From: Clostridia bacterium
Lineage (GTDB): Bacteria; Bacillota; Clostridia; Christensenellales; CAG-138
Direction: 5' to 3'
DNA: 64,000 nt
Assembly: GCA_017448545.1 (NCBI GenBank)
Contig: JAFSLH010000025.1
Location: 1,262 to 65,261, forward strand
Part shown: in pieces, positions 1 through 64,000 of the stretch
Numbering within the stretch: position 1 is the first letter of the stretch
How the letters are laid out: every line of letters starts with the position of its first letter
The notes under the pieces: generated by a model
The model's database searches: none
The model's input: only the letters and a program-made list of their open reading frames with translations
Told to the model about the DNA's origin: nothing
Position numbers and translations under genes: made by a program

Positions 1-1
1 G

Positions 2-1732
2 AACAACGATTTCACCGAGGGCGTCCGCGCCGGTTCGCACCTCGAAATGCCGTCCACCGGCGGCGACGGCCCGCGCCAGCTCATGCAGGCGATTGCGGAC
101 GGCAAGATTTCCGAACAGGAAGTCGACGTGCGCGTGGATGAACTGCTCGACGTGATGCTTTCCACCCGCAAGGCGGTCGATCCGCTCAAGGGCAAGGGCT
201 TCGACAAGGAAGCGCACCATGCGTTCGCGCAGAAGGCGAGCGAAGAAAGCATCGTTCTGCTCAAGAACGAAAACAACATCCTCCCGCTGAAGAAGGGCGC
301 GAAGGTCGCGGTCATCGGCGAGTTCGCGCAGAAGGCGCGGTATCAGGGCGCGGGCAGCTCGGTCGTGAACTGCACGAAGCTCGACCACACGATGGACGTG
401 ATCAAGAACTTCGACCTCGACGTGATCGGCTTTGAACCCGGCTATCCGCGGCACGGCGCGCCGAACCCCGAGATGCAGGCGAAAGCCGTTGCGCTCGCCG
501 AGAAAGCGGACTATGTGCTGCTCTACATCGGTCTCGACGAGATCAGCGAATCCGAAGGTCTCGACCGGTCGACGCTCGCGCTGCCGCAGTGCCAGAACGA
601 AGTCGTGGACGCGATCACCGCGGTCAACAAGAACGTCATCATCGTGATGAGCGCCGGCAGCTCGGTCGAGATGCCGTGGATCGACAAGGTGCAGGGCCTC
701 GTGCACGGCTACCTCTGCGGGCAGGCGGGCGCAAGCGCGGTGCTGAAGGTCATCCTCGGCGACGTGAACCCCTCCGGCAAGCTCAGCGAAAGCTATCCTT
801 ACAAATATGAAGACTGCTCGACTTCGACCTACTTCCCGGCGAAGGAGCGCAGCGTGGAATACCGCGAGGGCCTGTACGTCGGCTATCGGTACTATGAATC
901 CGCGAAGATTCCGGTGCTGTTCCCGTTCGGCTTCGGCCTCTCCTACACGACGTTCGCCTACAGCGATCTGAAGGCCGACGACAAGCAGGTCACCTTTACG
1001 CTGACCAACACCGGCGACCGCGACGGCGCGGAAGTCGCCGAGCTGTACGTCCATGCGATCAACCCGTCCGTCTACCGTCCGGCGAAGGAACTCAAGGGCT
1101 TTGCGAAGGTCTTCCTGAAGGCCGGCGAGAGCAAGCAGGTCACGATCCCGCTCGACGACAAGGCGTTCCGGTACTGGAACAGCAAGACGAACCGGTTCGA
1201 GATCGACGGCGGCGACTATGAACTGCTCGTCGGCGCATCCGTTGCGGACATCAGGCTTTCCGCGAAGGTCGCCGTCAAGGGCACCGACGCCAAGAAATGC
1301 GAGGACAAGGCGAAGCTGAAATCGTATTACACGGCGGACATCAAGAACGTGACCGACGCGGAATTCACCGAGCTGCTGGGTCATTCGATCCCGAGCGGCA
1401 AGTGGGCCGGCAAGATCGAAGCGAACGACGCGATCGCGCAGCTCTATTACGCCAAGGCGCTCAAGGCGCGCTTCGTCTGGAAGATCATGACCGCGATGCT
1501 GAACAAGAGCATAGAAAACGGCGAGCCGGATCTGAACATCACGTTCATTTACAACATGCCCGTCCGCGCGATCGGCAAGATGGCCGGCGGTATGTGCAGC
1601 CAGGAAATGTGCGACGGTATCCTGGACCTCATCAACGGGCACGGCATCTCGTTCTGCAAGGGCCTCGGCAAGATCATCATCGGCTTTATCAAGCAGCTCG
1701 GCGTCTCCAAGAAGCAGAAGGCGCTGGAATAA
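2..1732 (+). CDS. GH3 beta-glucosidase, C-terminal part (5' truncated by window edge)
   Basis: Frame open from base 2 (NNDFTEGVRAGSHLEMP); GH3_C motifs SIVLLKN, ESEGLDR, NPSGKL, YREGLYVGYRYY, FPFGFGLSYT; Fn3-like KELKGFAKVFL. Confidence 0.93.
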   Translation, partial: NNDFTEGVRAGSHLEMPSTGGDGPRQLMQAIADGKISEQEVDVRVDELLDVMLSTRKAVDPLKGKGFDKEAHHAFAQKASEESIVLLKNENNILPLKKGAKVAVIGEFAQKARYQGAGSSVVNCTKLDHTMDVIKNFDLDVIGFEPGYPRHGAPNPEMQAKAVALAEKADYVLLYIGLDEISESEGLDRSTLALPQCQNEVVDAITAVNKNVIIVMSAGSSVEMPWIDKVQGLVHGYLCGQAGASAVLKVILGDVNPSGKLSESYPYKYEDCSTSTYFPAKERSVEYREGLYVGYRYYESAKIPVLFPFGFGLSYTTFAYSDLKADDKQVTFTLTNTGDRDGAEVAELYVHAINPSVYRPAKELKGFAKVFLKAGESKQVTIPLDDKAFRYWNSKTNRFEIDGGDYELLVGASVADIRLSAKVAVKGTDAKKCEDKAKLKSYYTADIKNVTDAEFTELLGHSIPSGKWAGKIEANDAIAQLYYAKALKARFVWKIMTAMLNKSIENGEPDLNITFIYNMPVRAIGKMAGGMCSQEMCDGILDLINGHGISFCKGLGKIIIGFIKQLGVSKKQKALE

Positions 1733-1747
1733 GAGGAGGATACGAAC

Positions 1748-1921
1748 ATGAAGAAAAGCATTAACGGAATCAATCCGATCGTTGCGATTTTGCTGACGCT
1801 CGCCATGTGCGGACTGGCGGTTCTGTTCTTCTGCACGCATCACATCTTCTGGGGCGTCGTCTTTGCGCTGATCACCGTTGACTTTGCGGCGGACGCGGTT
1901 CTGTCGTTCAAAAAGGTATAA
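1748..1921 (+). CDS. Small 57-aa membrane protein (not in ORF track)
   Basis: GAGGAGG RBS, ATG at 1748; MKKSINGINPIVAILLTLAMCGLAVLFFCTHHIFWGVVFALITVDFAADAVLSFKKV has two hydrophobic segments; fills the gap between GH3 and MFS genes. Confidence 0.75.
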   Translation: MKKSINGINPIVAILLTLAMCGLAVLFFCTHHIFWGVVFALITVDFAADAVLSFKKV

Positions 1922-1942
1922 AGGAAAACAGGAGGAAGTTCA

Positions 1943-3772
1943 ATGGAAAAAAAACAGGGTAACATTTTTGACAAGCTGAACGGCGTTTTTGATAAGCTGC
2001 CGCCGAGCCTGATCAAAAAGAACAACGTCACGCTGATCCCCGAAGCGGCGATCGGCTATCTCGTCGGGCCGACGCTCGCGCTGCTTGCGAACTCGGTACT
2101 TGCCAACTACTTCAACAAGTACATGTCCGATGTTCTGAAGATTACGGACTGGGCGCAGGGCTTCTTCACCTGGCTGCCGGTCATCTCGGTCATCTTCGTC
2201 GTGCTCGGCAACATCCTCGTCGGCCGTTTGATGGACAATATGAAGTCCAAGGCCGGCAAGGCGCGTCCGCTGCTCCTGCTCTCCCTCCCGATCAGCCTCC
2301 TCGCGCTGCTGTTCCTATTCGTATTCGCGCCGTATAACGGAGCCAATACCGACTGGCACCTCGGCATGCTGATCTGCATCGCGATCGGCTACAACCTCTG
2401 GTTCGCCTTTGCGTACCCGATGTACTACACGCCGCACGCGGGCCTCGTCAACCTCTCCACCCGTAACAGTAAGGACCGTTCGCTGCTCGCTACCGCTTCC
2501 AACGCGACGGCGCTCGCCGCGATGGGCCTTTCGAGCATGATCCTCCCGTTCTTCCTCCCGCTGCTGTTCGTCTATGACATGAGCGGCGCAGGCACGGCCG
2601 TTGCGAACGAAGCGGGCGTCGTCCAGTATTATGTGGACGCGCAGGGCGCGGTTCTGTACGACGTGCAGGCCTCCTATGACCACTGGAAGATCTTCGTCAT
2701 CGCCCTGATCGTCATCACCGCGATCGGCGCGCTCGTCGAATACTTCTTCACCCGTGAGCGCGTCACCGAAGAATCGCTGAACCTCGAAGTGCAGGAAACC
2801 AAGAAGGCGCTGTCCTTCAAGGAGCAGGCCAAGATCTGCTTCAAGGATCGCTTCTGGATCATCATGATGGTCTTCTTCTTCCTGTATCAGTTCGGCGGTA
2901 TGATCAAGAACGTGTCCCAGAACTACTTCTGCACCGCGATGTTTGCGGACGCGCAGGGCAACTACACGGTTGCTTACGGCGGACAGCTGCAGGGCATCCT
3001 CGCCATCATCGGCGCGGTTCCGACCGCCGTCGGTATGGTCATCGCGCTGCCGCTCGCCAATAAGATCGGCAAGGGCAAAGCCATTATGCTCGGCGCCGGC
3101 CTCGCCGTCGTCGGCGGCGTGATCGGCCTCATTAAGCCCGACAACTTCGTCGTCGTCGTTGTCTCCTTCGTCATCAAGGCGCTCGGTTCCACCCCGGCGA
3201 TGTACCTCTCGCTCGCCCTCTTGGCCGACATCCTCGACCACCAGGAAGCGCTGCACAGAGAGCGTACCGACGGCTTTTCGATGATGTTCTACGGCGCGAT
3301 CATGGCCGGCATGACCGGTCTGACCACCGGCGTTCTGAACGCAGTCCTCTCCGCGACCAACTATGACATCAGCACGCTGAACACGAACACCGCGATCCGC
3401 GCGGCGATGCCGTGGGTCTTCATCGGCGGCGAAACGATCTGCTACCTCGTGATCGCGATCACGTTCATCTTCATGCTCGTCGAGAAGTTCGGCAAGCTCG
3501 ACCACAAGGCGATCATTCAGGACCAGAAAGCCGTTGCGGAAGCCGAAGGCCGTCCGTTCATCTCTCCGGAGGAGAAGATCCGTCAGGAGGAAGGCGAAGA
3601 AGCGTATCAGGCGGAGCTGAAGAAGCAGGCCGACGCGGCAGCCGCCGAGGAAAAGAAGCTCGCGAAGCTCTCCCCCGAGCAGCGCAAAGCGCTCGAGGAA
3701 GCGGAAGCGAAGCTCCTCAACGAATACAACGAACTGCGCAAAGCCAACGGCAGAACGCCGATTGAAGCGTAA
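1943..3772 (+). CDS. MFS glycoside-pentoside-hexuronide (MelB/GPH-like) sugar transporter
   Basis: ~12 TM segments, GRLMD..GKARP motif, TRERV loop, charged C-terminal tail; AGGAGG RBS. Confidence 0.88.
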   Translation: MEKKQGNIFDKLNGVFDKLPPSLIKKNNVTLIPEAAIGYLVGPTLALLANSVLANYFNKYMSDVLKITDWAQGFFTWLPVISVIFVVLGNILVGRLMDNMKSKAGKARPLLLLSLPISLLALLFLFVFAPYNGANTDWHLGMLICIAIGYNLWFAFAYPMYYTPHAGLVNLSTRNSKDRSLLATASNATALAAMGLSSMILPFFLPLLFVYDMSGAGTAVANEAGVVQYYVDAQGAVLYDVQASYDHWKIFVIALIVITAIGALVEYFFTRERVTEESLNLEVQETKKALSFKEQAKICFKDRFWIIMMVFFFLYQFGGMIKNVSQNYFCTAMFADAQGNYTVAYGGQLQGILAIIGAVPTAVGMVIALPLANKIGKGKAIMLGAGLAVVGGVIGLIKPDNFVVVVVSFVIKALGSTPAMYLSLALLADILDHQEALHRERTDGFSMMFYGAIMAGMTGLTTGVLNAVLSATNYDISTLNTNTAIRAAMPWVFIGGETICYLVIAITFIFMLVEKFGKLDHKAIIQDQKAVAEAEGRPFISPEEKIRQEEGEEAYQAELKKQADAAAAEEKKLAKLSPEQRKALEEAEAKLLNEYNELRKANGRTPIEA

Positions 3773-3790
3773 CGCATAGAGACGCAACAA

Positions 3791-3823
3791 AATTGCTCCA
3801 CCGGCTGAGCCGGTGGAGCATTT
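3791..3823. terminator. Bidirectional intrinsic terminator
   Basis: TGCTCCACCGGC-TGA-GCCGGTGGAGCA perfect hairpin between convergent genes. Confidence 0.8.
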
Positions 3824-3838
3824 GTTCTGTTTCGGTTT

Positions 3839-5116
3839 TTACCGCACGCCGGTGATGGTGAGGCCGTAGAGGCGGGTTTCCTTCGGGATGACGTAGTTGT
3901 CGTACTGCTCGGTTTCGGCAGAGAATCGCATCGAAGGGATGACGTCCTGCATTCTGCCGGAAACGCTGCCGCCCGTGATGACTTCGACCTTGCCGTCGTG
4001 GTGCCAATAGCCGAGCCGGATTTCGCCCATGATATCGCCGCCGATCGAATCCACCTGGAAATCGGAGAACTCGACGAGCTCGAGATAGTCGCCGTCATGC
4101 AGCGCGTCCGCGCTCTCGCGTCCGCCGGAAACGACGAAGTTGTAGACGATCGAGCTGTCCTCGGCCCCGAGGTACTGACTCGTCTTCCGGTTGCCCCAGA
4201 CGTTTTCCGCCACGCCGTCGCGCACGAGGTACCGCTCGCGGATCAGCGCGCCTTCGCCGTCGACCGGGAACGAACGGGAGGAGTTTTCGAGCGTCGGCGT
4301 TGCAAGCAGGGAAACCCTGTCGCCCGTGGTATAGTCCGCGACCGGCTTGCCCGGCGTCCAGTCCGAAAGCTGCATGAACTGGAGCTGCGCGTTCATCCGC
4401 TCCGCAAAGTAATCATAGATCTCTGCCGCGTCGTCGGTCGAAAAGATCACGTCCGCCGTGCCGAGCTTCGGCGTCGGCTCCGCGGAGAGACGGTCCGTGC
4501 CGAAACGCATTGCCGCAGCGACGTCGCGCGTCAGCTTTTCGCGGTCGCACACGCCGGAGGTGAAGTTGCGGTAGATTTCGATCTCGTGATCGCCCTTCGC
4601 CGCGTTCACGACGACCTCGATCATCGACGACGGATACGTCACGACGCTCGTCACGCCGTTGGAGTTCTCAAACGTTTTGGTGATCTCGCGCACGAAAATC
4701 TCATAGGAATTGATGCGTTCGGTCTCGGTTTCGGGCACGGCCTGCATCGCTTCGATGAAGTCCTTCGCGATCGCCGCGACGTCCACGGGTTTCGATTCGA
4801 TCGCGGGGACCGGCTTGTCGGTCAGCGTGTACGCCGGGTTCTTCACGAACGACGCCTGATAGTACAGCGTCTCGAGCGCTTTTTTGATTTCCGCCTCGTC
4901 CGCGGTCGGGCTGATCGGGCCGGACGCGGAACCGAGCAGCTTGCCGTCCTCCATCGGACGGTACAGCGTCGCTTCGAGCTCGCGCGTTTCGACGACGCGG
5001 TTCTGATCCAGCTTGTGCCGGATGAAGTAGAATTCCCAAACGTTCTTTTTGACTTCGGTCAGCTCATAGGTGTCGCAGCCGATCTCTTTCAAAATCCTTT
5101 TTGTCTGTTCAAACAT
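3839..5116 (-). CDS. PmbA/TldE-like metalloprotease partner subunit
   Basis: Start MFEQTK overlaps tldD stop; FPVDGEG and GGSVSG motifs of TldD/PmbA C-terminal domain; lacks HExxxH. Confidence 0.8.
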   Translation of the reverse strand: MFEQTKRILKEIGCDTYELTEVKKNVWEFYFIRHKLDQNRVVETRELEATLYRPMEDGKLLGSASGPISPTADEAEIKKALETLYYQASFVKNPAYTLTDKPVPAIESKPVDVAAIAKDFIEAMQAVPETETERINSYEIFVREITKTFENSNGVTSVVTYPSSMIEVVVNAAKGDHEIEIYRNFTSGVCDREKLTRDVAAAMRFGTDRLSAEPTPKLGTADVIFSTDDAAEIYDYFAERMNAQLQFMQLSDWTPGKPVADYTTGDRVSLLATPTLENSSRSFPVDGEGALIRERYLVRDGVAENVWGNRKTSQYLGAEDSSIVYNFVVSGGRESADALHDGDYLELVEFSDFQVDSIGGDIMGEIRLGYWHHDGKVEVITGGSVSGRMQDVIPSMRFSAETEQYDNYVIPKETRLYGLTITGVR

Positions 5117-6552
5117 TATCCGAGCCTCGCTTTCGTCTTGAGATACGGGCCGCCGTCCGCGACCTTGACCCATTCCTTATAGCCCTTGCCGCAGCCGCCG
5201 TTGCCTTCGACGACGCGGTCGGTGCTTGCCATCGAGATGTTGCCGAGCAGATCCGGCACATACCCGGTCATGATCACCGGTGAAACGACCTTGCCGGTCA
5301 GCTTACCGTCCTTGATTTCGTACCCGGCGGCGACGATGCACTGGATGCCCCAATGCTTCGGGTCCTCCATGCCGCTCTGCGTGCCCGAGAGCAGGTAGCC
5401 GTGCTGCACGGACGCGATCATGTCTTCGACGGAATCCGTGCCGGAATCGAACACGGTGTTCGTCATGCGGGCGTACGCCTTATGCGCGAAGTTTTCCCGC
5501 TTGCCGTTGCCGGTCGGCTTCGTGCCGAGCCGCAGCGCCGAAAGCGCGTCCGAAATACCGGTCACCAAGATGCCGCGGTCGATCTCGGTTACGTCGCCCG
5601 CGAGCGTGCCTTCGTCGTCGAACGCATACGCGGTCACGCTCTCCTCGCACAGCGCGCCTTCGTGCATCGTCACAAGGTCGCTGCCGACGCGCTTGCCGAG
5701 GTACTGCGCGCCGAGCGCGCGCTCCTTGACGAACATATCCATTTCCACGCCGTGGCCGAACGCTTCATGCGCGATCAGGCCCGTGATGCCCGGATCGGTG
5801 ATGATCTCATACTCGCCCGGCACGATGCGCTCGGAATGCAGCAGCTCCGGCATCAGCTTTGCGACCTCGGCGAGCTTGCCTTCGAGCCCGTCGAGGATTT
5901 CCGGCCCGCCGAGGCCCGAAACGCCCTTGGAGGCGATCTTCATTTCGCCCTCCTCGTTCGGCCCGAACGCCGCGATCATGCCCTCGGTGTAGACATAGCT
6001 CTGGCGCAGGAACCGGTTCTTGCTCACGAACATTTTGGAAATGTGCGTCGAGCTCGTGCGAACCATGCAGTCGACGATCCCTTCGATCGTTTCCATGCCG
6101 CGGTCGGACAGGCCCTGCAGCAGTTCGACGAGCGATTCAATGTCCTCATCCTCGGGCAGCCGCCCGGTCTCCTTTTCCACGAACAGCTCCAGCGGTTCGT
6201 CGGGCAGCGCGCCGGTCGTATACACCGGCGTATTCGTCGCTTTCAGCACGGCAAGCTGCCGGTCGAGCGCGGTTTTGAGCTCCTGCACGGTCGCGCCGAC
6301 GTCGTCGGGATCGAACGCATTGAACGCGTACTCGCTGTACAGGCCGTCCCGGTACACGCGGACGACGGCGCCGCGTTCGGTCGTCATGGTCTCATTGGTC
6401 ACGGATTTGTTGCGCTGCGACATTCCGACGGAAAACCCGACGGAATCGGTGGACAGCAGACTGACGTAGTCATAGTCCCTGCCGAGCGCATCCACGATTT
6501 CCTGCATCTTCGGCGCAATGCCGTTGAGATAGGCGGAAAACGGTGCTTTCAT
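5116..6552 (-). CDS. tldD: TldD metalloprotease
   Basis: HEAFGHGVE, FDDEG, TGNG.RE, RMTNT, GCGK motifs; start may be 6552 or 6561. Confidence 0.9.
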   Translation of the reverse strand: MKAPFSAYLNGIAPKMQEIVDALGRDYDYVSLLSTDSVGFSVGMSQRNKSVTNETMTTERGAVVRVYRDGLYSEYAFNAFDPDDVGATVQELKTALDRQLAVLKATNTPVYTTGALPDEPLELFVEKETGRLPEDEDIESLVELLQGLSDRGMETIEGIVDCMVRTSSTHISKMFVSKNRFLRQSYVYTEGMIAAFGPNEEGEMKIASKGVSGLGGPEILDGLEGKLAEVAKLMPELLHSERIVPGEYEIITDPGITGLIAHEAFGHGVEMDMFVKERALGAQYLGKRVGSDLVTMHEGALCEESVTAYAFDDEGTLAGDVTEIDRGILVTGISDALSALRLGTKPTGNGKRENFAHKAYARMTNTVFDSGTDSVEDMIASVQHGYLLSGTQSGMEDPKHWGIQCIVAAGYEIKDGKLTGKVVSPVIMTGYVPDLLGNISMASTDRVVEGNGGCGKGYKEWVKVADGGPYLKTKARLG

Positions 6553-6614
6553 ATCGTACAAACGCCTCCTTTTTAATGGCTTACGCCGAAGAGTATATCA
6601 TAGGATGCGGAAAA

Positions 6615-6657
6615 AGAAAAGGGGTGTCCGGAAACAACTTTCCGAACACCCTGTTTG
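6615..6657. terminator. Intrinsic terminator downstream of thyA
   Basis: AAAAGGGGTGTCCGGAAA..TTTCCGAACACCC hairpin with A-run giving U-tail on minus strand. Confidence 0.6.
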
Positions 6658-6672
6658 GGATATCAATTATTG

Positions 6673-6740
6673 TGAAGACTCCGGCCCTGCAATCCTCCCG
6701 ATCGCTTCGCGATCCTCCCTCCTTTACACAAGGAGGGCTT
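6673..6740. repeat. REP-like palindromic element, family B
   Basis: CAATCCTCCCGATCGCTTCGCGATCCTCCCTCCTTTACACAAGGAGGGC; near-identical copies at 8594, 14002, and split at 20009. Confidence 0.85.
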
Positions 6741-6840
6741 TTCACGGCGCAGCCAATTCACGCGGCGAAGTCGCAATTCACGACCGCACTGCGGTCAATT
6801 CACGGCGCAGCCAATTCACGCGGCAGCGCCGCAATTCACT
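6740..6840. repeat. AATTCAC/short-hairpin tandem array, family A
   Basis: AATTCAC at 6755, 6775, 6797, 6813, 6833 separated by self-complementary 9-15 bp spacers. Confidence 0.85.
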
Positions 6841-6846
6841 CCGGCT

Positions 6847-7695
6847 TCAGATCGCGATCGGGATGTTTTTGATCTGCTCGCCGAACTGATAGCCCTCGAG
6901 CCGGACGTCCTCCGGCTTGAAGTCGTAAAAGTTTTTCACGTCGGGGTTCAGGAAGAACTTCGGCGCGGGGAACGGTTCGCGCTGAATCAGCGTTTCGATG
7001 ATCGGGATATGCCGGTCGTAGATGTGCGCGTCCGCGATCACATGCACGAACTCGCCGACCTCCATGTCGCAGACCTGCGCCAGCATGTGCACGAGCACGG
7101 CATACTGCACAACGTTCCAGTTGTTCGCCGCGAGCACATCCTGCGAGCGCTGGTTCAAAATCGCGTTCAGCACGAGCTTACCGGTCTCTTTGTTCTTCGT
7201 GCAGTTGAACGTCATGCTGTACGCGCACGGGTACAGGTTCATTTCGTGCAGATCCGCGAAGTTATAGATGTTCGTCAGAATCCGGCGGCTGTACGGATTG
7301 TTCTTCAGGTCGAAGATGACGCGGTCGACCATGTCGAACATGCCTTCCTTGTACTGATGCTTGACCGACATCTGATAGCCGTAGGCCTTGCCGATCGAGC
7401 CGTCCGGATCGGCCCATTCGTCCCAGATATGCGAATGCAGGTCGTGAATGTTGTTCGACTTTTGCTGCCAGATCCAGAGCAGCTCGTCGACCGCCGACTT
7501 GATCGCGGTGCGGCGCAGCGTCATGATCGGGAATTCCTTCCGAAGGTCGTACCGGTTCACGACCCCGAACTTCTTAACCGTATAGGCGGGCGTGCCGTCC
7601 GGCCAGACCGGGCGCACCTTCTCCCCCGTGGTATCTACGCCGTTGTCGATGATGTCCCGACACATGGCGATAAAAACTTCGTCTGCGTATGCCAT
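6847..7695 (-). CDS. thyA: Thymidylate synthase
   Basis: ELLWIW, YGYQ, PYSRR, LYPC (catalytic Cys), QRSQD, DAHIYDRH motifs. Confidence 0.97.
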   Translation of the reverse strand: MAYADEVFIAMCRDIIDNGVDTTGEKVRPVWPDGTPAYTVKKFGVVNRYDLRKEFPIMTLRRTAIKSAVDELLWIWQQKSNNIHDLHSHIWDEWADPDGSIGKAYGYQMSVKHQYKEGMFDMVDRVIFDLKNNPYSRRILTNIYNFADLHEMNLYPCAYSMTFNCTKNKETGKLVLNAILNQRSQDVLAANNWNVVQYAVLVHMLAQVCDMEVGEFVHVIADAHIYDRHIPIIETLIQREPFPAPKFFLNPDVKNFYDFKPEDVRLEGYQFGEQIKNIPIAI

Positions 7696-7714
7696 TTCGT
7701 TTCTCCGTTCGCCG

Positions 7715-7774
7715 TTATTGCTCGGTAATGCCGCTGAAGCGCTGATCGCCCCGGGTCGTGTTTTTCGAAAGCAT
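7715..7774 (-). other. 19-codon ORF upstream of thyA (leader peptide or gene remnant)
   Basis: GAGGAGG RBS then MLSKNTTRGDQRFSGITEQ*; TTGAAA-17-TATACT promoter upstream (~7807-7835, minus strand). Confidence 0.4.
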
Positions 7775-7970
7775 GTTATGATTCCTCCTCGTTTGTCTTC
7801 AGGGACAGTATATCAGTTTTACCGCCGTTTTTCAAGCGAACGCGCGAAAAAACCGGCCGATTGCGCCGGGCGGATTTGCAAAAATGCGTGACAGGACGCC
7901 GGGAATGTGCTACAATGGTACAAACCGGTTCGGGCGAACCGGCAACTACGCACAGGAGGACTGTTCATTC

Positions 7971-8576
7971 ATGGGTGTTGATTCCAAATTCCACCGTTTC
8001 CACGAAGCGGGCCAAAAGGCCAACGTGAACAACGTGGCCGCGTTCGGCGAACCGGCGCGTTCGCTGTTCACTTCCTCGAAGATCGTTTCGCTGCACCATC
8101 GCATCGAAATCACCGACGAGAACGAGCAGGTCGTTTACCGGGCGACGACGAAGTTCCCGTCCCTGCACGACAAGACCGATATCACCGACGCCTCGGGCGC
8201 GCACGTCTCGCACATTCAGAAGAAGATTTTCACGCTGCATGAGCGGCACTTCATCACGATGGCGGACGGGTTCGAATTTCAGATTTCGAACGAGCTGTTC
8301 CACCTGGTCAAGGATATCACGAACATTCCGGAGCTCGGCTGGCAGCTTCGCGGCAACATTCTCGGGCTGAACTTCGAACTGTACGACGCAAACGGCGCGA
8401 TCATCGCCGTGATCGGGCAAAAGCTGTTCTCGATCCACGACAAGTACTGCGTCGATCTCTATCAGCCGGAGCAGGAAAAGATCGTCGTGACGATCCTGAT
8501 CACGCTGCAGCACATGATTCGCGACCGCGAGAACGCCGCAGCCGCCGCTTCCTCCTCGTCCTCGTCGAGCAATTAA
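7971..8576 (+). CDS. LURP-one/Tubby C-terminal-like (scramblase-related) protein
   Basis: AGGAGG RBS at ~7955; ITDENEQVVY, GWQLRGNILGLNFELYD, DKYCVD beta-barrel pattern. Confidence 0.75.
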   Translation: MGVDSKFHRFHEAGQKANVNNVAAFGEPARSLFTSSKIVSLHHRIEITDENEQVVYRATTKFPSLHDKTDITDASGAHVSHIQKKIFTLHERHFITMADGFEFQISNELFHLVKDITNIPELGWQLRGNILGLNFELYDANGAIIAVIGQKLFSIHDKYCVDLYQPEQEKIVVTILITLQHMIRDRENAAAAASSSSSSSN

Positions 8577-8593
8577 AGACAGTGCTTACATCC

Positions 8594-8936
8594 TGAAGAA
8601 TCCGGCCCTACAATCCTCCCGTCGGGCTTCGCCCGACCTCCCTCCTTTACACAAGGAGGGCTTTGCCTCCCCTGTGTAAGGGGAGGTGGATCGGCGTTAG
8701 CCGAGACGGTAGGGTTGTACGGCGCCGCTCACATTCTTCCTTGCACATCCAACTTTACAACCCCACCCGGTGACTGCGTCATCGACCTCACCTTACACAG
8801 GGGAGGCCTTACAACCACACCGATCCGCCTGCAGCGTGCTGACAGCGGTCATCAAAGATTCTGCTTTCTCTCCCACCGGGAGCGCAGAATCTTTGTCCCC
8901 TTACACAGGGGAGGCATACGGCGAAGTCAATTCACA
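8594..8936. repeat. Composite REP/BIME-like cluster between convergent genes
   Basis: Family B copy 8594-8664, CCTCCCCTGTGTAAGGGGAGG, two CCTTACACAGGGGAGG copies, family C hairpin AAAGATTCTGC..GCAGAATCTTT, one AATTCAC unit. Confidence 0.85.
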
Positions 8937-8937
8937 G

Positions 8938-8972
8938 AAAAGAGAGTGTCCGATGGTCCGGGCACTCTCTTG
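8938..8972. terminator. Intrinsic terminator of leuS
   Basis: AAGAGAGTGTCCG..CGGGCACTCTCTT hairpin. Confidence 0.7.
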
Positions 8973-8984
8973 GTTTCCTCTGCT

Positions 8985-11393
8985 TTACGCGACGACGATA
9001 TTCACGATGTTCTTGACGACGATGACCTTGCGGATCGTTTTGCCGGCGAGATAGGGCTGCACGTCCGCGGCGGCCCTGGCGGCCTGTTCGATCGCGGCTT
9101 TGTCCGCGTCGGCCGGGAGCGGGATGCGCGCGCGAATCTTGCCGTTGACCTGCACGCCGTACTCGACCTCCTGCACCGCAAGCGCGGCTTCGTCGTACGT
9201 CGGCCACGGGGCGTGGTGGAGCTGCTCAGGATAGCCGAGCTGCTCGTTCATTTCCTCGGTCATGTGCGGCGCAAACGGGTACAGCAGCTGCAGCAGCGTG
9301 TGCAGTTCGTCCTTCGTGACGCTGCCCTTGGCATAGAAGTCGTTGACGAGCGACATCATCGCGGCGATCGCCGTATTGAACTTCATGTGCTCGATATCGT
9401 CGGAGACCTTCTTGATGCAGGCATGGACGGCGCTGCGCTGCTTGAGGTCGGTATCGCCCTCGCCCTCGACCATATCCATGAGGCGCCATACACGATCCAA
9501 AAACCGCTTGCAGCCGTTCGCGCTCTGGTCGTTCCACGGCGTCGCCGCCATGTAGTCGCCCATGAACATGACGTAGGTGCGCAGCGTGTCCGCGCCGAAC
9601 CGCTCGATCACGTCGATCGGATCGACGACGTTGCCCTTGGACTTGCTCATCTTGTCGCCGTCCGGGCCGAGAATCAGGCCCTGATACGTGCGCTTGGCGT
9701 ACGGCTCCGGCGTGTTGACCTCGCCGATGTCGTACAGGAAATGGTGCCAGAACCGCGAATACAGCAGATGGCGCGTGACGTGCTCCATGCCGCCGTTGTA
9801 CCAGTCGACCGGCATCCAGTACGCCATCTTCTCCGGGTCGCAGAACCGCTCCGCATTGTGCGGATCGATAAAGCGCAGGTAGTACCAGCTCGACCCGGCC
9901 CACTGCGGCATCGTATCGGTTTCGCGCTTCGCCGCGCCGCCGCACTTGGGGCAAGTGCAGTTCACGAACGACTCGATCCGCGCGAGCGGCGACTGACCGT
10001 CGGTGCCCGGTTCGAAGTTCTCAACGTCCGGCAGCGTCAGCGGCAGTTCGTCATACGGCACGCCGACCGTTCCGCAGACGGGGCAATGGATCAGCGGGAT
10101 CGGCTCGCCCCAATAGCGCTGGCGGTTGAACGCCCAGTCCTTCATCTTATACTGCACGCCCTTATGCCCGATCCCCTTCTTTGCGAGGAACTCGAGCATC
10201 GCCGCGATGGAATCCTTCTTGTTGTCGTAGGCGTTCAAAAAGTCCGAATTGATCATCTGCCCGTTGCCGGTATACGCTTCCTTCGAAACGTCGCCGCCCG
10301 CGATGACCGGCAGAATTTCGACGCCGAACTTTTGCGCAAACTCCCAGTCGCGCTGATCGTGCGCGGGAACGGCCATGATCGCGCCCGTGCCGTAGCCCAT
10401 CATGACGTAATCGGCGAGGAACACCGGAATCTCTTTCCCGTTGACCGGATTGATCGCCGTGAAGCCCTCGAGCCGCACGCCGGTCTTGTCCTTGACGAGC
10501 TGCGTCCGCTCGAACTCGGTCTTTTTCGCACATTCGGCGCGGTACGCTTCGACCGCATCCCAATTCGCAATCCGATCGCGGTACTGATCGAGCAGCGGAT
10601 GCTCCGGCGCCATGACCATGAACGTCACGCCGAACAGCGTGTCGCAGCGGGTCGTATAGATTTCGAGCGTTTCGGGAATCTCCTTGATTCTGAACTCCAC
10701 GAACGCGCCGACGGACTTGCCGATCCAGTCGATTTCCTGCTGCTTGATCGAATCGGGATAGTCGACGTCGTTCAGCCCGTCGAGCAGCTTATCGGCGTAC
10801 GCCGTGATCTTCAGGTACCAGACGTCTTTCGGAAGCTGCACGACGTCGCTGTGGCAGATATCGCACTTGCCGCCCTGCGAATCCTCGTTGGACAGGACGA
10901 CCTTGCAGTGCGGGCAGTAATTGACCTGCGTTTTCGCGCGGAACACGAGCCCGTGATCGAACAGCTTGCGGAAAATCCACTGCGTCCAGCGGTAATACTC
11001 CGGCAGGGACGTCGCGATCTCGCGATCCCAGTCGAACGAATAGCCGACGCGGCGCATCTGCTCCTTGAAATGCTCGATGTTCGCGGTCGTGATCACATGC
11101 GGATGCGTATTCGTCTTGATCGCGTAGTTTTCCGCGGGCAGGCCGAACGAATCGAAGCCCATCGGGAACAGGACGTTATAGCCCTGCATGCGGCGCTTGC
11201 GCGCGATGACCTCGAGGCTCGTATACGCCTTGATGTGCCCGACGTGCATGCCCGCGCCGGACGGGTACGGGAACTCGACCAGGCCGTAAAACTTCGGCTT
11301 GTCGGTCGTTTCCTCGGCGGCAAAGCAGCGCTGCTCCGCCCATTTCTGTTGCCATTTCTGCTCGATTGCGGCAAAATCGTATCGTTCCGCCAT
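8985..11393 (-). CDS. leuS: Leucine--tRNA ligase
   Basis: FPYPSG.GMHVGH, GTGAIMAVPAHDQRD editing motif, QRYWGEPIP, KMSKS, VQVNGKIR; probable start MAERYDF. Confidence 0.97.
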   Translation of the reverse strand: MAERYDFAAIEQKWQQKWAEQRCFAAEETTDKPKFYGLVEFPYPSGAGMHVGHIKAYTSLEVIARKRRMQGYNVLFPMGFDSFGLPAENYAIKTNTHPHVITTANIEHFKEQMRRVGYSFDWDREIATSLPEYYRWTQWIFRKLFDHGLVFRAKTQVNYCPHCKVVLSNEDSQGGKCDICHSDVVQLPKDVWYLKITAYADKLLDGLNDVDYPDSIKQQEIDWIGKSVGAFVEFRIKEIPETLEIYTTRCDTLFGVTFMVMAPEHPLLDQYRDRIANWDAVEAYRAECAKKTEFERTQLVKDKTGVRLEGFTAINPVNGKEIPVFLADYVMMGYGTGAIMAVPAHDQRDWEFAQKFGVEILPVIAGGDVSKEAYTGNGQMINSDFLNAYDNKKDSIAAMLEFLAKKGIGHKGVQYKMKDWAFNRQRYWGEPIPLIHCPVCGTVGVPYDELPLTLPDVENFEPGTDGQSPLARIESFVNCTCPKCGGAAKRETDTMPQWAGSSWYYLRFIDPHNAERFCDPEKMAYWMPVDWYNGGMEHVTRHLLYSRFWHHFLYDIGEVNTPEPYAKRTYQGLILGPDGDKMSKSKGNVVDPIDVIERFGADTLRTYVMFMGDYMAATPWNDQSANGCKRFLDRVWRLMDMVEGEGDTDLKQRSAVHACIKKVSDDIEHMKFNTAIAAMMSLVNDFYAKGSVTKDELHTLLQLLYPFAPHMTEEMNEQLGYPEQLHHAPWPTYDEAALAVQEVEYGVQVNGKIRARIPLPADADKAAIEQAARAAADVQPYLAGKTIRKVIVVKNIVNIVVA

Positions 11394-11548
11394 ACCTGTC
11401 TTCCTTTCCCTGTTTGCCCCTTGCAATGTGGTTTTACTTTAACTTTTTCGGCGGCTTTTGTCAACCGCTTTACAAGAATTTGGGTTTATGATATAGTAAT
11501 ATGAAAATTTGCCGGATCGGCGTCTTTCTCGGAAAGGAGTTTCTTCTC

Positions 11549-12562
11549 ATGATCGGAGAATACCTGTTTCATATCGGCTCGTTCGGCGTTCCGTCGATGG
11601 GCTTCTGCATTCTGGTCGGAACGATCCTCGCGATGTTCCTCTGCTACTACGCAAAGCGGTTCAGCAGCCTCGACTGGAACGACGAAATCCTGGACGGCGT
11701 GATCTGGGCCGTCATCGGCGGCTTCATCGGCATGAAGGTTCTGTACTGGATCGTCACGCCCGACGAATTCCTCGCCGTGTTCCGCGATTTTTCCTGGAAG
11801 CGGCTGCTCAGCCTGATCACCAGCGGCATGGTCTTTTACGGCGGACTCGTCGGCGGCGTCGCGGGCTTGTTGCTGCTCTGCCGCAAGAGGAAGCGCAATT
11901 TCTTCACGTTTGCGGACCTGATCCTGCCGTGCTTCTGCGTCGCGCACGCGGGGGGCCGGATCGGCTGTTTGCTCGTCGGCTGCTGCTACGGCGTGGCGGA
12001 GGGACAAAGCTGCTTCGGCGGGCTCTGCACCTATCACGGCGCGCTTGCCGTCCGGTATCTGAACGGCACGATGCGGCTGCCCGTGCCGCTGCTCGAGGCG
12101 ATCTTCCTGCTGCTGCTCGCGGGGCTGCTGCTGTTCCTTCTGAAGATCAACAAGCACCGCGGCACGGTCACCGGCTGGTACCTCGTCCTGTACGCGATCT
12201 GGCGGTTCTTCATTGAATATTTCCGCGGCGACGAAGTGCGCGGCATCTACGGCGTGTTCTCGACCTCGCAGTGGATCAGCATCGCGATCCTGGCCGCCGG
12301 CGTCGTGATTCTTGTGCTCTCGCGCAAGTGGCCGAAGGACGAACCGATCCGTGAGTTTGCGGAGGACGATCTCGTCGTGCCGCCGGAAGAGCCCGAACCG
12401 ATGCCGGAGCAGGAAATGCCCGAAGAACCGGACGAAGTCGCCGAGACGGAAGACGTCGCCGCCGTGGAGGAAGTCGCGGAAACGGCCGATGCAGGCGAAG
12501 AAATCGCTGCTCCCGACGCAGCGCCTGCGTCGGACGACGGAGCCGGGGACAGCGCAGAATGA
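11549..12562 (+). CDS. lgt: Prolipoprotein diacylglyceryl transferase with acidic C-terminal tail
   Basis: GMVFYGG, GRIGCLLVGCCYG, RFFIEYFR, STSQWIS motifs; AAAGGAG RBS. Confidence 0.9.
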   Translation: MIGEYLFHIGSFGVPSMGFCILVGTILAMFLCYYAKRFSSLDWNDEILDGVIWAVIGGFIGMKVLYWIVTPDEFLAVFRDFSWKRLLSLITSGMVFYGGLVGGVAGLLLLCRKRKRNFFTFADLILPCFCVAHAGGRIGCLLVGCCYGVAEGQSCFGGLCTYHGALAVRYLNGTMRLPVPLLEAIFLLLLAGLLLFLLKINKHRGTVTGWYLVLYAIWRFFIEYFRGDEVRGIYGVFSTSQWISIAILAAGVVILVLSRKWPKDEPIREFAEDDLVVPPEEPEPMPEQEMPEEPDEVAETEDVAAVEEVAETADAGEEIAAPDAAPASDDGAGDSAE

Positions 12563-13932
12563 AACGGTTTCGGACGGCAGCTTTGCTGCTTGCACTCCTG
12601 ACCGTCGCGTGCGTTGTGCCGACGGCGCTCCTTCCGCAGCCGACCGAAGCGCCGACCGCCGAGCCGACCGCGCCGCCGACGGAACCGCCCGTTTTGATTG
12701 CGGACGTCACGCTTGCGCCGACGCCCGAGCCGACGGCGACGCCGACCCCGGAGCCGACCGCAACGCCGGAGCCGACCGCAACGCCAAAGCCCACGCCCGA
12801 ACCGACGCCGACGCCGGAGCCGACGCCGATGGTCGCAACAATCGGCGCGGTCGGCGACATTATGGTTCCGAGCGGCATCGTTTCGGACGTGAAGCGTTCG
12901 GCCGACAACTATGATTTCTCCCGCCTGTTCGCGCCGGTCAGCGATCTGTTTCATTCCGTGGACTTCATGTGCGCGAACCTCGAAGCGCCGCTGGCGGGCG
13001 CGCAGGCGAAGTACAGCGTACAGGCCGCGAGCGGCGAAATTCCGCGGTTCAATTCGCCGGATTCGATTCTGGACGCCCTGCGGGACGCGGGCGTGGACCT
13101 CTTGACGACCGCGAACAATCACATGCTTGACAAGGAGCTGGACGGGCTTCTGCGCACGACGCAGACGATCCGCGACGCGGGCTTTTATCAGACCGGCTCG
13201 TACCTCGATGCGGAGGACCGCAAGTCCGTCTGCGTGGTCGACATCAACGGGATTCGCGTCGGGTTCATCGCCGAAACGCGGCTGATGAACGAGCGCACGA
13301 AGCATATTTCGGCGGACGCGCTGCCGATCCACGTCGGCATGCTGGTCGACGGTACGGAGCTTTCGAAAGACGTGCCGGACGACATTGCGCGGTGCCGGGA
13401 AGCGGGCGCGGAATTCATCATCCTGTTCCCGCACTGGGACTATGAAAACGACAACCCGCCGGACAAGCAGACGCAGCGGTACGCACAGCTGCTGCTCGAA
13501 GCCGGTGTGGACGCGATCGTCGGTTCGCACCCGCACAACATCAAGCGGACCGAGTACATGACCGTTTCGCGCGACGGCGGGGACTACACCGGCCTCGTCG
13601 CCTACTCGCTCGGAAACTTCACGGCCAATCAGGATACGCCGCGCTCGACCGGCCTGTTTCTGAAGCTGACGCTGACGAAGGACCTCGTGACCGGCGAAGT
13701 GACGCTGACCGACGCCGCGTACCTGCCGACGCTCGTGATGCGCCGCGACATCGACGCGCAGCGCTTTGCGGTCTTCCCCGCCTATGCGGAGCGTGACTTT
13801 GTGCCGGGCGACCCGTCGAACGCCGAATGGAAGCGGATCGGCAACGCCCGCGCCTTTGCGATCGGGATCGTCGGCGAGCCGGACGGCGTGCGCGTGATGG
13901 AAGCGCCGGAAGGGGCTGCCGCGGGAGAGTAA
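12559..13932 (+). CDS. CapA (PGA_cap) family metallophosphoesterase, exported, with PT-rich linker
   Basis: AVGDIM, ANLEAP, TTANNHMLD, PHW, VGSHPH, YSLGNF motifs. Confidence 0.9.
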   Translation: MKRFRTAALLLALLTVACVVPTALLPQPTEAPTAEPTAPPTEPPVLIADVTLAPTPEPTATPTPEPTATPEPTATPKPTPEPTPTPEPTPMVATIGAVGDIMVPSGIVSDVKRSADNYDFSRLFAPVSDLFHSVDFMCANLEAPLAGAQAKYSVQAASGEIPRFNSPDSILDALRDAGVDLLTTANNHMLDKELDGLLRTTQTIRDAGFYQTGSYLDAEDRKSVCVVDINGIRVGFIAETRLMNERTKHISADALPIHVGMLVDGTELSKDVPDDIARCREAGAEFIILFPHWDYENDNPPDKQTQRYAQLLLEAGVDAIVGSHPHNIKRTEYMTVSRDGGDYTGLVAYSLGNFTANQDTPRSTGLFLKLTLTKDLVTGEVTLTDAAYLPTLVMRRDIDAQRFAVFPAYAERDFVPGDPSNAEWKRIGNARAFAIGIVGEPDGVRVMEAPEGAAAGE

Positions 13933-13951
13933 AGCAAATTGAATACCCAAT

Positions 13952-13980
13952 CGGAGGGAGAACATCCCTCCGTTTTTTTG
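13952..13980 (+). terminator. Intrinsic terminator
   Basis: CGGAGGGA-GAACA-TCCCTCCG followed by T7. Confidence 0.8.
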
Positions 13981-14001
13981 TCCGGCAATCTTCCCTGCGC
14001 A

Positions 14002-14067
14002 TCCGACCCTACAATCCTCCCGATCGCTTCGCGATCCTCCCTCCTTTACACAAGGAGGGCTGTTTTG
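14002..14067. repeat. REP-like element, family B
   Basis: Near-identical to 6673-6740. Confidence 0.85.
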
Positions 14068-14098
14068 TAAAAACGAGTTAAAAACTTGCAAAAAGCAC

Positions 14099-14127
14099 TT
14101 TACAACTTTAGCGTGCTAAAGTATAAT
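14099..14127 (+). promoter_or_regulatory. Sigma70 promoter with palindromic YerC/HisR-type operator in the spacer
   Basis: TTTACA-17-TATAAT; ACTTTAGC-GT-GCTAAAGT palindrome at 14105-14122. Confidence 0.8.
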
Positions 14128-14160
14128 GCGGCCATACCAATTCCACGGAGGACAAAAACC

Positions 14161-14928
14161 ATGAAAAAACGGATCATTTGCCTGTTGGCGGCATTGCTGC
14201 TTGTGAGCGCGGCGTTCGGCTGCGCGGGAAAGGCCGCATCGACCGATTCGGCGAAAATCAAGGCGAAGGGCAAGCTGGTCGTCGGCATTACCGATTTTGA
14301 ACCGATGGACTACCTCGACGAGAACGGCAACTGGATCGGCTTCGACGCGGACCTTGCGGTCGAGTTTGCGAAGAGTCTCGGCGTACAGGCGGAATTCACC
14401 GTAATCGACTGGGACAGCAAGACGATGGAACTCGACGCGGGCAACATCGACTGCGTCTGGAACGGCATGACGCTGACGGACGGCGTCAAGGCGGCGATGG
14501 AGACGAGCAAGCCGTACTGCGGCAACGCGCAGGTCATCGTCACGACGGCGGACAAGGCGGCCGCGTTCCATAACGGCGCCGCGACGTTTGCGGTCGAAGC
14601 CGGTTCGGCGGGCGAAGAAGTCGCCAAGGAAAAAGGTTGGAACGTTGTGGCGGTGCAGTCGCAGGGCGACGCGCTGCTGGAGGTCGCTTCCGGCACGAGC
14701 GACGCGTGCATCATCGACCGGCTCATGGCCCGCGCGATGACCGGCGAAGGCACGAGCTATCCGGACCTCGTCATTACCGAAGCGCTGAACGAGGAGGAAT
14801 ACGGCGTCGGCTTCCGCAAGGGGTCCGACCTCGCGGCGATGCTGGATACGTTCCTCGACGGCAAATATGCGGACGGCAGCCTGGCGGCGCTCGCCCAGAA
14901 ATACGACGTAGACCTGCTCGCCCGGTAA
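14161..14928 (+). CDS. Polar amino-acid ABC transporter substrate-binding lipoprotein
   Basis: Lipobox AFGC; GFDADLA, IDWD, DCVWNGMT, EEYGVGFRKG. Confidence 0.92.
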   Translation: MKKRIICLLAALLLVSAAFGCAGKAASTDSAKIKAKGKLVVGITDFEPMDYLDENGNWIGFDADLAVEFAKSLGVQAEFTVIDWDSKTMELDAGNIDCVWNGMTLTDGVKAAMETSKPYCGNAQVIVTTADKAAAFHNGAATFAVEAGSAGEEVAKEKGWNVVAVQSQGDALLEVASGTSDACIIDRLMARAMTGEGTSYPDLVITEALNEEEYGVGFRKGSDLAAMLDTFLDGKYADGSLAALAQKYDVDLLAR

Positions 14929-14933
14929 CGGTT

Positions 14934-15593
14934 ATGCTCGGCGAAGTCCTTGTTTCGCTCGGAAACGGTTTTCTGCAGTCGCTCGAGCTGTTCGGGCTGA
15001 CGCTGCTCGGCGGACTCCCGCTCGGACTGATCATTGCGTTCGGTTCGATGTCGAAGTTCAAGCCGCTGCAGACGGCGGTGCGCGGGATCGTCTGGGTCGT
15101 CCGCGGCACGCCGCTGATGCTGCAGCTGATCGTGATCTATTACGGTCCCGGACTGCTCGCCAAGGGCAGCAATTTCTGGGGCGGCGGTTCCGGCGGCCGA
15201 ATGACGGCCGCCGCCGTTGCGTTCATTGTGAACTATGCGTGCTACTTTTCGGAGATCTATCGCGGCGGCATCGAGAGCATCCCCCGCGGGCAGATCGAGG
15301 CGGGGCGCGTGCTCGGCATGTCGAACGGGCAAATCTTCTTCCGGATTCAGCTCAAGCAGGTCTATAAGCGCATCCTGCCGCCGATCGGCAACGAAGTCAT
15401 TACGCTCGTGAAGGATACGTGCCTGGCGCGCATCATTGCGATCTACGAGCTGACCTATGCGGGACAGGCGTACATCAAGTCGGACGGTCTCATCTGGCCG
15501 CTGCTGATGACCGGCGCGTTCTACCTGCTGTTCTCCGGCCTGCTTTCGTGGCTGTTGAAGCGCGGCGAGAAGCGGCTCGCGTATTTTGAGTGA
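14934..15593 (+). CDS. Amino-acid ABC transporter permease
   Basis: RGTPLMLQL, EIYRGGIESIPRGQIEA, LVKDT. Confidence 0.92.
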   Translation: MLGEVLVSLGNGFLQSLELFGLTLLGGLPLGLIIAFGSMSKFKPLQTAVRGIVWVVRGTPLMLQLIVIYYGPGLLAKGSNFWGGGSGGRMTAAAVAFIVNYACYFSEIYRGGIESIPRGQIEAGRVLGMSNGQIFFRIQLKQVYKRILPPIGNEVITLVKDTCLARIIAIYELTYAGQAYIKSDGLIWPLLMTGAFYLLFSGLLSWLLKRGEKRLAYFE

Positions 15594-15602
15594 GGTGCGA
15601 CG

Positions 15603-16343
15603 ATGGCATATCTGGAAATGGAACGACTCGGCAAGCGGTTCGGTACGACGGAAGTGCTGCGCGACGTGACACTTTCTTTGGACAAGGGGCAGATCCTGAC
15701 CGTAATCGGGCCGTCCGGCGAAGGGAAAACGACGTTTTTGCGCTGTCTGAACCTTTTGGAAACACCGGACACGGGGATCGTCCGGCTGAACGGGGAACTG
15801 CTGTATGACGCGTCCGCGATCGACCGCGAAGCGCAAAGGCGCGTGCATCGCGCGTTCGGATTCGTGTTTCAGGCGTTTCATCTGTTCCCGCAGTACACGG
15901 TGCTCGAGAACGTGATGCTCGCGCCGACGATCGTCAAGCGTGAGCCGAAGGAGCCGCTGAAAGCGCGGAGCATGGCGCTGCTCGAGAAGGTCGGGCTTGC
16001 ACAGCTTTGGAACCGCTACCCGATCACGCTTTCGGGCGGGCAGCAGCAGCGCGCGGCGATCGCGCGGGCGCTTGCGATGGAGCCGGAGGTGCTCTGCTTT
16101 GACGAGCCGACGAGCGCGCTCGACCCGGAGCTGACGCAGGAAGTGCTGAAGGTAATCCGGCTTTTGAAGGACGAGGGACGGACGATGATCGTCGTCACGC
16201 ATGAAATGGCCTTTGCGCGCGACGCTTCCGACGTGATTCTGTTCCTGAAGAACAACACGATCGGGGAAATCGGAACGCCGGACGAGCTGTTCGGCGCGCC
16301 GAAAACGGAAGCGCTGAAGCGGTTTTTGCTGCAGGCGGACTGA
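15603..16343 (+). CDS. Amino-acid ABC transporter ATP-binding protein
   Basis: GPSGEGKTT, LSGGQQQR, FDEPTSALDPE, VTHE. Confidence 0.93.
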   Translation: MAYLEMERLGKRFGTTEVLRDVTLSLDKGQILTVIGPSGEGKTTFLRCLNLLETPDTGIVRLNGELLYDASAIDREAQRRVHRAFGFVFQAFHLFPQYTVLENVMLAPTIVKREPKEPLKARSMALLEKVGLAQLWNRYPITLSGGQQQRAAIARALAMEPEVLCFDEPTSALDPELTQEVLKVIRLLKDEGRTMIVVTHEMAFARDASDVILFLKNNTIGEIGTPDELFGAPKTEALKRFLLQAD

Positions 16344-16367
16344 ATAGGGAAACGGGGGAAATCGAAC

Positions 16368-16643
16368 ATGGAGAAACGGAAAACGGAAGAACTGATCCCG
16401 GAGCTGTACGAAACGATCGTGCGGCTTGAGACGACGGAGGACTGCGCGGCGTTCTTTTCCGACCTCTGCACGTTCAAGGAGCTGGAACAGATGGCGCAGC
16501 GGCTCGCCGCGGCCAAGCTGCTGCTCGACGGGAAAACGTACGTGCAGGTCATCGACGAGGTCGACATTTCGTCTGCGACGCTGAGCCGCGTTTCGCGCTG
16601 CATCCGCTACAGCGACGGATACGCGAGGATGCTGAAAGAGTGA
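16368..16643 (+). CDS. YerC/YecD TrpR-family repressor (HisR-like)
   Basis: FFSDLCT..EL..MAQRL, SSATLSRVSRC signature. Confidence 0.85.
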   Translation: MEKRKTEELIPELYETIVRLETTEDCAAFFSDLCTFKELEQMAQRLAAAKLLLDGKTYVQVIDEVDISSATLSRVSRCIRYSDGYARMLKE

Positions 16644-16648
16644 GAATG

Positions 16649-16845
16649 GTGAATTCTCGCTTCGCTCCGTGAATTGTCCTGTAGACGTGAATTGACCGCT
16701 TCGCGGTCGTGAATTGCCTGCGGCATGAAAGCTGTCGTGAAGGTGCGGTTTCCGGACGAAACTCCATTATCACGACAACGCAGTTGTCAATTCACGCATT
16801 TATGCAATTCATGGCGAAGCCAATTCACGCGCTTGCGCAATTCAC
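16649..16845. repeat. Bipartite inverted GTGAATT/AATTCAC hairpin array, family A
   Basis: 4 GTGAATT units, core GTCGTGA..TCACGAC, 4 AATTCA(C/T) units. Confidence 0.85.
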
Positions 16846-16846
16846 C

Positions 16847-16884
16847 AAAAGGGTGCTCGGAATCCGGTTTCGAACACCCTTTTT
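16847..16884. terminator. Bidirectional terminator
   Basis: AAAAGGGTGCTCGGAA..TTCGAACACCCTTTT. Confidence 0.7.
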
Positions 16885-16901
16885 CATTATAGTATGTTGT
16901 T

Positions 16902-18350
16902 TTACCAGGGGCGGCGGGCGTTGACGAAGTTGCGCTTCCAGTAGTTGGACAGGGAACGCTTGACCACCTTGCCGTTGCCGGACGAGGCGTCGATCATCAT
17001 ACCGCCGCCGATATAGATGCCGGTATGGCTGACGCTCTTGGAATCGTCGCTGCGGAAGAACAGGATATCGCCGCGCTGCAGATCGCTGATCGACTTGATT
17101 TCCTTCCAGTCCGACTTTTTCGAGTAGCCGGACGCGCTGAGCCGCGTGACCGAAACGCCCGCCTGCCGCAGGCAGTAATAGACGAAGCCGGAGCAGTCGA
17201 AGCTGTTTGGGCCGCGGTCGCCGAGGACGTATTCGCAGCCGATCTTCGACGTGGCGGCGGAAATGAATTTATCGATCCGCTTCTCCTTCGAGGACTGCTC
17301 CTGCGCTTTCTTTTCGGCTTCCTTCGCCTTCTGCTCCTCCGCCTTCTGCTTGGCGGCTTCCTCCTTGGCCTTGCGCTCGGCTTCTTCCGCTTCGGCCTTC
17401 TGCTTCGCTTCGAGCGATTCGGAAATCTTCGCGTCGTCGCTGTACAGCTTGTCGAGCGTCTTCTCCCCCGCCTTGCCGTCCGCCGTCAGCTTGTTCCGCT
17501 TCTGGAACGCCATGACGGCTTCGGTCGTGATCGCGCCGTAGACGCTGTCCACCTGACTGCTCGAGAGGTAGCCGAGGTCGACGAGCTGCTCCTGCAGCAT
17601 CTTGACGTCGCGGCCCTCCGCGCCCTCTTTCAGCGTGTACTTCTGCGCGTCGCCGCTGTAGAGGAGTTCGAGCGTCTGCGTTCCCGCAACGCCGTCCATT
17701 TCCAGTCCGTGCTGTCGCTGGAACAGCTTGACCGCGTATTCGGTCGCGCTGCCGTAATAGTTCGTCGGCTCGTCGATTTCGAGGTAGCCGAGTTTGATCA
17801 GCCGCTTTTGCAGCGTCAGGACTTCGTCCCGCTCGTCGTGCTTTTTCAGCACCAGCGGTTCGGCGGTCGGTTCCGCCGCAATCACGACGGTTTGCTGTTC
17901 CGCTGCCGCAGCGTTCCCCTCAGCGACCGCTTCCGCCTGTGCTTCGGGTTCGGACAGCGCTTCGGGCAGCGCCGGTTCGGCTTCGATCCACGCTGATTCG
18001 GCTTCGGACAGCGCTTCGTCCGGTTCGGGCATCGCGCGCTCGATCGGTTCGGCGGCCTCGTCGCTTTCCGTGACAGCCGCGCGCACGGCGTTCCCCCTGC
18101 GGCAGGCCGACACGCCGACGGACAGCGCGATGATAAACAGCAGCAGCGCAAACACGAAGACGACCGACGCAGCGATCATGCGCTGCCGGTCGAGACTCTG
18201 CGCGCGAAACCGCTTCCAAAGCCGGCCGGCCCATGCGCCGATCGCCTTTGCAGCGGTCACAACGATATGCTGAACGGTTTGCCAAACCGTGCCGAGGACG
18301 GCGCCCGCGGACGATCCGGCGGTTCGATTGTTCGATCTGTTTCCTTCCAT
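16902..18350 (-). CDS. NlpC/P60 peptidoglycan endopeptidase with two PG-binding domains and TM anchor
   Basis: LQKRLIKLGY/FQRQHGL..DG.AG..T repeats; FDCSGFV, HTGIY, DASS. Confidence 0.9.
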   Translation of the reverse strand: MEGNRSNNRTAGSSAGAVLGTVWQTVQHIVVTAAKAIGAWAGRLWKRFRAQSLDRQRMIAASVVFVFALLLFIIALSVGVSACRRGNAVRAAVTESDEAAEPIERAMPEPDEALSEAESAWIEAEPALPEALSEPEAQAEAVAEGNAAAAEQQTVVIAAEPTAEPLVLKKHDERDEVLTLQKRLIKLGYLEIDEPTNYYGSATEYAVKLFQRQHGLEMDGVAGTQTLELLYSGDAQKYTLKEGAEGRDVKMLQEQLVDLGYLSSSQVDSVYGAITTEAVMAFQKRNKLTADGKAGEKTLDKLYSDDAKISESLEAKQKAEAEEAERKAKEEAAKQKAEEQKAKEAEKKAQEQSSKEKRIDKFISAATSKIGCEYVLGDRGPNSFDCSGFVYYCLRQAGVSVTRLSASGYSKKSDWKEIKSISDLQRGDILFFRSDDSKSVSHTGIYIGGGMMIDASSGNGKVVKRSLSNYWKRNFVNARRPW

Positions 18351-18514
18351 GCCCCCAGTTTACGACCGACTTCGCGTGCGTGCAAGCGGCTGCGGCATCT
18401 GTTAACGCAAAATTCAAGGTTCGGACGCATTTTGTCCGCAATTTCGAAAATAATGCAACCATTTTGGCGAATCTGTGGTATTCTGTATAGGAAAACAGGA
18501 AAGGGGAAACGCCC

Positions 18515-18871
18515 ATGAAACAGCAAAAAATGACCGATTACAAGCCGAGCTACCCGAAACGGTTCTTTCAGGGTGCGGCGATCACCGCGGCGACGGTGCT
18601 TGCGCTCTCTCCGATGACCGGCTGCAAGCCGCTCAGTGAGCTGACGACCTCCGGCGCGGTCGCGATCGATCAGCCGACGGACGATCCCGGCGAATTGGTG
18701 CTGGACGGCGAAGTCATGATTGACGAGCCGACCGACGAAGGAACGCTGCCGGATGAAACCGAAGCGTGCCCGGATGACGTGCTTGTGACCGACGGCGAAG
18801 TCGCGGTGGACGAACCAGACGACATGGTGCGGACGGACGGCATTGTGGCCCTGCCCGAAGACGGCGAATAA
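18515..18871 (+). CDS. Acidic repeat-containing putative lipoprotein; candidate radical SAM substrate
   Basis: GGAAAGGGG RBS; N-terminal YKPSYPK, hydrophobic stretch ending MTGC, four [TL][SD]GxV repeats; 17 bp upstream of rSAM gene. Confidence 0.7.
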   Translation: MKQQKMTDYKPSYPKRFFQGAAITAATVLALSPMTGCKPLSELTTSGAVAIDQPTDDPGELVLDGEVMIDEPTDEGTLPDETEACPDDVLVTDGEVAVDEPDDMVRTDGIVALPEDGE

Positions 18872-18888
18872 TCCGAACGGAGGGCGCT

Positions 18889-19971
18889 ATGAACCTGACG
18901 CTGCACCTGACCGCGGACTGCAATCTGCGCTGCCGGTACTGCTATGAAACGCATCGGCGCGTCCGGATGTCCGAAGAAACGGCGAAACAGGCGGTCGATC
19001 TTGCGTTTGCCGCAGGGCATCCGAAAAACGGCTTCTCGCTGTTCGGCGGGGAGCCGCTGCTCGAGCGCGGACTGATCGAGTCCGTGTGCCGGTATGCCTC
19101 GGACCGCGCCGCGCGGGAGGGCAAGGCCGTCCGGTTCAAGATGACGACGAACGGGGCGCTGCTGGACGAGGATTTTTTGCGCTTTGCAACGGCGCACGGA
19201 ATCGAGATCGCGCTCTCGCACGACGGGCTGCTGCAGGACGTGCAGCGCCTGACGCGGGACGGCAGCCCGACGCGGGAAACGCTGGAGCCGGTCGTGGATC
19301 TGCTGCTGGCGTATCAGCCGAACGCGGTCGCGATGCAGACCGTGATGGCCGAAAACGTCGGCCGAATGGCGGACTCGGTAGAATGGCTGTATCGGCGCGG
19401 GTTTTCGCGCGTCAACACGGCGATCGACTACCGGCCGGACGCCGGCTGGGACGACGGTTCGATGGCCGTGCTGCGCGCGCAGTACGAGCAGGTCGCGGCG
19501 CTTTGCGAAAGGCAGTTCGACACGGAACGGCCCCTCCGGTACCTGAATTTTTGGTCCAAGATCGCCGCGTACCTGAACAACCGGCCGTGCCTCGAATGCA
19601 AGCTCGGCGTTCGCCAGCCCTCGGTCGCGCCGGACGGAACGATCTACCCGTGCAACCAGTTTCTGAACCTGCCGGACTACCGGATGGGCGACGTGACGAG
19701 CGGGATCGACAAAGCGCGGCAATGGGCGATCGTGCAAAAATCGCTTGCGCCGGAACCGGACTGCCTTGGGTGCGCGATCGCGGACCGCTGCCGCCACCAT
19801 TGCGCGTGCCTGAACTTCAGCCTGACCGGCGACATGCATACGGTTGCGCCGGTGCAGTGCGAGCATGAACGCATCCTGATCCCGATCGCGGACGCGCTCG
19901 CCGGGCGGCTCTATGCCCGCGGAAGCGTCCGGTTTTTGCAGCAGTATACGGGGGATGAACTCGCGCAGTGA
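18889..19971 (+). CDS. Radical SAM enzyme with SPASM domain
   Basis: CNLRCRYC, FGGEPLL, TTNG, LSHDG; SPASM cysteines CLEC..YPC..CLGC.....C...CAC..C. Confidence 0.92.
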   Translation: MNLTLHLTADCNLRCRYCYETHRRVRMSEETAKQAVDLAFAAGHPKNGFSLFGGEPLLERGLIESVCRYASDRAAREGKAVRFKMTTNGALLDEDFLRFATAHGIEIALSHDGLLQDVQRLTRDGSPTRETLEPVVDLLLAYQPNAVAMQTVMAENVGRMADSVEWLYRRGFSRVNTAIDYRPDAGWDDGSMAVLRAQYEQVAALCERQFDTERPLRYLNFWSKIAAYLNNRPCLECKLGVRQPSVAPDGTIYPCNQFLNLPDYRMGDVTSGIDKARQWAIVQKSLAPEPDCLGCAIADRCRHHCACLNFSLTGDMHTVAPVQCEHERILIPIADALAGRLYARGSVRFLQQYTGDELAQ

Positions 19972-20008
19972 ATGCGGGGAAAGGTGCCTTTGCATTCTTC
20001 CCCGCACG

Positions 20009-20147
20009 TCCGACCTTACAATCCTCCCGGCTCGACAAAGTCTCGCCAAACCGCCTGCAGCGTGCTGACAGCGGTCAATAAAGATTCTGCTTTTTCTCCC
20101 ACAGGGAGCGCAGAATCTTTATCTCGTTACACAAGGAGGGCTGTTTT
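20009..20147. repeat. Family B REP element interrupted by family C hairpin
   Basis: TCCGACCTTACAATCCTCCCG, then CCGCCTGCAGCGTGCTGACAGCGG..GCAGAATCTTT as at 8826-8894, then TTACACAAGGAGGGC. Confidence 0.8.
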
Positions 20148-20245
20148 GTTTTCAAAGTGCCTTTTGCGGCAGGCCCTTTTGTTTTACTTGCGTTTTGGGG
20201 GCGGAGCGCGTATAATGGGTACATCGCACAGAATATGGAGGCAAT

Positions 20246-21616
20246 ATGGAACGAATCAACGTATGGACCACCTACTCCGAGGAGCAGGAACAGCAGGTGT
20301 TTGCGCTCGGCGCAAAATACCGCGCGTATCTGGACGCAGGCAAGACCGAACGGGAAGCCGCTGCAGAGACGATCCGCCGCGCCGAAGCCGCCGGTTACCG
20401 GAACCTGAACGACGTGAAGACGCTGCAGCCCGGCGACCGCGTGTACGTCAACACGATGAACAAGGCCGTGCAGCTGTACATCATCGGCAAAGCCCCGATC
20501 GAACAGGGCGTCAACATCATCGGCGCGCACATCGACAATCCGCGGCTGGACGTGAAGCAGAACCCGCTGTATGAGGATTCCGATTTCGCGTACCTCGATA
20601 CGCACTACTACGGCGGCATTAAGAAATACCAGTGGGTGACGATCCCGCTCGCGCTGCACGGCGTCGTCGTGAAGAAGGACGGCACGACCGTTCCGGTCGT
20701 GATCGGCGAGGACGAGGACGATCCGGTCGTCGGCATTTCCGATATTCTGGTCCACCTTTCCGCTTCACAGCTCGACAAAAAAGGCGCCGTCGTCGTTGAG
20801 GGCGAGGATTTGGACGTGATCGTCGGCGGCAAGCCGCTCGCGGGCGAGGAGAAAGAGCCGTTCAAGGCGACGGTGCTTTCGATCCTGCAGGAGAAGTACG
20901 GCATCGAGGAGGAGGATTTTATCTCCGCCGAACTCGAAGTCGTTCCCGCGGGCAAGAGCCGCGATTTCGGTCTCGACCGCAGCATGATTCTCGGCTACGG
21001 CCACGACGACCGCGTTTGCGCGTTTGCGCAGATCGAAGCGATGTTCAGCGTGACCGAAACGCCGGACGTGACCTGCTGCTGCGTGCTGGTCGACAAGGAA
21101 GAGATCGGCAGCGTCGGCGCGACGGGGATGCGGGCCCGGTATTTTGAGAACGCGATGGCGGAAATCCTCAATAAGTGCGGCGCATACAGCGACCTGACCC
21201 TGCGCCGCGCGCTGCAGAACAGCCGGATGCTCTCCTGCGACGTCAGCGCGGGCTACGATCCGCTCTACGCCGCGAACTTTGAGCGCAAGAACGCTGCCTT
21301 CGTCGGCCGCGGCGTGTGCTTCAACAAGTTCACCGGTTCGCGCGGCAAGTCCGGCAGCAACGACGCGAACGCCGAATACCTTGCCAAGCTGCGCAAGATC
21401 ATGGACGACAACGACGTGCATTTCCAGACCGCGGAGCTCGGCAAAGTCGACGTCGGCGGCGGCGGAACGATCGCCTACATCTGCGCGCTGTACGGCATGG
21501 AGGTCGTGGACAGCGGCGTTGCCGTGCTCTCGATGCACGCGCCGTGGGAGATCATCGACAAGGGCGACCTGTACGAAGCGAAAAAGGCGTACCGCGCCTT
21601 CCTGCTGAACGCATAA
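20246..21616 (+). CDS. M18 family aminopeptidase
   Basis: KTERE, GAHIDNPRLD, HYYGGIKKYQW, GHDDR, DKEEIGS, SMHAP. Confidence 0.93.
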   Translation: MERINVWTTYSEEQEQQVFALGAKYRAYLDAGKTEREAAAETIRRAEAAGYRNLNDVKTLQPGDRVYVNTMNKAVQLYIIGKAPIEQGVNIIGAHIDNPRLDVKQNPLYEDSDFAYLDTHYYGGIKKYQWVTIPLALHGVVVKKDGTTVPVVIGEDEDDPVVGISDILVHLSASQLDKKGAVVVEGEDLDVIVGGKPLAGEEKEPFKATVLSILQEKYGIEEEDFISAELEVVPAGKSRDFGLDRSMILGYGHDDRVCAFAQIEAMFSVTETPDVTCCCVLVDKEEIGSVGATGMRARYFENAMAEILNKCGAYSDLTLRRALQNSRMLSCDVSAGYDPLYAANFERKNAAFVGRGVCFNKFTGSRGKSGSNDANAEYLAKLRKIMDDNDVHFQTAELGKVDVGGGGTIAYICALYGMEVVDSGVAVLSMHAPWEIIDKGDLYEAKKAYRAFLLNA

Positions 21617-21620
21617 CGGT

Positions 21621-22181
21621 ATGAGCAGAACGAATTTCGGCGCAAAGCCGCTGACCTATCCGCAGCCCGTCTGGATCATCGCAACGTATGACGAGAACGG
21701 CGTGCCGGACGCGATGAACGCCGCGTGGGGCGGCATCAGCGAGGAAAACGAGGTTTCCGTTTGCCTCTCCGCCGGACACAAGACCTGCAAGAACTTTGCC
21801 AAAACCGGCGCGTTCACCGTTTCGATGGCGGACGCGAAGCACGTTGCGGCGTGCGATTACGTCGGCATGGCGTCGGGCAACAAGACGCCCGACAAGTTTG
21901 CGCGCGCGGGCTTTACCGCGACGAAGAGCGATCGCGTCAACGCGCCGATCATCAACGAGCTGGCCGTTTGTCTCGAATGCCGCGTGATCGAATACAATCC
22001 CGAAACCTGCATCCTGCGGGGCGAGATCGTGAACGTGAGCGTGGACGACAGCGCCATGACGGACGGCAAGGTGGACGTCAAAAAAGTCGCGCCGATCTGC
22101 TTTGACCCGTTCAACAACGCATACGTCGTGCTCGGCGACGAGGTCGGCAAGGCCTGGGGCGCGGGACGGGCGCTGCTCTGA
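21621..22181 (+). CDS. Flavin reductase-like FMN-binding protein (flavoredoxin family)
   Basis: YPQPV.IIATY, AMNAAWGG, GAFTVS, DYVGMASG, LECR. Confidence 0.88.
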   Translation: MSRTNFGAKPLTYPQPVWIIATYDENGVPDAMNAAWGGISEENEVSVCLSAGHKTCKNFAKTGAFTVSMADAKHVAACDYVGMASGNKTPDKFARAGFTATKSDRVNAPIINELAVCLECRVIEYNPETCILRGEIVNVSVDDSAMTDGKVDVKKVAPICFDPFNNAYVVLGDEVGKAWGAGRALL

Positions 22182-22305
22182 TCAAAAAAAAAATTCAAAA
22201 TTAAGCGGGAGTTGCTTCCCGCTTAATGTTTATTTAAGGAAGACAGGGTATACTGAACGTATCAAAAGGGCAAACGGCAAGCGCCGCGCCCGGAAGGAGA
22301 CTAAT

Positions 22306-24444
22306 ATGAAACAGATTCTCGCACTTTTCCTCGTCGGCATGCTTCTGCTGACCGGCTGCGGCACGGCGGCCGCAGGATCGACCGGCAGCAATGCGGCGAC
22401 CGCGACACAGGCGACGGCAACCGAAACCGCGACCGCCGCGGATACCACGCCGGTGACCGAGCAGCCGACCGCTGCAACGACCGACGACGCGGCGACGCTT
22501 TCCGATCCGGCCGACGCCGCGAAGGAAGCGACCGGCGCATTCTCGATCGTCACCGAGGACGGCGCGTTCTCCGAGAAGGGTTCCGTCTATACGATCACGA
22601 AGGGCGGCGAATACACGGTTTCCGGCGTGCTTGAAGACGGCCAGATCGTCGTGAACGTCGCAAGCGACGAAGAAGTGAAGCTGATCCTGAACAACGCTTC
22701 GATTTCGTGCAGCACCGACGCGCCGATCGTCGCAGTCAGCGGCGCGGAACTGACCGTCAAGTCCGAGACGGACACGTACAACACCGTGACCGACCTCCGC
22801 ACCGGCGCATCGGACGACGCCGAATACGACGCGGCGATCTATGCGGCCTGCGACCTGAAGCTTTCCGGCAAGGGCACGCTGATCATCACGACCGCGTTTG
22901 ACAACGGCGTCAAGTCGAAGGACGACCTGACCGTGAAGAACGTCACGCTGAAAGTCACCTCGACCGGCGTTGCGCTGAAGGGCAACGATTCCGTGACGAT
23001 TGAGTCCGGCAGTCTGATCCTGACCTCGACGGCTTCGGACGCCATCAAGACCGAGAACAGCGACGTGTCCTCGAAGGGCAAGCAGCGCGGCACGATCGCG
23101 ATCCTCGGCGGCCAGGTCGACATCTATGCGGCCTGCGACGGTCTCTCGGCGGCGTACAACGTGGAAATCTCCGAAGAAAGCGACTGCGTCGTGAACGTCT
23201 ACACCGCCTCCTACGCGTCCGGCCCGGTTGCGACGCTGAGCGAGCAGTACCTGATCGTGCCGATCTCGCTGTACAGCAACAGCAGCGACTACTATGCGTA
23301 CTTCTACAACGACGACGACACCGCGGGCGTCTGGGTGCAGTGCGTCTATGAATCAATGGTTTACAGCGGCGGCCGCGCGAGCTACTACGCGCTGCTGTTC
23401 CGGGTTCCGAGCGGGTACGAAAACATCCTGTTCCACGCGGTTGCTTCCGGCACGACGCCGGACGGCTCGAACTTTACGGCGGCATCGACCGGCGACACGA
23501 TCAACCGCGCGATGACCGGCTATCTGATCAAAGGCGTTTCGGACACCGTCATTTCCGGCGACTGGGTGCAGATTTCGAGCAGCGGCGACGGCAAAACCAC
23601 CTACTCCTCCAAGGGCATCAAGGCGTCGAACGAGATCCTGATCTCGGGCGGCGCGGTGACCGTCTATGCGGCGGACGACGGTATGCACGCAAACGGCGAC
23701 ATTGCACTGGACAGCGGTTCCGTCGGAACGGGCAACATCCGCATTTCGGGCGGCTCGGTCACGGTCACGTCGGCGGACGACGGCATCCACGCGGACGGCG
23801 CGCTGACGATCGACGGCGGCACCGTCAACGTTGCGGAGGCGCATGAAGGCATGGAAGCAAACGTGATCACGCTCAACGCCGGCACGGTCTTTGTCTACGG
23901 CAAGGACGACGGCATCAACGGCTGCGCCGGCAGCGCGACGCCGCTCGTGCAGATCAACGGCGGCTACCTGCAGGTGCAAACGCCCTCGGGCGACACGGAC
24001 GCGATCGACGTCAACGGCAGCTTCGTCATGACCGGCGGCACGGTGCTCGTACTCGCCGGATCGCAGATGGGCGGCGTTGCCGGTTCGGTCGACGTCGACG
24101 GCACGATCAGCGTCACGGGCGGCACGATCATCGCGTTCGGCGGCATCTGTGTGATTCCCTCGTCCGGTTCCGTCAACGTCTACACCGCGAACGGCACGAC
24201 GTTCCAGGCCGGCAGCTACGCGCTGCTCGACAGCGACGGCGGCACGATCTTCTCGTTCACGCTTGACAGCGCGTATACCTCCTGCTGGATCGCTTCCGAA
24301 TCGTTCGTTCTGAACGGCTCGTACCGGCTCGAAAAGGACGGCGCGTCCGTGCTGAACTGGACGCAGTCTTCCGCGAGCGAGGGCAACTACAGCAACAGCG
24401 GCTCCGGCGGCCGCGGCGGTTTCGGCGGCAGCGGCGGATGGTAA
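22306..24444 (+). CDS. Cthe_2159 (DUF4353)-family beta-helix carbohydrate-binding lipoprotein with inserted domain
   Basis: Lipobox LTGC, Thr/Ala linker, TITKGGEYTVSG, repeated DDG.HA / I.GG.V beta-helix turns, DAIDVNG. Confidence 0.85.
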   Translation: MKQILALFLVGMLLLTGCGTAAAGSTGSNAATATQATATETATAADTTPVTEQPTAATTDDAATLSDPADAAKEATGAFSIVTEDGAFSEKGSVYTITKGGEYTVSGVLEDGQIVVNVASDEEVKLILNNASISCSTDAPIVAVSGAELTVKSETDTYNTVTDLRTGASDDAEYDAAIYAACDLKLSGKGTLIITTAFDNGVKSKDDLTVKNVTLKVTSTGVALKGNDSVTIESGSLILTSTASDAIKTENSDVSSKGKQRGTIAILGGQVDIYAACDGLSAAYNVEISEESDCVVNVYTASYASGPVATLSEQYLIVPISLYSNSSDYYAYFYNDDDTAGVWVQCVYESMVYSGGRASYYALLFRVPSGYENILFHAVASGTTPDGSNFTAASTGDTINRAMTGYLIKGVSDTVISGDWVQISSSGDGKTTYSSKGIKASNEILISGGAVTVYAADDGMHANGDIALDSGSVGTGNIRISGGSVTVTSADDGIHADGALTIDGGTVNVAEAHEGMEANVITLNAGTVFVYGKDDGINGCAGSATPLVQINGGYLQVQTPSGDTDAIDVNGSFVMTGGTVLVLAGSQMGGVAGSVDVDGTISVTGGTIIAFGGICVIPSSGSVNVYTANGTTFQAGSYALLDSDGGTIFSFTLDSAYTSCWIASESFVLNGSYRLEKDGASVLNWTQSSASEGNYSNSGSGGRGGFGGSGGW

Positions 24445-24743
24445 AAAACAGCATACGAACGCTTCTTCTGGGGCTGTCGCAAAAGGCGCCAGACCATTGC
24501 GGCGAATCAAATTATTATTATACTGAGTGGTGGAAATGGCGCAAATCGCGCCATTTCTCCTTTTATTTCGCCGCAATTAGCCGGTTTTTCGCTCTCGGCG
24601 TAGCGTTAGTACAGCCTTCGAGCGAAGAAACCGGCTTCTGGCATCCTTATCAACAGCCCCTTCCGGGGGCGCAAACAATTTTGAGACAACGCCGGTTTTT
24701 TGCCGAAAGTTGTATCAGATTTGTCTTTTTTCTGAAAAGTCGA

Positions 24744-24771
24744 TTGACGGACGGCGCGAAAACGGTATAAT
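24744..24771 (+). promoter_or_regulatory. Sigma70 promoter
   Basis: TTGACG-16-TATAAT upstream of 24802. Confidence 0.65.
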
Positions 24772-24801
24772 GGAATCACTACGAAATCGTGGCGGAACAG
24801 G

Positions 24802-27282
24802 ATGCGGGCAATTCGTTTGACAATCTGGGTACTTTGCTTTGTCCTTCTGGCGACGGTTCCCGTTTCTGCCGGCGCGGCGGAAACCGGATCGCTGCCGGCG
24901 GGCGTTTTGGCGGTTATCGCGGAGGGCCCCTCCGCCGTGCAGCCCTCGCTCCCCTTCCTTTCGGACGGGCGCACCGATACGACGCTGACCCTGAACACGC
25001 GCGAAGAACTCGTTCTTTCGCGTGCGGAAGGCGAGACGCGCCCGATCGACTCCCTGTATTTCGATTTTTACGAGCAGCCCGGTTCGTTCGTGCTGACGTT
25101 CTGTGACGCGGACGGGAACAAGATCGCGTCGCAGCAGTTCAACAACGCGGAGCTTTTGCTGCGCGTTCCGACGGAGGAGCTGCAGCCTGCGTCGATCGTG
25201 CTCACCGTAATCAGCGGCCCCGTCCGCATCACCGAAGCGTACCTTTGCGACGCGTCTTTTTCCGCGCCGTTTTCCGATGCGAGCGAGACGGCGGACGTTT
25301 TCATCCTGCTCGGTTCGCCCGGCGACGAAGTGTTCAAGCTCGGCGGTCTGCCGCTGCTGCTCGCGGGTGAACACGGGCTTTCCGTGCGCGTCGCGTATCT
25401 GTTCGGCGCGGACGGGTACAAGACGCATCAGTGCATGGAAGCGCTGCGCGCGCTCGGGGTCCGGCAGGAACCGGTCTTTTTCAACGCGACCGCAACCGAC
25501 GCGACAAACGATACGGCCGTCTGGGGCCGGTTCGGGTCCGAAACGTCGCTGCTCAACAAACTGACTTCCCTGATTCGCACGACGCAGCCCCGCCTTCTGA
25601 TCGTGCCGGACGCTGCGAAGAATACCGATCCGTATTCGGACGGCGTGATCGGACGCGCGGCGCTCAAAAGCGCCGCGATGGCCGCGGACGAGCAGCGGAA
25701 CGTGCAGAAACTGCCCGCGCATACGGTCGACAAGGTGTATTCGCTGACCGCTGCCGGAACCGAGGGCGCGACCGTCGTTACGCTTGACCGGGCGCTGTTT
25801 GCCTTTGACGGCGCGAACGGCGCGGCCATGGCGCAGTCGATCGCCGAACTCTACCGCGAAGAACGGCTTTACCGCCGCACCGTGCCGCAAACGCTTTCGT
25901 TCGTGCTGCAGTCCTCCGCCGTCGGTGAGGACGCGGCGAAGGATGCGCTTTGGGAAAACCTCGATCTGACGCAATTTTCGGGCTGGTGCGAACCGACCGC
26001 GACGCCCGCGCCGACCGCGACGCCGGGCCCGACGGACACGCCTTCCCCCGTGCCTGCCGAAACGCCCGCGCCGACCGAGGCCGCGACAGCCGCGCCGGCC
26101 GCGCAGCCGACCGCCGTACCGGAAGAACCGGACGAGCCGGCGGAAAGCCGGCTTTGGCTGCGGCTTTTGCCGGGCGCTGTTGCGGTTGCGCTGTTTGTGC
26201 TGTTCCTTCTGCTGAAAAAGAAGCCGAAATGGCTGCCGGTGCTGTCGGCGGTTCTGCTGCTCCTCTGCGCCGTTCTGCTGCTGCGGCAGGTTCGCTGCGC
26301 GACCCCGCAAACTGTGGAAGCGACGGTCCTCCCGACCGCCGTACCGACCGCCGCACCGACGGCAACGCCTTCTGCCGCGCCGACCGTAACGCCGACGGCG
26401 GCCCCGACCGAAACGCCCGCGCCGACCGCGACGCCGGAGCCGACGCCCGATCCGCTCGCCGCGTACTTTACGGAGGACGGCTCGGAGGAGATCGTTTCGG
26501 ACTTTACGGAGGGGCATTGGTCGTACAAAAATGACGCGCTTTCGATCGACATCGTGCGCGTCAACACGCAATACGAAAAAAACGGCGGGCCGCTCGTGTA
26601 CTATGTGGCGGACATCCGGATGCGCGACTATTCGAGCTTCCACACCAACGTCCGGAGCTTTACGCAGCCGTGGAGATACGCGCGGCTGGAACACGCGGTC
26701 TTTGCGCTGACCGGCGACAACCTGACTTCCTCCGAAGCGGAGCTGAAGGGCTGCCTGATCCGAAACGGAAAATACTATTCCGATCGCGGCGCGCAGGCGA
26801 CGCTGGTGCTGAACGACGATCTGACGCTCGAGATTCTGCATCCCGGCACGTTCACGGCGCGGCAGCTGCTGGATCGCGGCGTGCGCAATACGTTCAGCTT
26901 CGGCCCGGTGCTGCTCGAAAACGGCGAAGTGTCGCCGGAGGTCTACACGCACCGCGTGACGCACCCGAACCCGCGCTGCGGCGTCGGCATGATCGAAGCC
27001 GGGCATTGGATCGCGATCGCGACGGACGGACGCAGCAGCAGCTATTCGATGAGCATTTCGCTCGAATACTTTGCCGGACTGTTCCAATCCTACGGCTGCA
27101 CGCTGGCGTACAACCTCGACGGCGGCGCGTCGACCGGCATGGTGTTCATGGGCGAAGCGCTGAACCTGCACACGCCGGACAACAACGATCCGCAGCGGCC
27201 CTGGGTCGACTGCTTCCTGCTCGGCTACAGCGACAAGGTTCCCTCGGTCAGCGATCCGGTGTATCATAAGGGAGAGCGGTAA
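24802..27282 (+). CDS. Membrane-anchored fusion: degenerate PIG-L-like domain plus phosphodiester glycosidase (NAGPA) domain
   Basis: Signal peptide; LGSPGDE (HPDDE-like); PT linker, two TM helices, PT linker; FSFGPVLLENG, NPRCGVG, DGR, AYNLDGGAS. Confidence 0.75.
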   Translation: MRAIRLTIWVLCFVLLATVPVSAGAAETGSLPAGVLAVIAEGPSAVQPSLPFLSDGRTDTTLTLNTREELVLSRAEGETRPIDSLYFDFYEQPGSFVLTFCDADGNKIASQQFNNAELLLRVPTEELQPASIVLTVISGPVRITEAYLCDASFSAPFSDASETADVFILLGSPGDEVFKLGGLPLLLAGEHGLSVRVAYLFGADGYKTHQCMEALRALGVRQEPVFFNATATDATNDTAVWGRFGSETSLLNKLTSLIRTTQPRLLIVPDAAKNTDPYSDGVIGRAALKSAAMAADEQRNVQKLPAHTVDKVYSLTAAGTEGATVVTLDRALFAFDGANGAAMAQSIAELYREERLYRRTVPQTLSFVLQSSAVGEDAAKDALWENLDLTQFSGWCEPTATPAPTATPGPTDTPSPVPAETPAPTEAATAAPAAQPTAVPEEPDEPAESRLWLRLLPGAVAVALFVLFLLLKKKPKWLPVLSAVLLLLCAVLLLRQVRCATPQTVEATVLPTAVPTAAPTATPSAAPTVTPTAAPTETPAPTATPEPTPDPLAAYFTEDGSEEIVSDFTEGHWSYKNDALSIDIVRVNTQYEKNGGPLVYYVADIRMRDYSSFHTNVRSFTQPWRYARLEHAVFALTGDNLTSSEAELKGCLIRNGKYYSDRGAQATLVLNDDLTLEILHPGTFTARQLLDRGVRNTFSFGPVLLENGEVSPEVYTHRVTHPNPRCGVGMIEAGHWIAIATDGRSSSYSMSISLEYFAGLFQSYGCTLAYNLDGGASTGMVFMGEALNLHTPDNNDPQRPWVDCFLLGYSDKVPSVSDPVYHKGER

Positions 27283-27287
27283 GCAAT

Positions 27288-27567
27288 GTGAATTCTCGCT
27301 TCGCTCCTTGAATTCTCGCTTTGCTCCGTGAATTCTCGCTTTGCTCCGTGAATTGTGCCTTACGGCACGTGAATCGACAAAGTTTTTGCGCTCCCTGTTG
27401 GAGAAGAAGCAGAATCCTTGTCCCCTTACACAGGGGAGGCATACGCAAAGCCGTCGTGAAGGGTAGATTTCCGGGTTGAAACCCTTTATCACGACAACGC
27501 AGTTGTCAATTCACGCGCTTGCGCAATTCACGGCGAAGCCAATTCACGCGGCAAAGTCGCAATTCAC
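27288..27567. repeat. Bipartite family A array with nested family C/REP insertion
   Basis: 20-bp tandem GTGAATTCTCGCTT(C/T)GCTCC units, inverted family C copy plus CCCCTTACACAGGGGAGG, core GTCGTGA..TCACGAC, 4 AATTCAC units. Confidence 0.85.
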
Positions 27568-27572
27568 AAAGA

Positions 27573-27608
27573 GCTGTTCAACAACGCACGTTGAACAGCC
27601 CTTTTTTG
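27573..27608. terminator. Bidirectional terminator
   Basis: GCTGTTCAAC..GTTGAACAGC then T-run. Confidence 0.7.
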
Positions 27609-27615
27609 GTTGGCT

Positions 27616-29409
27616 TTATGCGATTTGGTGGCCTTCTTCGAACTGGAGACGGTAGAGCTTCCAGTAGTGGCCGCGGTTCGCCAGCAGCTGCTGGTGCGTG
27701 CCGCGCTCGATGATCTCGCCGTTCTGCAGCACGATGATCTGATCCGAATGCTGGATCGTGGATAACCGGTGCGCGACGACGAGCATTGTGCCGATGCTGC
27801 GCATCTTTTCGAGCGACGCCTGGATCAGCGATTCGGTCTCGGTGTCGATGTTCGCGGTCGCTTCGTCGAGGATCAGGATTCGCGGACGGTGCAGCACGGT
27901 CCGCGCAAACGACAGCAATTGCCGCTGCCCCTGCGAGAAGTTCTCACCGCGCTCGATCACGGGCTCGTCGTAGCCCTTCGGCAGCTTTTCGATGAACGTA
28001 TCCGCGTTGACATAGCGGCAGGCCTCCTGGATCGCGTCGTCCGGGATCGTTTCGTCGTGCAGCGAAAGGTTCGTCTTGACCGTGCCGGAGAACAGGAACA
28101 CGTCCTGCAGCATCTGGCCGACGAGCCGCCGCAGCGACTTGATCTGAATGTGCGCGATGTCCACGCCGTCGATCAGGATCTTGCCCTTCTGAATCTCATA
28201 GTTGCGAACGATCAGGCCGAGAATCGTGGTTTTGCCCGCGCCGGTCGCGCCGACGAACGCGCAGGTCTGTCCCGGCTCGATCACGAACGACACGTCGCGC
28301 AGAATCCAGTTCTCGCCCTCATACGCAAACCAGACGTTCTGAAATTCGATGCGGCCCTCGACGTCCTTGAGGTCGATCGCGTCCGGCAGGTCGCGGACTT
28401 CGGGCTGCACGTCGAGCAGATTGAACAGCCGCTCGGATGCGCTGCGCGCGCGCTGGATGTTGTTCAGCTGGTCGGCGAGCATTTCCACCGGGTGGAAGAA
28501 CCGGCCCGTATACAGGTAGAACGCGACGATGGAACCCGGCGTCAGGCCGATCCTGACGCCGAACCAGAAGATCAGCGCCAGCGTCGTCACATACACGAAC
28601 GTCACGAACGGGCGGTACAGGCCGAATCCCTTGATCACGTTGAACCGTGCCTGGCGGTAGCCGTCGTTCTTTTCGTCGAACGCTTCGAGCTTCTTGTCCT
28701 GCCGGTTGAAGATCTGAATGATGCTCATGCCGGACAGGTTTTCGTTCAGGAACGTGTTCAGCTCGGAAATCTTCTGCCGCTCGGTGCGGAACGCGCCGCC
28801 GACATACTTCGAGAAGAACAGCGACGAAACGAAGATCACGCTGACCGGAACCAGCAGGATCGCGGCGAGCTGCACGTTGATGAAGAACATGATCACGTAC
28901 ACGCCGAACACGGTCAGAAAGTTCTTGATGACGCTGACGATCACGTTCGTGAACAGGTCGCTCATCGACTGCGTATAGGAGGTGACGCGCGTCACCAGCG
29001 AGCCGACCGGCATTTCCGTGAACTGGTTGCGGCTCATTTCCTCGATGTGCGTGAACACGTCGATGCGCAGGTTGTAGATGATCTTCTGCCCGGCCTTCTG
29101 CAGCACCATGGATTCCGCGTACAGGAACACGTTGTTGAGGAGGCAGATCACGAGGTACACGACCGCAAGGATGATCAGGTACCGAAGGTCGATCGCGTCC
29201 GACGTGAGGTTGTCGGTCATGCGCGAGGTGAGCAGCGGCAGCAGGATATCGAGCACGACGTTGATCATAAGCAGCAGCGCCGCGAGCAGGAACCGCCCGA
29301 TCTCCGGCCGGAGATAATGCGCGATGCGGCGGATGAACTCGCCGGCGGGAAGCTTTCGATCGCCCTTCAATCGGTCTTTCTCATCGATTTCTTCGATAAA
29401 GTCTTCCAT
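27616..29409 (-). CDS. Heterodimeric ABC exporter, TMD-NBD subunit B
   Basis: GATGAGKTT, FSQGQRQL, LDEATA, AHRLST. Confidence 0.93.
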   Translation of the reverse strand: MEDFIEEIDEKDRLKGDRKLPAGEFIRRIAHYLRPEIGRFLLAALLLMINVVLDILLPLLTSRMTDNLTSDAIDLRYLIILAVVYLVICLLNNVFLYAESMVLQKAGQKIIYNLRIDVFTHIEEMSRNQFTEMPVGSLVTRVTSYTQSMSDLFTNVIVSVIKNFLTVFGVYVIMFFINVQLAAILLVPVSVIFVSSLFFSKYVGGAFRTERQKISELNTFLNENLSGMSIIQIFNRQDKKLEAFDEKNDGYRQARFNVIKGFGLYRPFVTFVYVTTLALIFWFGVRIGLTPGSIVAFYLYTGRFFHPVEMLADQLNNIQRARSASERLFNLLDVQPEVRDLPDAIDLKDVEGRIEFQNVWFAYEGENWILRDVSFVIEPGQTCAFVGATGAGKTTILGLIVRNYEIQKGKILIDGVDIAHIQIKSLRRLVGQMLQDVFLFSGTVKTNLSLHDETIPDDAIQEACRYVNADTFIEKLPKGYDEPVIERGENFSQGQRQLLSFARTVLHRPRILILDEATANIDTETESLIQASLEKMRSIGTMLVVAHRLSTIQHSDQIIVLQNGEIIERGTHQQLLANRGHYWKLYRLQFEEGHQIA

Positions 29410-31208
29410 CAGGCTTCGCCTCCCTTCACTTCTTTTTCGAGCTCCTGCAGATAGACCATGCGGCTGTAGGTCGGGGAGACGGACAGGAGGTTCTGCGGCG
29501 TGTCGAACGCTTCGACGGCGCCCTCGTTCAGAACAAGAATCCGGTCCGCATGCGCCACGGAGGACACGCGCGACGCGATGATGATCGTCGTTTTGCCCGC
29601 GCGCTCGCTGCGGATGTTGGCGAGGATCTTCTCCTCCGTCTGCATATCGACCGCGGAAACGGAATCGTCGAGCACGAGGATCGGCGCGCTCTTCAGGTAC
29701 GCGCGCGCCAGCGAGACGCGCTGCTTCTGCCCGCCCGAGAGCGTCACGCCGCGCTCGCCGGTCATCGTATCGTAGCCGTCGGGGAAGCCCTCGATGTTGT
29801 CCGCAACGTCCGCAAACGCCGCTGCGCGCTTCACGTCGTCCTCCGACGCGTTCTCCGCGCCGAACGCGATGTTGTTCCGCACGGAATCGGAGAACAGGAA
29901 GTTATCCTGCGGCACGAACGCGACCGCGCTGCGCACCGAGTCGATCGTGGCGTGCATAATGTCCTTGCCGTCGATCGAAACGGTTCCGTCCGGCACGTTA
30001 TAGAGCCGCAGCAGCATCGTCAAAAGCGTGGTCTTGCCGCTGCCGACACGGCCGACGACGCCGATCAGTTCGCCCGGCCTGACCGAGAACGAAACGTCCT
30101 TCAGCACTTCGATTTCCGGCGACGCCGGATAGGCGAACGTCAGGTGCGAGAACGCGACCGCACCCTGCACGTTTTCGAGCGGTTTTGCGTCCGACGCGTT
30201 ATGGATCTCCTCCTCCGCGTCCAGGAACGCGTCGATGCGTTTCAGCGACGCTTTTGCGCGGCCGCGCATGCTGACCAGCGAGCCGAGCGCGATCATCGGC
30301 CAGATCAGCGTATCGAAGTAGCCGATAAACGTAATCAGTTCACCGGGCGTCAGCGCGATCGCATGGCCGAGCAGCACGATCGGAGTCTGCGTAACCGTTG
30401 CCCACACGAACCAGCTGCCGAAGCCGAGGATGAACGACAGGATGATCGCGATGATGACCTCGATCAGCGTATCGAACAGGATGCTGACGCGCACGAACGC
30501 GATGTTCGCGTCCTGGTTCTTGCGCGCGACCTTGGCGAACGCGTGCAGCTCGCTCGTTTCCTTGACGAACGCCTTGATGACGTTGATGCCGGTAAAGTTT
30601 TCCTGCGTGAAGTCGTAGAGTTTGTCGTACTTTTCCTGCCGGTCCTTCCAGCGCTCCGCCATGAACTTTTCGACGAGCGCGCCCCAGACGATGATCAGCG
30701 TCATCGGGATCAGTGCGAACGACGCCATGACCCAGTCCAAAAGGAACATCCGCACGATGACGAGGATGCCGAGGAACGACGCGTCGACGATCTGCACCGT
30801 GCCGAAGCCGGTGTACTCCTCGATCGTTTCGAGGTCGGTCGTGAACCACGACATGATCGAGCCGACCGGCGTGGCGTGGAAGTAGCGCGGCGACAGGCGC
30901 TCGCTCTTTCGGAACATCTCGCGGCACACGCCCGCCTGGATCCGCTGCGACGCATTGAACAGCGTGAAGCGCCACAGCATCCGCCCGCCGAACATGACGA
31001 CCGCAATCCCGAGCAGCTTCAGGCACAGCGAACCGATGAACGCGATATCCACCGCGCCCTCGGCTTCCGAGAGGTGATCGACGATCTGGCCGAGGAAGAT
31101 CGGCTCGAACAGCTGCACGTAGTCCACTGCGATCAGCGCCGCGACGCCGAGCACGAAGAAGTACCAGTATTGCTTATAGTATTTGTTGATATGCTTTCCG
31201 AGAAGCAT
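29409..31208 (-). CDS. Heterodimeric ABC exporter, TMD-NBD subunit A (degenerate site)
   Basis: GRVGSGKTT, LSGGQKQR, LDDSVSAVD; overlaps partner start. Confidence 0.93.
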   Translation of the reverse strand: MLLGKHINKYYKQYWYFFVLGVAALIAVDYVQLFEPIFLGQIVDHLSEAEGAVDIAFIGSLCLKLLGIAVVMFGGRMLWRFTLFNASQRIQAGVCREMFRKSERLSPRYFHATPVGSIMSWFTTDLETIEEYTGFGTVQIVDASFLGILVIVRMFLLDWVMASFALIPMTLIIVWGALVEKFMAERWKDRQEKYDKLYDFTQENFTGINVIKAFVKETSELHAFAKVARKNQDANIAFVRVSILFDTLIEVIIAIILSFILGFGSWFVWATVTQTPIVLLGHAIALTPGELITFIGYFDTLIWPMIALGSLVSMRGRAKASLKRIDAFLDAEEEIHNASDAKPLENVQGAVAFSHLTFAYPASPEIEVLKDVSFSVRPGELIGVVGRVGSGKTTLLTMLLRLYNVPDGTVSIDGKDIMHATIDSVRSAVAFVPQDNFLFSDSVRNNIAFGAENASEDDVKRAAAFADVADNIEGFPDGYDTMTGERGVTLSGGQKQRVSLARAYLKSAPILVLDDSVSAVDMQTEEKILANIRSERAGKTTIIIASRVSSVAHADRILVLNEGAVEAFDTPQNLLSVSPTYSRMVYLQELEKEVKGGEA

Positions 31209-31433
31209 CGGGCATCCCCCATTTCCGGTTTCGTCAAAAGACGATATCTGTATTTTACCAAATTCTGCCGCCCTTGTCGAGGGATCGGCTTGTAAAGAAT
31301 GCGTTTTTTCCTTATTTTACAGGCGTTTCAGCCAAAACGGCGATCCGGACATCCATCCGAATCGCCGCCTGCGCCTGTTCGATCCATCCTATCTTCTATC
31401 CTGTTCGCGCGGGGTTCGCTTCGATCTTTCCGA

Positions 31434-32450
31434 TCAATAGCGAAGCTCGAGGTTCCCGAAGTTCACGTCGCCCTTCAGGTAGGCCGTCTGATCGGCGTCC
31501 GCATCCGGACAGCCGCTCACGCGAACCGCGGAAAACGCAGTGTCGGTGGATTTGATGATGTTCACATGCCGCGGCAGCAGGATGATGACGTTGCCGAAGC
31601 TCACGTCCGCTTTGATGACGCAGTTGTTGAACATGCGCACGCCGCGGAGGTCGATTTCATGGTTCCCGAAGTTGGTTTCGATGTTTGCGCCGTTCAGCGT
31701 GTCGTGCGGGTACACGATTTTGTTGCTGCCGAAGTCCATCTCCGCGTTGAGCCGGTAATCTTCGTCGCTGTATTCACAGACGCGGTTCGGCGCGTTGCCG
31801 TTGATTTCCACGTGCGACTTGTTCCGATCCTTCCACAGGCCGAGCTTCTTCAGGATCGTCTTGAGCAGAACCGCGACGGCGAAGAACAGCAGCACGATGT
31901 ACCACTGAATCTCAAACGGAACGCCCCAGCCGAACCAGACCAGTTCATACGCGCCGAACGCCATCGCGACGACGCCGAAGATCACGTTTTCCCGCAGGGA
32001 AACGAGCCCGAGACCGAAAATCAGCAGCGGCCAGATATAGCTCCAGGTAGTAACGCCTTCCCGGTTGAACAGCGGCGTTGTCGAGCGCAGAATCAGCATG
32101 ACGCAGACGAGAATCGCCGTGATGCACAGCGCGATCGTGCTCCAGTGCCCGTCCTCGCGGGTAAACGTCATATTGAAATGCTTCCCGGACTCCTTTTCGG
32201 CTTCCGGTTCCTTATCCAATACGACGACGTGCGGTTCGATCGGCTTGATGCCGAGCAGTTCATCGGTCGTGACGCCAAACAGGTCCGCAAGCAGCGGCAG
32301 CGTTGCGATGTCCGGGCACGCGATGTCGTTTTCCCACTTGCTGACCGCCTGCGCGGAGACGCCGACCTTTTCGCCGAGCTGTTCCTGCGTCCAGCCCTGA
32401 TTTTTCCGCAGCATTGCGATGCGCTTTCCGAGTGTCATTTGTTGTTCCAT
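31434..32450 (-). CDS. XRE-family HTH regulator fused to TM segments and LiaF-like C-terminal domain
   Basis: WTQEQLGEKVGVSAQAVSKWE..PDI; four TM; FGN..IDL beta repeats. Confidence 0.82.
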   Translation of the reverse strand: MEQQMTLGKRIAMLRKNQGWTQEQLGEKVGVSAQAVSKWENDIACPDIATLPLLADLFGVTTDELLGIKPIEPHVVVLDKEPEAEKESGKHFNMTFTREDGHWSTIALCITAILVCVMLILRSTTPLFNREGVTTWSYIWPLLIFGLGLVSLRENVIFGVVAMAFGAYELVWFGWGVPFEIQWYIVLLFFAVAVLLKTILKKLGLWKDRNKSHVEINGNAPNRVCEYSDEDYRLNAEMDFGSNKIVYPHDTLNGANIETNFGNHEIDLRGVRMFNNCVIKADVSFGNVIILLPRHVNIIKSTDTAFSAVRVSGCPDADADQTAYLKGDVNFGNLELRY

Positions 32451-32498
32451 TGGTTTTGCCTCCCTGCTTTTGATGGCTTCATCCTACCATGGACGGTC

Positions 32499-32589
32499 CG
32501 GTTGTTCCACAACCTGTCGGTTGAATTGTCGAAAACTGCTTACCCGCGTCGGTTGAACAGCCGTTTTTCGCTCTACACCCGCGGTTGAA
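32499..32589. promoter_or_regulatory. Putative operator repeats upstream of XRE regulator
   Basis: CGGTTGAA at 32518, 32550, 32582 (32-bp period); first forms CAACC-N4-GGTTG palindrome. Confidence 0.6.
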
Positions 32590-32632
32590 TCGGTCGTTTC
32601 GGGACCGATTTTGCGGGAATCGTACAACCGGA

Positions 32633-34096
32633 TCAGTTATCCGCGCGGCGATAGCCGTTTTTCATGCAGACGCTGGCTTCGTGCAGCACCTTGGTCAGGG
32701 CCGCGTTCGTTTCCTCGCGCGCCATGCGGCACAGCGCTTCGTTCGCCTCGGTCTGCAGCGTGAGGTCGCCGGTCTCGGCGATCTTTTTGTCGTATTCGCG
32801 CACGATCTGCCGGCCGCGGACGAACACGGCGGCCTGATACCGTTCGATCAGCTGCACGCACTGTCCGAAATGCGCGTCCGCGAGCGCGCCGATCAGGCGG
32901 CTGGCCCAATAGAAGTTCTCGGTCGACGCTTCGAGCGAAACGTCCGACAGATAGTCCGGCATTTTCTGCACATTCGGGTACACCGGCAGCAGCGCGTCGA
33001 ACGTCGTGGAGCCGAAGCAGATCCATTCGAGGCCGCGAATCGGCTTCGGCGCGTCGGGCCGAATCTGGCAAACCGAGGTCACGCCGGTGCGGTTGATGCC
33101 GATCGACCGGTACATGCCGCGCTTGCCCGTATCCTGCGCCGTGTACGGATCGTACGGCGTTCCCTGATAGTGCGACGACAGCATATACTTCACGTCCTCG
33201 ACCGCGACCTTGCGATCCGGCACGAGCGCCCACGGGATATTGTCGCTTTCCGGCGTGAACTCCGCGTTCTCGCCCTCCCAGCGGTGCGAAAACGGCGTGA
33301 GGTACCGGCCCATGAACCATGCGCGCGGCGTATTGTAGACGTGATCGGAGTCGATATGCGAGCCGAACACGTCGCGCGGGTTGAACTTGCCGCCCTGATT
33401 GCAGTCGAGCTTGTTCTCGGCGATAAACTCCCGAAGGTCGGCCGAGCAAAGATGCGCTGTCTGCTTTCCGAACGCGTCGTCGAGATCGAAGCTGTCCATG
33501 CCGAACTGGTTCGGCGCGATCACGCACATGTCGTCCGGAACGCGCTTCGCCATCCAATGGTGACCGCCGATCGTCTCCATCCACCAGACCTCGTTTTCGT
33601 CGTTGAACGCGATGCCGTTCGATTCATACGTGCCGTACTGTTCAAGCAGCGACGCAAGCCGCAGAACGCCCTCGCGTGCGGAATGGATGTACGGCAGCAC
33701 AAGCACGACGAAATCTTCCTCGCCGACGCCGCCGGGCACGTCCTTTTCGCCGCGCGACTTTGCCTTCTTATACCGGACGAGCGGGTCCGCCGAGAGTACG
33801 CGCGGATTCGAAGTGATCGTTTCGGTCGCGGTCATGCCGACCTGCGCAGCGTTGATGCCGGTCGCCGCCCAGACGCCTTCCTTCGAGTCGACGCTCGGGC
33901 ACGCGGTATAGCGCATCGGGTTGGCGGGCAGCTCGATTTCGAGGTGGGAAATCACGCTTTGGTACCGCTGTTTCTGCTGTTTGGGGCGAACCACAACGAG
34001 CTTTTTGACGTCAAAGAACCCGTCGTCGGTGCGCGCGATCATTGTGGAATGGTCATTGGAAGCATTTTTGCCGACCAATACCGTTGTGCAGGGCAT
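32633..34096 (-). CDS. C69 family dipeptidase (PepD-like Ntn hydrolase)
   Basis: N-terminal MPCTTVLVGK.AS.D.STMIAR, ATETI, GGHHW, APNQ, YNTPR. Confidence 0.93.
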   Translation of the reverse strand: MPCTTVLVGKNASNDHSTMIARTDDGFFDVKKLVVVRPKQQKQRYQSVISHLEIELPANPMRYTACPSVDSKEGVWAATGINAAQVGMTATETITSNPRVLSADPLVRYKKAKSRGEKDVPGGVGEEDFVVLVLPYIHSAREGVLRLASLLEQYGTYESNGIAFNDENEVWWMETIGGHHWMAKRVPDDMCVIAPNQFGMDSFDLDDAFGKQTAHLCSADLREFIAENKLDCNQGGKFNPRDVFGSHIDSDHVYNTPRAWFMGRYLTPFSHRWEGENAEFTPESDNIPWALVPDRKVAVEDVKYMLSSHYQGTPYDPYTAQDTGKRGMYRSIGINRTGVTSVCQIRPDAPKPIRGLEWICFGSTTFDALLPVYPNVQKMPDYLSDVSLEASTENFYWASRLIGALADAHFGQCVQLIERYQAAVFVRGRQIVREYDKKIAETGDLTLQTEANEALCRMAREETNAALTKVLHEASVCMKNGYRRADN

Positions 34097-34140
34097 AGTG
34101 TTTGTTCTCCTTTTCCGATACAGTCTTATAAAAGGTATAT

Positions 34141-34917
34141 TCAGCCGATCTCGCCGGATTCCGGCAGACAGTGCAGATGCGTCTGTCCGAGCACGCGGAA
34201 GCCCTCGGCCCCGCGCGAAACCGTGCGAAGCCCGAACTGCAGCGAACGCAGCCGCAGATACAGCCGCAGGGCGTCCGCCTCCGCGCTCCCCGCGGGATAC
34301 TGGCTTACATGGCAGTCGAAGATTGCCGAAAGCTGCGCCGCAAGCCGTCCGCCGGTTTTGACGAACCGGTTCGGCCGCGCGGTCATGTAGAACGCGACGC
34401 CGCGCACCGGCGCCGGCTCCGTGCCGTACCGCGCGCGCATCAGACTCCCGTACGGCGCAAAGCAGACGAGCTTTTTGACCGCGTTCCCGACGGCGAGATG
34501 GTCCGCATGGCACTCGCTTTTCGAATCCGGATCGGGTGCGAACACAAGGTCCGGGCGCACGTTTGCGATCGTTTCGGCAAGGCCCTGTTCGAGCGCCGTC
34601 GCCGAATAGCCCGCGCCGTCCTCGAGATCGAGAAAGCGCACGTCCGTCACGCCGAGCTTTGCGGCCGAAGCGAGCGATTCCGTCCGCCGCAGCGCAGCCA
34701 GCGCGTCGCCCGTGACGCCGCCGGAAGCGCCGTCGCCGTAGCGGCCGTCGGTGCAGATCAGGAACGTGATCTGCTTCCCCGCGTCCATCAGCTTGCGGAC
34801 CGTCGCGCCAGCGCCGATCTCAATGTCGTCCGGGTGCGGCCCGACAAACAGATAGCGGTCGAACGATTCGACCTTCGGCAGCGGCACGGCCATTCGGATT
34901 GCGGTCTTGACCAGCAT
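34141..34917 (-). CDS. PIG-L/LmbE family deacetylase
   Basis: GPHPDDIE, TDG, RR.E, HADH, HVSQ motifs. Confidence 0.9.
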   Translation of the reverse strand: MLVKTAIRMAVPLPKVESFDRYLFVGPHPDDIEIGAGATVRKLMDAGKQITFLICTDGRYGDGASGGVTGDALAALRRTESLASAAKLGVTDVRFLDLEDGAGYSATALEQGLAETIANVRPDLVFAPDPDSKSECHADHLAVGNAVKKLVCFAPYGSLMRARYGTEPAPVRGVAFYMTARPNRFVKTGGRLAAQLSAIFDCHVSQYPAGSAEADALRLYLRLRSLQFGLRTVSRGAEGFRVLGQTHLHCLPESGEIG

Positions 34918-35068
34918 ACGGTGCGCCTCCCCTTTCGTCAGCTTTCTACAGTATACTCCCGCGCCGCCCAAATAGCAAGCGAATCGGCTTTCCTTTTTGA
35001 TATTTGTGCCGGGAAAGGCCGCTTTCGGGGCCGTATCCCGCTTTTCGGGACGATCGATAAAAAATCCA

Positions 35069-35097
35069 TTGACAAGTATGTAAAAATCATATAAAAT
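35069..35097 (+). promoter_or_regulatory. Sigma70 promoter
   Basis: TTGACA-17-TAAAAT. Confidence 0.75.
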
Positions 35098-35143
35098 ATA
35101 GATTCATTGAAAGGCTTTGCACATCGGAAAGGAGAGGATCGTT

Positions 35144-35788
35144 ATGGCAATTCAATTTACGGAGCTTCTGAATCCCGGCAACGGCAATCTGCCGATCCGC
35201 GTGGCGCGCGGGCATTTCGCGACGAGCCACAGCCACATCAACTACTACATCGATCTGACGCAGACCAAATACAAGCTGTCCGAAGCGCGCGAAGCGGCGG
35301 TGCAGCTTGCGAGCCGGTTCAAGGGGACGACGATCATCGACACGATCCTTTGCCTCGACGGCACGGAGGTCATCGGCGCGTGCATGGCGAGCGAGCTCAC
35401 CAAGGTCGGCTTTACGAGCGTCAACGCGAACCGCACGATTTATATCGTCACGCCGGAGCACACGACGGGCAGTCAGCTGATCTTCCGCGACAACACCGCC
35501 CCGATGATCGTCGGAAAGCACGTCCTCGTGCTCGCCGCTTCGGTCACGACCGGTTATACGGCGCAGGGCGCGATCGAAGCCGTCCGCTACTACGGCGGCA
35601 TGGTCGTCGGCGTCTGCTCGATCCTTGCGACTTCGACGGAATGCTTCGGCTATCAGGTGACGTCGATCTTCCGCACGCAGGACCTGCTGTCGGACTACGA
35701 AAGCAAGCCGTCCTATGAATGCCCGCTTTGCCGAGCCGGTCAAAAGCTCGACGCGATGGTGAATACCTACGGTATTTCCGGTTTTTGA
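35144..35788 (+). CDS. Orotate phosphoribosyltransferase-like protein with atypical PRPP loop
   Basis: GHF.T.HSH...YID, VLVLAASVTTG, C-terminal ECPLC. Confidence 0.75.
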   Translation: MAIQFTELLNPGNGNLPIRVARGHFATSHSHINYYIDLTQTKYKLSEAREAAVQLASRFKGTTIIDTILCLDGTEVIGACMASELTKVGFTSVNANRTIYIVTPEHTTGSQLIFRDNTAPMIVGKHVLVLAASVTTGYTAQGAIEAVRYYGGMVVGVCSILATSTECFGYQVTSIFRTQDLLSDYESKPSYECPLCRAGQKLDAMVNTYGISGF

Positions 35789-35962
35789 TGTCTCAATCAC
35801 AGCGCAATCGGCCGCTGCTTCCCGATTTCTCGGAGGCTGCGGCCTGTTTTTGTCCGCGCCGGGGAATGTGAACAGGCAGTGGATTTTTTGTAAACGGTCG
35901 CTGCGGGGTTGCATCCGACCCGAAAAGCGTGTATACTGAACGCGTCCGAAAGGAGAGGGAAT

Positions 35963-37477
35963 TTGGAACAGCAAACGACGAAAAAGAAAAAGCATCTTGT
36001 GCTCTGGATCGTGCTCGGCATCCTGGTCGCTGCGCTCGGCCTCGGCGCGTGGTATGTGAGCCGGATTCTGATGCGGCCCGAATCGTTCTTCGATGCGACG
36101 CCGGATTCGTCCGCCGCGCCGCAGCTCGAGGTGACGCCGATTGCGCCGCTTTTCCCGATCGAAACGACCGCTTCAGAAGGCGAGGCGCAAACGCAGGCAA
36201 CGCCTGCGCCGACCGCTGTCCCGCAGGATGAAACGCCCGGGGACGAAACGCCGGAGGAACCGAACCGGCTGAACATCCTTCTGATGGGCATCGACGCCTA
36301 TGAGGACGGGCGTTCCACGAGCGGCACGATGCCGCACGCCGACGCGACGATGGTCATTGCGATCAATTTCGATACCGAAACCGTGGACCTGATCTCGCTC
36401 CCGCGCGACACGTTCACGACCGCGCCGGGCTACCGCGGGTTCTATAAGCTGAACGGCGTGTTCAACGTCGGCGGCGGCATGAAGGATACGGACGCGGGCT
36501 TTCAGCTGATGTGCCGTCTGGCGGAGCAATGGCTCGGCGGCATTTCGATTCCGTACTACTATGCGCTCGATTTTCAGGCGGTCATCGACATTGTCGATAA
36601 GATCGGCGGGATCGACTTTGACGTGGATCAGCGGTTCGGCGAATGGGGCGGCACCAAGCAGTATTCGACCGGCATGCACCATCTCGACGGCAAGGCGGTT
36701 ATGGGCTACCTCCGCATCCGCAAAGGCGCCGACGGAAAAGACAGTTCCCGTACCGCGCGGCAGCGCAGAATGATGGTCGCCATCTTCAAAAAGCTGAAGG
36801 AAGAGAACCTGCTGACGCAGATTCCGCTGCTGATCAACACGGCGTCGAGCGGCATCTACACGAATACGACGCTGTCGCAGACGTCCGCGCTTGCGAGCTA
36901 TGCCGTGCAGCTTCCGACGGAGAACGTCCACACGTACGCCATGAGCGGCGCGATCCACGGCCGGTATGACTACGGATTCTGCTTTGTAGATCAGGAATAC
37001 CGGATCAGTCTGATCCGCGATATCTTCGGCATCGAAGCGGAACCGGTCGGCTACTGCACCACCGACTATGAAACATGGCTCCACGAGATCGGCTTTTATA
37101 CGCTGAAATACATCCGGCAGGCCGAAAAGGTGCTCGCCTATCTGGCGGACGAGACTGCCGCGGGCACAACCTATACCGAGGAGCAGCTTGCCCCGTATGC
37201 GGACTGCTACAACGCCTACCTCCTGCTGCGGGACGATTTCAACCGCGCGACCGACGAGCTCGGCGCGCTGTATACGTCGGAGCACACCGCACTCGACAAA
37301 AAGGCGGCCGAGAGCGCATGGGAAACCGTGATCAATGCCGATATGCAGACGCTGAAGAGCGCGACCGAAACGCTCGCAAAAAGCGTGAACTGCACGGTCA
37401 AGCTGAGCTGGAACGTGTACCTTGCCGGCTGGTATGAGGACCTCGACATCAACGAGATTTACGTGGATTTCCGGTAA
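35963..37477 (+). CDS. LCP (LytR-CpsA-Psr) family protein
   Basis: TTG start after AGGAG; TM anchor; NILLMGID, LISLPRDT, VDKIGGI, RIRK, RTARQR. Confidence 0.9.
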   Translation: MEQQTTKKKKHLVLWIVLGILVAALGLGAWYVSRILMRPESFFDATPDSSAAPQLEVTPIAPLFPIETTASEGEAQTQATPAPTAVPQDETPGDETPEEPNRLNILLMGIDAYEDGRSTSGTMPHADATMVIAINFDTETVDLISLPRDTFTTAPGYRGFYKLNGVFNVGGGMKDTDAGFQLMCRLAEQWLGGISIPYYYALDFQAVIDIVDKIGGIDFDVDQRFGEWGGTKQYSTGMHHLDGKAVMGYLRIRKGADGKDSSRTARQRRMMVAIFKKLKEENLLTQIPLLINTASSGIYTNTTLSQTSALASYAVQLPTENVHTYAMSGAIHGRYDYGFCFVDQEYRISLIRDIFGIEAEPVGYCTTDYETWLHEIGFYTLKYIRQAEKVLAYLADETAAGTTYTEEQLAPYADCYNAYLLLRDDFNRATDELGALYTSEHTALDKKAAESAWETVINADMQTLKSATETLAKSVNCTVKLSWNVYLAGWYEDLDINEIYVDFR

Positions 37478-37517
37478 GGCATTTTTGCCGGGTTTCCGGT
37501 AAGGCAATTTTGCCGGG
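37468..37517. repeat. 25-bp tandem duplication over LCP stop codon
   Basis: TTTCCGGTAAGGCA(T/A)TTTTGCCGGG x2, one mismatch. Confidence 0.85.
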
Positions 37518-37610
37518 GGAATTGACAACGTCCCGGATTCATAATAATATATAGGAAGAGTGTTTCCGGCCGCCGCTGCGCCGCCGGTCAACAGAAAGGA
37601 AGAATACAAT

Positions 37611-38342
37611 ATGTTTCATGTAACCGTCAAAGACACCTACGATGAGGTTTCCAAGGAAGCGTTCAAAGTCATGCACGAAGTTCTGACCGGCGACCATACC
37701 CCCGTGCTCGGCCTTGCGACCGGTTCGAGCCCCGTCGGCCTCTACAAGGAAATGATCCGCGATCACGAGGAAAACGGCACGAGCTACCGGGATATCATCA
37801 CGTTCAACCTCGATGAATACATCGGTCTGCCGCGCGACCATCGCGAGAGCTACTGGACGTTCATGCACGTGAACCTGTTCAACCACATCGACATTCCGGA
37901 CGAAAACGTGCACGTACCGCTCGGCTGCGGCAAGGATCCCGAAGCGGACTGCGCGGCGTATGAAGCGGAGCTTCAGAAGTACACGGTCGACGTGCAGGTG
38001 CTCGGTATCGGCAGCGACGGTCACATCGCGTTCAACGAGCCCGGCTGCCCGTTTGACAGCGTGACGCATCTGATGGATCTGACCGAGCAGACCCGCCGCG
38101 ACAACGCCCGGTTCTTCGACGGCGACATCAATCAGGTTCCGACGAAGGCCGCGACGATGGGCCTTGCGAGCATTATGCGCGCGAAGAAGATCATCATGAT
38201 CGCGACCGGCGCGAACAAGGCGGACGCCGTTAAGGGCATGATCGACGGCCCGAAGACCGTGGATTGCCCGGCAAGCATCCTGCAGGATCACCCCGAGGTC
38301 TACGTCTTCCTCGACAAGGAAGCGGCCTCGAAGCTCGCGTAA
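37611..38342 (+). CDS. nagB: Glucosamine-6-phosphate deaminase
   Basis: VLGLATGSSP, FNLDEYIGL, LGIG.DGHIAFNEPG, PASILQ.H. Confidence 0.96.
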   Translation: MFHVTVKDTYDEVSKEAFKVMHEVLTGDHTPVLGLATGSSPVGLYKEMIRDHEENGTSYRDIITFNLDEYIGLPRDHRESYWTFMHVNLFNHIDIPDENVHVPLGCGKDPEADCAAYEAELQKYTVDVQVLGIGSDGHIAFNEPGCPFDSVTHLMDLTEQTRRDNARFFDGDINQVPTKAATMGLASIMRAKKIIMIATGANKADAVKGMIDGPKTVDCPASILQDHPEVYVFLDKEAASKLA

Positions 38343-38359
38343 AACAGTTCCAAAAATCA

Positions 38360-38400
38360 AACAGGCGGTGCAGTTTGAAGCTGCACCGCCTTGCTGTTTT
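38360..38400. terminator. Intrinsic terminator after nagB
   Basis: AGGCGGTGCAG..CTGCACCGCCT hairpin. Confidence 0.75.
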
Positions 38401-38477
38401 CCTCCATTTTCCTGTTTCCGGAGCGCTTTGCGGACTGGCTTCGGGCCCCCGGTCATACGGTTCCACGGGGTTTCGCC

Positions 38478-38886
38478 TTATTTCTGTTCTCCATCCCCTG
38501 CCGGGGTCGGTCGGTTCCGCTCCGCTGCGAACGGGCAATCCTCGAAGAATTCCCGGTCGGCGTCGGCCAACAGCGAAAGCAATTCCAAAATCTCCTCGCG
38601 GAGCGCGTCGTTATTAAGTCCCGCGCGGAAGAAACAGACCTGCGGCCAGCCCGCGACGAGCGCAATCCAGGTATAGTACGGCAGCGCGGCAAAGCCGCAG
38701 CACCCACTTGTTGTCGACGATATAGTGCAGCCGCACGTCGGTCTCCGAAAACGACGTGTCGATCAGCCGGATTTGTTCGCCCGCAGAACCGTAGTCCGCC
38801 AGCAGCGCGCGAATATCGTCCCCCGTCGGCGCGCGCAGCTCTTTCGGGAAAAACTTCCCCGGTGTCAGATTCGCCTGTTCCGCCAT
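38478..38886 (-). pseudogene. Probable internally deleted, frameshifted phosphotransferase (APH/kinase-like) gene
   Basis: GAGGAGG RBS, N-terminus ..LHYIVDNKWVLRLC joined out of frame to a plausible C-terminus ALPYYTWIALVAGWPQ..GDGEQK*. Confidence 0.55.
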
Positions 38887-39017
38887 GCGCCCCCTCCTCT
38901 TTGTCTGTTCGAATTTGATTATATACAATACTGCCGAAAAATGCAACAAAAACCGCCTCTGCAGGGCAGCAAAAGCGGCTTGGAGCGTTTCTTCTGCATT
39001 GGGCGACAGCCCCTTGG

Positions 39018-39545
39018 TTACTCGCGCATCAGACCGACGGCTTCCTCGACCGTGACCGATTCCACAAGCTCTTCCCAAACGTCCTCGTTGTAATACCGGA
39101 CGGTGGTTTCGGCGGTCATGTAGTTATTGTCGAAGGTGGAATTGGTCCCCTCGGGGATGATGACCGTATAGCCGCGCTCGAATGCGGATTTGACGGTCGC
39201 GTCGATGCAGTAGTTCGTCTGCAGACCGATGATCATCAGCCGCTTGTCCTTGTCGCGATGCTTCTTCAGGTACTTCTTCAGCTCCTTGTTGCCGAACGCG
39301 CTGTTGATCGTCTTGACAAATACCTTTTCGCCCGGCGCGGGGCGCACCGCGTCGGCAATTTCAAAGCCCTCGTCTCCGGCGGACAGACCGCTGCCGGGGC
39401 CCGCGTCGTGCTGCACATAGACGACCTCCACGCCGTTCTTGCGGGCGGCCTCGATCAGTCGAACGGCGCCGTCCACCAGCGCGCCGTAGCCGTACATCGC
39501 CTCGTCCAACAGAATTTTCTGCATATCCACAACCAATAAGATCAT
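39018..39545 (-). CDS. Isochorismatase-like cysteine hydrolase
   Basis: LLVVDMQ, YVQH, K..NSAF, GLQTNYCIDAT. Confidence 0.92.
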   Translation of the reverse strand: MILLVVDMQKILLDEAMYGYGALVDGAVRLIEAARKNGVEVVYVQHDAGPGSGLSAGDEGFEIADAVRPAPGEKVFVKTINSAFGNKELKKYLKKHRDKDKRLMIIGLQTNYCIDATVKSAFERGYTVIIPEGTNSTFDNNYMTAETTVRYYNEDVWEELVESVTVEEAVGLMRE

Positions 39546-39749
39546 ACCGTACTTCCTCCGTTCCTGATCTCGTCCGCGTCCGGACGTGTTTCTGAAAGCA
39601 GTATACCATGCTCCGGCAAAGAAAACAACCGGAATTGCTTTGCAAAGCCGGAATTACTGTTCCTTTTGCGCGACGACGACCGTATAGCCTCCGTCGCCGG
39701 ATCCCCCGCCGAAGAAACGACTTTGTCCCATTGCACGGCAGGGAGGGCG

Positions 39750-39842
39750 TCACAGCGCGTCTTTGGGGCAGTTTTTGACGCACTCCATGGCGATCGCTTC
39801 AAAGACCGCCAGCAACAGAATCGGCAACAGGTATTTTTTCAC
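39750..39842 (-). pseudogene. 30-codon remnant of a membrane 4Fe-4S binding protein
   Basis: GGAGG RBS, GTG; VKKYLLPILLLAVFEAIA fused directly to MECVKNCPKDAL* (end of a CxxCxxCxxxCP motif). Confidence 0.55.
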
Positions 39843-39876
39843 GTTTGCCTCCGTTCGTTCGGGAGAAAAGAAAGAA

Positions 39877-39939
39877 CGAGTGGTGATACCGGAATCCGGT
39901 ATCACCACTCGACTTGGTACGAGTGTTGATAACGGACTT
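39877..39939. repeat. Left att site with three copies of a 17-bp arm
   Basis: CGAGTGGTGATACCGGA-A-TCCGGTATCACCACTCG-ACTTGGTA-CGAGTGTTGATAACGGA. Confidence 0.8.
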
Positions 39940-39988
39940 AGTTAAAATGATGGAAGGACAGTCGCATACACATTCCAAAGATTAGTGT

Positions 39989-41248
39989 TCATACATTAAA
40001 ATCATCAATCGCTTTAATCATCTCTTCACAGTCTTTATATCGGTTTTCTATTTTCATGGAGAGTGATTTCATTATCTTCCCAATCTGCACTTCAGTTAGA
40101 TTTGAATTGCTTTCTCTGAGATATGCTTCCGGATCTCCTCCTGTTGGGGCTTTGCCACAAAGGAGAAAATACATAATTGCCCCTACAGAATAAATATCCG
40201 ATCTGGCATCCCTCATTTGTGGATCATCAAACAGTAATGGATCTATATACGACCCTCCTGCAATATGTTCCCCTGTTCTTGTAAGCTTTGAATATCTGTC
40301 CGCATTTATAAATGCGCTGATACCAAAGTCGATTATTTTGCATGTCCATTTCTTTCCAGTTTTTTCGACCATAATATTGCTCGGTTTCAAGTCTCTATGA
40401 ATAATCCCAATTTTATGTGCATGTTCTAACCCCGCAAGGACCTGTTTCATTGCCCTTGATGCAGCATCATACGTAAAATTACCTCGATCAGTACGAACTT
40501 TCTCAAGCGTTGTACCATTAACATACTCCATTTTAATATAGGGATTCCCATTTTTGCGCCCTACATCATATATCCTGACAATATTAGGGTGATTAAGTTT
40601 AAAAAGCATAGAAGCTTCTCGGAAAAAGCGTTTCTCGTTTATAATACGATCTTCATCTGAAACGAACTGTGGTTCAAAAAACTTTACAGCAAAGTCTAAA
40701 TCAATAATCGGGTGATGGAATTTATAAACTGATCCGAAACCTCCTTGATCTATGAATTCTCCGTCATTTGAAAGAAGAGCGCTTTCTCCAAATGAAATCA
40801 CATTATTAGACGGTAAAAAGATCGGTTTAATGAAATATAAGGTCACTTTTTCCCGTCCCGGAGGGATAGAACTTCCCCCACTTGAAGAAAGCCATTTGCT
40901 ACAGTCAGATATAATAGTTTCATAGTACTCATCTATAGTAAAGGCATATTTTGTTTCTCTCAAATTGTTTTCAAGGTCACGAATTACTTCTATAACCTTT
41001 AACAGTGCTCTACTAGGCTCTGCCCAAAAATGAGCAGATGTTTCTCCCGTAGGTAATCTTTCGTTCATGGTTTTGCATAAATCTACGATTTCGCAATGAA
41101 GTATGGTCAGCATTTCCCTAAGTCCTTGATGTGGAAACGAAGAGCTTGCATACAAAGAGCGAATCTTGTCATCACATGCACTATATGTTTCATGGCTAAA
41201 GTTCTGACGAAACACGCTTTCTAAATAATTCTCAACATCGATATTCAT
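39989..41248 (-). CDS. Hanks-type Ser/Thr protein kinase with N-terminal helical domain, no TM
   Basis: GGFGSVY, AVK, RFFREA, HPNIV, HRDLKPSN, DFG, SDIYSVG; AT-rich. Confidence 0.9.
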   Translation of the reverse strand: MNIDVENYLESVFRQNFSHETYSACDDKIRSLYASSSFPHQGLREMLTILHCEIVDLCKTMNERLPTGETSAHFWAEPSRALLKVIEVIRDLENNLRETKYAFTIDEYYETIISDCSKWLSSSGGSSIPPGREKVTLYFIKPIFLPSNNVISFGESALLSNDGEFIDQGGFGSVYKFHHPIIDLDFAVKFFEPQFVSDEDRIINEKRFFREASMLFKLNHPNIVRIYDVGRKNGNPYIKMEYVNGTTLEKVRTDRGNFTYDAASRAMKQVLAGLEHAHKIGIIHRDLKPSNIMVEKTGKKWTCKIIDFGISAFINADRYSKLTRTGEHIAGGSYIDPLLFDDPQMRDARSDIYSVGAIMYFLLCGKAPTGGDPEAYLRESNSNLTEVQIGKIMKSLSMKIENRYKDCEEMIKAIDDFNV

Positions 41249-41405
41249 TATAAATCCTCTGCTCTTACCTGAAAAAAATACCATTAAAATTATATCACGG
41301 AGAAAGAAAATAAAAAAGCCTATTCCCTATATTCATTTTCGCACATTCGCCTTTTCCGTTTGCTTTTGCTATGCTGAAAATAGAAAAATACAAGGAGGTG
41401 CGAAT

Positions 41406-41780
41406 ATGGAAAAGTATGTTGTGGATGAGCGGAATGGATTGGAGTATGAACTGGTCGGGGATTATTACATCGTTGCCGGTGAGGATGAACCGCCGGCGCG
41501 GCCGATCGGGATTTGGGGCGCGATGCGTCGGGACTATCTGAAGCAGCATCGGCAGAATGTGTACTATGGGTTGCTGTTTTCCGGGAAGCTGAACGATCAC
41601 CTTGCCGACATCGAAGAACAGGCGCAGGAAATGATGTGGACGCTACCAAAGCAAATGGCAAAAGCCGAAGGTGTTACCGAAGAGTTGAAGCGCAAGGATC
41701 AAATGGCATGGGTCGGCGCGATGAATAACATTCAGGCTCGGGTGCGAGAAATCATAAGCAACGAACTGATCTATAGCTGA
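41406..41780 (+). CDS. tnpV: TnpV family protein
   Basis: DERNGLEYELVGDYY, IGIWG, GKL..HLADI, EGVTEELK..DQMAWVG.MNNI. Confidence 0.9.
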   Translation: MEKYVVDERNGLEYELVGDYYIVAGEDEPPARPIGIWGAMRRDYLKQHRQNVYYGLLFSGKLNDHLADIEEQAQEMMWTLPKQMAKAEGVTEELKRKDQMAWVGAMNNIQARVREIISNELIYS

Positions 41781-41787
41781 ACGCAGA

Positions 41788-41820
41788 ATAGCCGCCGAGA
41801 TGATCCCGGCGGCTGTTTCT
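41788..41820. terminator. Terminator after tnpV
   Basis: ATAGCCGCCG..CGGCGGCTGT hairpin. Confidence 0.65.
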
Positions 41821-41832
41821 ATGCTCAATCAG

Positions 41833-41929
41833 TTATTTCATCCGCAGTAGGCGCGAGAAGCGAGCGATGACGATGATGGCGACAAGGATGACGGCAAAGG
41901 GAGATCCGCCACTGCGAAAGGGTTTGCTG
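41833..41929 (-). pseudogene. Remnant 3' end of a paralogue of the 44786-46636 gene
   Basis: QQTLSQWRISL / AVILVAIIVIARFSRLLRMK* versus QQTLSQWWISL..IAVIVIARFARLLRMK*. Confidence 0.8.
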
Positions 41930-41938
41930 CCCGACGAT

Positions 41939-43300
41939 TCACCCGACATGCAGATAGCTGCCGTCGATCGCGTTGATCAACATGAGCTTTTCATGTCCCT
42001 TCACCTTTTCGGAGCGGCTGTCATTATAGACGACGACCCACGCAGGTACGAGCGCTGCTTCATCGGGATCGTTCGGGATCCGTTCGATCGCACAGGAGAG
42101 AATGATTTTGCTGACGTGCAGTTCGGTAATACCGCGGCTGTCTTCATCCGTCCACGCGTAGGAGTAGCGAAGATCGTCCCGGATATGCGATTGAATCTCA
42201 GAAAAAGGCATCAGCTGTACGTTTTCGCTCGCTTCCGCTACAAGCTCGTTCGGATCAAACCAGCCGACGTATCCGACGCCGTTTTCCGAAACATAGAGTT
42301 CGAACCAGTCCTGACTCCATTCTTGCGCAAAGCTTTCTTCGGTCGGCATCTCAAACAGCGCGCTGCGTTGATCCTCCATATAGACGCCGCCGCCCTGCGG
42401 GAACGGTACGTAACCGCCGCCGTTTCGGGAGATACGCAGAAGGTATCCTTCCGAAAGGACCTGATAATACGGATCCTCCACGATCGCGCGGGCGATCCGT
42501 CCTTTTTCCATGAGGCCGATGCCGAACTGTCGGGACAGCCCCGCGCGGTCCAGCACGGCAGCCGCCTTCTCTTTGGCTTCTTCCTCCGTGACCGTAATAT
42601 GATCGAGCGTTCTATGCCACGGTTCGCCGATAAATCCGCCGCTCCAGACGGTATGCTCATCCTGCACCTGCCCGTTCCGCGCGGTCTGAACCTGAATGGC
42701 ACTCTTTTGGAAAGACAGGTATAAGAGCGTTCCGTCTTCCGTACGGATCACGTACGGTTCGCTGCGCGTACTCAGCTTTGCGGGATCAAATGGCACAAAT
42801 GTATCCTCGACGGGACATTGCGCCATCATCGTCCTTAATTCGGTCAACCGTTCCGTGTCTTCGATCAGCGGTTCAAATGTGACCTCGCCGGTCTCATCGT
42901 CCCAATCAACCACGTTTCCGCGCAGCTCAAAGCGGATATCCTCCTCGAGCTCCACCATGCTGTACGTGTTCTCACGAAGCTCGAACGGCCCCGTGAAGCA
43001 GGCGTTCAAAAGTGTCTGTACATCCTCGCCGGTGAATGTATGCCGTTGGATCGTCTGCAAAGGATACCGATCCGTCTCCGGCAGCACGACATCCGCGTCG
43101 ATCACAATGTTCAGATTTTTCATTTCGATCGTTTCATTCCAATGCTCCGGCGCTTCGTAGCGATACGCTTCCGCATCCCGCGCGGAAAGCGTGTCCTTGA
43201 TCGAATGGTCTGCCTTGTTTACGACAGCCTCCTGATCGGGCGTCGGCACGCAGGCACAGAGCAGTAAAAAAGAAAACAGAATCGTCAAAAGCCGTTTCAT
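41939..43300 (-). CDS. DUF6034-like lipoprotein, paralogue 3
   Basis: Lipobox LCAC, CVPTPDQEAVVNK, LVPAW, INAIDGS. Confidence 0.8.
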   Translation of the reverse strand: MKRLLTILFSFLLLCACVPTPDQEAVVNKADHSIKDTLSARDAEAYRYEAPEHWNETIEMKNLNIVIDADVVLPETDRYPLQTIQRHTFTGEDVQTLLNACFTGPFELRENTYSMVELEEDIRFELRGNVVDWDDETGEVTFEPLIEDTERLTELRTMMAQCPVEDTFVPFDPAKLSTRSEPYVIRTEDGTLLYLSFQKSAIQVQTARNGQVQDEHTVWSGGFIGEPWHRTLDHITVTEEEAKEKAAAVLDRAGLSRQFGIGLMEKGRIARAIVEDPYYQVLSEGYLLRISRNGGGYVPFPQGGGVYMEDQRSALFEMPTEESFAQEWSQDWFELYVSENGVGYVGWFDPNELVAEASENVQLMPFSEIQSHIRDDLRYSYAWTDEDSRGITELHVSKIILSCAIERIPNDPDEAALVPAWVVVYNDSRSEKVKGHEKLMLINAIDGSYLHVG

Positions 43301-44781
43301 TGTGCACCTCCTTGTGAAAATGATAATGCATCGGTGGAGATCGAAAACTCGGTCAGCGGTATAAGTGCATCGCACACGTATTCATGATTGGTTTCAATGT
43401 AGTACGGTTCGCCGGTTGTGAGATCGATCTCCTTGTCGCTGTTATCGAATCGGATCTTGGGGAAGTATTCGAGCCAGACCTTGAACGTCAGCTTCTGTTT
43501 CGGGATAGGATCGGAAAGAGAAAAATTCTTTTGGTCGTGAACGAGATACTGTTCCGTCAAACGCGAATCATCGTCCCCCATGCTGAGCCAACCGCTCGTA
43601 CTTTTGAAATATGGGCGCGATACCCTTCCGTTTCGGACCTGCTCACCATACGGCTCGCCGTCCGCATACGCTTCGATGCAAAGCCTCACATTCTTGATCA
43701 CTTCCTCAGACCAGGATTCCGGGTAGACGATATGCAGCGTATAGAAAAATCCGTGCTCCCAGTAATAGAATCGCTCGATATGAAATTCCAGTTCGGAAAA
43801 ATCGACTGTCTCGTTCCGATACGTGCCGTAGACCACAAACTCCCCGCCCTTCAAACGTCCGTCCGCACCGTAATGTCCGGCGGCTTTATTACGCTCGACG
43901 TCCTCCGTCCAGATCGTAACCTGCAGCATTTTCGGCTCGCACGCAGCTTCAGACATGTCCTCAGTATGCTCAATCGGCAATTGTACGGACAACGCAGGAA
44001 GCTCTGTGACGCCGATTGTACCGGGATAATATGCTTTCTCGGCTCCGTTGAATCGGACAACTTCGTCCTGCTCCAGATCAAGCTGCCCTCCGGGATGATC
44101 GTTGTAGTTGCTGCCGCCAAACATTTTCCGGAAACAGAAGAACGGTACGATCTTCCACTCATGCGCGGCGTGCATGACCGTGTCGGTCACGGTGTCGCTG
44201 CGATAGGTCATGGTAACGGAATTGCAGCGCGAGACGGCAAGCGCTTCGCTCATGATCGGAAACTGATCGACCAATCGGAAATCGTTCTGCGACTTTTCGT
44301 CCAGATAGAAGCGGAAGCCGAAGCACGGATTCATGGAAAGGCATTGGAGGTCCGTCCACTCGTCCGGCAAATCGAGCCGCAGCGTGAACTGCGTTCCGCT
44401 TTCGCCCGACGCAAAGCTTATGACTGTCATGCGAAGGTTCTGAAAGTTCACCGTTTCGTTGTAAAACTTCGTTTCGTACTGCTTTCCGGCACAGAGCTTT
44501 TCCCAGTCGATCTCCTTGATCGTGATTGGCAATTCGATCGGCTCAGTCTGCGCTTCGCTTGTCGTGCCGACATACGGATGCTGCGTTTGAGGCGCTTCGG
44601 CCGGTTCCAGCGCAGGACTTTCCGAAGGTTCGTTCGCCGCGATAGCCGTTGTGGCGGGGCGGTTCTCCGATTCAAGTACGATCTCCGATACAGGCAAAAC
44701 CGTATCGGGTGCTTTTTCGTTCAGCGGCATACAGCAGACAAATATTGCCGCTGTCAATAGAAGGCACAATACTCTTTTCAT
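43297..44781 (-). CDS. Hypothetical exported protein or lipoprotein with internal duplication
   Basis: Signal peptide ending VCC; two similar halves (YNETVNF..PDEWT and YRNETVDF..PESWS); coupled to neighbours. Confidence 0.7.
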   Translation of the reverse strand: MKRVLCLLLTAAIFVCCMPLNEKAPDTVLPVSEIVLESENRPATTAIAANEPSESPALEPAEAPQTQHPYVGTTSEAQTEPIELPITIKEIDWEKLCAGKQYETKFYNETVNFQNLRMTVISFASGESGTQFTLRLDLPDEWTDLQCLSMNPCFGFRFYLDEKSQNDFRLVDQFPIMSEALAVSRCNSVTMTYRSDTVTDTVMHAAHEWKIVPFFCFRKMFGGSNYNDHPGGQLDLEQDEVVRFNGAEKAYYPGTIGVTELPALSVQLPIEHTEDMSEAACEPKMLQVTIWTEDVERNKAAGHYGADGRLKGGEFVVYGTYRNETVDFSELEFHIERFYYWEHGFFYTLHIVYPESWSEEVIKNVRLCIEAYADGEPYGEQVRNGRVSRPYFKSTSGWLSMGDDDSRLTEQYLVHDQKNFSLSDPIPKQKLTFKVWLEYFPKIRFDNSDKEIDLTTGEPYYIETNHEYVCDALIPLTEFSISTDALSFSQGGAQ

Positions 44782-44785
44782 CCTG

Positions 44786-46636
44786 TTACTTCATCCTGAG
44801 CAGTCGTGCAAAGCGGGCGATCACGATGACGGCGATCAGGATAATGATGATCGCGATCGCGACAAGCAGAGAGATCCACCATTGCGACAGCGTCTGCTGC
44901 TCCTTTTGCGCCTGCTCCTGTTTGCGTTTTTCCTCGTCCGTCTGCTGCTGCGGCTCCAGAATCGAGCATCTCAGATCTTGAAACAGCATCTGCTGCTCAC
45001 CGTTTTCGTCCTCACAGGTCAGTTCAAAGCTGCCCCAGGTATCGCCGTATTTGCTGCTGCCGGACAGCGTCGTAACAAAGATGGACAGGTCCTTGACCGC
45101 GGAATCCTGCGGGTTGATATTGCCGAGATAGGCTGACGAACAGATCAGGCCGTCCACACGAAGCACACCGCGCACGTTATACAGCGGCGAAAAGCCGGTA
45201 TTGTAAACACAGATCGGCAGCACAAAGGTCTCGCCGCTTGTCAAGGTCTCAGGCAGCTTGATCGCGTCGTAGCCGATCGCCGCCTTTTGATAAACGGTCA
45301 GTTCATAGTGCGTGCTGTCCGAATACGTTCCGGTGCTTGCGGTATCCGCATAGGTGCAGAGGAAGTCCACCGCGTGCCGCCCCTCGCTTGCGGAGGGCAG
45401 CGCGCGCAGATCGAAGGTGACGGTCGTCGATTCACCATTTTTGAGTTCGCCGATCGTAACGGAATCCTGTATACCCTTTTTACGGATCGCTTCATCCGCC
45501 GAGGTATAACGAACGACAACATTTTTCGCGTCGCGCGTGCCTGTATTTTGAATCGTCAGCGTTGCGGTGAAGTCCTCTCCGCCGCTGACCACTTCGTTAT
45601 AGACGCACGAAACAATCTCCACCTTCGGCTGCGTGATCCGCACGCGATATTTGCCTTCTTCGCTGTACACGCCGCCGTAAGCGTCTTCGTAGGTGATATA
45701 TGTTTGCGCCACCACGTCACCCTCGGTTGCGCCGGGCGCGACCGACAACGTAAAGTCCGCATCGAACGTCCCGTTCACCGCAAGCAGCGCCAAAAACTGC
45801 GCGTTCAGATCGGATTGCAGCGTGAGCGCGTCACTTTCCGGCGCGACGGAAATGCGGATATTTTTTGCTTCGCGGTTGCCGACGTTCTTCACCGTGAGCC
45901 GGAAGGAAGCCGTGTCTCCGCCGGAAACCTCCGTCGGCGCGATCGTGCATGTCTCGACCAGAAGAACCGGCTTCCGCACCGCGGACTGTCCGCCGCTCCC
46001 GCCCGAGGACTGCGTTTTGCCGTCAGCAATCGTAAGCTGCACGGTAAACGTCTGCTGCGTCTGCGAACCGTCCTCCGAGACGTATTCAATCCGGAACGGG
46101 ATCGGATATGTGCCGTTGTAGCGCGTCGCATTCAGCGGCAGGTCGAGCCGCACCAGAAAGAGTTCGTGCGTCGAGCCGTCTGCTGCGACCGCCGCGCCCT
46201 TCTGAACATCGAACTGGTAATTGCCGTACAAGTACGGCCCGCCGGAGGAAAGTTCCGGCGTGACGCGAATGATTTGTCCGCGGGTATTGCCGACGAGCGG
46301 AAGCACGATCACGGCAGTGTTGTTCGCAACGGTCGGAAGATACCCCTTGCCGTAGCTTTTCTCCATGCCGTTATACACGTTGACCGTGTCGATCGAAAGC
46401 GCTTCCCCGATGATCGGCGTGTCTGCCGGCTCGTTGCCCGTTGTTCCGGGATCGGCAGGATCATCCGTCGTTCCGGGATCGGTCGGTTCATCCGTCGTTC
46501 CGGGATCGGTCGGATCGTCTGTCGTTTCCGTATCGGCTGGATCGTTCGGAGTGCTGTCCGTCCCCTCCGCGATCGCCAGCACCGGCGTCAGCGCCAGGAT
46601 CAATACCAACATCCATGCAAATACTTTCTGTTTCAT
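44786..46636 (-). CDS. COG1361/CARDB-like multi-Ig-domain surface protein with C-terminal TM anchor
   Basis: Signal peptide, TDDPTDPGT repeats, three [LV].N.G...A.N[IV] Ig-like repeats, C-terminal hydrophobic helix. Confidence 0.8.
   Translation of the reverse strand: MKQKVFAWMLVLILALTPVLAIAEGTDSTPNDPADTETTDDPTDPGTTDEPTDPGTTDDPADPGTTGNEPADTPIIGEALSIDTVNVYNGMEKSYGKGYLPTVANNTAVIVLPLVGNTRGQIIRVTPELSSGGPYLYGNYQFDVQKGAAVAADGSTHELFLVRLDLPLNATRYNGTYPIPFRIEYVSEDGSQTQQTFTVQLTIADGKTQSSGGSGGQSAVRKPVLLVETCTIAPTEVSGGDTASFRLTVKNVGNREAKNIRISVAPESDALTLQSDLNAQFLALLAVNGTFDADFTLSVAPGATEGDVVAQTYITYEDAYGGVYSEEGKYRVRITQPKVEIVSCVYNEVVSGGEDFTATLTIQNTGTRDAKNVVVRYTSADEAIRKKGIQDSVTIGELKNGESTTVTFDLRALPSASEGRHAVDFLCTYADTASTGTYSDSTHYELTVYQKAAIGYDAIKLPETLTSGETFVLPICVYNTGFSPLYNVRGVLRVDGLICSSAYLGNINPQDSAVKDLSIFVTTLSGSSKYGDTWGSFELTCEDENGEQQMLFQDLRCSILEPQQQTDEEKRKQEQAQKEQQTLSQWWISLLVAIAIIIILIAVIVIARFARLLRMK
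46440..46525. repeat. 27-bp coding tandem repeat (TD[DE]P[TA]DPGT)
   Basis: CCGTCGTTCCGGGATCGG.. about 3 copies. Confidence 0.8.
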
Positions 46637-46647
46637 ATCCTTTACCC

Positions 46648-47298
46648 TCAATTCCTGTTTAATAGCATTGTCATGACGCCTGCGTCCATCTCGCAAACCG
46701 TATCGCACAGGGCTTCGATGTCGGCGATGTTGTGGCTCGCAAGCAGGATGGTACGCCCGTCGGTGGCGAGCGATTTGAACAGATCGCGCATCTCGGCGAC
46801 GCCGTGCTTGTCGAGGCCGTTCATCGGCTCGTCTAGGATCATCAGCGACGGCTCCTCCATGATCGCCTGCGCAATGCCGAGCCGCTGCCGCATGCCGAGA
46901 CTGTACTTTCCGACAGGCTTAGAGCTCATCGGATCGAGCCCCACGCGGCGGATCGTGTCGGCAATCTGTTTCAGATTGATCTTGCGCTTCAGCGACGCGA
47001 GGATCTCGAGGTTCTTGAGCCCGGAAAGCTGCGGCAGAAAGCCCGGTGTTTCGATGATCAGCCCGATGTCCTCCGGAAAGTCGACGTCCTTTCCGATCTG
47101 CTTGCCGTTCACGAGCACCTTGCCGCTGGTTGGCTGCAGAAAGCCGCAGATGCACTTGAACATGACCGTCTTTCCGCTGCCGTTGTTGCCGACGACGCCG
47201 TGAATCTTGCCCGCCTCGAAATTGCGGTTGATGCCCTTCAAAACCGTGTCCTGCCCGAACACCTTGATAAGATCGTGTACTTCAATTGCGTTTGTCAT
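46648..47298 (-). CDS. ABC-2 type exporter ATP-binding protein
   Basis: GNNGSGKT, YSLGMRQRL, LDEPMNGLD, ASH. Confidence 0.92.
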   Translation of the reverse strand: MTNAIEVHDLIKVFGQDTVLKGINRNFEAGKIHGVVGNNGSGKTVMFKCICGFLQPTSGKVLVNGKQIGKDVDFPEDIGLIIETPGFLPQLSGLKNLEILASLKRKINLKQIADTIRRVGLDPMSSKPVGKYSLGMRQRLGIAQAIMEEPSLMILDEPMNGLDKHGVAEMRDLFKSLATDGRTILLASHNIADIEALCDTVCEMDAGVMTMLLNRN

Positions 47299-47309
47299 AG
47301 ATACTCTCC

Positions 47310-49067
47310 TTACGATTGTTCCGTGCCGAGGAACATAAAGTTATACTTGCGGATCGCAAGCAGAATGCCGATCATCAAAAGGATGATCAACGCCGCAAAG
47401 ATGCCGTAGGTCTGCCAGAGCCGCGGCAGAAGGTCATAGCCGAAGTTGTGCATGTGATAGGTGGCCTGATTGAGCGGGCTGAGCCAGCCCACTGCGACGT
47501 TTGCCTTGTACATCAGCTCGTCCGGGAGGTTGAACATCTGCTTGATGAGCTGTGGATTCAGAAGCAGCCCGTAGAGCGAGAAGCCGAACGCCGCGACCAC
47601 GCCCGCGCTTTTGCCGCGCAGCAGCTTGAACAGAAGCATCAGCAGCGCAAGCACGAGCGTGTACAGCAGCATCAGGAGGAAAATCGTTTCGGCACATTGG
47701 TACGGACGCGACATCTCGAGCGTTTTGACGAGCGCCGGCAGTGCCACCGCCTTGCCCGCGCCGGAATACCCGAGGATCGCCGCCGTTTCCGACCACATAT
47801 TGCCGATAAAGCTGTTCTGCATGCAGATCAGCGTCGTCGCGATCAGAATGAAAACCATATAGATGAGCGTCGCAAGGATCAGATACACGAGCTGTCCCCA
47901 CGCCCACGTCGAGCGCTTCATGCGCACCAGATAATACGGCACGCCCGCGCCGAGGAACGGAATGTCCGCAAATAGCAGAACGAGCAGAAGTGAGATCAAA
48001 AGCACCGAGTTCGCGTCGCCGAAGGTCCAGACGAACGGTTCAAACGCCTGCATGGCCGTGCCCATATCATAGGCGAAGCTTGCCGCCTTGTCCGAGAGCA
48101 GAAAGCACAGGATGAACGCGAGCGCAAACGTCAGCACAATGCGTACGTTGCCGCGCCACATACGGAAGTTATAGCGCACGACCGCCGCGACCTGCGAGAG
48201 ACCGTAGAGCCCCGGGATCTTCTTGCCCTTCTTCGGCTTGGCGCGCTCGATGCGCTTTGCAAGGCGCTTTTGCGAAAGGTTCTGCGCAAAGTAGTGCCGC
48301 TTCTGCCGCTTATCGTCTCGCAGTTCCGTCTGCGCGGTCATGTAAAAGACAAGCTGCAGAATGACCACGAGCATCAAAAGCGTCAGCGCCGCGCTCTTGC
48401 CCTGCAGCGGCCACGCGCCCTCCATGGTGAGATAATTCTTGGGGTTCAGCATGAAGGTCGTGCGGAAATAGCGCTCCTGCAGGATGATCAAAACATAATA
48501 GAAGATGAACGGCGCGGCATACGCAAGGTACACGTTCTGGGTCAGCGACGAGGCTAAAAGCCCCACGCTTGCCCACAGCGCGCCCGAGAGAAAGAACAGC
48601 ACAAGCCGCAGCAGGATATCCGGGATCAGCGACTTGACCGCGTATTCCCCGTAGACCTCGATCGGCGCGAACACGAGAAAGAACACGCCGAGCGCCGTCA
48701 CGATACCGAGTACCAGCGCAAGCCCGCCGGAGACCGCTGCGTCGATCCCCTTGCCGAGGATGTAGCGCGATACGCTTGTCCGCGTCAGATACGGTTTCAG
48801 ATACCCTGATTTCACGTCGTCGGTGAACGCGGTGGTGTAGGGGATCGCGGCAAGGATCGGGACGGCGAACAGGATGATGTCGCTGCCCAAAGCGTTCAGC
48901 AAAAGCTCGCGATGATAGCCGTACAGCACCGCCCGTTCCTCCATACGAAACACGGAAAGCGCGTCCGAAAACGCGCCGATGCAAAGGCACAGCGCCATGC
49001 CGAGGAATGCGATCAGAAATGATCGCGAAAATACCGCCCGTTTGATGTCTCCAAAAATATGCTTCAT
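47310..49067 (-). CDS. Fused tandem ABC-2-type permease
   Basis: Two ~6-TM halves joined by basic linker; directly upstream of ABC ATPase. Confidence 0.75.
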   Translation of the reverse strand: MKHIFGDIKRAVFSRSFLIAFLGMALCLCIGAFSDALSVFRMEERAVLYGYHRELLLNALGSDIILFAVPILAAIPYTTAFTDDVKSGYLKPYLTRTSVSRYILGKGIDAAVSGGLALVLGIVTALGVFFLVFAPIEVYGEYAVKSLIPDILLRLVLFFLSGALWASVGLLASSLTQNVYLAYAAPFIFYYVLIILQERYFRTTFMLNPKNYLTMEGAWPLQGKSAALTLLMLVVILQLVFYMTAQTELRDDKRQKRHYFAQNLSQKRLAKRIERAKPKKGKKIPGLYGLSQVAAVVRYNFRMWRGNVRIVLTFALAFILCFLLSDKAASFAYDMGTAMQAFEPFVWTFGDANSVLLISLLLVLLFADIPFLGAGVPYYLVRMKRSTWAWGQLVYLILATLIYMVFILIATTLICMQNSFIGNMWSETAAILGYSGAGKAVALPALVKTLEMSRPYQCAETIFLLMLLYTLVLALLMLLFKLLRGKSAGVVAAFGFSLYGLLLNPQLIKQMFNLPDELMYKANVAVGWLSPLNQATYHMHNFGYDLLPRLWQTYGIFAALIILLMIGILLAIRKYNFMFLGTEQS

Positions 49068-49095
49068 CTTTCTTCCTTTCAATTTCCTTGATTCA

Positions 49096-49149
49096 ATCAT
49101 ACCTTTCTACATCGAAAAAGTTGTTTTCAAATTGTAATGGAATTGTAAT
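49096..49149 (-). promoter_or_regulatory. Response-regulator box plus -10 (module 1)
   Basis: ATTACA-N5-ATTACA, 31 nt, TATGAT. Confidence 0.8.
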
Positions 49150-49199
49150 TGATCAAAAAAAGGACCGCTGAAAAGCAGTCCTGTCAAGGTTGTATGACG

Positions 49200-49318
49200 A
49201 TCATTCAAGAACGAATAATTCACGTTCCGCGGGTCGATCACGCTGCCGTCGGCAGCATTGATCGAAAGCAATGGGTGAAGCTCCGTGCCACTATTGTTAT
49301 TCAAGGAACTGTGGAAGC
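49200..49318 (-). pseudogene. Remnant C-terminus of a fourth DUF6034-like lipoprotein
   Basis: ..HPLLSINAADGSVIDPR.. matches INA[VI]DG[ST] end motif of the three intact paralogues; no signal peptide or RBS. Confidence 0.65.
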
Positions 49319-49319
49319 A

Positions 49320-50819
49320 CTATCTTTTGCTTTCGGAGAACACGACCGTGCCGTCCACGGCGTTGATAATGATTGCATCGTGCGACAAGCGACGGTCGAT
49401 GCGGTTTTCGGGATTGTTCGAGTGGAAACCGTCAAACAGCACGACCCAGCACGGCACCTCGTAATAATCGGTCGAATCGGGCACGCGCAGCGTCTGCGTG
49501 GTCAGCATCATGCGGTAGATCTCCAGGGAAATCTGCCGGTTCTCGTTTCCCTGATACCGGAGGCTCGGATAGCACACCGACAGCGTATTTTTTACGATTC
49601 GCTGCACGTCCTCAAACGGAAGCAGCGCGACGTTCGGGTTCACCTCCGAAAGCACTGTCTTTTGTCCGCTGTACTCAAAGTATTCGATCCCGTTTTCATC
49701 GACAAAGACGCAAAGATATTCGGTCCGAATCGGCTCATTGGCAAGGTATCCGTCTTCGGCGCTGAATTCCAGAACGCTGCTGATCCGGTACGGAATGTCG
49801 AATACTGGGTAATCAAAGCTGCGCTTCAGTTCAAAGCCCCACCCGCCGGACACGCCGACAGTACTTGTTTCCGAGGCGTCAAACAGCGTCGCGTGTTCCG
49901 CCGCCGAAACAGTAAAGCCCTCGATGCCGAGCTTCTCAAGCCCTTGTCGCAGCATTGCTTCGGCGTCCTCCCTCATCAGGTCGGAATCCTTCCAGTACCG
50001 GTTTGTGTCGGTGGTCGGGTCGTCCTTGTCCCCTGTATAATCGTGTTCCCAGTAAAGATACCCGATATGCTTGCACCGATTGGACAGAATCACGTAGTTT
50101 CGCGTATCCCTCCCGTACGATGTGATCGTGGCGTTTTCGCCGTTCTCCGTCCGATAGCGTACCGTCTGCCCGATGCGATAACCGGAATAGTCCGTTACAG
50201 CCACGGTGTCGAGCGCATCCGGGGCATGTTTGATTTCATTCATGTACCATTCCGTTGTCTGCTTGACTTCCTCCGGATCGTAGCCCGTTTCGTCCCCGTC
50301 TCCCTGCATGCCGTTCGCCGCCCATTCTTCCCATGCGGCGACTTGGTCGAGGAACTGCTGCAGCTCGGCTTCCAGTTCCTTCTTCGTTTTTGCTTCGAGC
50401 ATTTCCCGCGCAACCGGATGCGGCAAGAGCGCGTCGGCAATGCGGACGATCTGCTCCTCGGTGAACTGCTTGCCCCGTGTGCGATAGGCGGGATATTGGC
50501 GGTCCGCGCGCGTCTCAACGTTGGTGTGGATCGACAGCGTCACGTAGTCACGAAGCGTGATCCCGTCCTCGTCCCACCGCTCCGGGAAGGTTTGTACCAT
50601 CGGCGCCGCCGTCGGCTCAGCAACTGTTTCGACGTTCGGCGCTGCGGTCGGATTTCCGGCAATTTCCATCGTTTCCATGACCGGCTCCGCCGTCGCGTAC
50701 AGCTTTTGTTCCAACACGTTATCGCCCTTGTTCCCAACAAACTCCGTCTCCGGCGTCGGCTGGCAGGCGCAGAGAAGGAGAAGGACTGCGATTAGAATGA
50801 AAATAAACTGTTTTTTCAT
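49320..50819 (-). CDS. DUF6034-like lipoprotein, paralogue 2
   Basis: LCAC lipobox, CQPTPETEFVGNK, VPCW, INAVDGT. Confidence 0.8.
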   Translation of the reverse strand: MKKQFIFILIAVLLLLCACQPTPETEFVGNKGDNVLEQKLYATAEPVMETMEIAGNPTAAPNVETVAEPTAAPMVQTFPERWDEDGITLRDYVTLSIHTNVETRADRQYPAYRTRGKQFTEEQIVRIADALLPHPVAREMLEAKTKKELEAELQQFLDQVAAWEEWAANGMQGDGDETGYDPEEVKQTTEWYMNEIKHAPDALDTVAVTDYSGYRIGQTVRYRTENGENATITSYGRDTRNYVILSNRCKHIGYLYWEHDYTGDKDDPTTDTNRYWKDSDLMREDAEAMLRQGLEKLGIEGFTVSAAEHATLFDASETSTVGVSGGWGFELKRSFDYPVFDIPYRISSVLEFSAEDGYLANEPIRTEYLCVFVDENGIEYFEYSGQKTVLSEVNPNVALLPFEDVQRIVKNTLSVCYPSLRYQGNENRQISLEIYRMMLTTQTLRVPDSTDYYEVPCWVVLFDGFHSNNPENRIDRRLSHDAIIINAVDGTVVFSESKR

Positions 50820-50831
50820 AGCTTTCTTCTC

Positions 50832-52256
50832 TCATCCGACCCATGAGTCACGTTTGATAATGCTTCCATCGACAGCGTTGATTGTCAGAAAAGAGTATCG
50901 CTCGTCGGATGCGAACGAAGCAAGGTTCTCGTCGACCCGATAGCCCAGAAAATCCCACGCAGGAACCAAAAGTCCGCCCTCGCCGTTCTGCTCCCGAATG
51001 CTGACCAGACCGAGCCGTACAGACGTGATGCAATACTGCTCGTCACGATCCATCGGATCTGCGTTGTTATCCACAATTACTACCATTTTTTCGAAGATGT
51101 CCAGAATCTTTTCATATGAAAGCAGGGTCGCGGCAGACACGGTAACTTCCTGCGCAACGCAAGGGTTGTTGTAAAACAGTCCTGCTACGCCGTCATCATC
51201 TACCAACACATAGCAACGCTCATATTCCCAATTGCGCGCATAATCATTCGGTTCAACACCGGATTGCTGCGTGAAAGTGGTCTGTGCACCGTTGACCGCC
51301 ATCGTATACACGAACGCCCAATAAGCGCGGTACGGAACGGCGTCAAGCCGTACATCGCCCGGATAGACGCGTACACTTTTCGTAAACGCGCATTCAAGGT
51401 GTTCCAATCCCATCGTCGCAAGTACGCACTCTGCCTCTGCGCGGGCATCCGCTTCGGAGATATCCAGTCCGTTCTGCCATTTCGTTCCGTCAATCGGATA
51501 GTGTACATCGTCGACGATGTCACGCTGGTAGTACACGCTGCTGTTCCCGAATTCGCTGCTGCTGAAGATGTCCAGTCTCGACTGCGAATCGTCGGCGTTT
51601 ACCGTCAAAAATGTCAGATAGCGGTCATTGGTTCTCTTCTCGCCTCCCGGCGTCCAGACATGCGGCGTCTCCCATTCATAGGTCGGCGCAAAGGTCTCTG
51701 GTTTTTCCGGTGCATTCGCCGCTTGTGCCATCAGTTTCTGAAGGTATCGTTCAAAGTTCTCTTTTGTTTCGAAGTTTTCACCGTATACTAGATTTCCGTA
51801 CTCGTTCCAATGCTCCAATGCATCCTTGTACGTCAAGACTTCCTTTTCATACGACGCACGCGTGCGGTTATTCTCGCCCCACGGATCGACGCACTGCGGG
51901 TTCTCGCCCAAAAGAGCGGTCACGAAACGGTGCGCATCTTCATCGGAGAACAGGACGGGCGCAATCCGAACAATCGGGAGCTCCGTATCCGGCAGAACGA
52001 TCGGCGCGTCGACCTCAGTCTTCAGATGCCCGCCGCCGCTTACGAGCGACGCTGTATAATGCGTCGGCGCACCGAGTCTCTCGTACCAGTCGACAGTCAG
52101 TTTTTCAGGGTCGGCTGTTTCATAGGTCGCTTCCTCTTCGGCTTTGCCGATCATGATATCCTGATCTTTTCCGACCACAATCTCCGTCTCCGGCGTTGGC
52201 TGACAGCCAAAAAGCAGAAGGACTGCAAAGAATAGGATAAAAATGCGTTTCTTCAT
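50832..52256 (-). CDS. DUF6034-like lipoprotein, paralogue 1
   Basis: LFGC lipobox, CQPTPETEIVVGK, LVPAWDFLG, TINAVDGS. Confidence 0.8.
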   Translation of the reverse strand: MKKRIFILFFAVLLLFGCQPTPETEIVVGKDQDIMIGKAEEEATYETADPEKLTVDWYERLGAPTHYTASLVSGGGHLKTEVDAPIVLPDTELPIVRIAPVLFSDEDAHRFVTALLGENPQCVDPWGENNRTRASYEKEVLTYKDALEHWNEYGNLVYGENFETKENFERYLQKLMAQAANAPEKPETFAPTYEWETPHVWTPGGEKRTNDRYLTFLTVNADDSQSRLDIFSSSEFGNSSVYYQRDIVDDVHYPIDGTKWQNGLDISEADARAEAECVLATMGLEHLECAFTKSVRVYPGDVRLDAVPYRAYWAFVYTMAVNGAQTTFTQQSGVEPNDYARNWEYERCYVLVDDDGVAGLFYNNPCVAQEVTVSAATLLSYEKILDIFEKMVVIVDNNADPMDRDEQYCITSVRLGLVSIREQNGEGGLLVPAWDFLGYRVDENLASFASDERYSFLTINAVDGSIIKRDSWVG

Positions 52257-52287
52257 GGAATCACTCCTTTTCTCGGTTTCTGCTTTC

Positions 52288-52341
52288 AGCATACCGAAGG
52301 GCCGCGGGAAAGACATCATCAAAGTGTAATGAAACTGTAAT
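52288..52341 (-). promoter_or_regulatory. Response-regulator box plus -10 (module 2)
   Basis: ATTACA-N5-ATTACA, 31 nt, TATGCT. Confidence 0.8.
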
Positions 52342-52380
52342 GAAAATGCGTTATGGGGGTTGCGTCCCCGAAAAGCGCAA

Positions 52381-52472
52381 GGATCCTTCGACTCGCTGCG
52401 CTCGCTCAGGATGACAGCCATTTGGGTTCAACGCTGCCCGTCATTCCGAGCGAGGAACGAGTCGAGGAATCT
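52381..52472. repeat. Pair of REP-like palindromes, family D
   Basis: GATCCTTCGACTCGCTGCGCTCGCTCAGGATGAC and inverted relative GTCATTCCGAGCGAGGAACGAGTCGAGGAATC. Confidence 0.7.
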
Positions 52473-52507
52473 TTTCCGGTGCAAAAGGCGAGGATCGTGT
52501 CGCCCAC

Positions 52508-53890
52508 TTACGGCAGCGTCACCGACACCGTCGTGCCTTTGTCCGGTTCGCTGTCCACGGCTACGCTTGCGCCGTGGGCGTCGGCGATCCTTTTGACCAG
52601 CGCGAGGCCGAGGCCGCTGCCGCCCTGGCGCTTGCTGCGGGATTTGTCCACGCGGAAAAACGGCTCGAAGATGCGGCTTTGCGCCTCCTTCGGAATGCCG
52701 CGCCCGTGATCGGAGACCGAAAACGTCCTGCCGGTGACCGAAAGCACGATCGGCTTTTCGGGCGCGTCCGCGTCGTAGGCGTTCGCCGCGTTGACGATCA
52801 GATTGGAAAGCAGCGAGCGCCAAAGATCGGCGTTCAACACCAACGTTTGCGGTTCGCACTGAACGGAAAGTGTCGCGCCGCGCTCGTTCAGCTTCGGCTC
52901 CACGCCCTCCCTGATCTCGTCCAGCAGTTCCGGGAGCTCGACCGGCCTTTTTTCGATGTCGTCCTCCGAGGTCGTCAGCTTCAAAAGGTTCTGCGTCAGC
53001 CGTTCAAGCCACGCGGTCTGCGATTCGATATGCGCAAGCGACGCGTCGCGCTCGTCTTCGCTGAGGTTCGCGCGGCGCAGAAGCCCCGCATGGAGCAAAA
53101 GCCCCGTCATCGGCGTTTTGAACTCGTGCGTGACGCCGCCGATGAACAGGCGCTGGCGCTCGTTGCGCTCCTCGAGCTCGGTGATTTTCGTTTCGACGGC
53201 GGCCGCCATGCGGTTGAAGTCCTCGCCTAAGCGCCCGACCTCGTCCTTTGTGCGGATCGCGACGCGTTTTTGGTACGCGCCGTCGGCGATCTCCTTTGCC
53301 GCGTCGGACAGCAGCGTGATCGGTTTAGTGCTGTGCCGAACGAGCAGCGCCACCGCTGCTGCGCCGATCACGATCGCGCCGAAGCTGACCGCCGCAAAGA
53401 TCCACGCCATGCGTCGGATGCCCGTGTGCACGTCGGTCACATCCTCGACCACATAGACGCTGTAGGTTCTGCCGCTCACCCGCGCGGCGCTTCCCGCGAT
53501 CAACAGGTTCCGGCCCTGCACGGTCACGGCGACCGGCGTATTGTCGCTGTATGCGCTGTCGTCGATTGGTACATACGCCGACGGATCGACGCTGACGCCG
53601 GAAACAATCACTTCGCCGTCGCGCATCAGCACGGAATACCGGTCGGCAAACCGCGAGAAGCAGAGCTTGATCAGGGAGTAATGCACCGCATCGGAATCGC
53701 TGCTTGCCGCATAGTAGTTCGCCATCTCGGAAAACGACGTGGAAAGGTTCTGCTGCTTGCGCTGCGTCTGCTCGACCGCCAGAGACAGCGTCGTATTCCG
53801 CACATACAGCAGCAGCGACAGCGATACGCCGAGAATGGTCGCGGCAAGAACGATCGAAACCAGCAGGGTAATTCGCTTGCTCAGCTTCAT
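52508..53890 (-). CDS. Sensor histidine kinase (HAMP-HisKA-HATPase)
   Basis: 2 TM, DEVGRL..FNRM, THEFKTPMT, NLIVNA, DHGRGI, FFRVDKSRS, GSGLGL. Confidence 0.95.
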   Translation of the reverse strand: MKLSKRITLLVSIVLAATILGVSLSLLLYVRNTTLSLAVEQTQRKQQNLSTSFSEMANYYAASSDSDAVHYSLIKLCFSRFADRYSVLMRDGEVIVSGVSVDPSAYVPIDDSAYSDNTPVAVTVQGRNLLIAGSAARVSGRTYSVYVVEDVTDVHTGIRRMAWIFAAVSFGAIVIGAAAVALLVRHSTKPITLLSDAAKEIADGAYQKRVAIRTKDEVGRLGEDFNRMAAAVETKITELEERNERQRLFIGGVTHEFKTPMTGLLLHAGLLRRANLSEDERDASLAHIESQTAWLERLTQNLLKLTTSEDDIEKRPVELPELLDEIREGVEPKLNERGATLSVQCEPQTLVLNADLWRSLLSNLIVNAANAYDADAPEKPIVLSVTGRTFSVSDHGRGIPKEAQSRIFEPFFRVDKSRSKRQGGSGLGLALVKRIADAHGASVAVDSEPDKGTTVSVTLP

Positions 53891-53891
53891 A

Positions 53892-54554
53892 TTATCGCTC
53901 CTCCAGTCGATAGCCGAGCTTGGGGATCGTGCGGATCGTATCCTCGAGCCCGAGCTTTTTGCGCAGCGCGGAAATCTTGACGTCGACCATGCGTGTCTCT
54001 CCGAGGTAGTCGAAGCCCCAGACCTCGGAAAGCAGCCGTTCGCGCGAAACGGTCATGTTCTTATGCCGCAGCAGCGCCACCAGCACATCGAATTCCAGCG
54101 GCTGCAGCTCGATCGGCTCGCCGCCCTTCGTGACCGTGTGCGTTTCGGTGTTGACGACGATATCCTTGACGCGATAGACGGCGTTCCACTTGCCGACGCG
54201 CTTCAGGACCTTTTCGATGCGCACCATGAGCGTCAGCGGGTCGAACGGCTTTACGATATAGTCTTCCGCGCCGTCCCGAAGCCCTTTGATCTCGGAGGCG
54301 GAGTCGGTCTTTGCGGTCATGTAGATGACAGGGATGCCGTACTGCTCCATAAGCCCGAACAGCTCGAACCCGTCCATGCCGGGCAGCATGATATCCAAAA
54401 GCGCAAGGTCGTACGCGTGATCGCATTCGAGCGCATCCGCGGCTTTCTTTCCGTCGTCGAACGCGACGGCGTCATAATCCGCAAACTGCAGATTCAAAAG
54501 CACCGCGTCGCGGATCGCCGCGTCGTCCTCTACCACAAGAATCCTGTTTTTCAT
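53892..54554 (-). CDS. OmpR-family response regulator
   Basis: ILVVEDD, LLDIMLPGMDG, GAEDYIVKPF, VD..IS.LRKKL, GYRLE. Confidence 0.95.
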   Translation of the reverse strand: MKNRILVVEDDAAIRDAVLLNLQFADYDAVAFDDGKKAADALECDHAYDLALLDIMLPGMDGFELFGLMEQYGIPVIYMTAKTDSASEIKGLRDGAEDYIVKPFDPLTLMVRIEKVLKRVGKWNAVYRVKDIVVNTETHTVTKGGEPIELQPLEFDVLVALLRHKNMTVSRERLLSEVWGFDYLGETRMVDVKISALRKKLGLEDTIRTIPKLGYRLEER

Positions 54555-54581
54555 CGCATTCTCCTTCGATTCGTTGTCTAA

Positions 54582-54635
54582 AGTGTACCATATTTCGCAC
54601 ACTTCCGGCATACGGGGATGTAATCAAAATGTAAT
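54582..54635 (-). promoter_or_regulatory. Response-regulator box plus -10 (module 3, autoregulation)
   Basis: ATTACA-N5-ATTACA, 31 nt, TACACT. Confidence 0.8.
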
Positions 54636-54763
54636 TTCTGTGAAAACAAAAGAGCAGAAAACGGATATGCATGTTATCATCCGTTTTATTGGACAGGTAA
54701 TCGTGTATGATTAGCGTAACAGTAGTGGAAGTATCCTTTTCGGCAGGTAAGGAGGTGTGGACA

Positions 54764-55669
54764 ATGCAGGCAATCAAGATTCGACAAGCTGACGAAACGC
54801 TGCGGCGGTATCAGAACGCAGAGTTTATTCCCGCGTTCCTTATGATCCCCGAAGTACTGCTGAATCGCACCAATCAGGAAATGATTACGCTCAAGCGTAC
54901 GCCGCGAGCGCTGTTTTCCGATCCAGAAACCATTGCACGCGTGGAAAGCGACAATTATCTGCAGGCCGTGATGGATGTATATGCATACCTCGCGTGGCCG
55001 TATATGGGCATTCACGGAAAGATGGAAGATTACTCCGGCTACGATCCCTTTTGGCGTGTGGCGCACTGCGCGCCGATCTGGATCGATGCGATGGAAGAAC
55101 TGCAAATCCTGCCGAAGGTCGGGGAGTTCTATCGGCAGACAATGCAGAATCCCGATCAGCATTTCGGCTTCGTGCCGGAGACGGAGATCATTGCAATCAT
55201 GGAAACCGTCGTGCCGTACGCCATGGAAAAGCACGGCTTCCGTGAGATGTATCAGTATATCAGAAAGCATCGCTGTCACGAGGACTTCGGCTCGCGCAGG
55301 AGTTTTGATAAGACCAATTTCTATGTTCGCTGGTATCACTCGGACACGAAGCACCCGACAAAGATTTCTACGGATGTACTGCGAATCAAAAACTATACGA
55401 AGCCGGATTTCTGTGTCAACCCCGACGGTGAGCTGGAGGAATCCGTTTGGGATCGCGTCGAGGCAAAGGCGTTTTGGGACACCTTATCCGAAACCGATCA
55501 GAAGATCCTCTGGTTGCGTTGGAACGATATGAAAATGGAGGATGTCGCCAAAGCCGTCGGGCTCTCCACGCACAGCGCCGTTTCAAAGCGGATACAGAGC
55601 ATTGGACGGCGGTATGAGGAGTTTACCGGGGAGAGGTTGGGGCTTAAATACAAAGAAAAGGAAGGTTGA
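54764..55669 (+). CDS. Sigma-70 region-4-like HTH protein of mobile element
   Basis: AAGGAGG RBS; C-terminal LSETDQKIL.LR....MEDVAKAVGLSTHSAVSKRI. Confidence 0.75.
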   Translation: MQAIKIRQADETLRRYQNAEFIPAFLMIPEVLLNRTNQEMITLKRTPRALFSDPETIARVESDNYLQAVMDVYAYLAWPYMGIHGKMEDYSGYDPFWRVAHCAPIWIDAMEELQILPKVGEFYRQTMQNPDQHFGFVPETEIIAIMETVVPYAMEKHGFREMYQYIRKHRCHEDFGSRRSFDKTNFYVRWYHSDTKHPTKISTDVLRIKNYTKPDFCVNPDGELEESVWDRVEAKAFWDTLSETDQKILWLRWNDMKMEDVAKAVGLSTHSAVSKRIQSIGRRYEEFTGERLGLKYKEKEG

Positions 55670-55685
55670 ACAGCCTTCCTTTTCA
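55655..55685. terminator. Bidirectional terminator
   Basis: GAAAAGGAAGGTTG-AA-CAGCCTTCCTTTTC. Confidence 0.7.
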
Positions 55686-55691
55686 ACGCTC

Positions 55692-55955
55692 TTAAAACAT
55701 TGCTCGAAGATTAGTATCTCCACACATTACATTTCGCCATGCGGCTTGTCCCGATAGTTCTGCAACGAATACTCTATCATCGACATCGGTGCAAGCAATC
55801 AACATATTTGCAACTTCTAAACATGTTTTGTTTGTGTTGATCGCCCACGCGGATTCGGATAGACGCGCCCATTTGGGGAAGCTTCTGATTGTGTTATGTA
55901 ACGCATCATAGCTTTTGTTGACACCGCAAAGGTCATACGAAATCACCATCGTCAT
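55692..55955 (-). CDS. Small Cas2-like ferredoxin-fold protein
   Basis: MVISYDL..SY.AL...I...W....ESAW..DRVFVAEL pattern. Confidence 0.6.
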   Translation of the reverse strand: MTMVISYDLCGVNKSYDALHNTIRSFPKWARLSESAWAINTNKTCLEVANMLIACTDVDDRVFVAELSGQAAWRNVMCGDTNLRAMF

Positions 55956-55967
55956 GTGCAGGAGACC

Positions 55968-56135
55968 TCATTTTTTCATAGCATGCTTAGTGGTATCGAC
56001 CAAGGTAAATGTGGTCACACCGGATGATGTCGGCGGAACTCTCTTGCCTTCGACAAGAGTAATCTCCGTCTTACTACCAAAAGGACGATACTGTCCTGAC
56101 ACAGGGGCTTTTTGCCCAGTCTTGATTTTTGTCAC
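55968..56135 (-). CDS. YjzC-like 55-aa protein (not in ORF track)
   Basis: GAAAGGA RBS, GTG; MTKIKTGQKAPVSGQYRPFGSKTEITLVEGKRVPPTSSGVTTFTLVDTTKHAMKK. Confidence 0.75.
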   Translation of the reverse strand: MTKIKTGQKAPVSGQYRPFGSKTEITLVEGKRVPPTSSGVTTFTLVDTTKHAMKK

Positions 56136-56495
56136 AGCAAAAATCCTTTCTGTATTTTATTGAAAACAACTTGGAGTCCTGTTTTTTACTTTCCGTCGGC
56201 AAAGTTTGAATTGCAAATTGGTGATCAACGTGGTAAAATGAATTGTCATGTCATGTGCCCGCGTGAGTTTGCACAATGCCGGCACAGGGAGGCGCTTCAC
56301 CAAAGCGCCTTTTTCCATACCGTTTTCTAAAACCATTATAGCTGCATTTTGCGTTCGTGTCAACGCGTTTTTAACATTAAGCATGATATATGAGAGTGAA
56401 ATTATCGTAAAATAAACTTATTGATGTTATTAATTTATTTTAGTCTTGACAGACGCTACTCTGCATGGTATTATCCGGTAAAAGGAGAGATGACC

Positions 56496-57824
56496 ATGTT
56501 TACTAAAATTTCATTAAAAAATTTCCGCTCTTTTGATAGTATCGTTTTTGATCTATCAGAAAACAAGAGCGCGAAAACAATGGCTTTGATATATGGTGAA
56601 AACGGTTCGGGAAAAACAAACCTTCTTCTTGCATTTAGTTTTTTAAATGAGCTGCTGCAAACGATGAATATACGCGATAGATATGAAGCTCTGCTTAGCA
56701 GATCTATCGATTTCAATAATGACGAGCTAAACAAACTATGGAAAGAGCAAATTCTCTCTGATATGAGAGATATTAAGGCTATTATTCAAGAGTATCATAT
56801 GGTTGACTCAGACGAACCAATGGTTGCTGAATATGAGTTTATTATCCATGGTAATATTGGCTTATACCATGTCGAAATAGACAAACAAGAAATAATCAAT
56901 GAACGTTTGGAATATAAATTGAATCAAAGACGAGGAGTATATTTTGATTGTCGCAAAGGATCCTTGAATATCAATCGAGGGATCATTAAAGATCCTGATT
57001 TTCTACAGGATGTTAAGTCTGCTGCAAAACGTTTCTGGGGAAAACACACCTTGCTTTCTATTTTGATGCATGAGTCTTATGATAAATCCGTATCTTATGG
57101 TCAAGAGAACATTGCCGAAAACTTGACATTAGTACTAAATGAAATGTATTCAATTTCAAGTAATAAGGGAAGAGAAAAATTATTTTGGGATGTTTCTTTT
57201 GCACCGATTAGTATCTTGGATTCACCAATATCAGGGAGGATACGGAATGAGCAGCAAGAGCAATTAACTCTTGCAGAAGAAGTATTATCTCGCTTTTTCG
57301 CTTCGATTAACTCAAACATTAAGCGAGTTAAATATCTAACTAATCTTACGGATAAATATGTTGAATATAAATTGTACATGGAAAAAATGATATCAGGAAC
57401 ATATCGGTTAATTGATTTTGACAAGGAATCAAACGGGAATCATCAGTTAGTTTATTTACTGTGTCAACTATTGATTGCGTGTATCGGATATACTGTTGTT
57501 TTAGATGAACCGGATGCATCAATCCATGATGTTCTGTTTAAGAAAATAATACAGGAAATACAAAGCGAGATTACTGGTCAACTGATATTAACGACGCACA
57601 ATACAATGCTAATGGAATCAAATATAGGAAGGAATTCCATTTATATTCTTTCAGAAACAGAAGATGGTCATAGCAAGATACAGTGTATTTCCGATTATGA
57701 TAAACGAACATATTTAGGGAATAATATTAGAAATAAGTATCTAAACAATGAGTATCGAGGAATCCCGATTGTTCAGGAAATTAGATTTGGTGAATTGGTT
57801 CATAAACTTATAGAATTATTATAG
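56496..57824 (+). CDS. AAA_21 ABC-like ATPase (RloA/AbiL-like)
   Basis: LKNFRSF, IYGENGSGKTN, ESNGN, LDEPDASIH, TTHN; AT-rich. Confidence 0.85.
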   Translation: MFTKISLKNFRSFDSIVFDLSENKSAKTMALIYGENGSGKTNLLLAFSFLNELLQTMNIRDRYEALLSRSIDFNNDELNKLWKEQILSDMRDIKAIIQEYHMVDSDEPMVAEYEFIIHGNIGLYHVEIDKQEIINERLEYKLNQRRGVYFDCRKGSLNINRGIIKDPDFLQDVKSAAKRFWGKHTLLSILMHESYDKSVSYGQENIAENLTLVLNEMYSISSNKGREKLFWDVSFAPISILDSPISGRIRNEQQEQLTLAEEVLSRFFASINSNIKRVKYLTNLTDKYVEYKLYMEKMISGTYRLIDFDKESNGNHQLVYLLCQLLIACIGYTVVLDEPDASIHDVLFKKIIQEIQSEITGQLILTTHNTMLMESNIGRNSIYILSETEDGHSKIQCISDYDKRTYLGNNIRNKYLNNEYRGIPIVQEIRFGELVHKLIELL

Positions 57825-58169
57825 GCATCAAGGCATCTGTCAAATCGGCAGATGTCTTTTTTTGCTCTGAAATAAAATATATCATTTTCTTGTGGAACAT
57901 TTGTATAGACTTGTCCTGTTTCAATGTGTAAGCGATCGCCGATCGGGTGGGATGACCGATCCGATTCTTACAGAAACTACTCCCACCGTTCACGGTTCAT
58001 GGGATGGAAACTGCGGATGCGTGGAGACCGGAGGTGAAAATGAAAAGAACAGTATCGCACCGGAAACGGGAAGTGAACCAAAGGGACAAGAACAGAATAG
58101 GACGCAATCTTGGGAGTCGGTCGTTTGATCGGCTTTTTTCTTTTGCCGTCCGGAAAGGAGGAACCCGAA

Positions 58170-59165
58170 ATGAGTGAATTGAAGCTCAAACCGTTAAGCA
58201 CGGTACAGCCGCAGTCGGTGGAATGGCTGTGGTATCCGTACATTCCGTTCGGTAAGGTCACGATCCTGCAGGGTGATCCCGGCGAGGGCAAGACGATGCT
58301 CATGCTGCATCTGATCGCCGATCTGACAAGGGGCAGAAACCTTTGGGAGCAGGAAGAACCGAATGCGCCTATGACCTGCATCTATCAGACTGCGGAGGAC
58401 GGCATTGCAGATACGATCGTTCCGCGTTTGGTCGCAATGGACGCCGATCTTGACAAGGTTGTGGTGATCGACGAGGAAGATGCTTTGCTGTCCTTTACGG
58501 ACGACCGGCTCGAACAGGCGATTCTTGCAACCGGCGCGCTGCTGCTGGTACTCGATCCGCTGCAGGCGTACCTCGGCGCGGACGTCGATATGCATCGTGC
58601 AAATGAAGTGCGTCCGGCATTTCATGTGCTGTCGAACATCGCACAGAGGACAGGCTGTGCGATCGTTTTGATCGGGCACATGAACAAGATGAAAGGCATC
58701 GGCAGTCTGTACCGCGGGCTAGGTTCGATCGACATTGCCTGTGCGGCGCGGAGCATTCTGCTCGTCTGCAAACCGGACAAGAAACGGGACGAAGTGTATC
58801 TCGCCCATGTGAAGACGAACATCGGTCCCATGGGCGAAACCATGGTGTTCGTCCGGGACGATGATCGCACGGAATACATCGGTACCTGCGACGATACTGC
58901 GGACGATTTGTTGTCCGGCGGTAAGGGCGAAGAAGCGGAAACCATGTCGAAGGTTACAAGAGCGACACTGTACCTGCAGGAGCTCGCGCAGCAATGCGAC
59001 GAGATGCCGAGTACAGACGTGTACGCATGGATGCTGCAGAAGGGCATTTCCAAGCGCACGACGGAAGAAGCGAAGAAACTGCTCGGCATTGCTTCCATTC
59101 GGCGCGGTAACCAATGCTTCTTCGATCTCAAACCGCCGCAGCTTCCGCAATTGGAAGAAGCGTAA
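58170..59165 (+). CDS. AAA_25 RecA/RepA-like ATPase (replication helper)
   Basis: VEWLWYPYIPFGKVTILQGDPGEGKT, AEDG, LDPLQAY, GHMNK, GSID. Confidence 0.9.
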   Translation: MSELKLKPLSTVQPQSVEWLWYPYIPFGKVTILQGDPGEGKTMLMLHLIADLTRGRNLWEQEEPNAPMTCIYQTAEDGIADTIVPRLVAMDADLDKVVVIDEEDALLSFTDDRLEQAILATGALLLVLDPLQAYLGADVDMHRANEVRPAFHVLSNIAQRTGCAIVLIGHMNKMKGIGSLYRGLGSIDIACAARSILLVCKPDKKRDEVYLAHVKTNIGPMGETMVFVRDDDRTEYIGTCDDTADDLLSGGKGEEAETMSKVTRATLYLQELAQQCDEMPSTDVYAWMLQKGISKRTTEEAKKLLGIASIRRGNQCFFDLKPPQLPQLEEA

Positions 59166-59369
59166 GACAACAACGCCGCAAAATGGTGGGTACGAGTTTT
59201 GCGGTGTTGTTGCGTGGCGGCAGAATCGAAACCTTGAGGGAGCAAGGTTGCCGCTGCCGACACTCGCGGACGGAAGAAACGTGCGAAAAGCGCGGTTCGA
59301 CGCCGTCCGCAGAGGCTGACGAGAACGGTCAAACACCGTTATACGGCAGCCGAAAAGCTCCCTGCAAGG

Positions 59370-59405
59370 GCACACGACCTACCGTGTAGGTCTAGTGTGT
59401 TATAC
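59370..59405 (+). promoter_or_regulatory. pMV158-type oriT
   Basis: GCACAC-GACCTAC-CGT-GTAGGTC-TAGTGTGTTATAC; matches MOBV nic consensus TAGTGTG/TTA, upstream of MobV. Confidence 0.85.
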
Positions 59406-59767
59406 TGCTCGGCGAAGTCAAAGGATTTCTTCGGGATAAGGGATGGATTTCGAGCAGTCGCCGCCGCGGGAGGACGGTTCACAGTGCGAACCTCCGATCG
59501 CGGCATGAGCAGAGCAGTATTCTTTCCCCCGCGAGGGTGAGAACTACACCGCAAACGGCGCACTCCATACTTGCGGCGTTGTTCTGCATCGACCGTAGCG
59601 CTGCCATGCAGCACAGCGTTATGGTACATCTTTTTGCTGCAAATACAAATGTACAAACACAGAAAGGAAATCAAATCAATGCTGAAACAGCATACCAATC
59701 AAATCACCGTTGTGCATATCCTTCGGGATATGTTTTTGAACCACACCTGCCGAAAGGAGGAGACCGT

Positions 59768-60766
59768 ATGCCCTACGCGATCCTGAGATTTCAGAAGGCG
59801 CAAGCCGGCGGCGTTGCCGGACGCGACCGTCACAACGAACGGAAAAAGGACGAATACAAGAGCAATCCGAACATCGACCGATCCAAGTCGGAACAGAACT
59901 ATCACCTGATCGAGCCGTCCGGCAAGTACAAGCAATGCTGCATGGATCGTATCCAAGCGGTCGGAGCACGAACACGATCCAACAGTGTAATCATGGTCGA
60001 AGCGCTGATCACCACGTCTCCGGAGGTCATGGAAAAACTGAATAGCTCCGAGCAGCGGCAGTTCTTTGAAAGGGCTGCCGCTTTCCTGTACGAGCGGATC
60101 GGCAAAGAGAACGTGATCTCGGCGGTCGTTCACATGGACGAGAAAACGCCGCACATGCACTTCTGCTTCGTACCGATTACAAAAGACGGAAGATTGTCCG
60201 CAAAGGAAGTCCTCGGCAACAAAGCCGCGTTCAGCAAGTGGCAGGATGATTTCTACGATCGGATGCATGGCTTCTACCCGGAACTGGAACGCGGCTTGCC
60301 TGCCGCGATCACCGGACGCAAGCACATCCCACCGTATCTGTTCCGTTCGGCTGAGAACGTCAGCAAATCGTATGACGCGATCAGCAAAGCGATCTCGGAC
60401 ATCAATATCTTCAATGCGGGCAAGAAACGAGAGGAAGCGATCCGTGCGATCGGTCGGTATCTGCCCGATTGCTACAAGCTGATCGAGCAAAGCAAGAGCA
60501 TCGACGGGTATGTCACAGAACTCGAGCAAAAGCTTGCCGATCAGAAGAAAGACACAGCTTTTGAGTCGCAGCGTGTACGGAATCGGGAACAGCAAATCCG
60601 TATGCTGAACGAACAGTTATACGAGCACGAACAGGATCTGAAGAAACTGCAAAGGGAGCGCGACAAGGCGCAGAAGATCGTAGATGCGATCCCTGCCGAT
60701 GTACGCGCCGAAATCGACAAATCCATGAAAAAGAAAGGAGCCAAGCGTTATGACTATGAACGATAA
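59768..60766 (+). CDS. mobV: MobV (Mob_Pre) relaxase
   Basis: YAILRF.K, HNER, NPNID..S..NY, SAVVHMDEKTPHMH, coiled-coil C-terminus. Confidence 0.92.
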   Translation: MPYAILRFQKAQAGGVAGRDRHNERKKDEYKSNPNIDRSKSEQNYHLIEPSGKYKQCCMDRIQAVGARTRSNSVIMVEALITTSPEVMEKLNSSEQRQFFERAAAFLYERIGKENVISAVVHMDEKTPHMHFCFVPITKDGRLSAKEVLGNKAAFSKWQDDFYDRMHGFYPELERGLPAAITGRKHIPPYLFRSAENVSKSYDAISKAISDINIFNAGKKREEAIRAIGRYLPDCYKLIEQSKSIDGYVTELEQKLADQKKDTAFESQRVRNREQQIRMLNEQLYEHEQDLKKLQRERDKAQKIVDAIPADVRAEIDKSMKKKGAKRYDYER

Positions 60767-61652
60767 AAAGAAAGCACCGAAGCCGGTTTTGATCCCTTTG
60801 GACAAGCTGCATCCGTTCCCCGATCATCCGTATAAGGTGAAAGACAACGAGGAAATGGATCGGCTGGTCAACAGCATTCTAGAGCACGGCATCCTGACGC
60901 CGATCCTTGCGCGTCCGATCGAAAACACGGACGGTGAGCTTGAGATACTTTCCGGGCATCGCCGCTGCCACGCGGCAAAGAGAGCTTTTCTTTCCGCCGT
61001 ACCGACGATTGTGTGTGCGCTCACCCGTGATGAAGCCGCGGTTTTAGTCGTGGACAGTAATCTCCACCGGGAACGGTTGTTACCGTCCGAGAAAGCAAAA
61101 GCGTACAAGCTGAAATTCGATGCGTTGAAGCACCAAGGGCGATACGACTATATTTTCGGCAACGACACTTCGGGACAAGTTGTCCCGAAGCCGGATGATC
61201 GGCGGACGTCAGCGTTGATCGGCGAAGCAATGGGCGAAAGCTACAAAACTGTGGATCGCTACATCCGGCTCACGGAACTGATCCCGGACCTCATGTCGTT
61301 GGTGGATTCCGGCAGAATCGCCTTCTCGGTAGGTGTGGAGCTTTCCTACCTGAACGAAGAACAGCAGCATGAGATCAGTCTCGACGCGGAGGTGTGGGAA
61401 CGGACGCCGTCCTATTCACAGGCGGTTCGGATGCACAAGGAGCAGAACCTCGGCACGCTGACGATCGAGCGGATGCAGGAGATCATGAACGAGGACAAGC
61501 CGAATCAGAAGGAGCATCTGTCCCTCCCGATGGAGCGCATCTCCAAGTACATCCCCAAGGGCTATACGCCAAAACAGGCACAGGAATACGTCGAAAACGT
61601 ACTGGAACAGGCGTATAAGCGCCGGATGCGTTCCCGTGAGGAGGAGCGATAA
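60750..61652 (+). CDS. ParB/RepB/Spo0J family protein
   Basis: LHPFPDHPY, GILTPILARP, SGHRR, DSNLHRE.LLPSEKA, RYIRLT.L. Confidence 0.9.
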   Translation: MTMNDKKKAPKPVLIPLDKLHPFPDHPYKVKDNEEMDRLVNSILEHGILTPILARPIENTDGELEILSGHRRCHAAKRAFLSAVPTIVCALTRDEAAVLVVDSNLHRERLLPSEKAKAYKLKFDALKHQGRYDYIFGNDTSGQVVPKPDDRRTSALIGEAMGESYKTVDRYIRLTELIPDLMSLVDSGRIAFSVGVELSYLNEEQQHEISLDAEVWERTPSYSQAVRMHKEQNLGTLTIERMQEIMNEDKPNQKEHLSLPMERISKYIPKGYTPKQAQEYVENVLEQAYKRRMRSREEER

Positions 61653-61654
61653 CG

Positions 61655-61927
61655 ATGCAGACAACCGAAATCAAGATGCTCCGAAATATGGAGCAGCAGG
61701 ATCAGGAATACGTTGTCAACGGGGTGCGATATATCGTCGCATCCCGTTTCCTCCCGTTCCACCCGAAGAAGGAGAAGCCGATCTTCTTGCGGGATCGGCT
61801 CGAACACCACCTGACCGCATTCGCGGCAGAATTGACAGCGGAGACAGAACCATCTACGATAACGTCGGAATGTGTATGTACGGCTGTCGGAAAGGAGGCA
61901 TATGCAGCCGAAAAAGAAAAAGGTTGA
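61655..61927 (+). CDS. Small hypothetical protein preceding recombinase (TnpW-like or excision factor candidate)
   Basis: GAGGAG RBS; YVVNGVRYIVASRF; overlaps recombinase start. Confidence 0.5.
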   Translation: MQTTEIKMLRNMEQQDQEYVVNGVRYIVASRFLPFHPKKEKPIFLRDRLEHHLTAFAAELTAETEPSTITSECVCTAVGKEAYAAEKEKG

Positions 61928-63599
61928 GGGCATCACCGCCCTTTACTGCCGTTTGTCGAAGGACGACGGACAGGACGCTGAGAGCAATTCGATCTCGAAT
62001 CAGAAACAGTTCCTTGAACAAAAGGCACGAGAGTATGGGCTTTCGGACACACGCTACTATGTGGACGACGGATATACAGGTACCAATTTCAATCGTCCCG
62101 GCTTCCAGAAGATGCTGGAGGACATTGAGCTCGGATACGTTACGACAGTCATGGTGAAAGACCTTTCCCGTCTCGGACGCCATTACGTGGAGGTCGGCAA
62201 CTACACGGACACCTACTTCCCGGAACACGATGTGCGGTTCATCGCGGTCAACGATATGGTGGACTCTGACGAGGGCGAAAATGAGCTGGCGCCGTTTCGC
62301 AACGTCATGAACGAAATGTACGCCCGTGATATTTCCCGCAAGATCCGGTGTTCGCACCGCCTGCGTGGAAATATGGGTGAGCCGCTGTCGCAGCCGCCCT
62401 ACGGGTACATGAAATCGCCGGAGAACAAGAAAAAGTGGATCATAGATCCGGAGCCCGCCGAGGTTGTCAAAACGATCTTTCGGTTGACATTGGAAGGTAA
62501 CGGCCTTGAAACAGTCGCCCATATTATGAGCGATCGGCAGATCCCGATCCCTATGGCGTATTGGTTCAGCAAAGGTCTTCCCCGTGGTGGGAAACGTCCG
62601 CAGAGTGAACCATATCATTGGCGGACGAGCGGCGTCAGCCAGATCCTTCGGAATCAGGAGTATTGCGGGGACATCGTGAACTTCAAGACGTATTCCAAAT
62701 CGTTCAAGAACAAGAAACGGATCGAGAATTCCGAGGAAAATTGGGTGATCTTCCGCGACGTCCACGAGCCGATCATTGACCGGGAGACGTTTGAACTGGT
62801 GCAGCGCAAGCTGTCCAGGACGAAGCGACGCAAGCCAAAGCCGGAGAACGGAGAAAAGAATATCTTTTCCGATCTCCTCGTCTGTGCAGACTGCGGGAAA
62901 AAACTGTGGTTTCACACAAATACGAACAACCCCGATATTCACTTCTTCTCATGTTCCAATTATGAGAAAGATTATCGGGGGACATGCAAGACGCGACATT
63001 ATCTCCGGGCCGATGCGATCGAACAGATTGTCACCAATGAGTTGAAACGACTTGCCGCACTGCTCGAATGTGATGAAAAAGCGTTTGCAGCACTTCTTCA
63101 GCAGCAGTCAGGCAAGGAGCAGCAGGAGGAACGAAAACGGATTGAATCCGATCTCACGAAAGCGTCCTCCCGAAGTGAACAGCTTGTAACGCTGTATGAG
63201 AAGCTTTACGAGGATAACCTTGCCGGGAAAGTGACGGATGAATGGTTTTCCCAGCTTTCGCAGAAGTATGATCGGGAACGGTTAGAACTGAAAGCGAGGA
63301 TCGCGGAAAACCGCATTCGCCTGAACAATCTGGAACTGCAAAGGCGCGGCACGGAACTGTTCACCGCGGCGATCCGGAAGTTCATGGAAATGGAAACGCT
63401 GACAGCGCCGCTACTGTGGGAACTGATCGACCACATCGATGTGTATGAAGCAGAAGGCACTGGCAAGAACCGGACGCAGCGCATCTGTATCTGTTACCGG
63501 TTTGTCGGGTATCTCGAAGTGCCGGTTCCGGACGATGTGCTGCTCGCGCTCGATATGCGCCGCGGCGTTCGCGTGAACTACACCTCAAAAGCGGTGTGA
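61902..63599 (+). CDS. Large serine recombinase (TnpX-like, DUF4368 tail)
   Basis: LYCRLS, SISNQ, DDGYTGTNFNRPGF, VKDLSRLGR, PPYGY, HEPIID, C.DCG zinc ribbon, I.YRFVG. Confidence 0.95.
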   Translation: MQPKKKKVEGITALYCRLSKDDGQDAESNSISNQKQFLEQKAREYGLSDTRYYVDDGYTGTNFNRPGFQKMLEDIELGYVTTVMVKDLSRLGRHYVEVGNYTDTYFPEHDVRFIAVNDMVDSDEGENELAPFRNVMNEMYARDISRKIRCSHRLRGNMGEPLSQPPYGYMKSPENKKKWIIDPEPAEVVKTIFRLTLEGNGLETVAHIMSDRQIPIPMAYWFSKGLPRGGKRPQSEPYHWRTSGVSQILRNQEYCGDIVNFKTYSKSFKNKKRIENSEENWVIFRDVHEPIIDRETFELVQRKLSRTKRRKPKPENGEKNIFSDLLVCADCGKKLWFHTNTNNPDIHFFSCSNYEKDYRGTCKTRHYLRADAIEQIVTNELKRLAALLECDEKAFAALLQQQSGKEQQEERKRIESDLTKASSRSEQLVTLYEKLYEDNLAGKVTDEWFSQLSQKYDRERLELKARIAENRIRLNNLELQRRGTELFTAAIRKFMEMETLTAPLLWELIDHIDVYEAEGTGKNRTQRICICYRFVGYLEVPVPDDVLLALDMRRGVRVNYTSKAV

Positions 63600-63650
63600 C
63601 GAAATCCCTCCGAATTGCCCGACACTCCTTTTCGGAAGGTAGAAAGAAAT

Positions 63651-63716
63651 CGAGTGGTGATAACTCAAATCCGTTATCACCACTCGACATGGCAATAGAC
63701 CGAATGATTGATACAA
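63651..63716. repeat. Right att site
   Basis: CGAGTGGTGATAAC..TCCGTTATCACCACTCG-ACATGG then unrelated CAATAGACCG.. Confidence 0.8.
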
Positions 63717-63744
63717 GGTGCATTTTTGCGGGATCGGGTGCGCT

Positions 63745-63999
63745 TTAGAACACCCATCCTTCTTCTACACACAGCTCAGTAATACTCATTGTTTTAATTC
63801 CGTAGTCTTTACTGACAATCGGAATCTTATTCTGTTTATCCTTCTTTTCTTCAGTTATTATCGTAAGGTTGTATTTCATCGCAGTTGCAATCAAGAATGC
63901 ATCCCCGGATGATGATCCTTTTCCTCCGGAAAAACTAATCATTTTGGGATGTTCAGTCACTATTCTCCTAACATTTCTTTGTATTTCGTCGTCAATCGG
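63745..63999 (-). CDS. DUF4411-like PIN-domain protein, C-terminal part (5' truncated)
   Basis: Frame open to window edge (PIDDEIQRNVRRIVTEHP..); GDAFLIATA....TIITEE...KIP; AT-rich. Confidence 0.7.
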   Translation of the reverse strand, partial: PIDDEIQRNVRRIVTEHPKMISFSGGKGSSSGDAFLIATAMKYNLTIITEEKKDKQNKIPIVSKDYGIKTMSITELCVEEGWVF

Positions 64000-64000
64000 A

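Follow-up and report, generated by a model that had tools for sequence, protein, structure and literature searches.

A conserved pair of a radical SAM/SPASM enzyme without an RRE and an adjoining predicted exported protein in a Clostridia bacterium

Radical SAM (rSAM)/SPASM maturases are a main source of new peptide chemistry. To our knowledge, nearly all of those characterised have an RRE, act on cores that are aromatic or rich in Cys, and come with proteases and exporters of their own. A SPASM enzyme is paired with a lipoprotein in Bacteroides (TIGR04133 rSAM_w_lipo and TIGR04134 lipo_with_rSAM), a system that is, as far as we know, uncharacterised. In the case of QhpD and QhpC, the passages on them in PMC7876137 describe a protein modified by an rSAM enzyme in the cytoplasm and exported afterwards. 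The lipoprotein passages of PMC8939145 concern graspetide loci.

The pair analysed here lies in a 64,000-nucleotide stretch of contig JAFSLH010000025.1 from a Clostridia bacterium, which as a whole is referred to as the window. No published description of the pair was found by titles and abstracts in open-licensed PMC and bioRxiv, although the survey supplements of PMC10288494 and PMC9062424 may list the cluster.

The partner gene and its enzyme

A sequence-only reading had described a 118-aa ORF that combines an N-terminal YKPSYPK, a hydrophobic stretch closed by MTGC and four repeats, and, 17 nt downstream of it, a 360-aa rSAM enzyme with the full set of SPASM cysteines and no N-terminal RRE. 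All of these elements were recovered (Table 1). The partner matched no family among the Pfam and NCBIfam models, and its 25 homologues (39-57% identity) were all unnamed. Partners are of a short type, as in the window, or of a long type; ESM Atlas clusters for both carried 'hypothetical protein' annotations only. No longer homologue turned up when the short partner was used as query, which is weak evidence. A purine-rich, Shine-Dalgarno-like stretch precedes both the partner and the rSAM start.

Table 1. Features of the partner-rSAM pair and their positions in the window
Feature	Position	Strand	Remarks
Partner ORF, 118 aa	18515..18871	+	Short-type exported acidic repeat protein, presumed substrate of the adjoining rSAM
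n-region, residues 1-16, MKQQKMTDYKPSYPKR	18515..18562	+	Y-x-P-x-Y-P-K-[KR] motif; candidate docking leader
h-region ending in lipobox-like MTGC (Cys37)	18563..18625	+	From sequence; Cys37 invariant, Gly36 at least 90% conserved (44 short partners)
Mature part, 81 aa, 32% D/E	18626..18868	+	Four Gly-centred units, consensus ELVLDGEVAIDEPT
Intergenic spacer, 17 nt	18872..18888	+	GGAGG 5' of the rSAM start
RRE-less radical SAM/SPASM enzyme, 360 aa	18889..19971	+	PF04055 and TIGR04085 above cut-offs

YKPSYPK occupies residues 9-15 of the partner, within an n-region that holds five K/R and is followed by an h-region of about 19 residues and the box M-T-G-C, with Pro at -4. The Y, P, Y and P of this motif were each kept in 56-57 of 57 short partners, and K2, Y9, P11, P14 and K16 were at least 90% conserved among 44 short partners. 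In the partner's own genome (60% complete), a regex scan recovered the motif from no other protein. A lipoprotein was defined by a positively charged n-region and an h-region, with the lipobox [LVI][ASTVI][GAS]C located no further than about residue 40; at the lipobox positions, the relatives had LAGC, LTAC or TTGC. Strict lipobox patterns exclude Pro at -4. The genome encodes LspA and two copies of Lgt, and from this and the sequence the window partner may be a lipoprotein, with an atypical lipobox.

The mature part contains 26 D/E, 2 K/R and no aromatic residues. Its repeat units span partner residues 42-55, 60-73, 90-101 and 104-116, and across 44 short partners their central glycines (G47, G65, G94 and G109) showed a conservation of at least 90%. 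Four G-x-[VI]-x-[VIL] units were counted, compared to a mean of 0.23 after shuffling of the mature part, and none of 5000 shuffles reached four; similarly, the best 10-mer self-score was 40 versus 22.3 +/- 3.6 in shuffles, of which 1 in 1000 reached 40. The repeats had been said to lack Cys, which holds for the units, but the stretch separating repeats 2 and 3 contains C85, which is not conserved. Together with C37 it makes up the two cysteines of this protein, whereas most short partners have a single one. The ESM Atlas model had a pLDDT of 0.35. As its only cargo, the window partner carries four Gly-centred units in an acidic, disordered stretch.

The downstream enzyme scored 62.4 bits with the radical SAM model PF04055 (cut-off 29.5), and the cysteines of its CX3CX2C cluster (C11, C15 and C18) were invariant in 31 of 31 homologues. 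A SPASM domain was assigned from the seven-Cys motif CX9-15GX4C ... CX2CX5CX3C ... C together with a score above cut-off. The motif corresponds to C237-X12-G250-X4-C255, C292/C295/C301/C305 and C324, and TIGR04085 gave 41 bits (cut-off 27), whereas Pfam PF13186 alone gave 15.9 bits, below its threshold of 21.5. An extra eighth cysteine, C307, and GGE at 53-55 were, like the other seven SPASM cysteines, invariant in the 31 homologues. There is no RRE: the first cluster Cys comes 10 residues after the protein start, and residues 3-330 align to residues 99-441 of CteB.

When the enzyme was compared with the curated NCBIfam/TIGRFAM family models, as the sequence-only reading had suggested, it fell below every family cut-off. 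The best five NCBIfam models were PapB (192 bits), Nif11-type (148), QhpD (130), SCIFF (129) and CXXX-repeat (119), and even PapB was far from its cut-off of 340. These scores support the view that the window rSAM belongs to no characterised family.

The expected absence of a protease or transporter from the unit held in so far as the pair alone is conserved, but 275 nt further downstream, the same strand carries the gene of an M18 aminopeptidase. This enzyme was rejected as a leader protease because it is not syntenic in relatives: the window neighbours NlpC/P60, M18 aminopeptidase, flavin reductase and TrpR-like flank the pair in none of 22 other same-genus loci. The flanks differed again in five mapped long-type loci, which had only the partner-rSAM module in common. 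No sulfatase was present among the eight neighbours scanned, in agreement with the earlier claim. An Rfam search of 17900-20400 (E <= 1) returned no match, and a promoter and terminator scan of the + strand gave nothing above shuffles. As a separate observation, 14 same-genus loci share one upstream ORF, in a scan otherwise confounded by the spurious antisense ORFs that arise from the high GC content.

Conservation of the pair and the wider family

Among 28 genomes of the same genus, the two genes were adjacent in 23, both were absent from four, and the locus was cut by a contig end in one. The partner was present in 24 of the 28, and the four genomes that lack it (G001, G003, G023 and G024) are the same four that lack the rSAM. 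Every partner match in the genus lay on the rSAM contig, just upstream of the rSAM, with no unlinked copy, and in the sole partner-only case (G423) the locus runs into a contig end. Orthologues of the rSAM with 63-78% identity were found in 20 of 24 same-genus genomes and G000, and also in G422 and G424. More distant homologues (31-45% identity) were spread over three further families of the order, in 15 of 401 genomes searched, and all 14 analysable loci had an abutting upstream partner. Where the rSAM frame could be read (34 loci), the gap between the genes was -4 to +25 nt in all but one, which is cut by a contig start. The ORF script left out two loci with an in-frame stop in the rSAM (L015 and L033), and L003 was dropped because it is cut at a contig start.

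The pairing was also followed in the reverse direction, with loci fetched by long-partner alignment alone. Of 78 such loci, five of them on the same contigs as earlier loci, 71 had a same-strand rSAM that scored 393-541 bits on the window-rSAM profile. These loci span at least 10 phyla, and strains of Hungatella and Clostridium that are in culture are among them. Contig ends account for five of the seven misses, whereas in the remaining two (L065 and L123) the partner had at least 2 kb downstream, yet without an rSAM. One to five tandem partner genes were found per enzyme, and the leader was kept in each copy. Chance adjacency was rejected, as co-occurrence is near-perfect and the genes abut. 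The pairing foreseen in the sequence-only reading is thus supported as a true functional pair, and as it is conserved in a large multi-phylum family, the enzyme probably modifies the partner before export.

The majority of the other partners carry a globular domain of about 190 aa with HGxGRGxFGC and no repeats. The Cys of this motif was kept in 128 of 135 long partners, and the region upstream of the domain was variable in the 135 sequences; 15 long-type sequences examined for repeat-like units had zero to two weak matches each. In those long partners that are nearest the window's order, the globular domain comes after a phi-x-G-[DE] element. By a rough regex, the lipobox-like Cys was missing from 27 of 99 rSAM-adjacent long partners (counting only profile matches above 80 bits for the partner and 300 bits for the rSAM) and from 55 of 150 representatives; such proteins would be exported by another route or held by a membrane anchor. 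The claim of an iteratively modified repeat core therefore finds no support in the family as a whole, as its larger sister subfamily has a globular domain instead.

The N-terminal motif, in contrast, was common to both subfamilies. A related Y-x-x-P-x-[YF]-P-x-[KR] was found in 141 of 150 long-partner representatives, so that the shared form is Y-x(1,2)-P-x-[YF]-P-x-[KR] followed by a signal or anchor segment. The short partners of a further group, f4, keep it only in part (M-K-I-E-P-R-K-I-K-K, without Y-P). A recognition leader would be expected to resemble such a PxYP-type motif; this much of the leader proposed earlier stood, whereas the docking itself is conjectural.

The long-partner profile matched 1850 representative clusters, and a search with the window rSAM gave 484 matches at E <= 1e-20, possibly with other rSAM types among them. 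The enzyme family was monophyletic with respect to SCIFF/QhpD-like outgroups (support 100, stem 1.53). An origin of the short type within the long type was rejected, since the rooted tree gave a trichotomy of g1-short, f4-short and long, with a long-branch warning. The enzymes form a distinct clade that is related to the thioether formers SCIFF, QhpD and PapB and scores below all curated models, and each member examined adjoins one to five genes for exported proteins with the N-terminal motif in the n-region. The window rSAM is an RRE-less SPASM enzyme within this clade and abuts an upstream partner with the motif and a hydrophobic segment. The window pair is a small variant of a much larger family that is unnamed in Pfam and NCBIfam.

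Proposed maturation and rival explanations

We consider it probable (roughly 0.6) that the pair is a self-contained module, in which an exported-protein maturase would dock on a leader within the signal peptide, with the target residue and the chemistry left unspecified. Partner and enzyme would be co-translated, as the 17-nt gap suggests, and the enzyme would dock in the cytoplasm on the N-terminal motif. Hydrogen-atom abstraction at a residue of the unexported partner would follow, by means of the CX3CX2C cluster and SAM, with two auxiliary clusters predicted to be held by the eight invariant cysteines. The product would be exported by Sec and lipidated at Cys37, and the leader cut off by LspA, which would account for the lack of a dedicated protease or transporter in the unit. 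Several observations sit uneasily with this docking model: the f4 short partners keep the motif in part only, the window lipobox has Pro at -4, many long partners lack a lipobox-like Cys, and two loci have a partner without an rSAM. Furthermore, the nearest characterised enzymes all need Cys-rich substrates, whereas the one conserved Cys of the partner is taken by the lipobox.

A wider formulation, on which we are tentative at best, would make this a widespread unnamed class of RRE-less rSAM/SPASM enzymes that read a leader in the signal-peptide n-region and, in the window subfamily, place a Cys-independent, possibly new modification on the repeats of a surface-anchored acidic lipoprotein. With the leader in the n-region of a Sec/lipoprotein signal, general secretion and signal peptidase would replace the protease and transporter of RiPP systems.

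The site of modification can be read in several ways. The four Gly-centred repeats may be the core, each modified iteratively by Cys-independent chemistry, for instance epimerisation or a side-chain C-C bond at the invariant +2 Val/Ile, or functionalisation of the flanking Asp/Glu. We hold this to be possible but doubtful. The units are far above chance, and short partners carry two to six of them with a nearly invariant Gly and V/I at +2 and +4; the phi-x-G-[DE] element of the long partners nearest the window's order is similar, and TvgB and TigE act on Val/Ile in repeated motifs (passages on them in PMC10878394). However, most long-type partners lack the unit and yet have the same enzyme family, the cyclopropyl-synthase signature GYW was found in none of 31 family members, and the match to TigE (8VPO) was just 28.8 bits. 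In addition, D-G between short alternating hydrophobic stretches resembles a beta-hairpin turn, so the invariance of Gly may be explicable without modification, and the unit E-L-V-L-D-G-E-V-A-I would fit a strand-turn-strand structural unit equally well. A thioether from the sulfur of Cys37 to a downstream Asp/Glu carbon, with Cys37 unlipidated and the hydrophobic segment as a membrane anchor, seems unlikely. The best five NCBIfam models are by description Cys-peptide maturases, three of them named thioether or ranthipeptide formers; CteB is the nearest solved structure; and PapB and QhpD join Cys to Asp C-beta or Glu C-gamma (passages in PMC9413430 and PMC7876137). Cys37 was invariant in 44 of 44 short partners, but the lipobox context accounts for this by itself. 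Most long partners offer a second Cys in HGxGRGxFGC, whereas the single conserved Cys of the short ones means that a thioether reaction could not be iterative. CX3D is also missing (at +4, C37 has Ser and C85 has Val), all family scores are far below their cut-offs, and bona fide SCIFF maturases reach 295-299 bits on the PapB model, compared to 192 for the window enzyme.

It is improbable that the N-terminal motif is itself the modification site (e.g. a Tyr/Pro/Lys cross-link), the product being a cytoplasmic tail or a released modified signal peptide. Pheromones derived from signal peptides exist in enterococci, and Y-P-K matches the aromatic-X-X cyclophane pattern. The motif is also the only element common to g1 short and long partners and the sole part to stay in the cytoplasm, the compartment in which Fe-S enzymes act. 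Nevertheless, the aromatic position is Leu/Ile in 9 of 141 long partners, Y-P is missing from the f4 partners, the cyclophane-former scores are low (YhhB 47, AmcB 51 and FxsB 42 bits), and cores at the N-terminus, with the follower behind them, are rare. That the partner is an accessory or membrane tether of an enzyme whose substrate lies elsewhere is just as hard to credit: in other systems, a role as PqqD-like helpers has been suggested for small proteins whose genes immediately precede that of a SPASM enzyme (in passages of PMC8939145), but this partner has an export signal, occurs in one to five precursor-like tandem genes per enzyme, and joins diverse cargo to a conserved N-terminus in the usual leader-and-core logic, with no other conserved candidate substrate nearby.

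Under the preferred reading of a maturase that docks on the signal peptide, the family appears to couple radical chemistry with ordinary Sec/lipoprotein export. A leader within the signal peptide, if real, would give a new rule for finding orphan rSAM substrates and would suggest that gut anaerobes carry a class of modified proteins on their cell surface. As the short variant has no globular domain and one conserved Cys, it would be the simplest substrate for locating the modified residue.

Comparison with known systems

Membership of the anSME, PapB, SCIFF, QhpD, cyclopropyl synthase and TIGR04133/TIGR04134 families was rejected on scores and features. The compact RRE-less rSAM/SPASM enzyme anSME, about 370 aa in length, acts on an exported protein ahead of export; the window enzyme is similar in build and would be so in action, but it scored 72.2 bits with TIGR03942 (cut-off 349) and 31.9 bits with PDB 4K37, with no sulfatase present and no C/S-x-P-x-R motif in the partner. 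With TvgB and TigE, rSAM-SPASM enzymes that act repeatedly on Val/Ile of short tandem motifs according to the passages in PMC10878394, it would share the repeated substrate; these enzymes have an RRE and GYW with its Tyr ligating Aux I, both of which are absent from the window family. TIGR04133 (cut-off 425) did not match the window pair, its matches in the genome being two other loci with 24.5 and 11.2 bits, and TIGR04134 (cut-off 39.8) matched nothing in the genome. CrpC, which forms archaeal thioether cross-links, acts on a protein-sized neighbour, CrpA, instead of a short peptide; going by the description in PMC13692751, the two are set apart from the window pair by the RRE of CrpC and the Cys-rich CrpA.

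The nearest solved structure was the SCIFF maturase CteB (PDB 5WGG; 119 bits), to which rSAM core and SPASM domain align throughout. CteB has an N-terminal RRE of ~98 residues that the window enzyme lacks, and the SCIFF substrate is a six-Cys peptide, whereas the window neighbour is not Cys-rich. The score with TIGR03974 was 128.8 bits against a cut-off of 425, and the invariant C307 of the window family lies outside the seven-Cys motif. PapB, which makes the ranthipeptide freyrasin from PapA, gave the best curated model (NF047865), with the core matched at positions 5-328 of 330, but with 192.4 bits against a cut-off of 340. This model covers the core only, and ordinary SCIFF maturases score 295-299 bits on it; the long-type relative reached 232 bits and the f4 relative 149 bits, and in 401 Bacillota genomes the model had no match at cut-off. 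The Cys-X3-Asp (or Glu) motif of the PapB substrate is absent from the window partner.

QhpD, in turn, is set apart by a TIGR03906 score of 129.7 bits against a cut-off of 453 and by NlpC/P60 and M18 peptidase neighbours in place of a qhp operon. Its substrate QhpC is Cys-rich and has a protease of its own, QhpE, for cleavage and an ABC transporter for export, whereas the window partner has one conserved Cys and a Sec/lipoprotein signal in a unit without a protease or transporter gene. What the two systems would share is the order of events, with an rSAM/SPASM enzyme acting in the cytoplasm on a protein with an N-terminal leader, which is then exported, as passages of PMC7876137 describe for QhpC.

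The partner gene and its surroundings

The sequence-only reading had described a small exported-type protein (the partner), its motifs and, 17 nt further on, a SPASM-type radical SAM enzyme (rSAM) free of an RRE, and this description was confirmed as written. Shine-Dalgarno-like purine-rich stretches precede both starts. The signal-peptide and lipobox assignments were made by eye and regex.

Features of the window around the partner–rSAM pair
Feature	Position	Strand	Details
Lgt (PF01790, 149.9 bits)	~11561-12316 (G000:C4:12822-13577 in the window's own genome)	+	~6 kb upstream of partner
NlpC/P60 peptidoglycan hydrolase	16902-18350	-	482 aa; divergent neighbour; two PG_binding_1 domains, long Ala/Glu/Lys-rich linker
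Partner ORF	18515-18871	+	118 aa
Partner n-region			16 residues, basic; holds Y-K-P-S-Y-P-K-R
Partner hydrophobic stretch			~19 residues, after n-region
Partner lipobox-like box			M-T-G-C, Cys37
Partner tail			81 residues; 26 D/E, 2 K/R, aromatic residues 0
rSAM ORF	18889-19971	+	360 aa; 17 nt after partner ORF
M18 aminopeptidase	20246-21616	+	275 nt downstream of rSAM
Large exported protein	22303-24444	+	three Cthe_2159 carbohydrate-binding stretches, lipobox LLTGC, Gly-rich C-terminal tail
Large exported protein	24802-27282	+	NAGPA (phosphodiester glycosidase) domain, Pro/Thr-rich linkers, internal hydrophobic segment

The pair is surrounded in the window by NlpC/P60, M18 peptidase, flavin reductase and TrpR-like genes. 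At 22 further loci from the genus, none of these genes lies beside the pair; the NlpC/P60 gene was without synteny with the pair in relatives. Therefore, the unit consists of the partner(s) and the enzyme alone, and the M18 aminopeptidase, absent from those flanks, is probably unrelated to it. For the earlier claim of a unit devoid of a protease, the nearby M18 gene is a caveat. In 14 same-genus loci (L002-L021), the module lies downstream of one conserved 344-aa ORF; as it occupies another position in the window's genome, either the module was relocated or a rearrangement took place in the region.

A 459-aa antisense frame (18670-20049, minus strand) over both genes was rejected as a gene. 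It is Arg/Pro-rich, a composition typical of the spurious antisense frames that high-GC DNA produces; one neighbourhood comparison was confounded by frames of this sort.

Co-occurrence and the wider family

Orthologues of the rSAM (63-78% identity) were detected in 20 of the 24 other same-genus genomes first sampled and in two of a further three. With a partner profile, 24 of 28 same-genus genomes were positive, and those lacking the partner (G001, G003, G023 and G024) were exactly those lacking the rSAM. All partner matches in the genus were located just upstream of the enzyme gene on the same contig, and none elsewhere, with a spacing of -4 to +25 nt in 33 measurable loci. The sole partner-only genome (G423, 62% complete) carries the gene at the end of a 6310-base contig. 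Most same-genus genomes have two tandem partner genes, and the window, from a genome that is 60% complete, has one. Partner and rSAM are a genuine gene pair. Two rSAM homologues (G004:C27:12321-13394 and G234:C15:31594-32631) are each interrupted by a single in-frame stop codon (TGA and TAA, respectively) and may be pseudogenes or assembly errors.

When 401 genomes of the order were searched, full-length homologues (31-45% identity) were found in 15 genomes outside the genus, from three families, with an abutting upstream partner in all 14 analysable loci; the co-occurrence of such enzymes with such partners, proposed earlier as a check, is seen in the genus and beyond. Short partners of 104-119 aa, which carry a lipobox as well as L-[IS]-L-[DS]-G-D-I-A units, occur in one low-GC genus (group f4). 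Partners of the remaining two families are 260-298 aa long and comprise the N-terminal motif, an extra P-x-R-W, a hydrophobic segment in which L-A-G-C or L-T-A-C is often present, a linker that varies and a domain of ~190 aa. This long form matched no Pfam or NCBIfam model, and its profile recovered 1850 representative clusters at E <= 0.001 (734 at <= 1e-30).

In a reverse test, 78 loci were fetched from the long-partner alignment alone, five of them on contigs already seen. They span Bacillota (including Hungatella hathewayi DSM 13479, H. effluvii, Ca. Formimonas warabiya and Clostridium spp.) and nine other phyla or candidate phyla, with taxon names as in the sequence records. A same-strand family rSAM (393-541 bits on A1, the rSAM profile) was present in 71, in most cases immediately downstream of 1-5 tandem partner genes; the remaining seven were five contig ends and two true misses (L065, L123). 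In long-type loci of group f31 (L040/L042/L044), the rSAM is followed by a LysM-like ORF of ~210-226 aa, which may be a clade-specific third component, and then by an aminotransferase-like ORF (by eye).

In a tree of 94 family members built by a quick method with no mixture model, with seven PapB-model ORFs as outgroup, the family was monophyletic (support 100, stem 1.53 substitutions per site) and the long-type enzymes formed one clade (support 99). The long clade, the window-like short lineage and the f4 lineage were left without branching order and with a long-branch warning, so that either type of cargo may be the ancestral one. This large family is represented in the window by its small variant.

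The enzyme

The rSAM matched PF04055 (62.4 bits) and the SPASM model TIGR04085 (41 bits, cut-off 27), and its CX3CX2C motif begins ten residues from the protein start. Residues 3-330 align with CteB residues 99-441; therefore, the enzyme lacks an equivalent of the CteB RRE. The residues C11, C15, C18 and GGE 53-55 are kept in 31 homologues together with eight further Cys, which correspond to the seven-Cys SPASM pattern plus C307.

Among curated models, PapB (NCBIfam NF047865) ranked top with 192.4 bits (cut-off 340), followed by Nif11-type (148), QhpD (130), SCIFF (129), CXXX (119) and anSME (72). The enzyme reached the cut-off of none of them, and the Bacteroides 'rSAM/lipoprotein system' models did not match the pair. 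The PapB model has 330 positions, covering the rSAM+SPASM core only. In 401 Bacillota genomes it found no true member; 321 of these genomes gave matches below its cut-off, the matches listed scoring 270-316 bits. Of seven ORFs matched in this way, six were bona fide SCIFF maturases, and these, at 295-299 bits, outscore the window rSAM by a wide margin. Because the model spans the core only and scores SCIFF maturases this high, a best hit to PapB for an RRE-less enzyme is partly a length artefact, and the 'PapB-like' label suggested by these scores should not be over-read. The GYW signature, a feature of cyclopropyl synthases according to PMC10878394, was present in 0 of 31 family members.

Candidate target, export and precedents

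The partner tail contains four G-x-[VI]-x-[VIL] units, against a mean of 0.23 in shuffles and with at least four in 0 of 5000; its best internal 10-mer score was 40, compared to 22.3 ± 3.6 in shuffles. The repeats noted earlier are thus real, but their role as the core was weakened, since the sister subfamily lacks them. The unit, with consensus E-L-V-L-D-G-E-V-A-I-D-E-P-T, occurs in 2-6 copies per window-like short partner, in 1-3 copies in four f4 partners and in 0-2 weak copies in each of 15 long partners; a related φ-x-G-[DE] element ahead of the domain was seen only in long partners nearest the window's order. Moreover, D-G flanked by two alternating hydrophobic half-units resembles a hairpin turn. 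Modification of the repeats, at V/I or D/E beside Gly, is nevertheless the leading, if tentative, option (probability about 0.28).

Use of the single Cys as thioether donor is rather improbable. Each of 44 short partners keeps the lipobox Cys, and a rough regex failed to find a lipobox-like Cys in 27 of 99 rSAM-adjacent long partners and 55 of 150 representatives. The N-terminal motif is itself an unlikely target, ranked lower still. It reads M-K-Q-x-K-φ-x-x-Y-x-P-x-Y-P-K-K in short partners (Y, P, Y and P in 56-57 of 57) and φ-K-P-φ-[KR]-x-Y-x-x-P-x-[YF]-P-x-[KR] in long ones (anchor fitting 141 of 150 representatives), with only its first half kept in f4; the motif, and not the repeats, is common to both partner forms. 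Equally unlikely is that the partner is no substrate at all. Its ESM Atlas model is disordered (pLDDT 0.35), which fits a peptide-like substrate and proves nothing. At its start, the long domain carries a strongly conserved [AV]-P-φ-F-x-H-G-x-G-R-G-x-[FY]-G-C-x-x-V-x-P-P-x-F (P, F, H and first G in 135/135, Cys in 128/135), and the motifs of the domain include HGxGRGxFGC...PPxFLSE, LDGxD, FE[FY]VS..D...W, YDP and a C-terminal Q..DF..WL...G (L050-L127, P0147-P0296).

In the most likely mechanism, the Fe-S enzyme, whose cluster-binding residues are conserved, would act in the cytoplasm before export, docking on the N-terminal motif in place of the missing RRE–leader pair. The partner, which has an export-type hydrophobic segment, would then be exported and its leader removed by signal peptidase, which would explain why the unit has no protease or transporter gene. 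The genome encodes LspA and two copies of Lgt, the second on contig C16.

Neither partner form nor the enzyme clade has a model in Pfam or NCBIfam, and the pair was not found in openly licensed full-text literature, although supplementary tables of rSAM surveys may list the cluster. Systems in which an rSAM/SPASM maturase is encoded beside its substrate are of a known kind; unusual in this family is the absent RRE, as would be a leader inside the signal peptide, export by the general pathway and, in the window's subfamily, a substrate without a Cys-rich, aromatic or YG core. The chemistry is possibly new. Functionally, the closest precedents are anSME, which acts on sulfatases, and QhpD/QhpC. 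In the latter, as PMC7876137 describes, a leader-bearing protein is cross-linked in the cytoplasm ahead of export.
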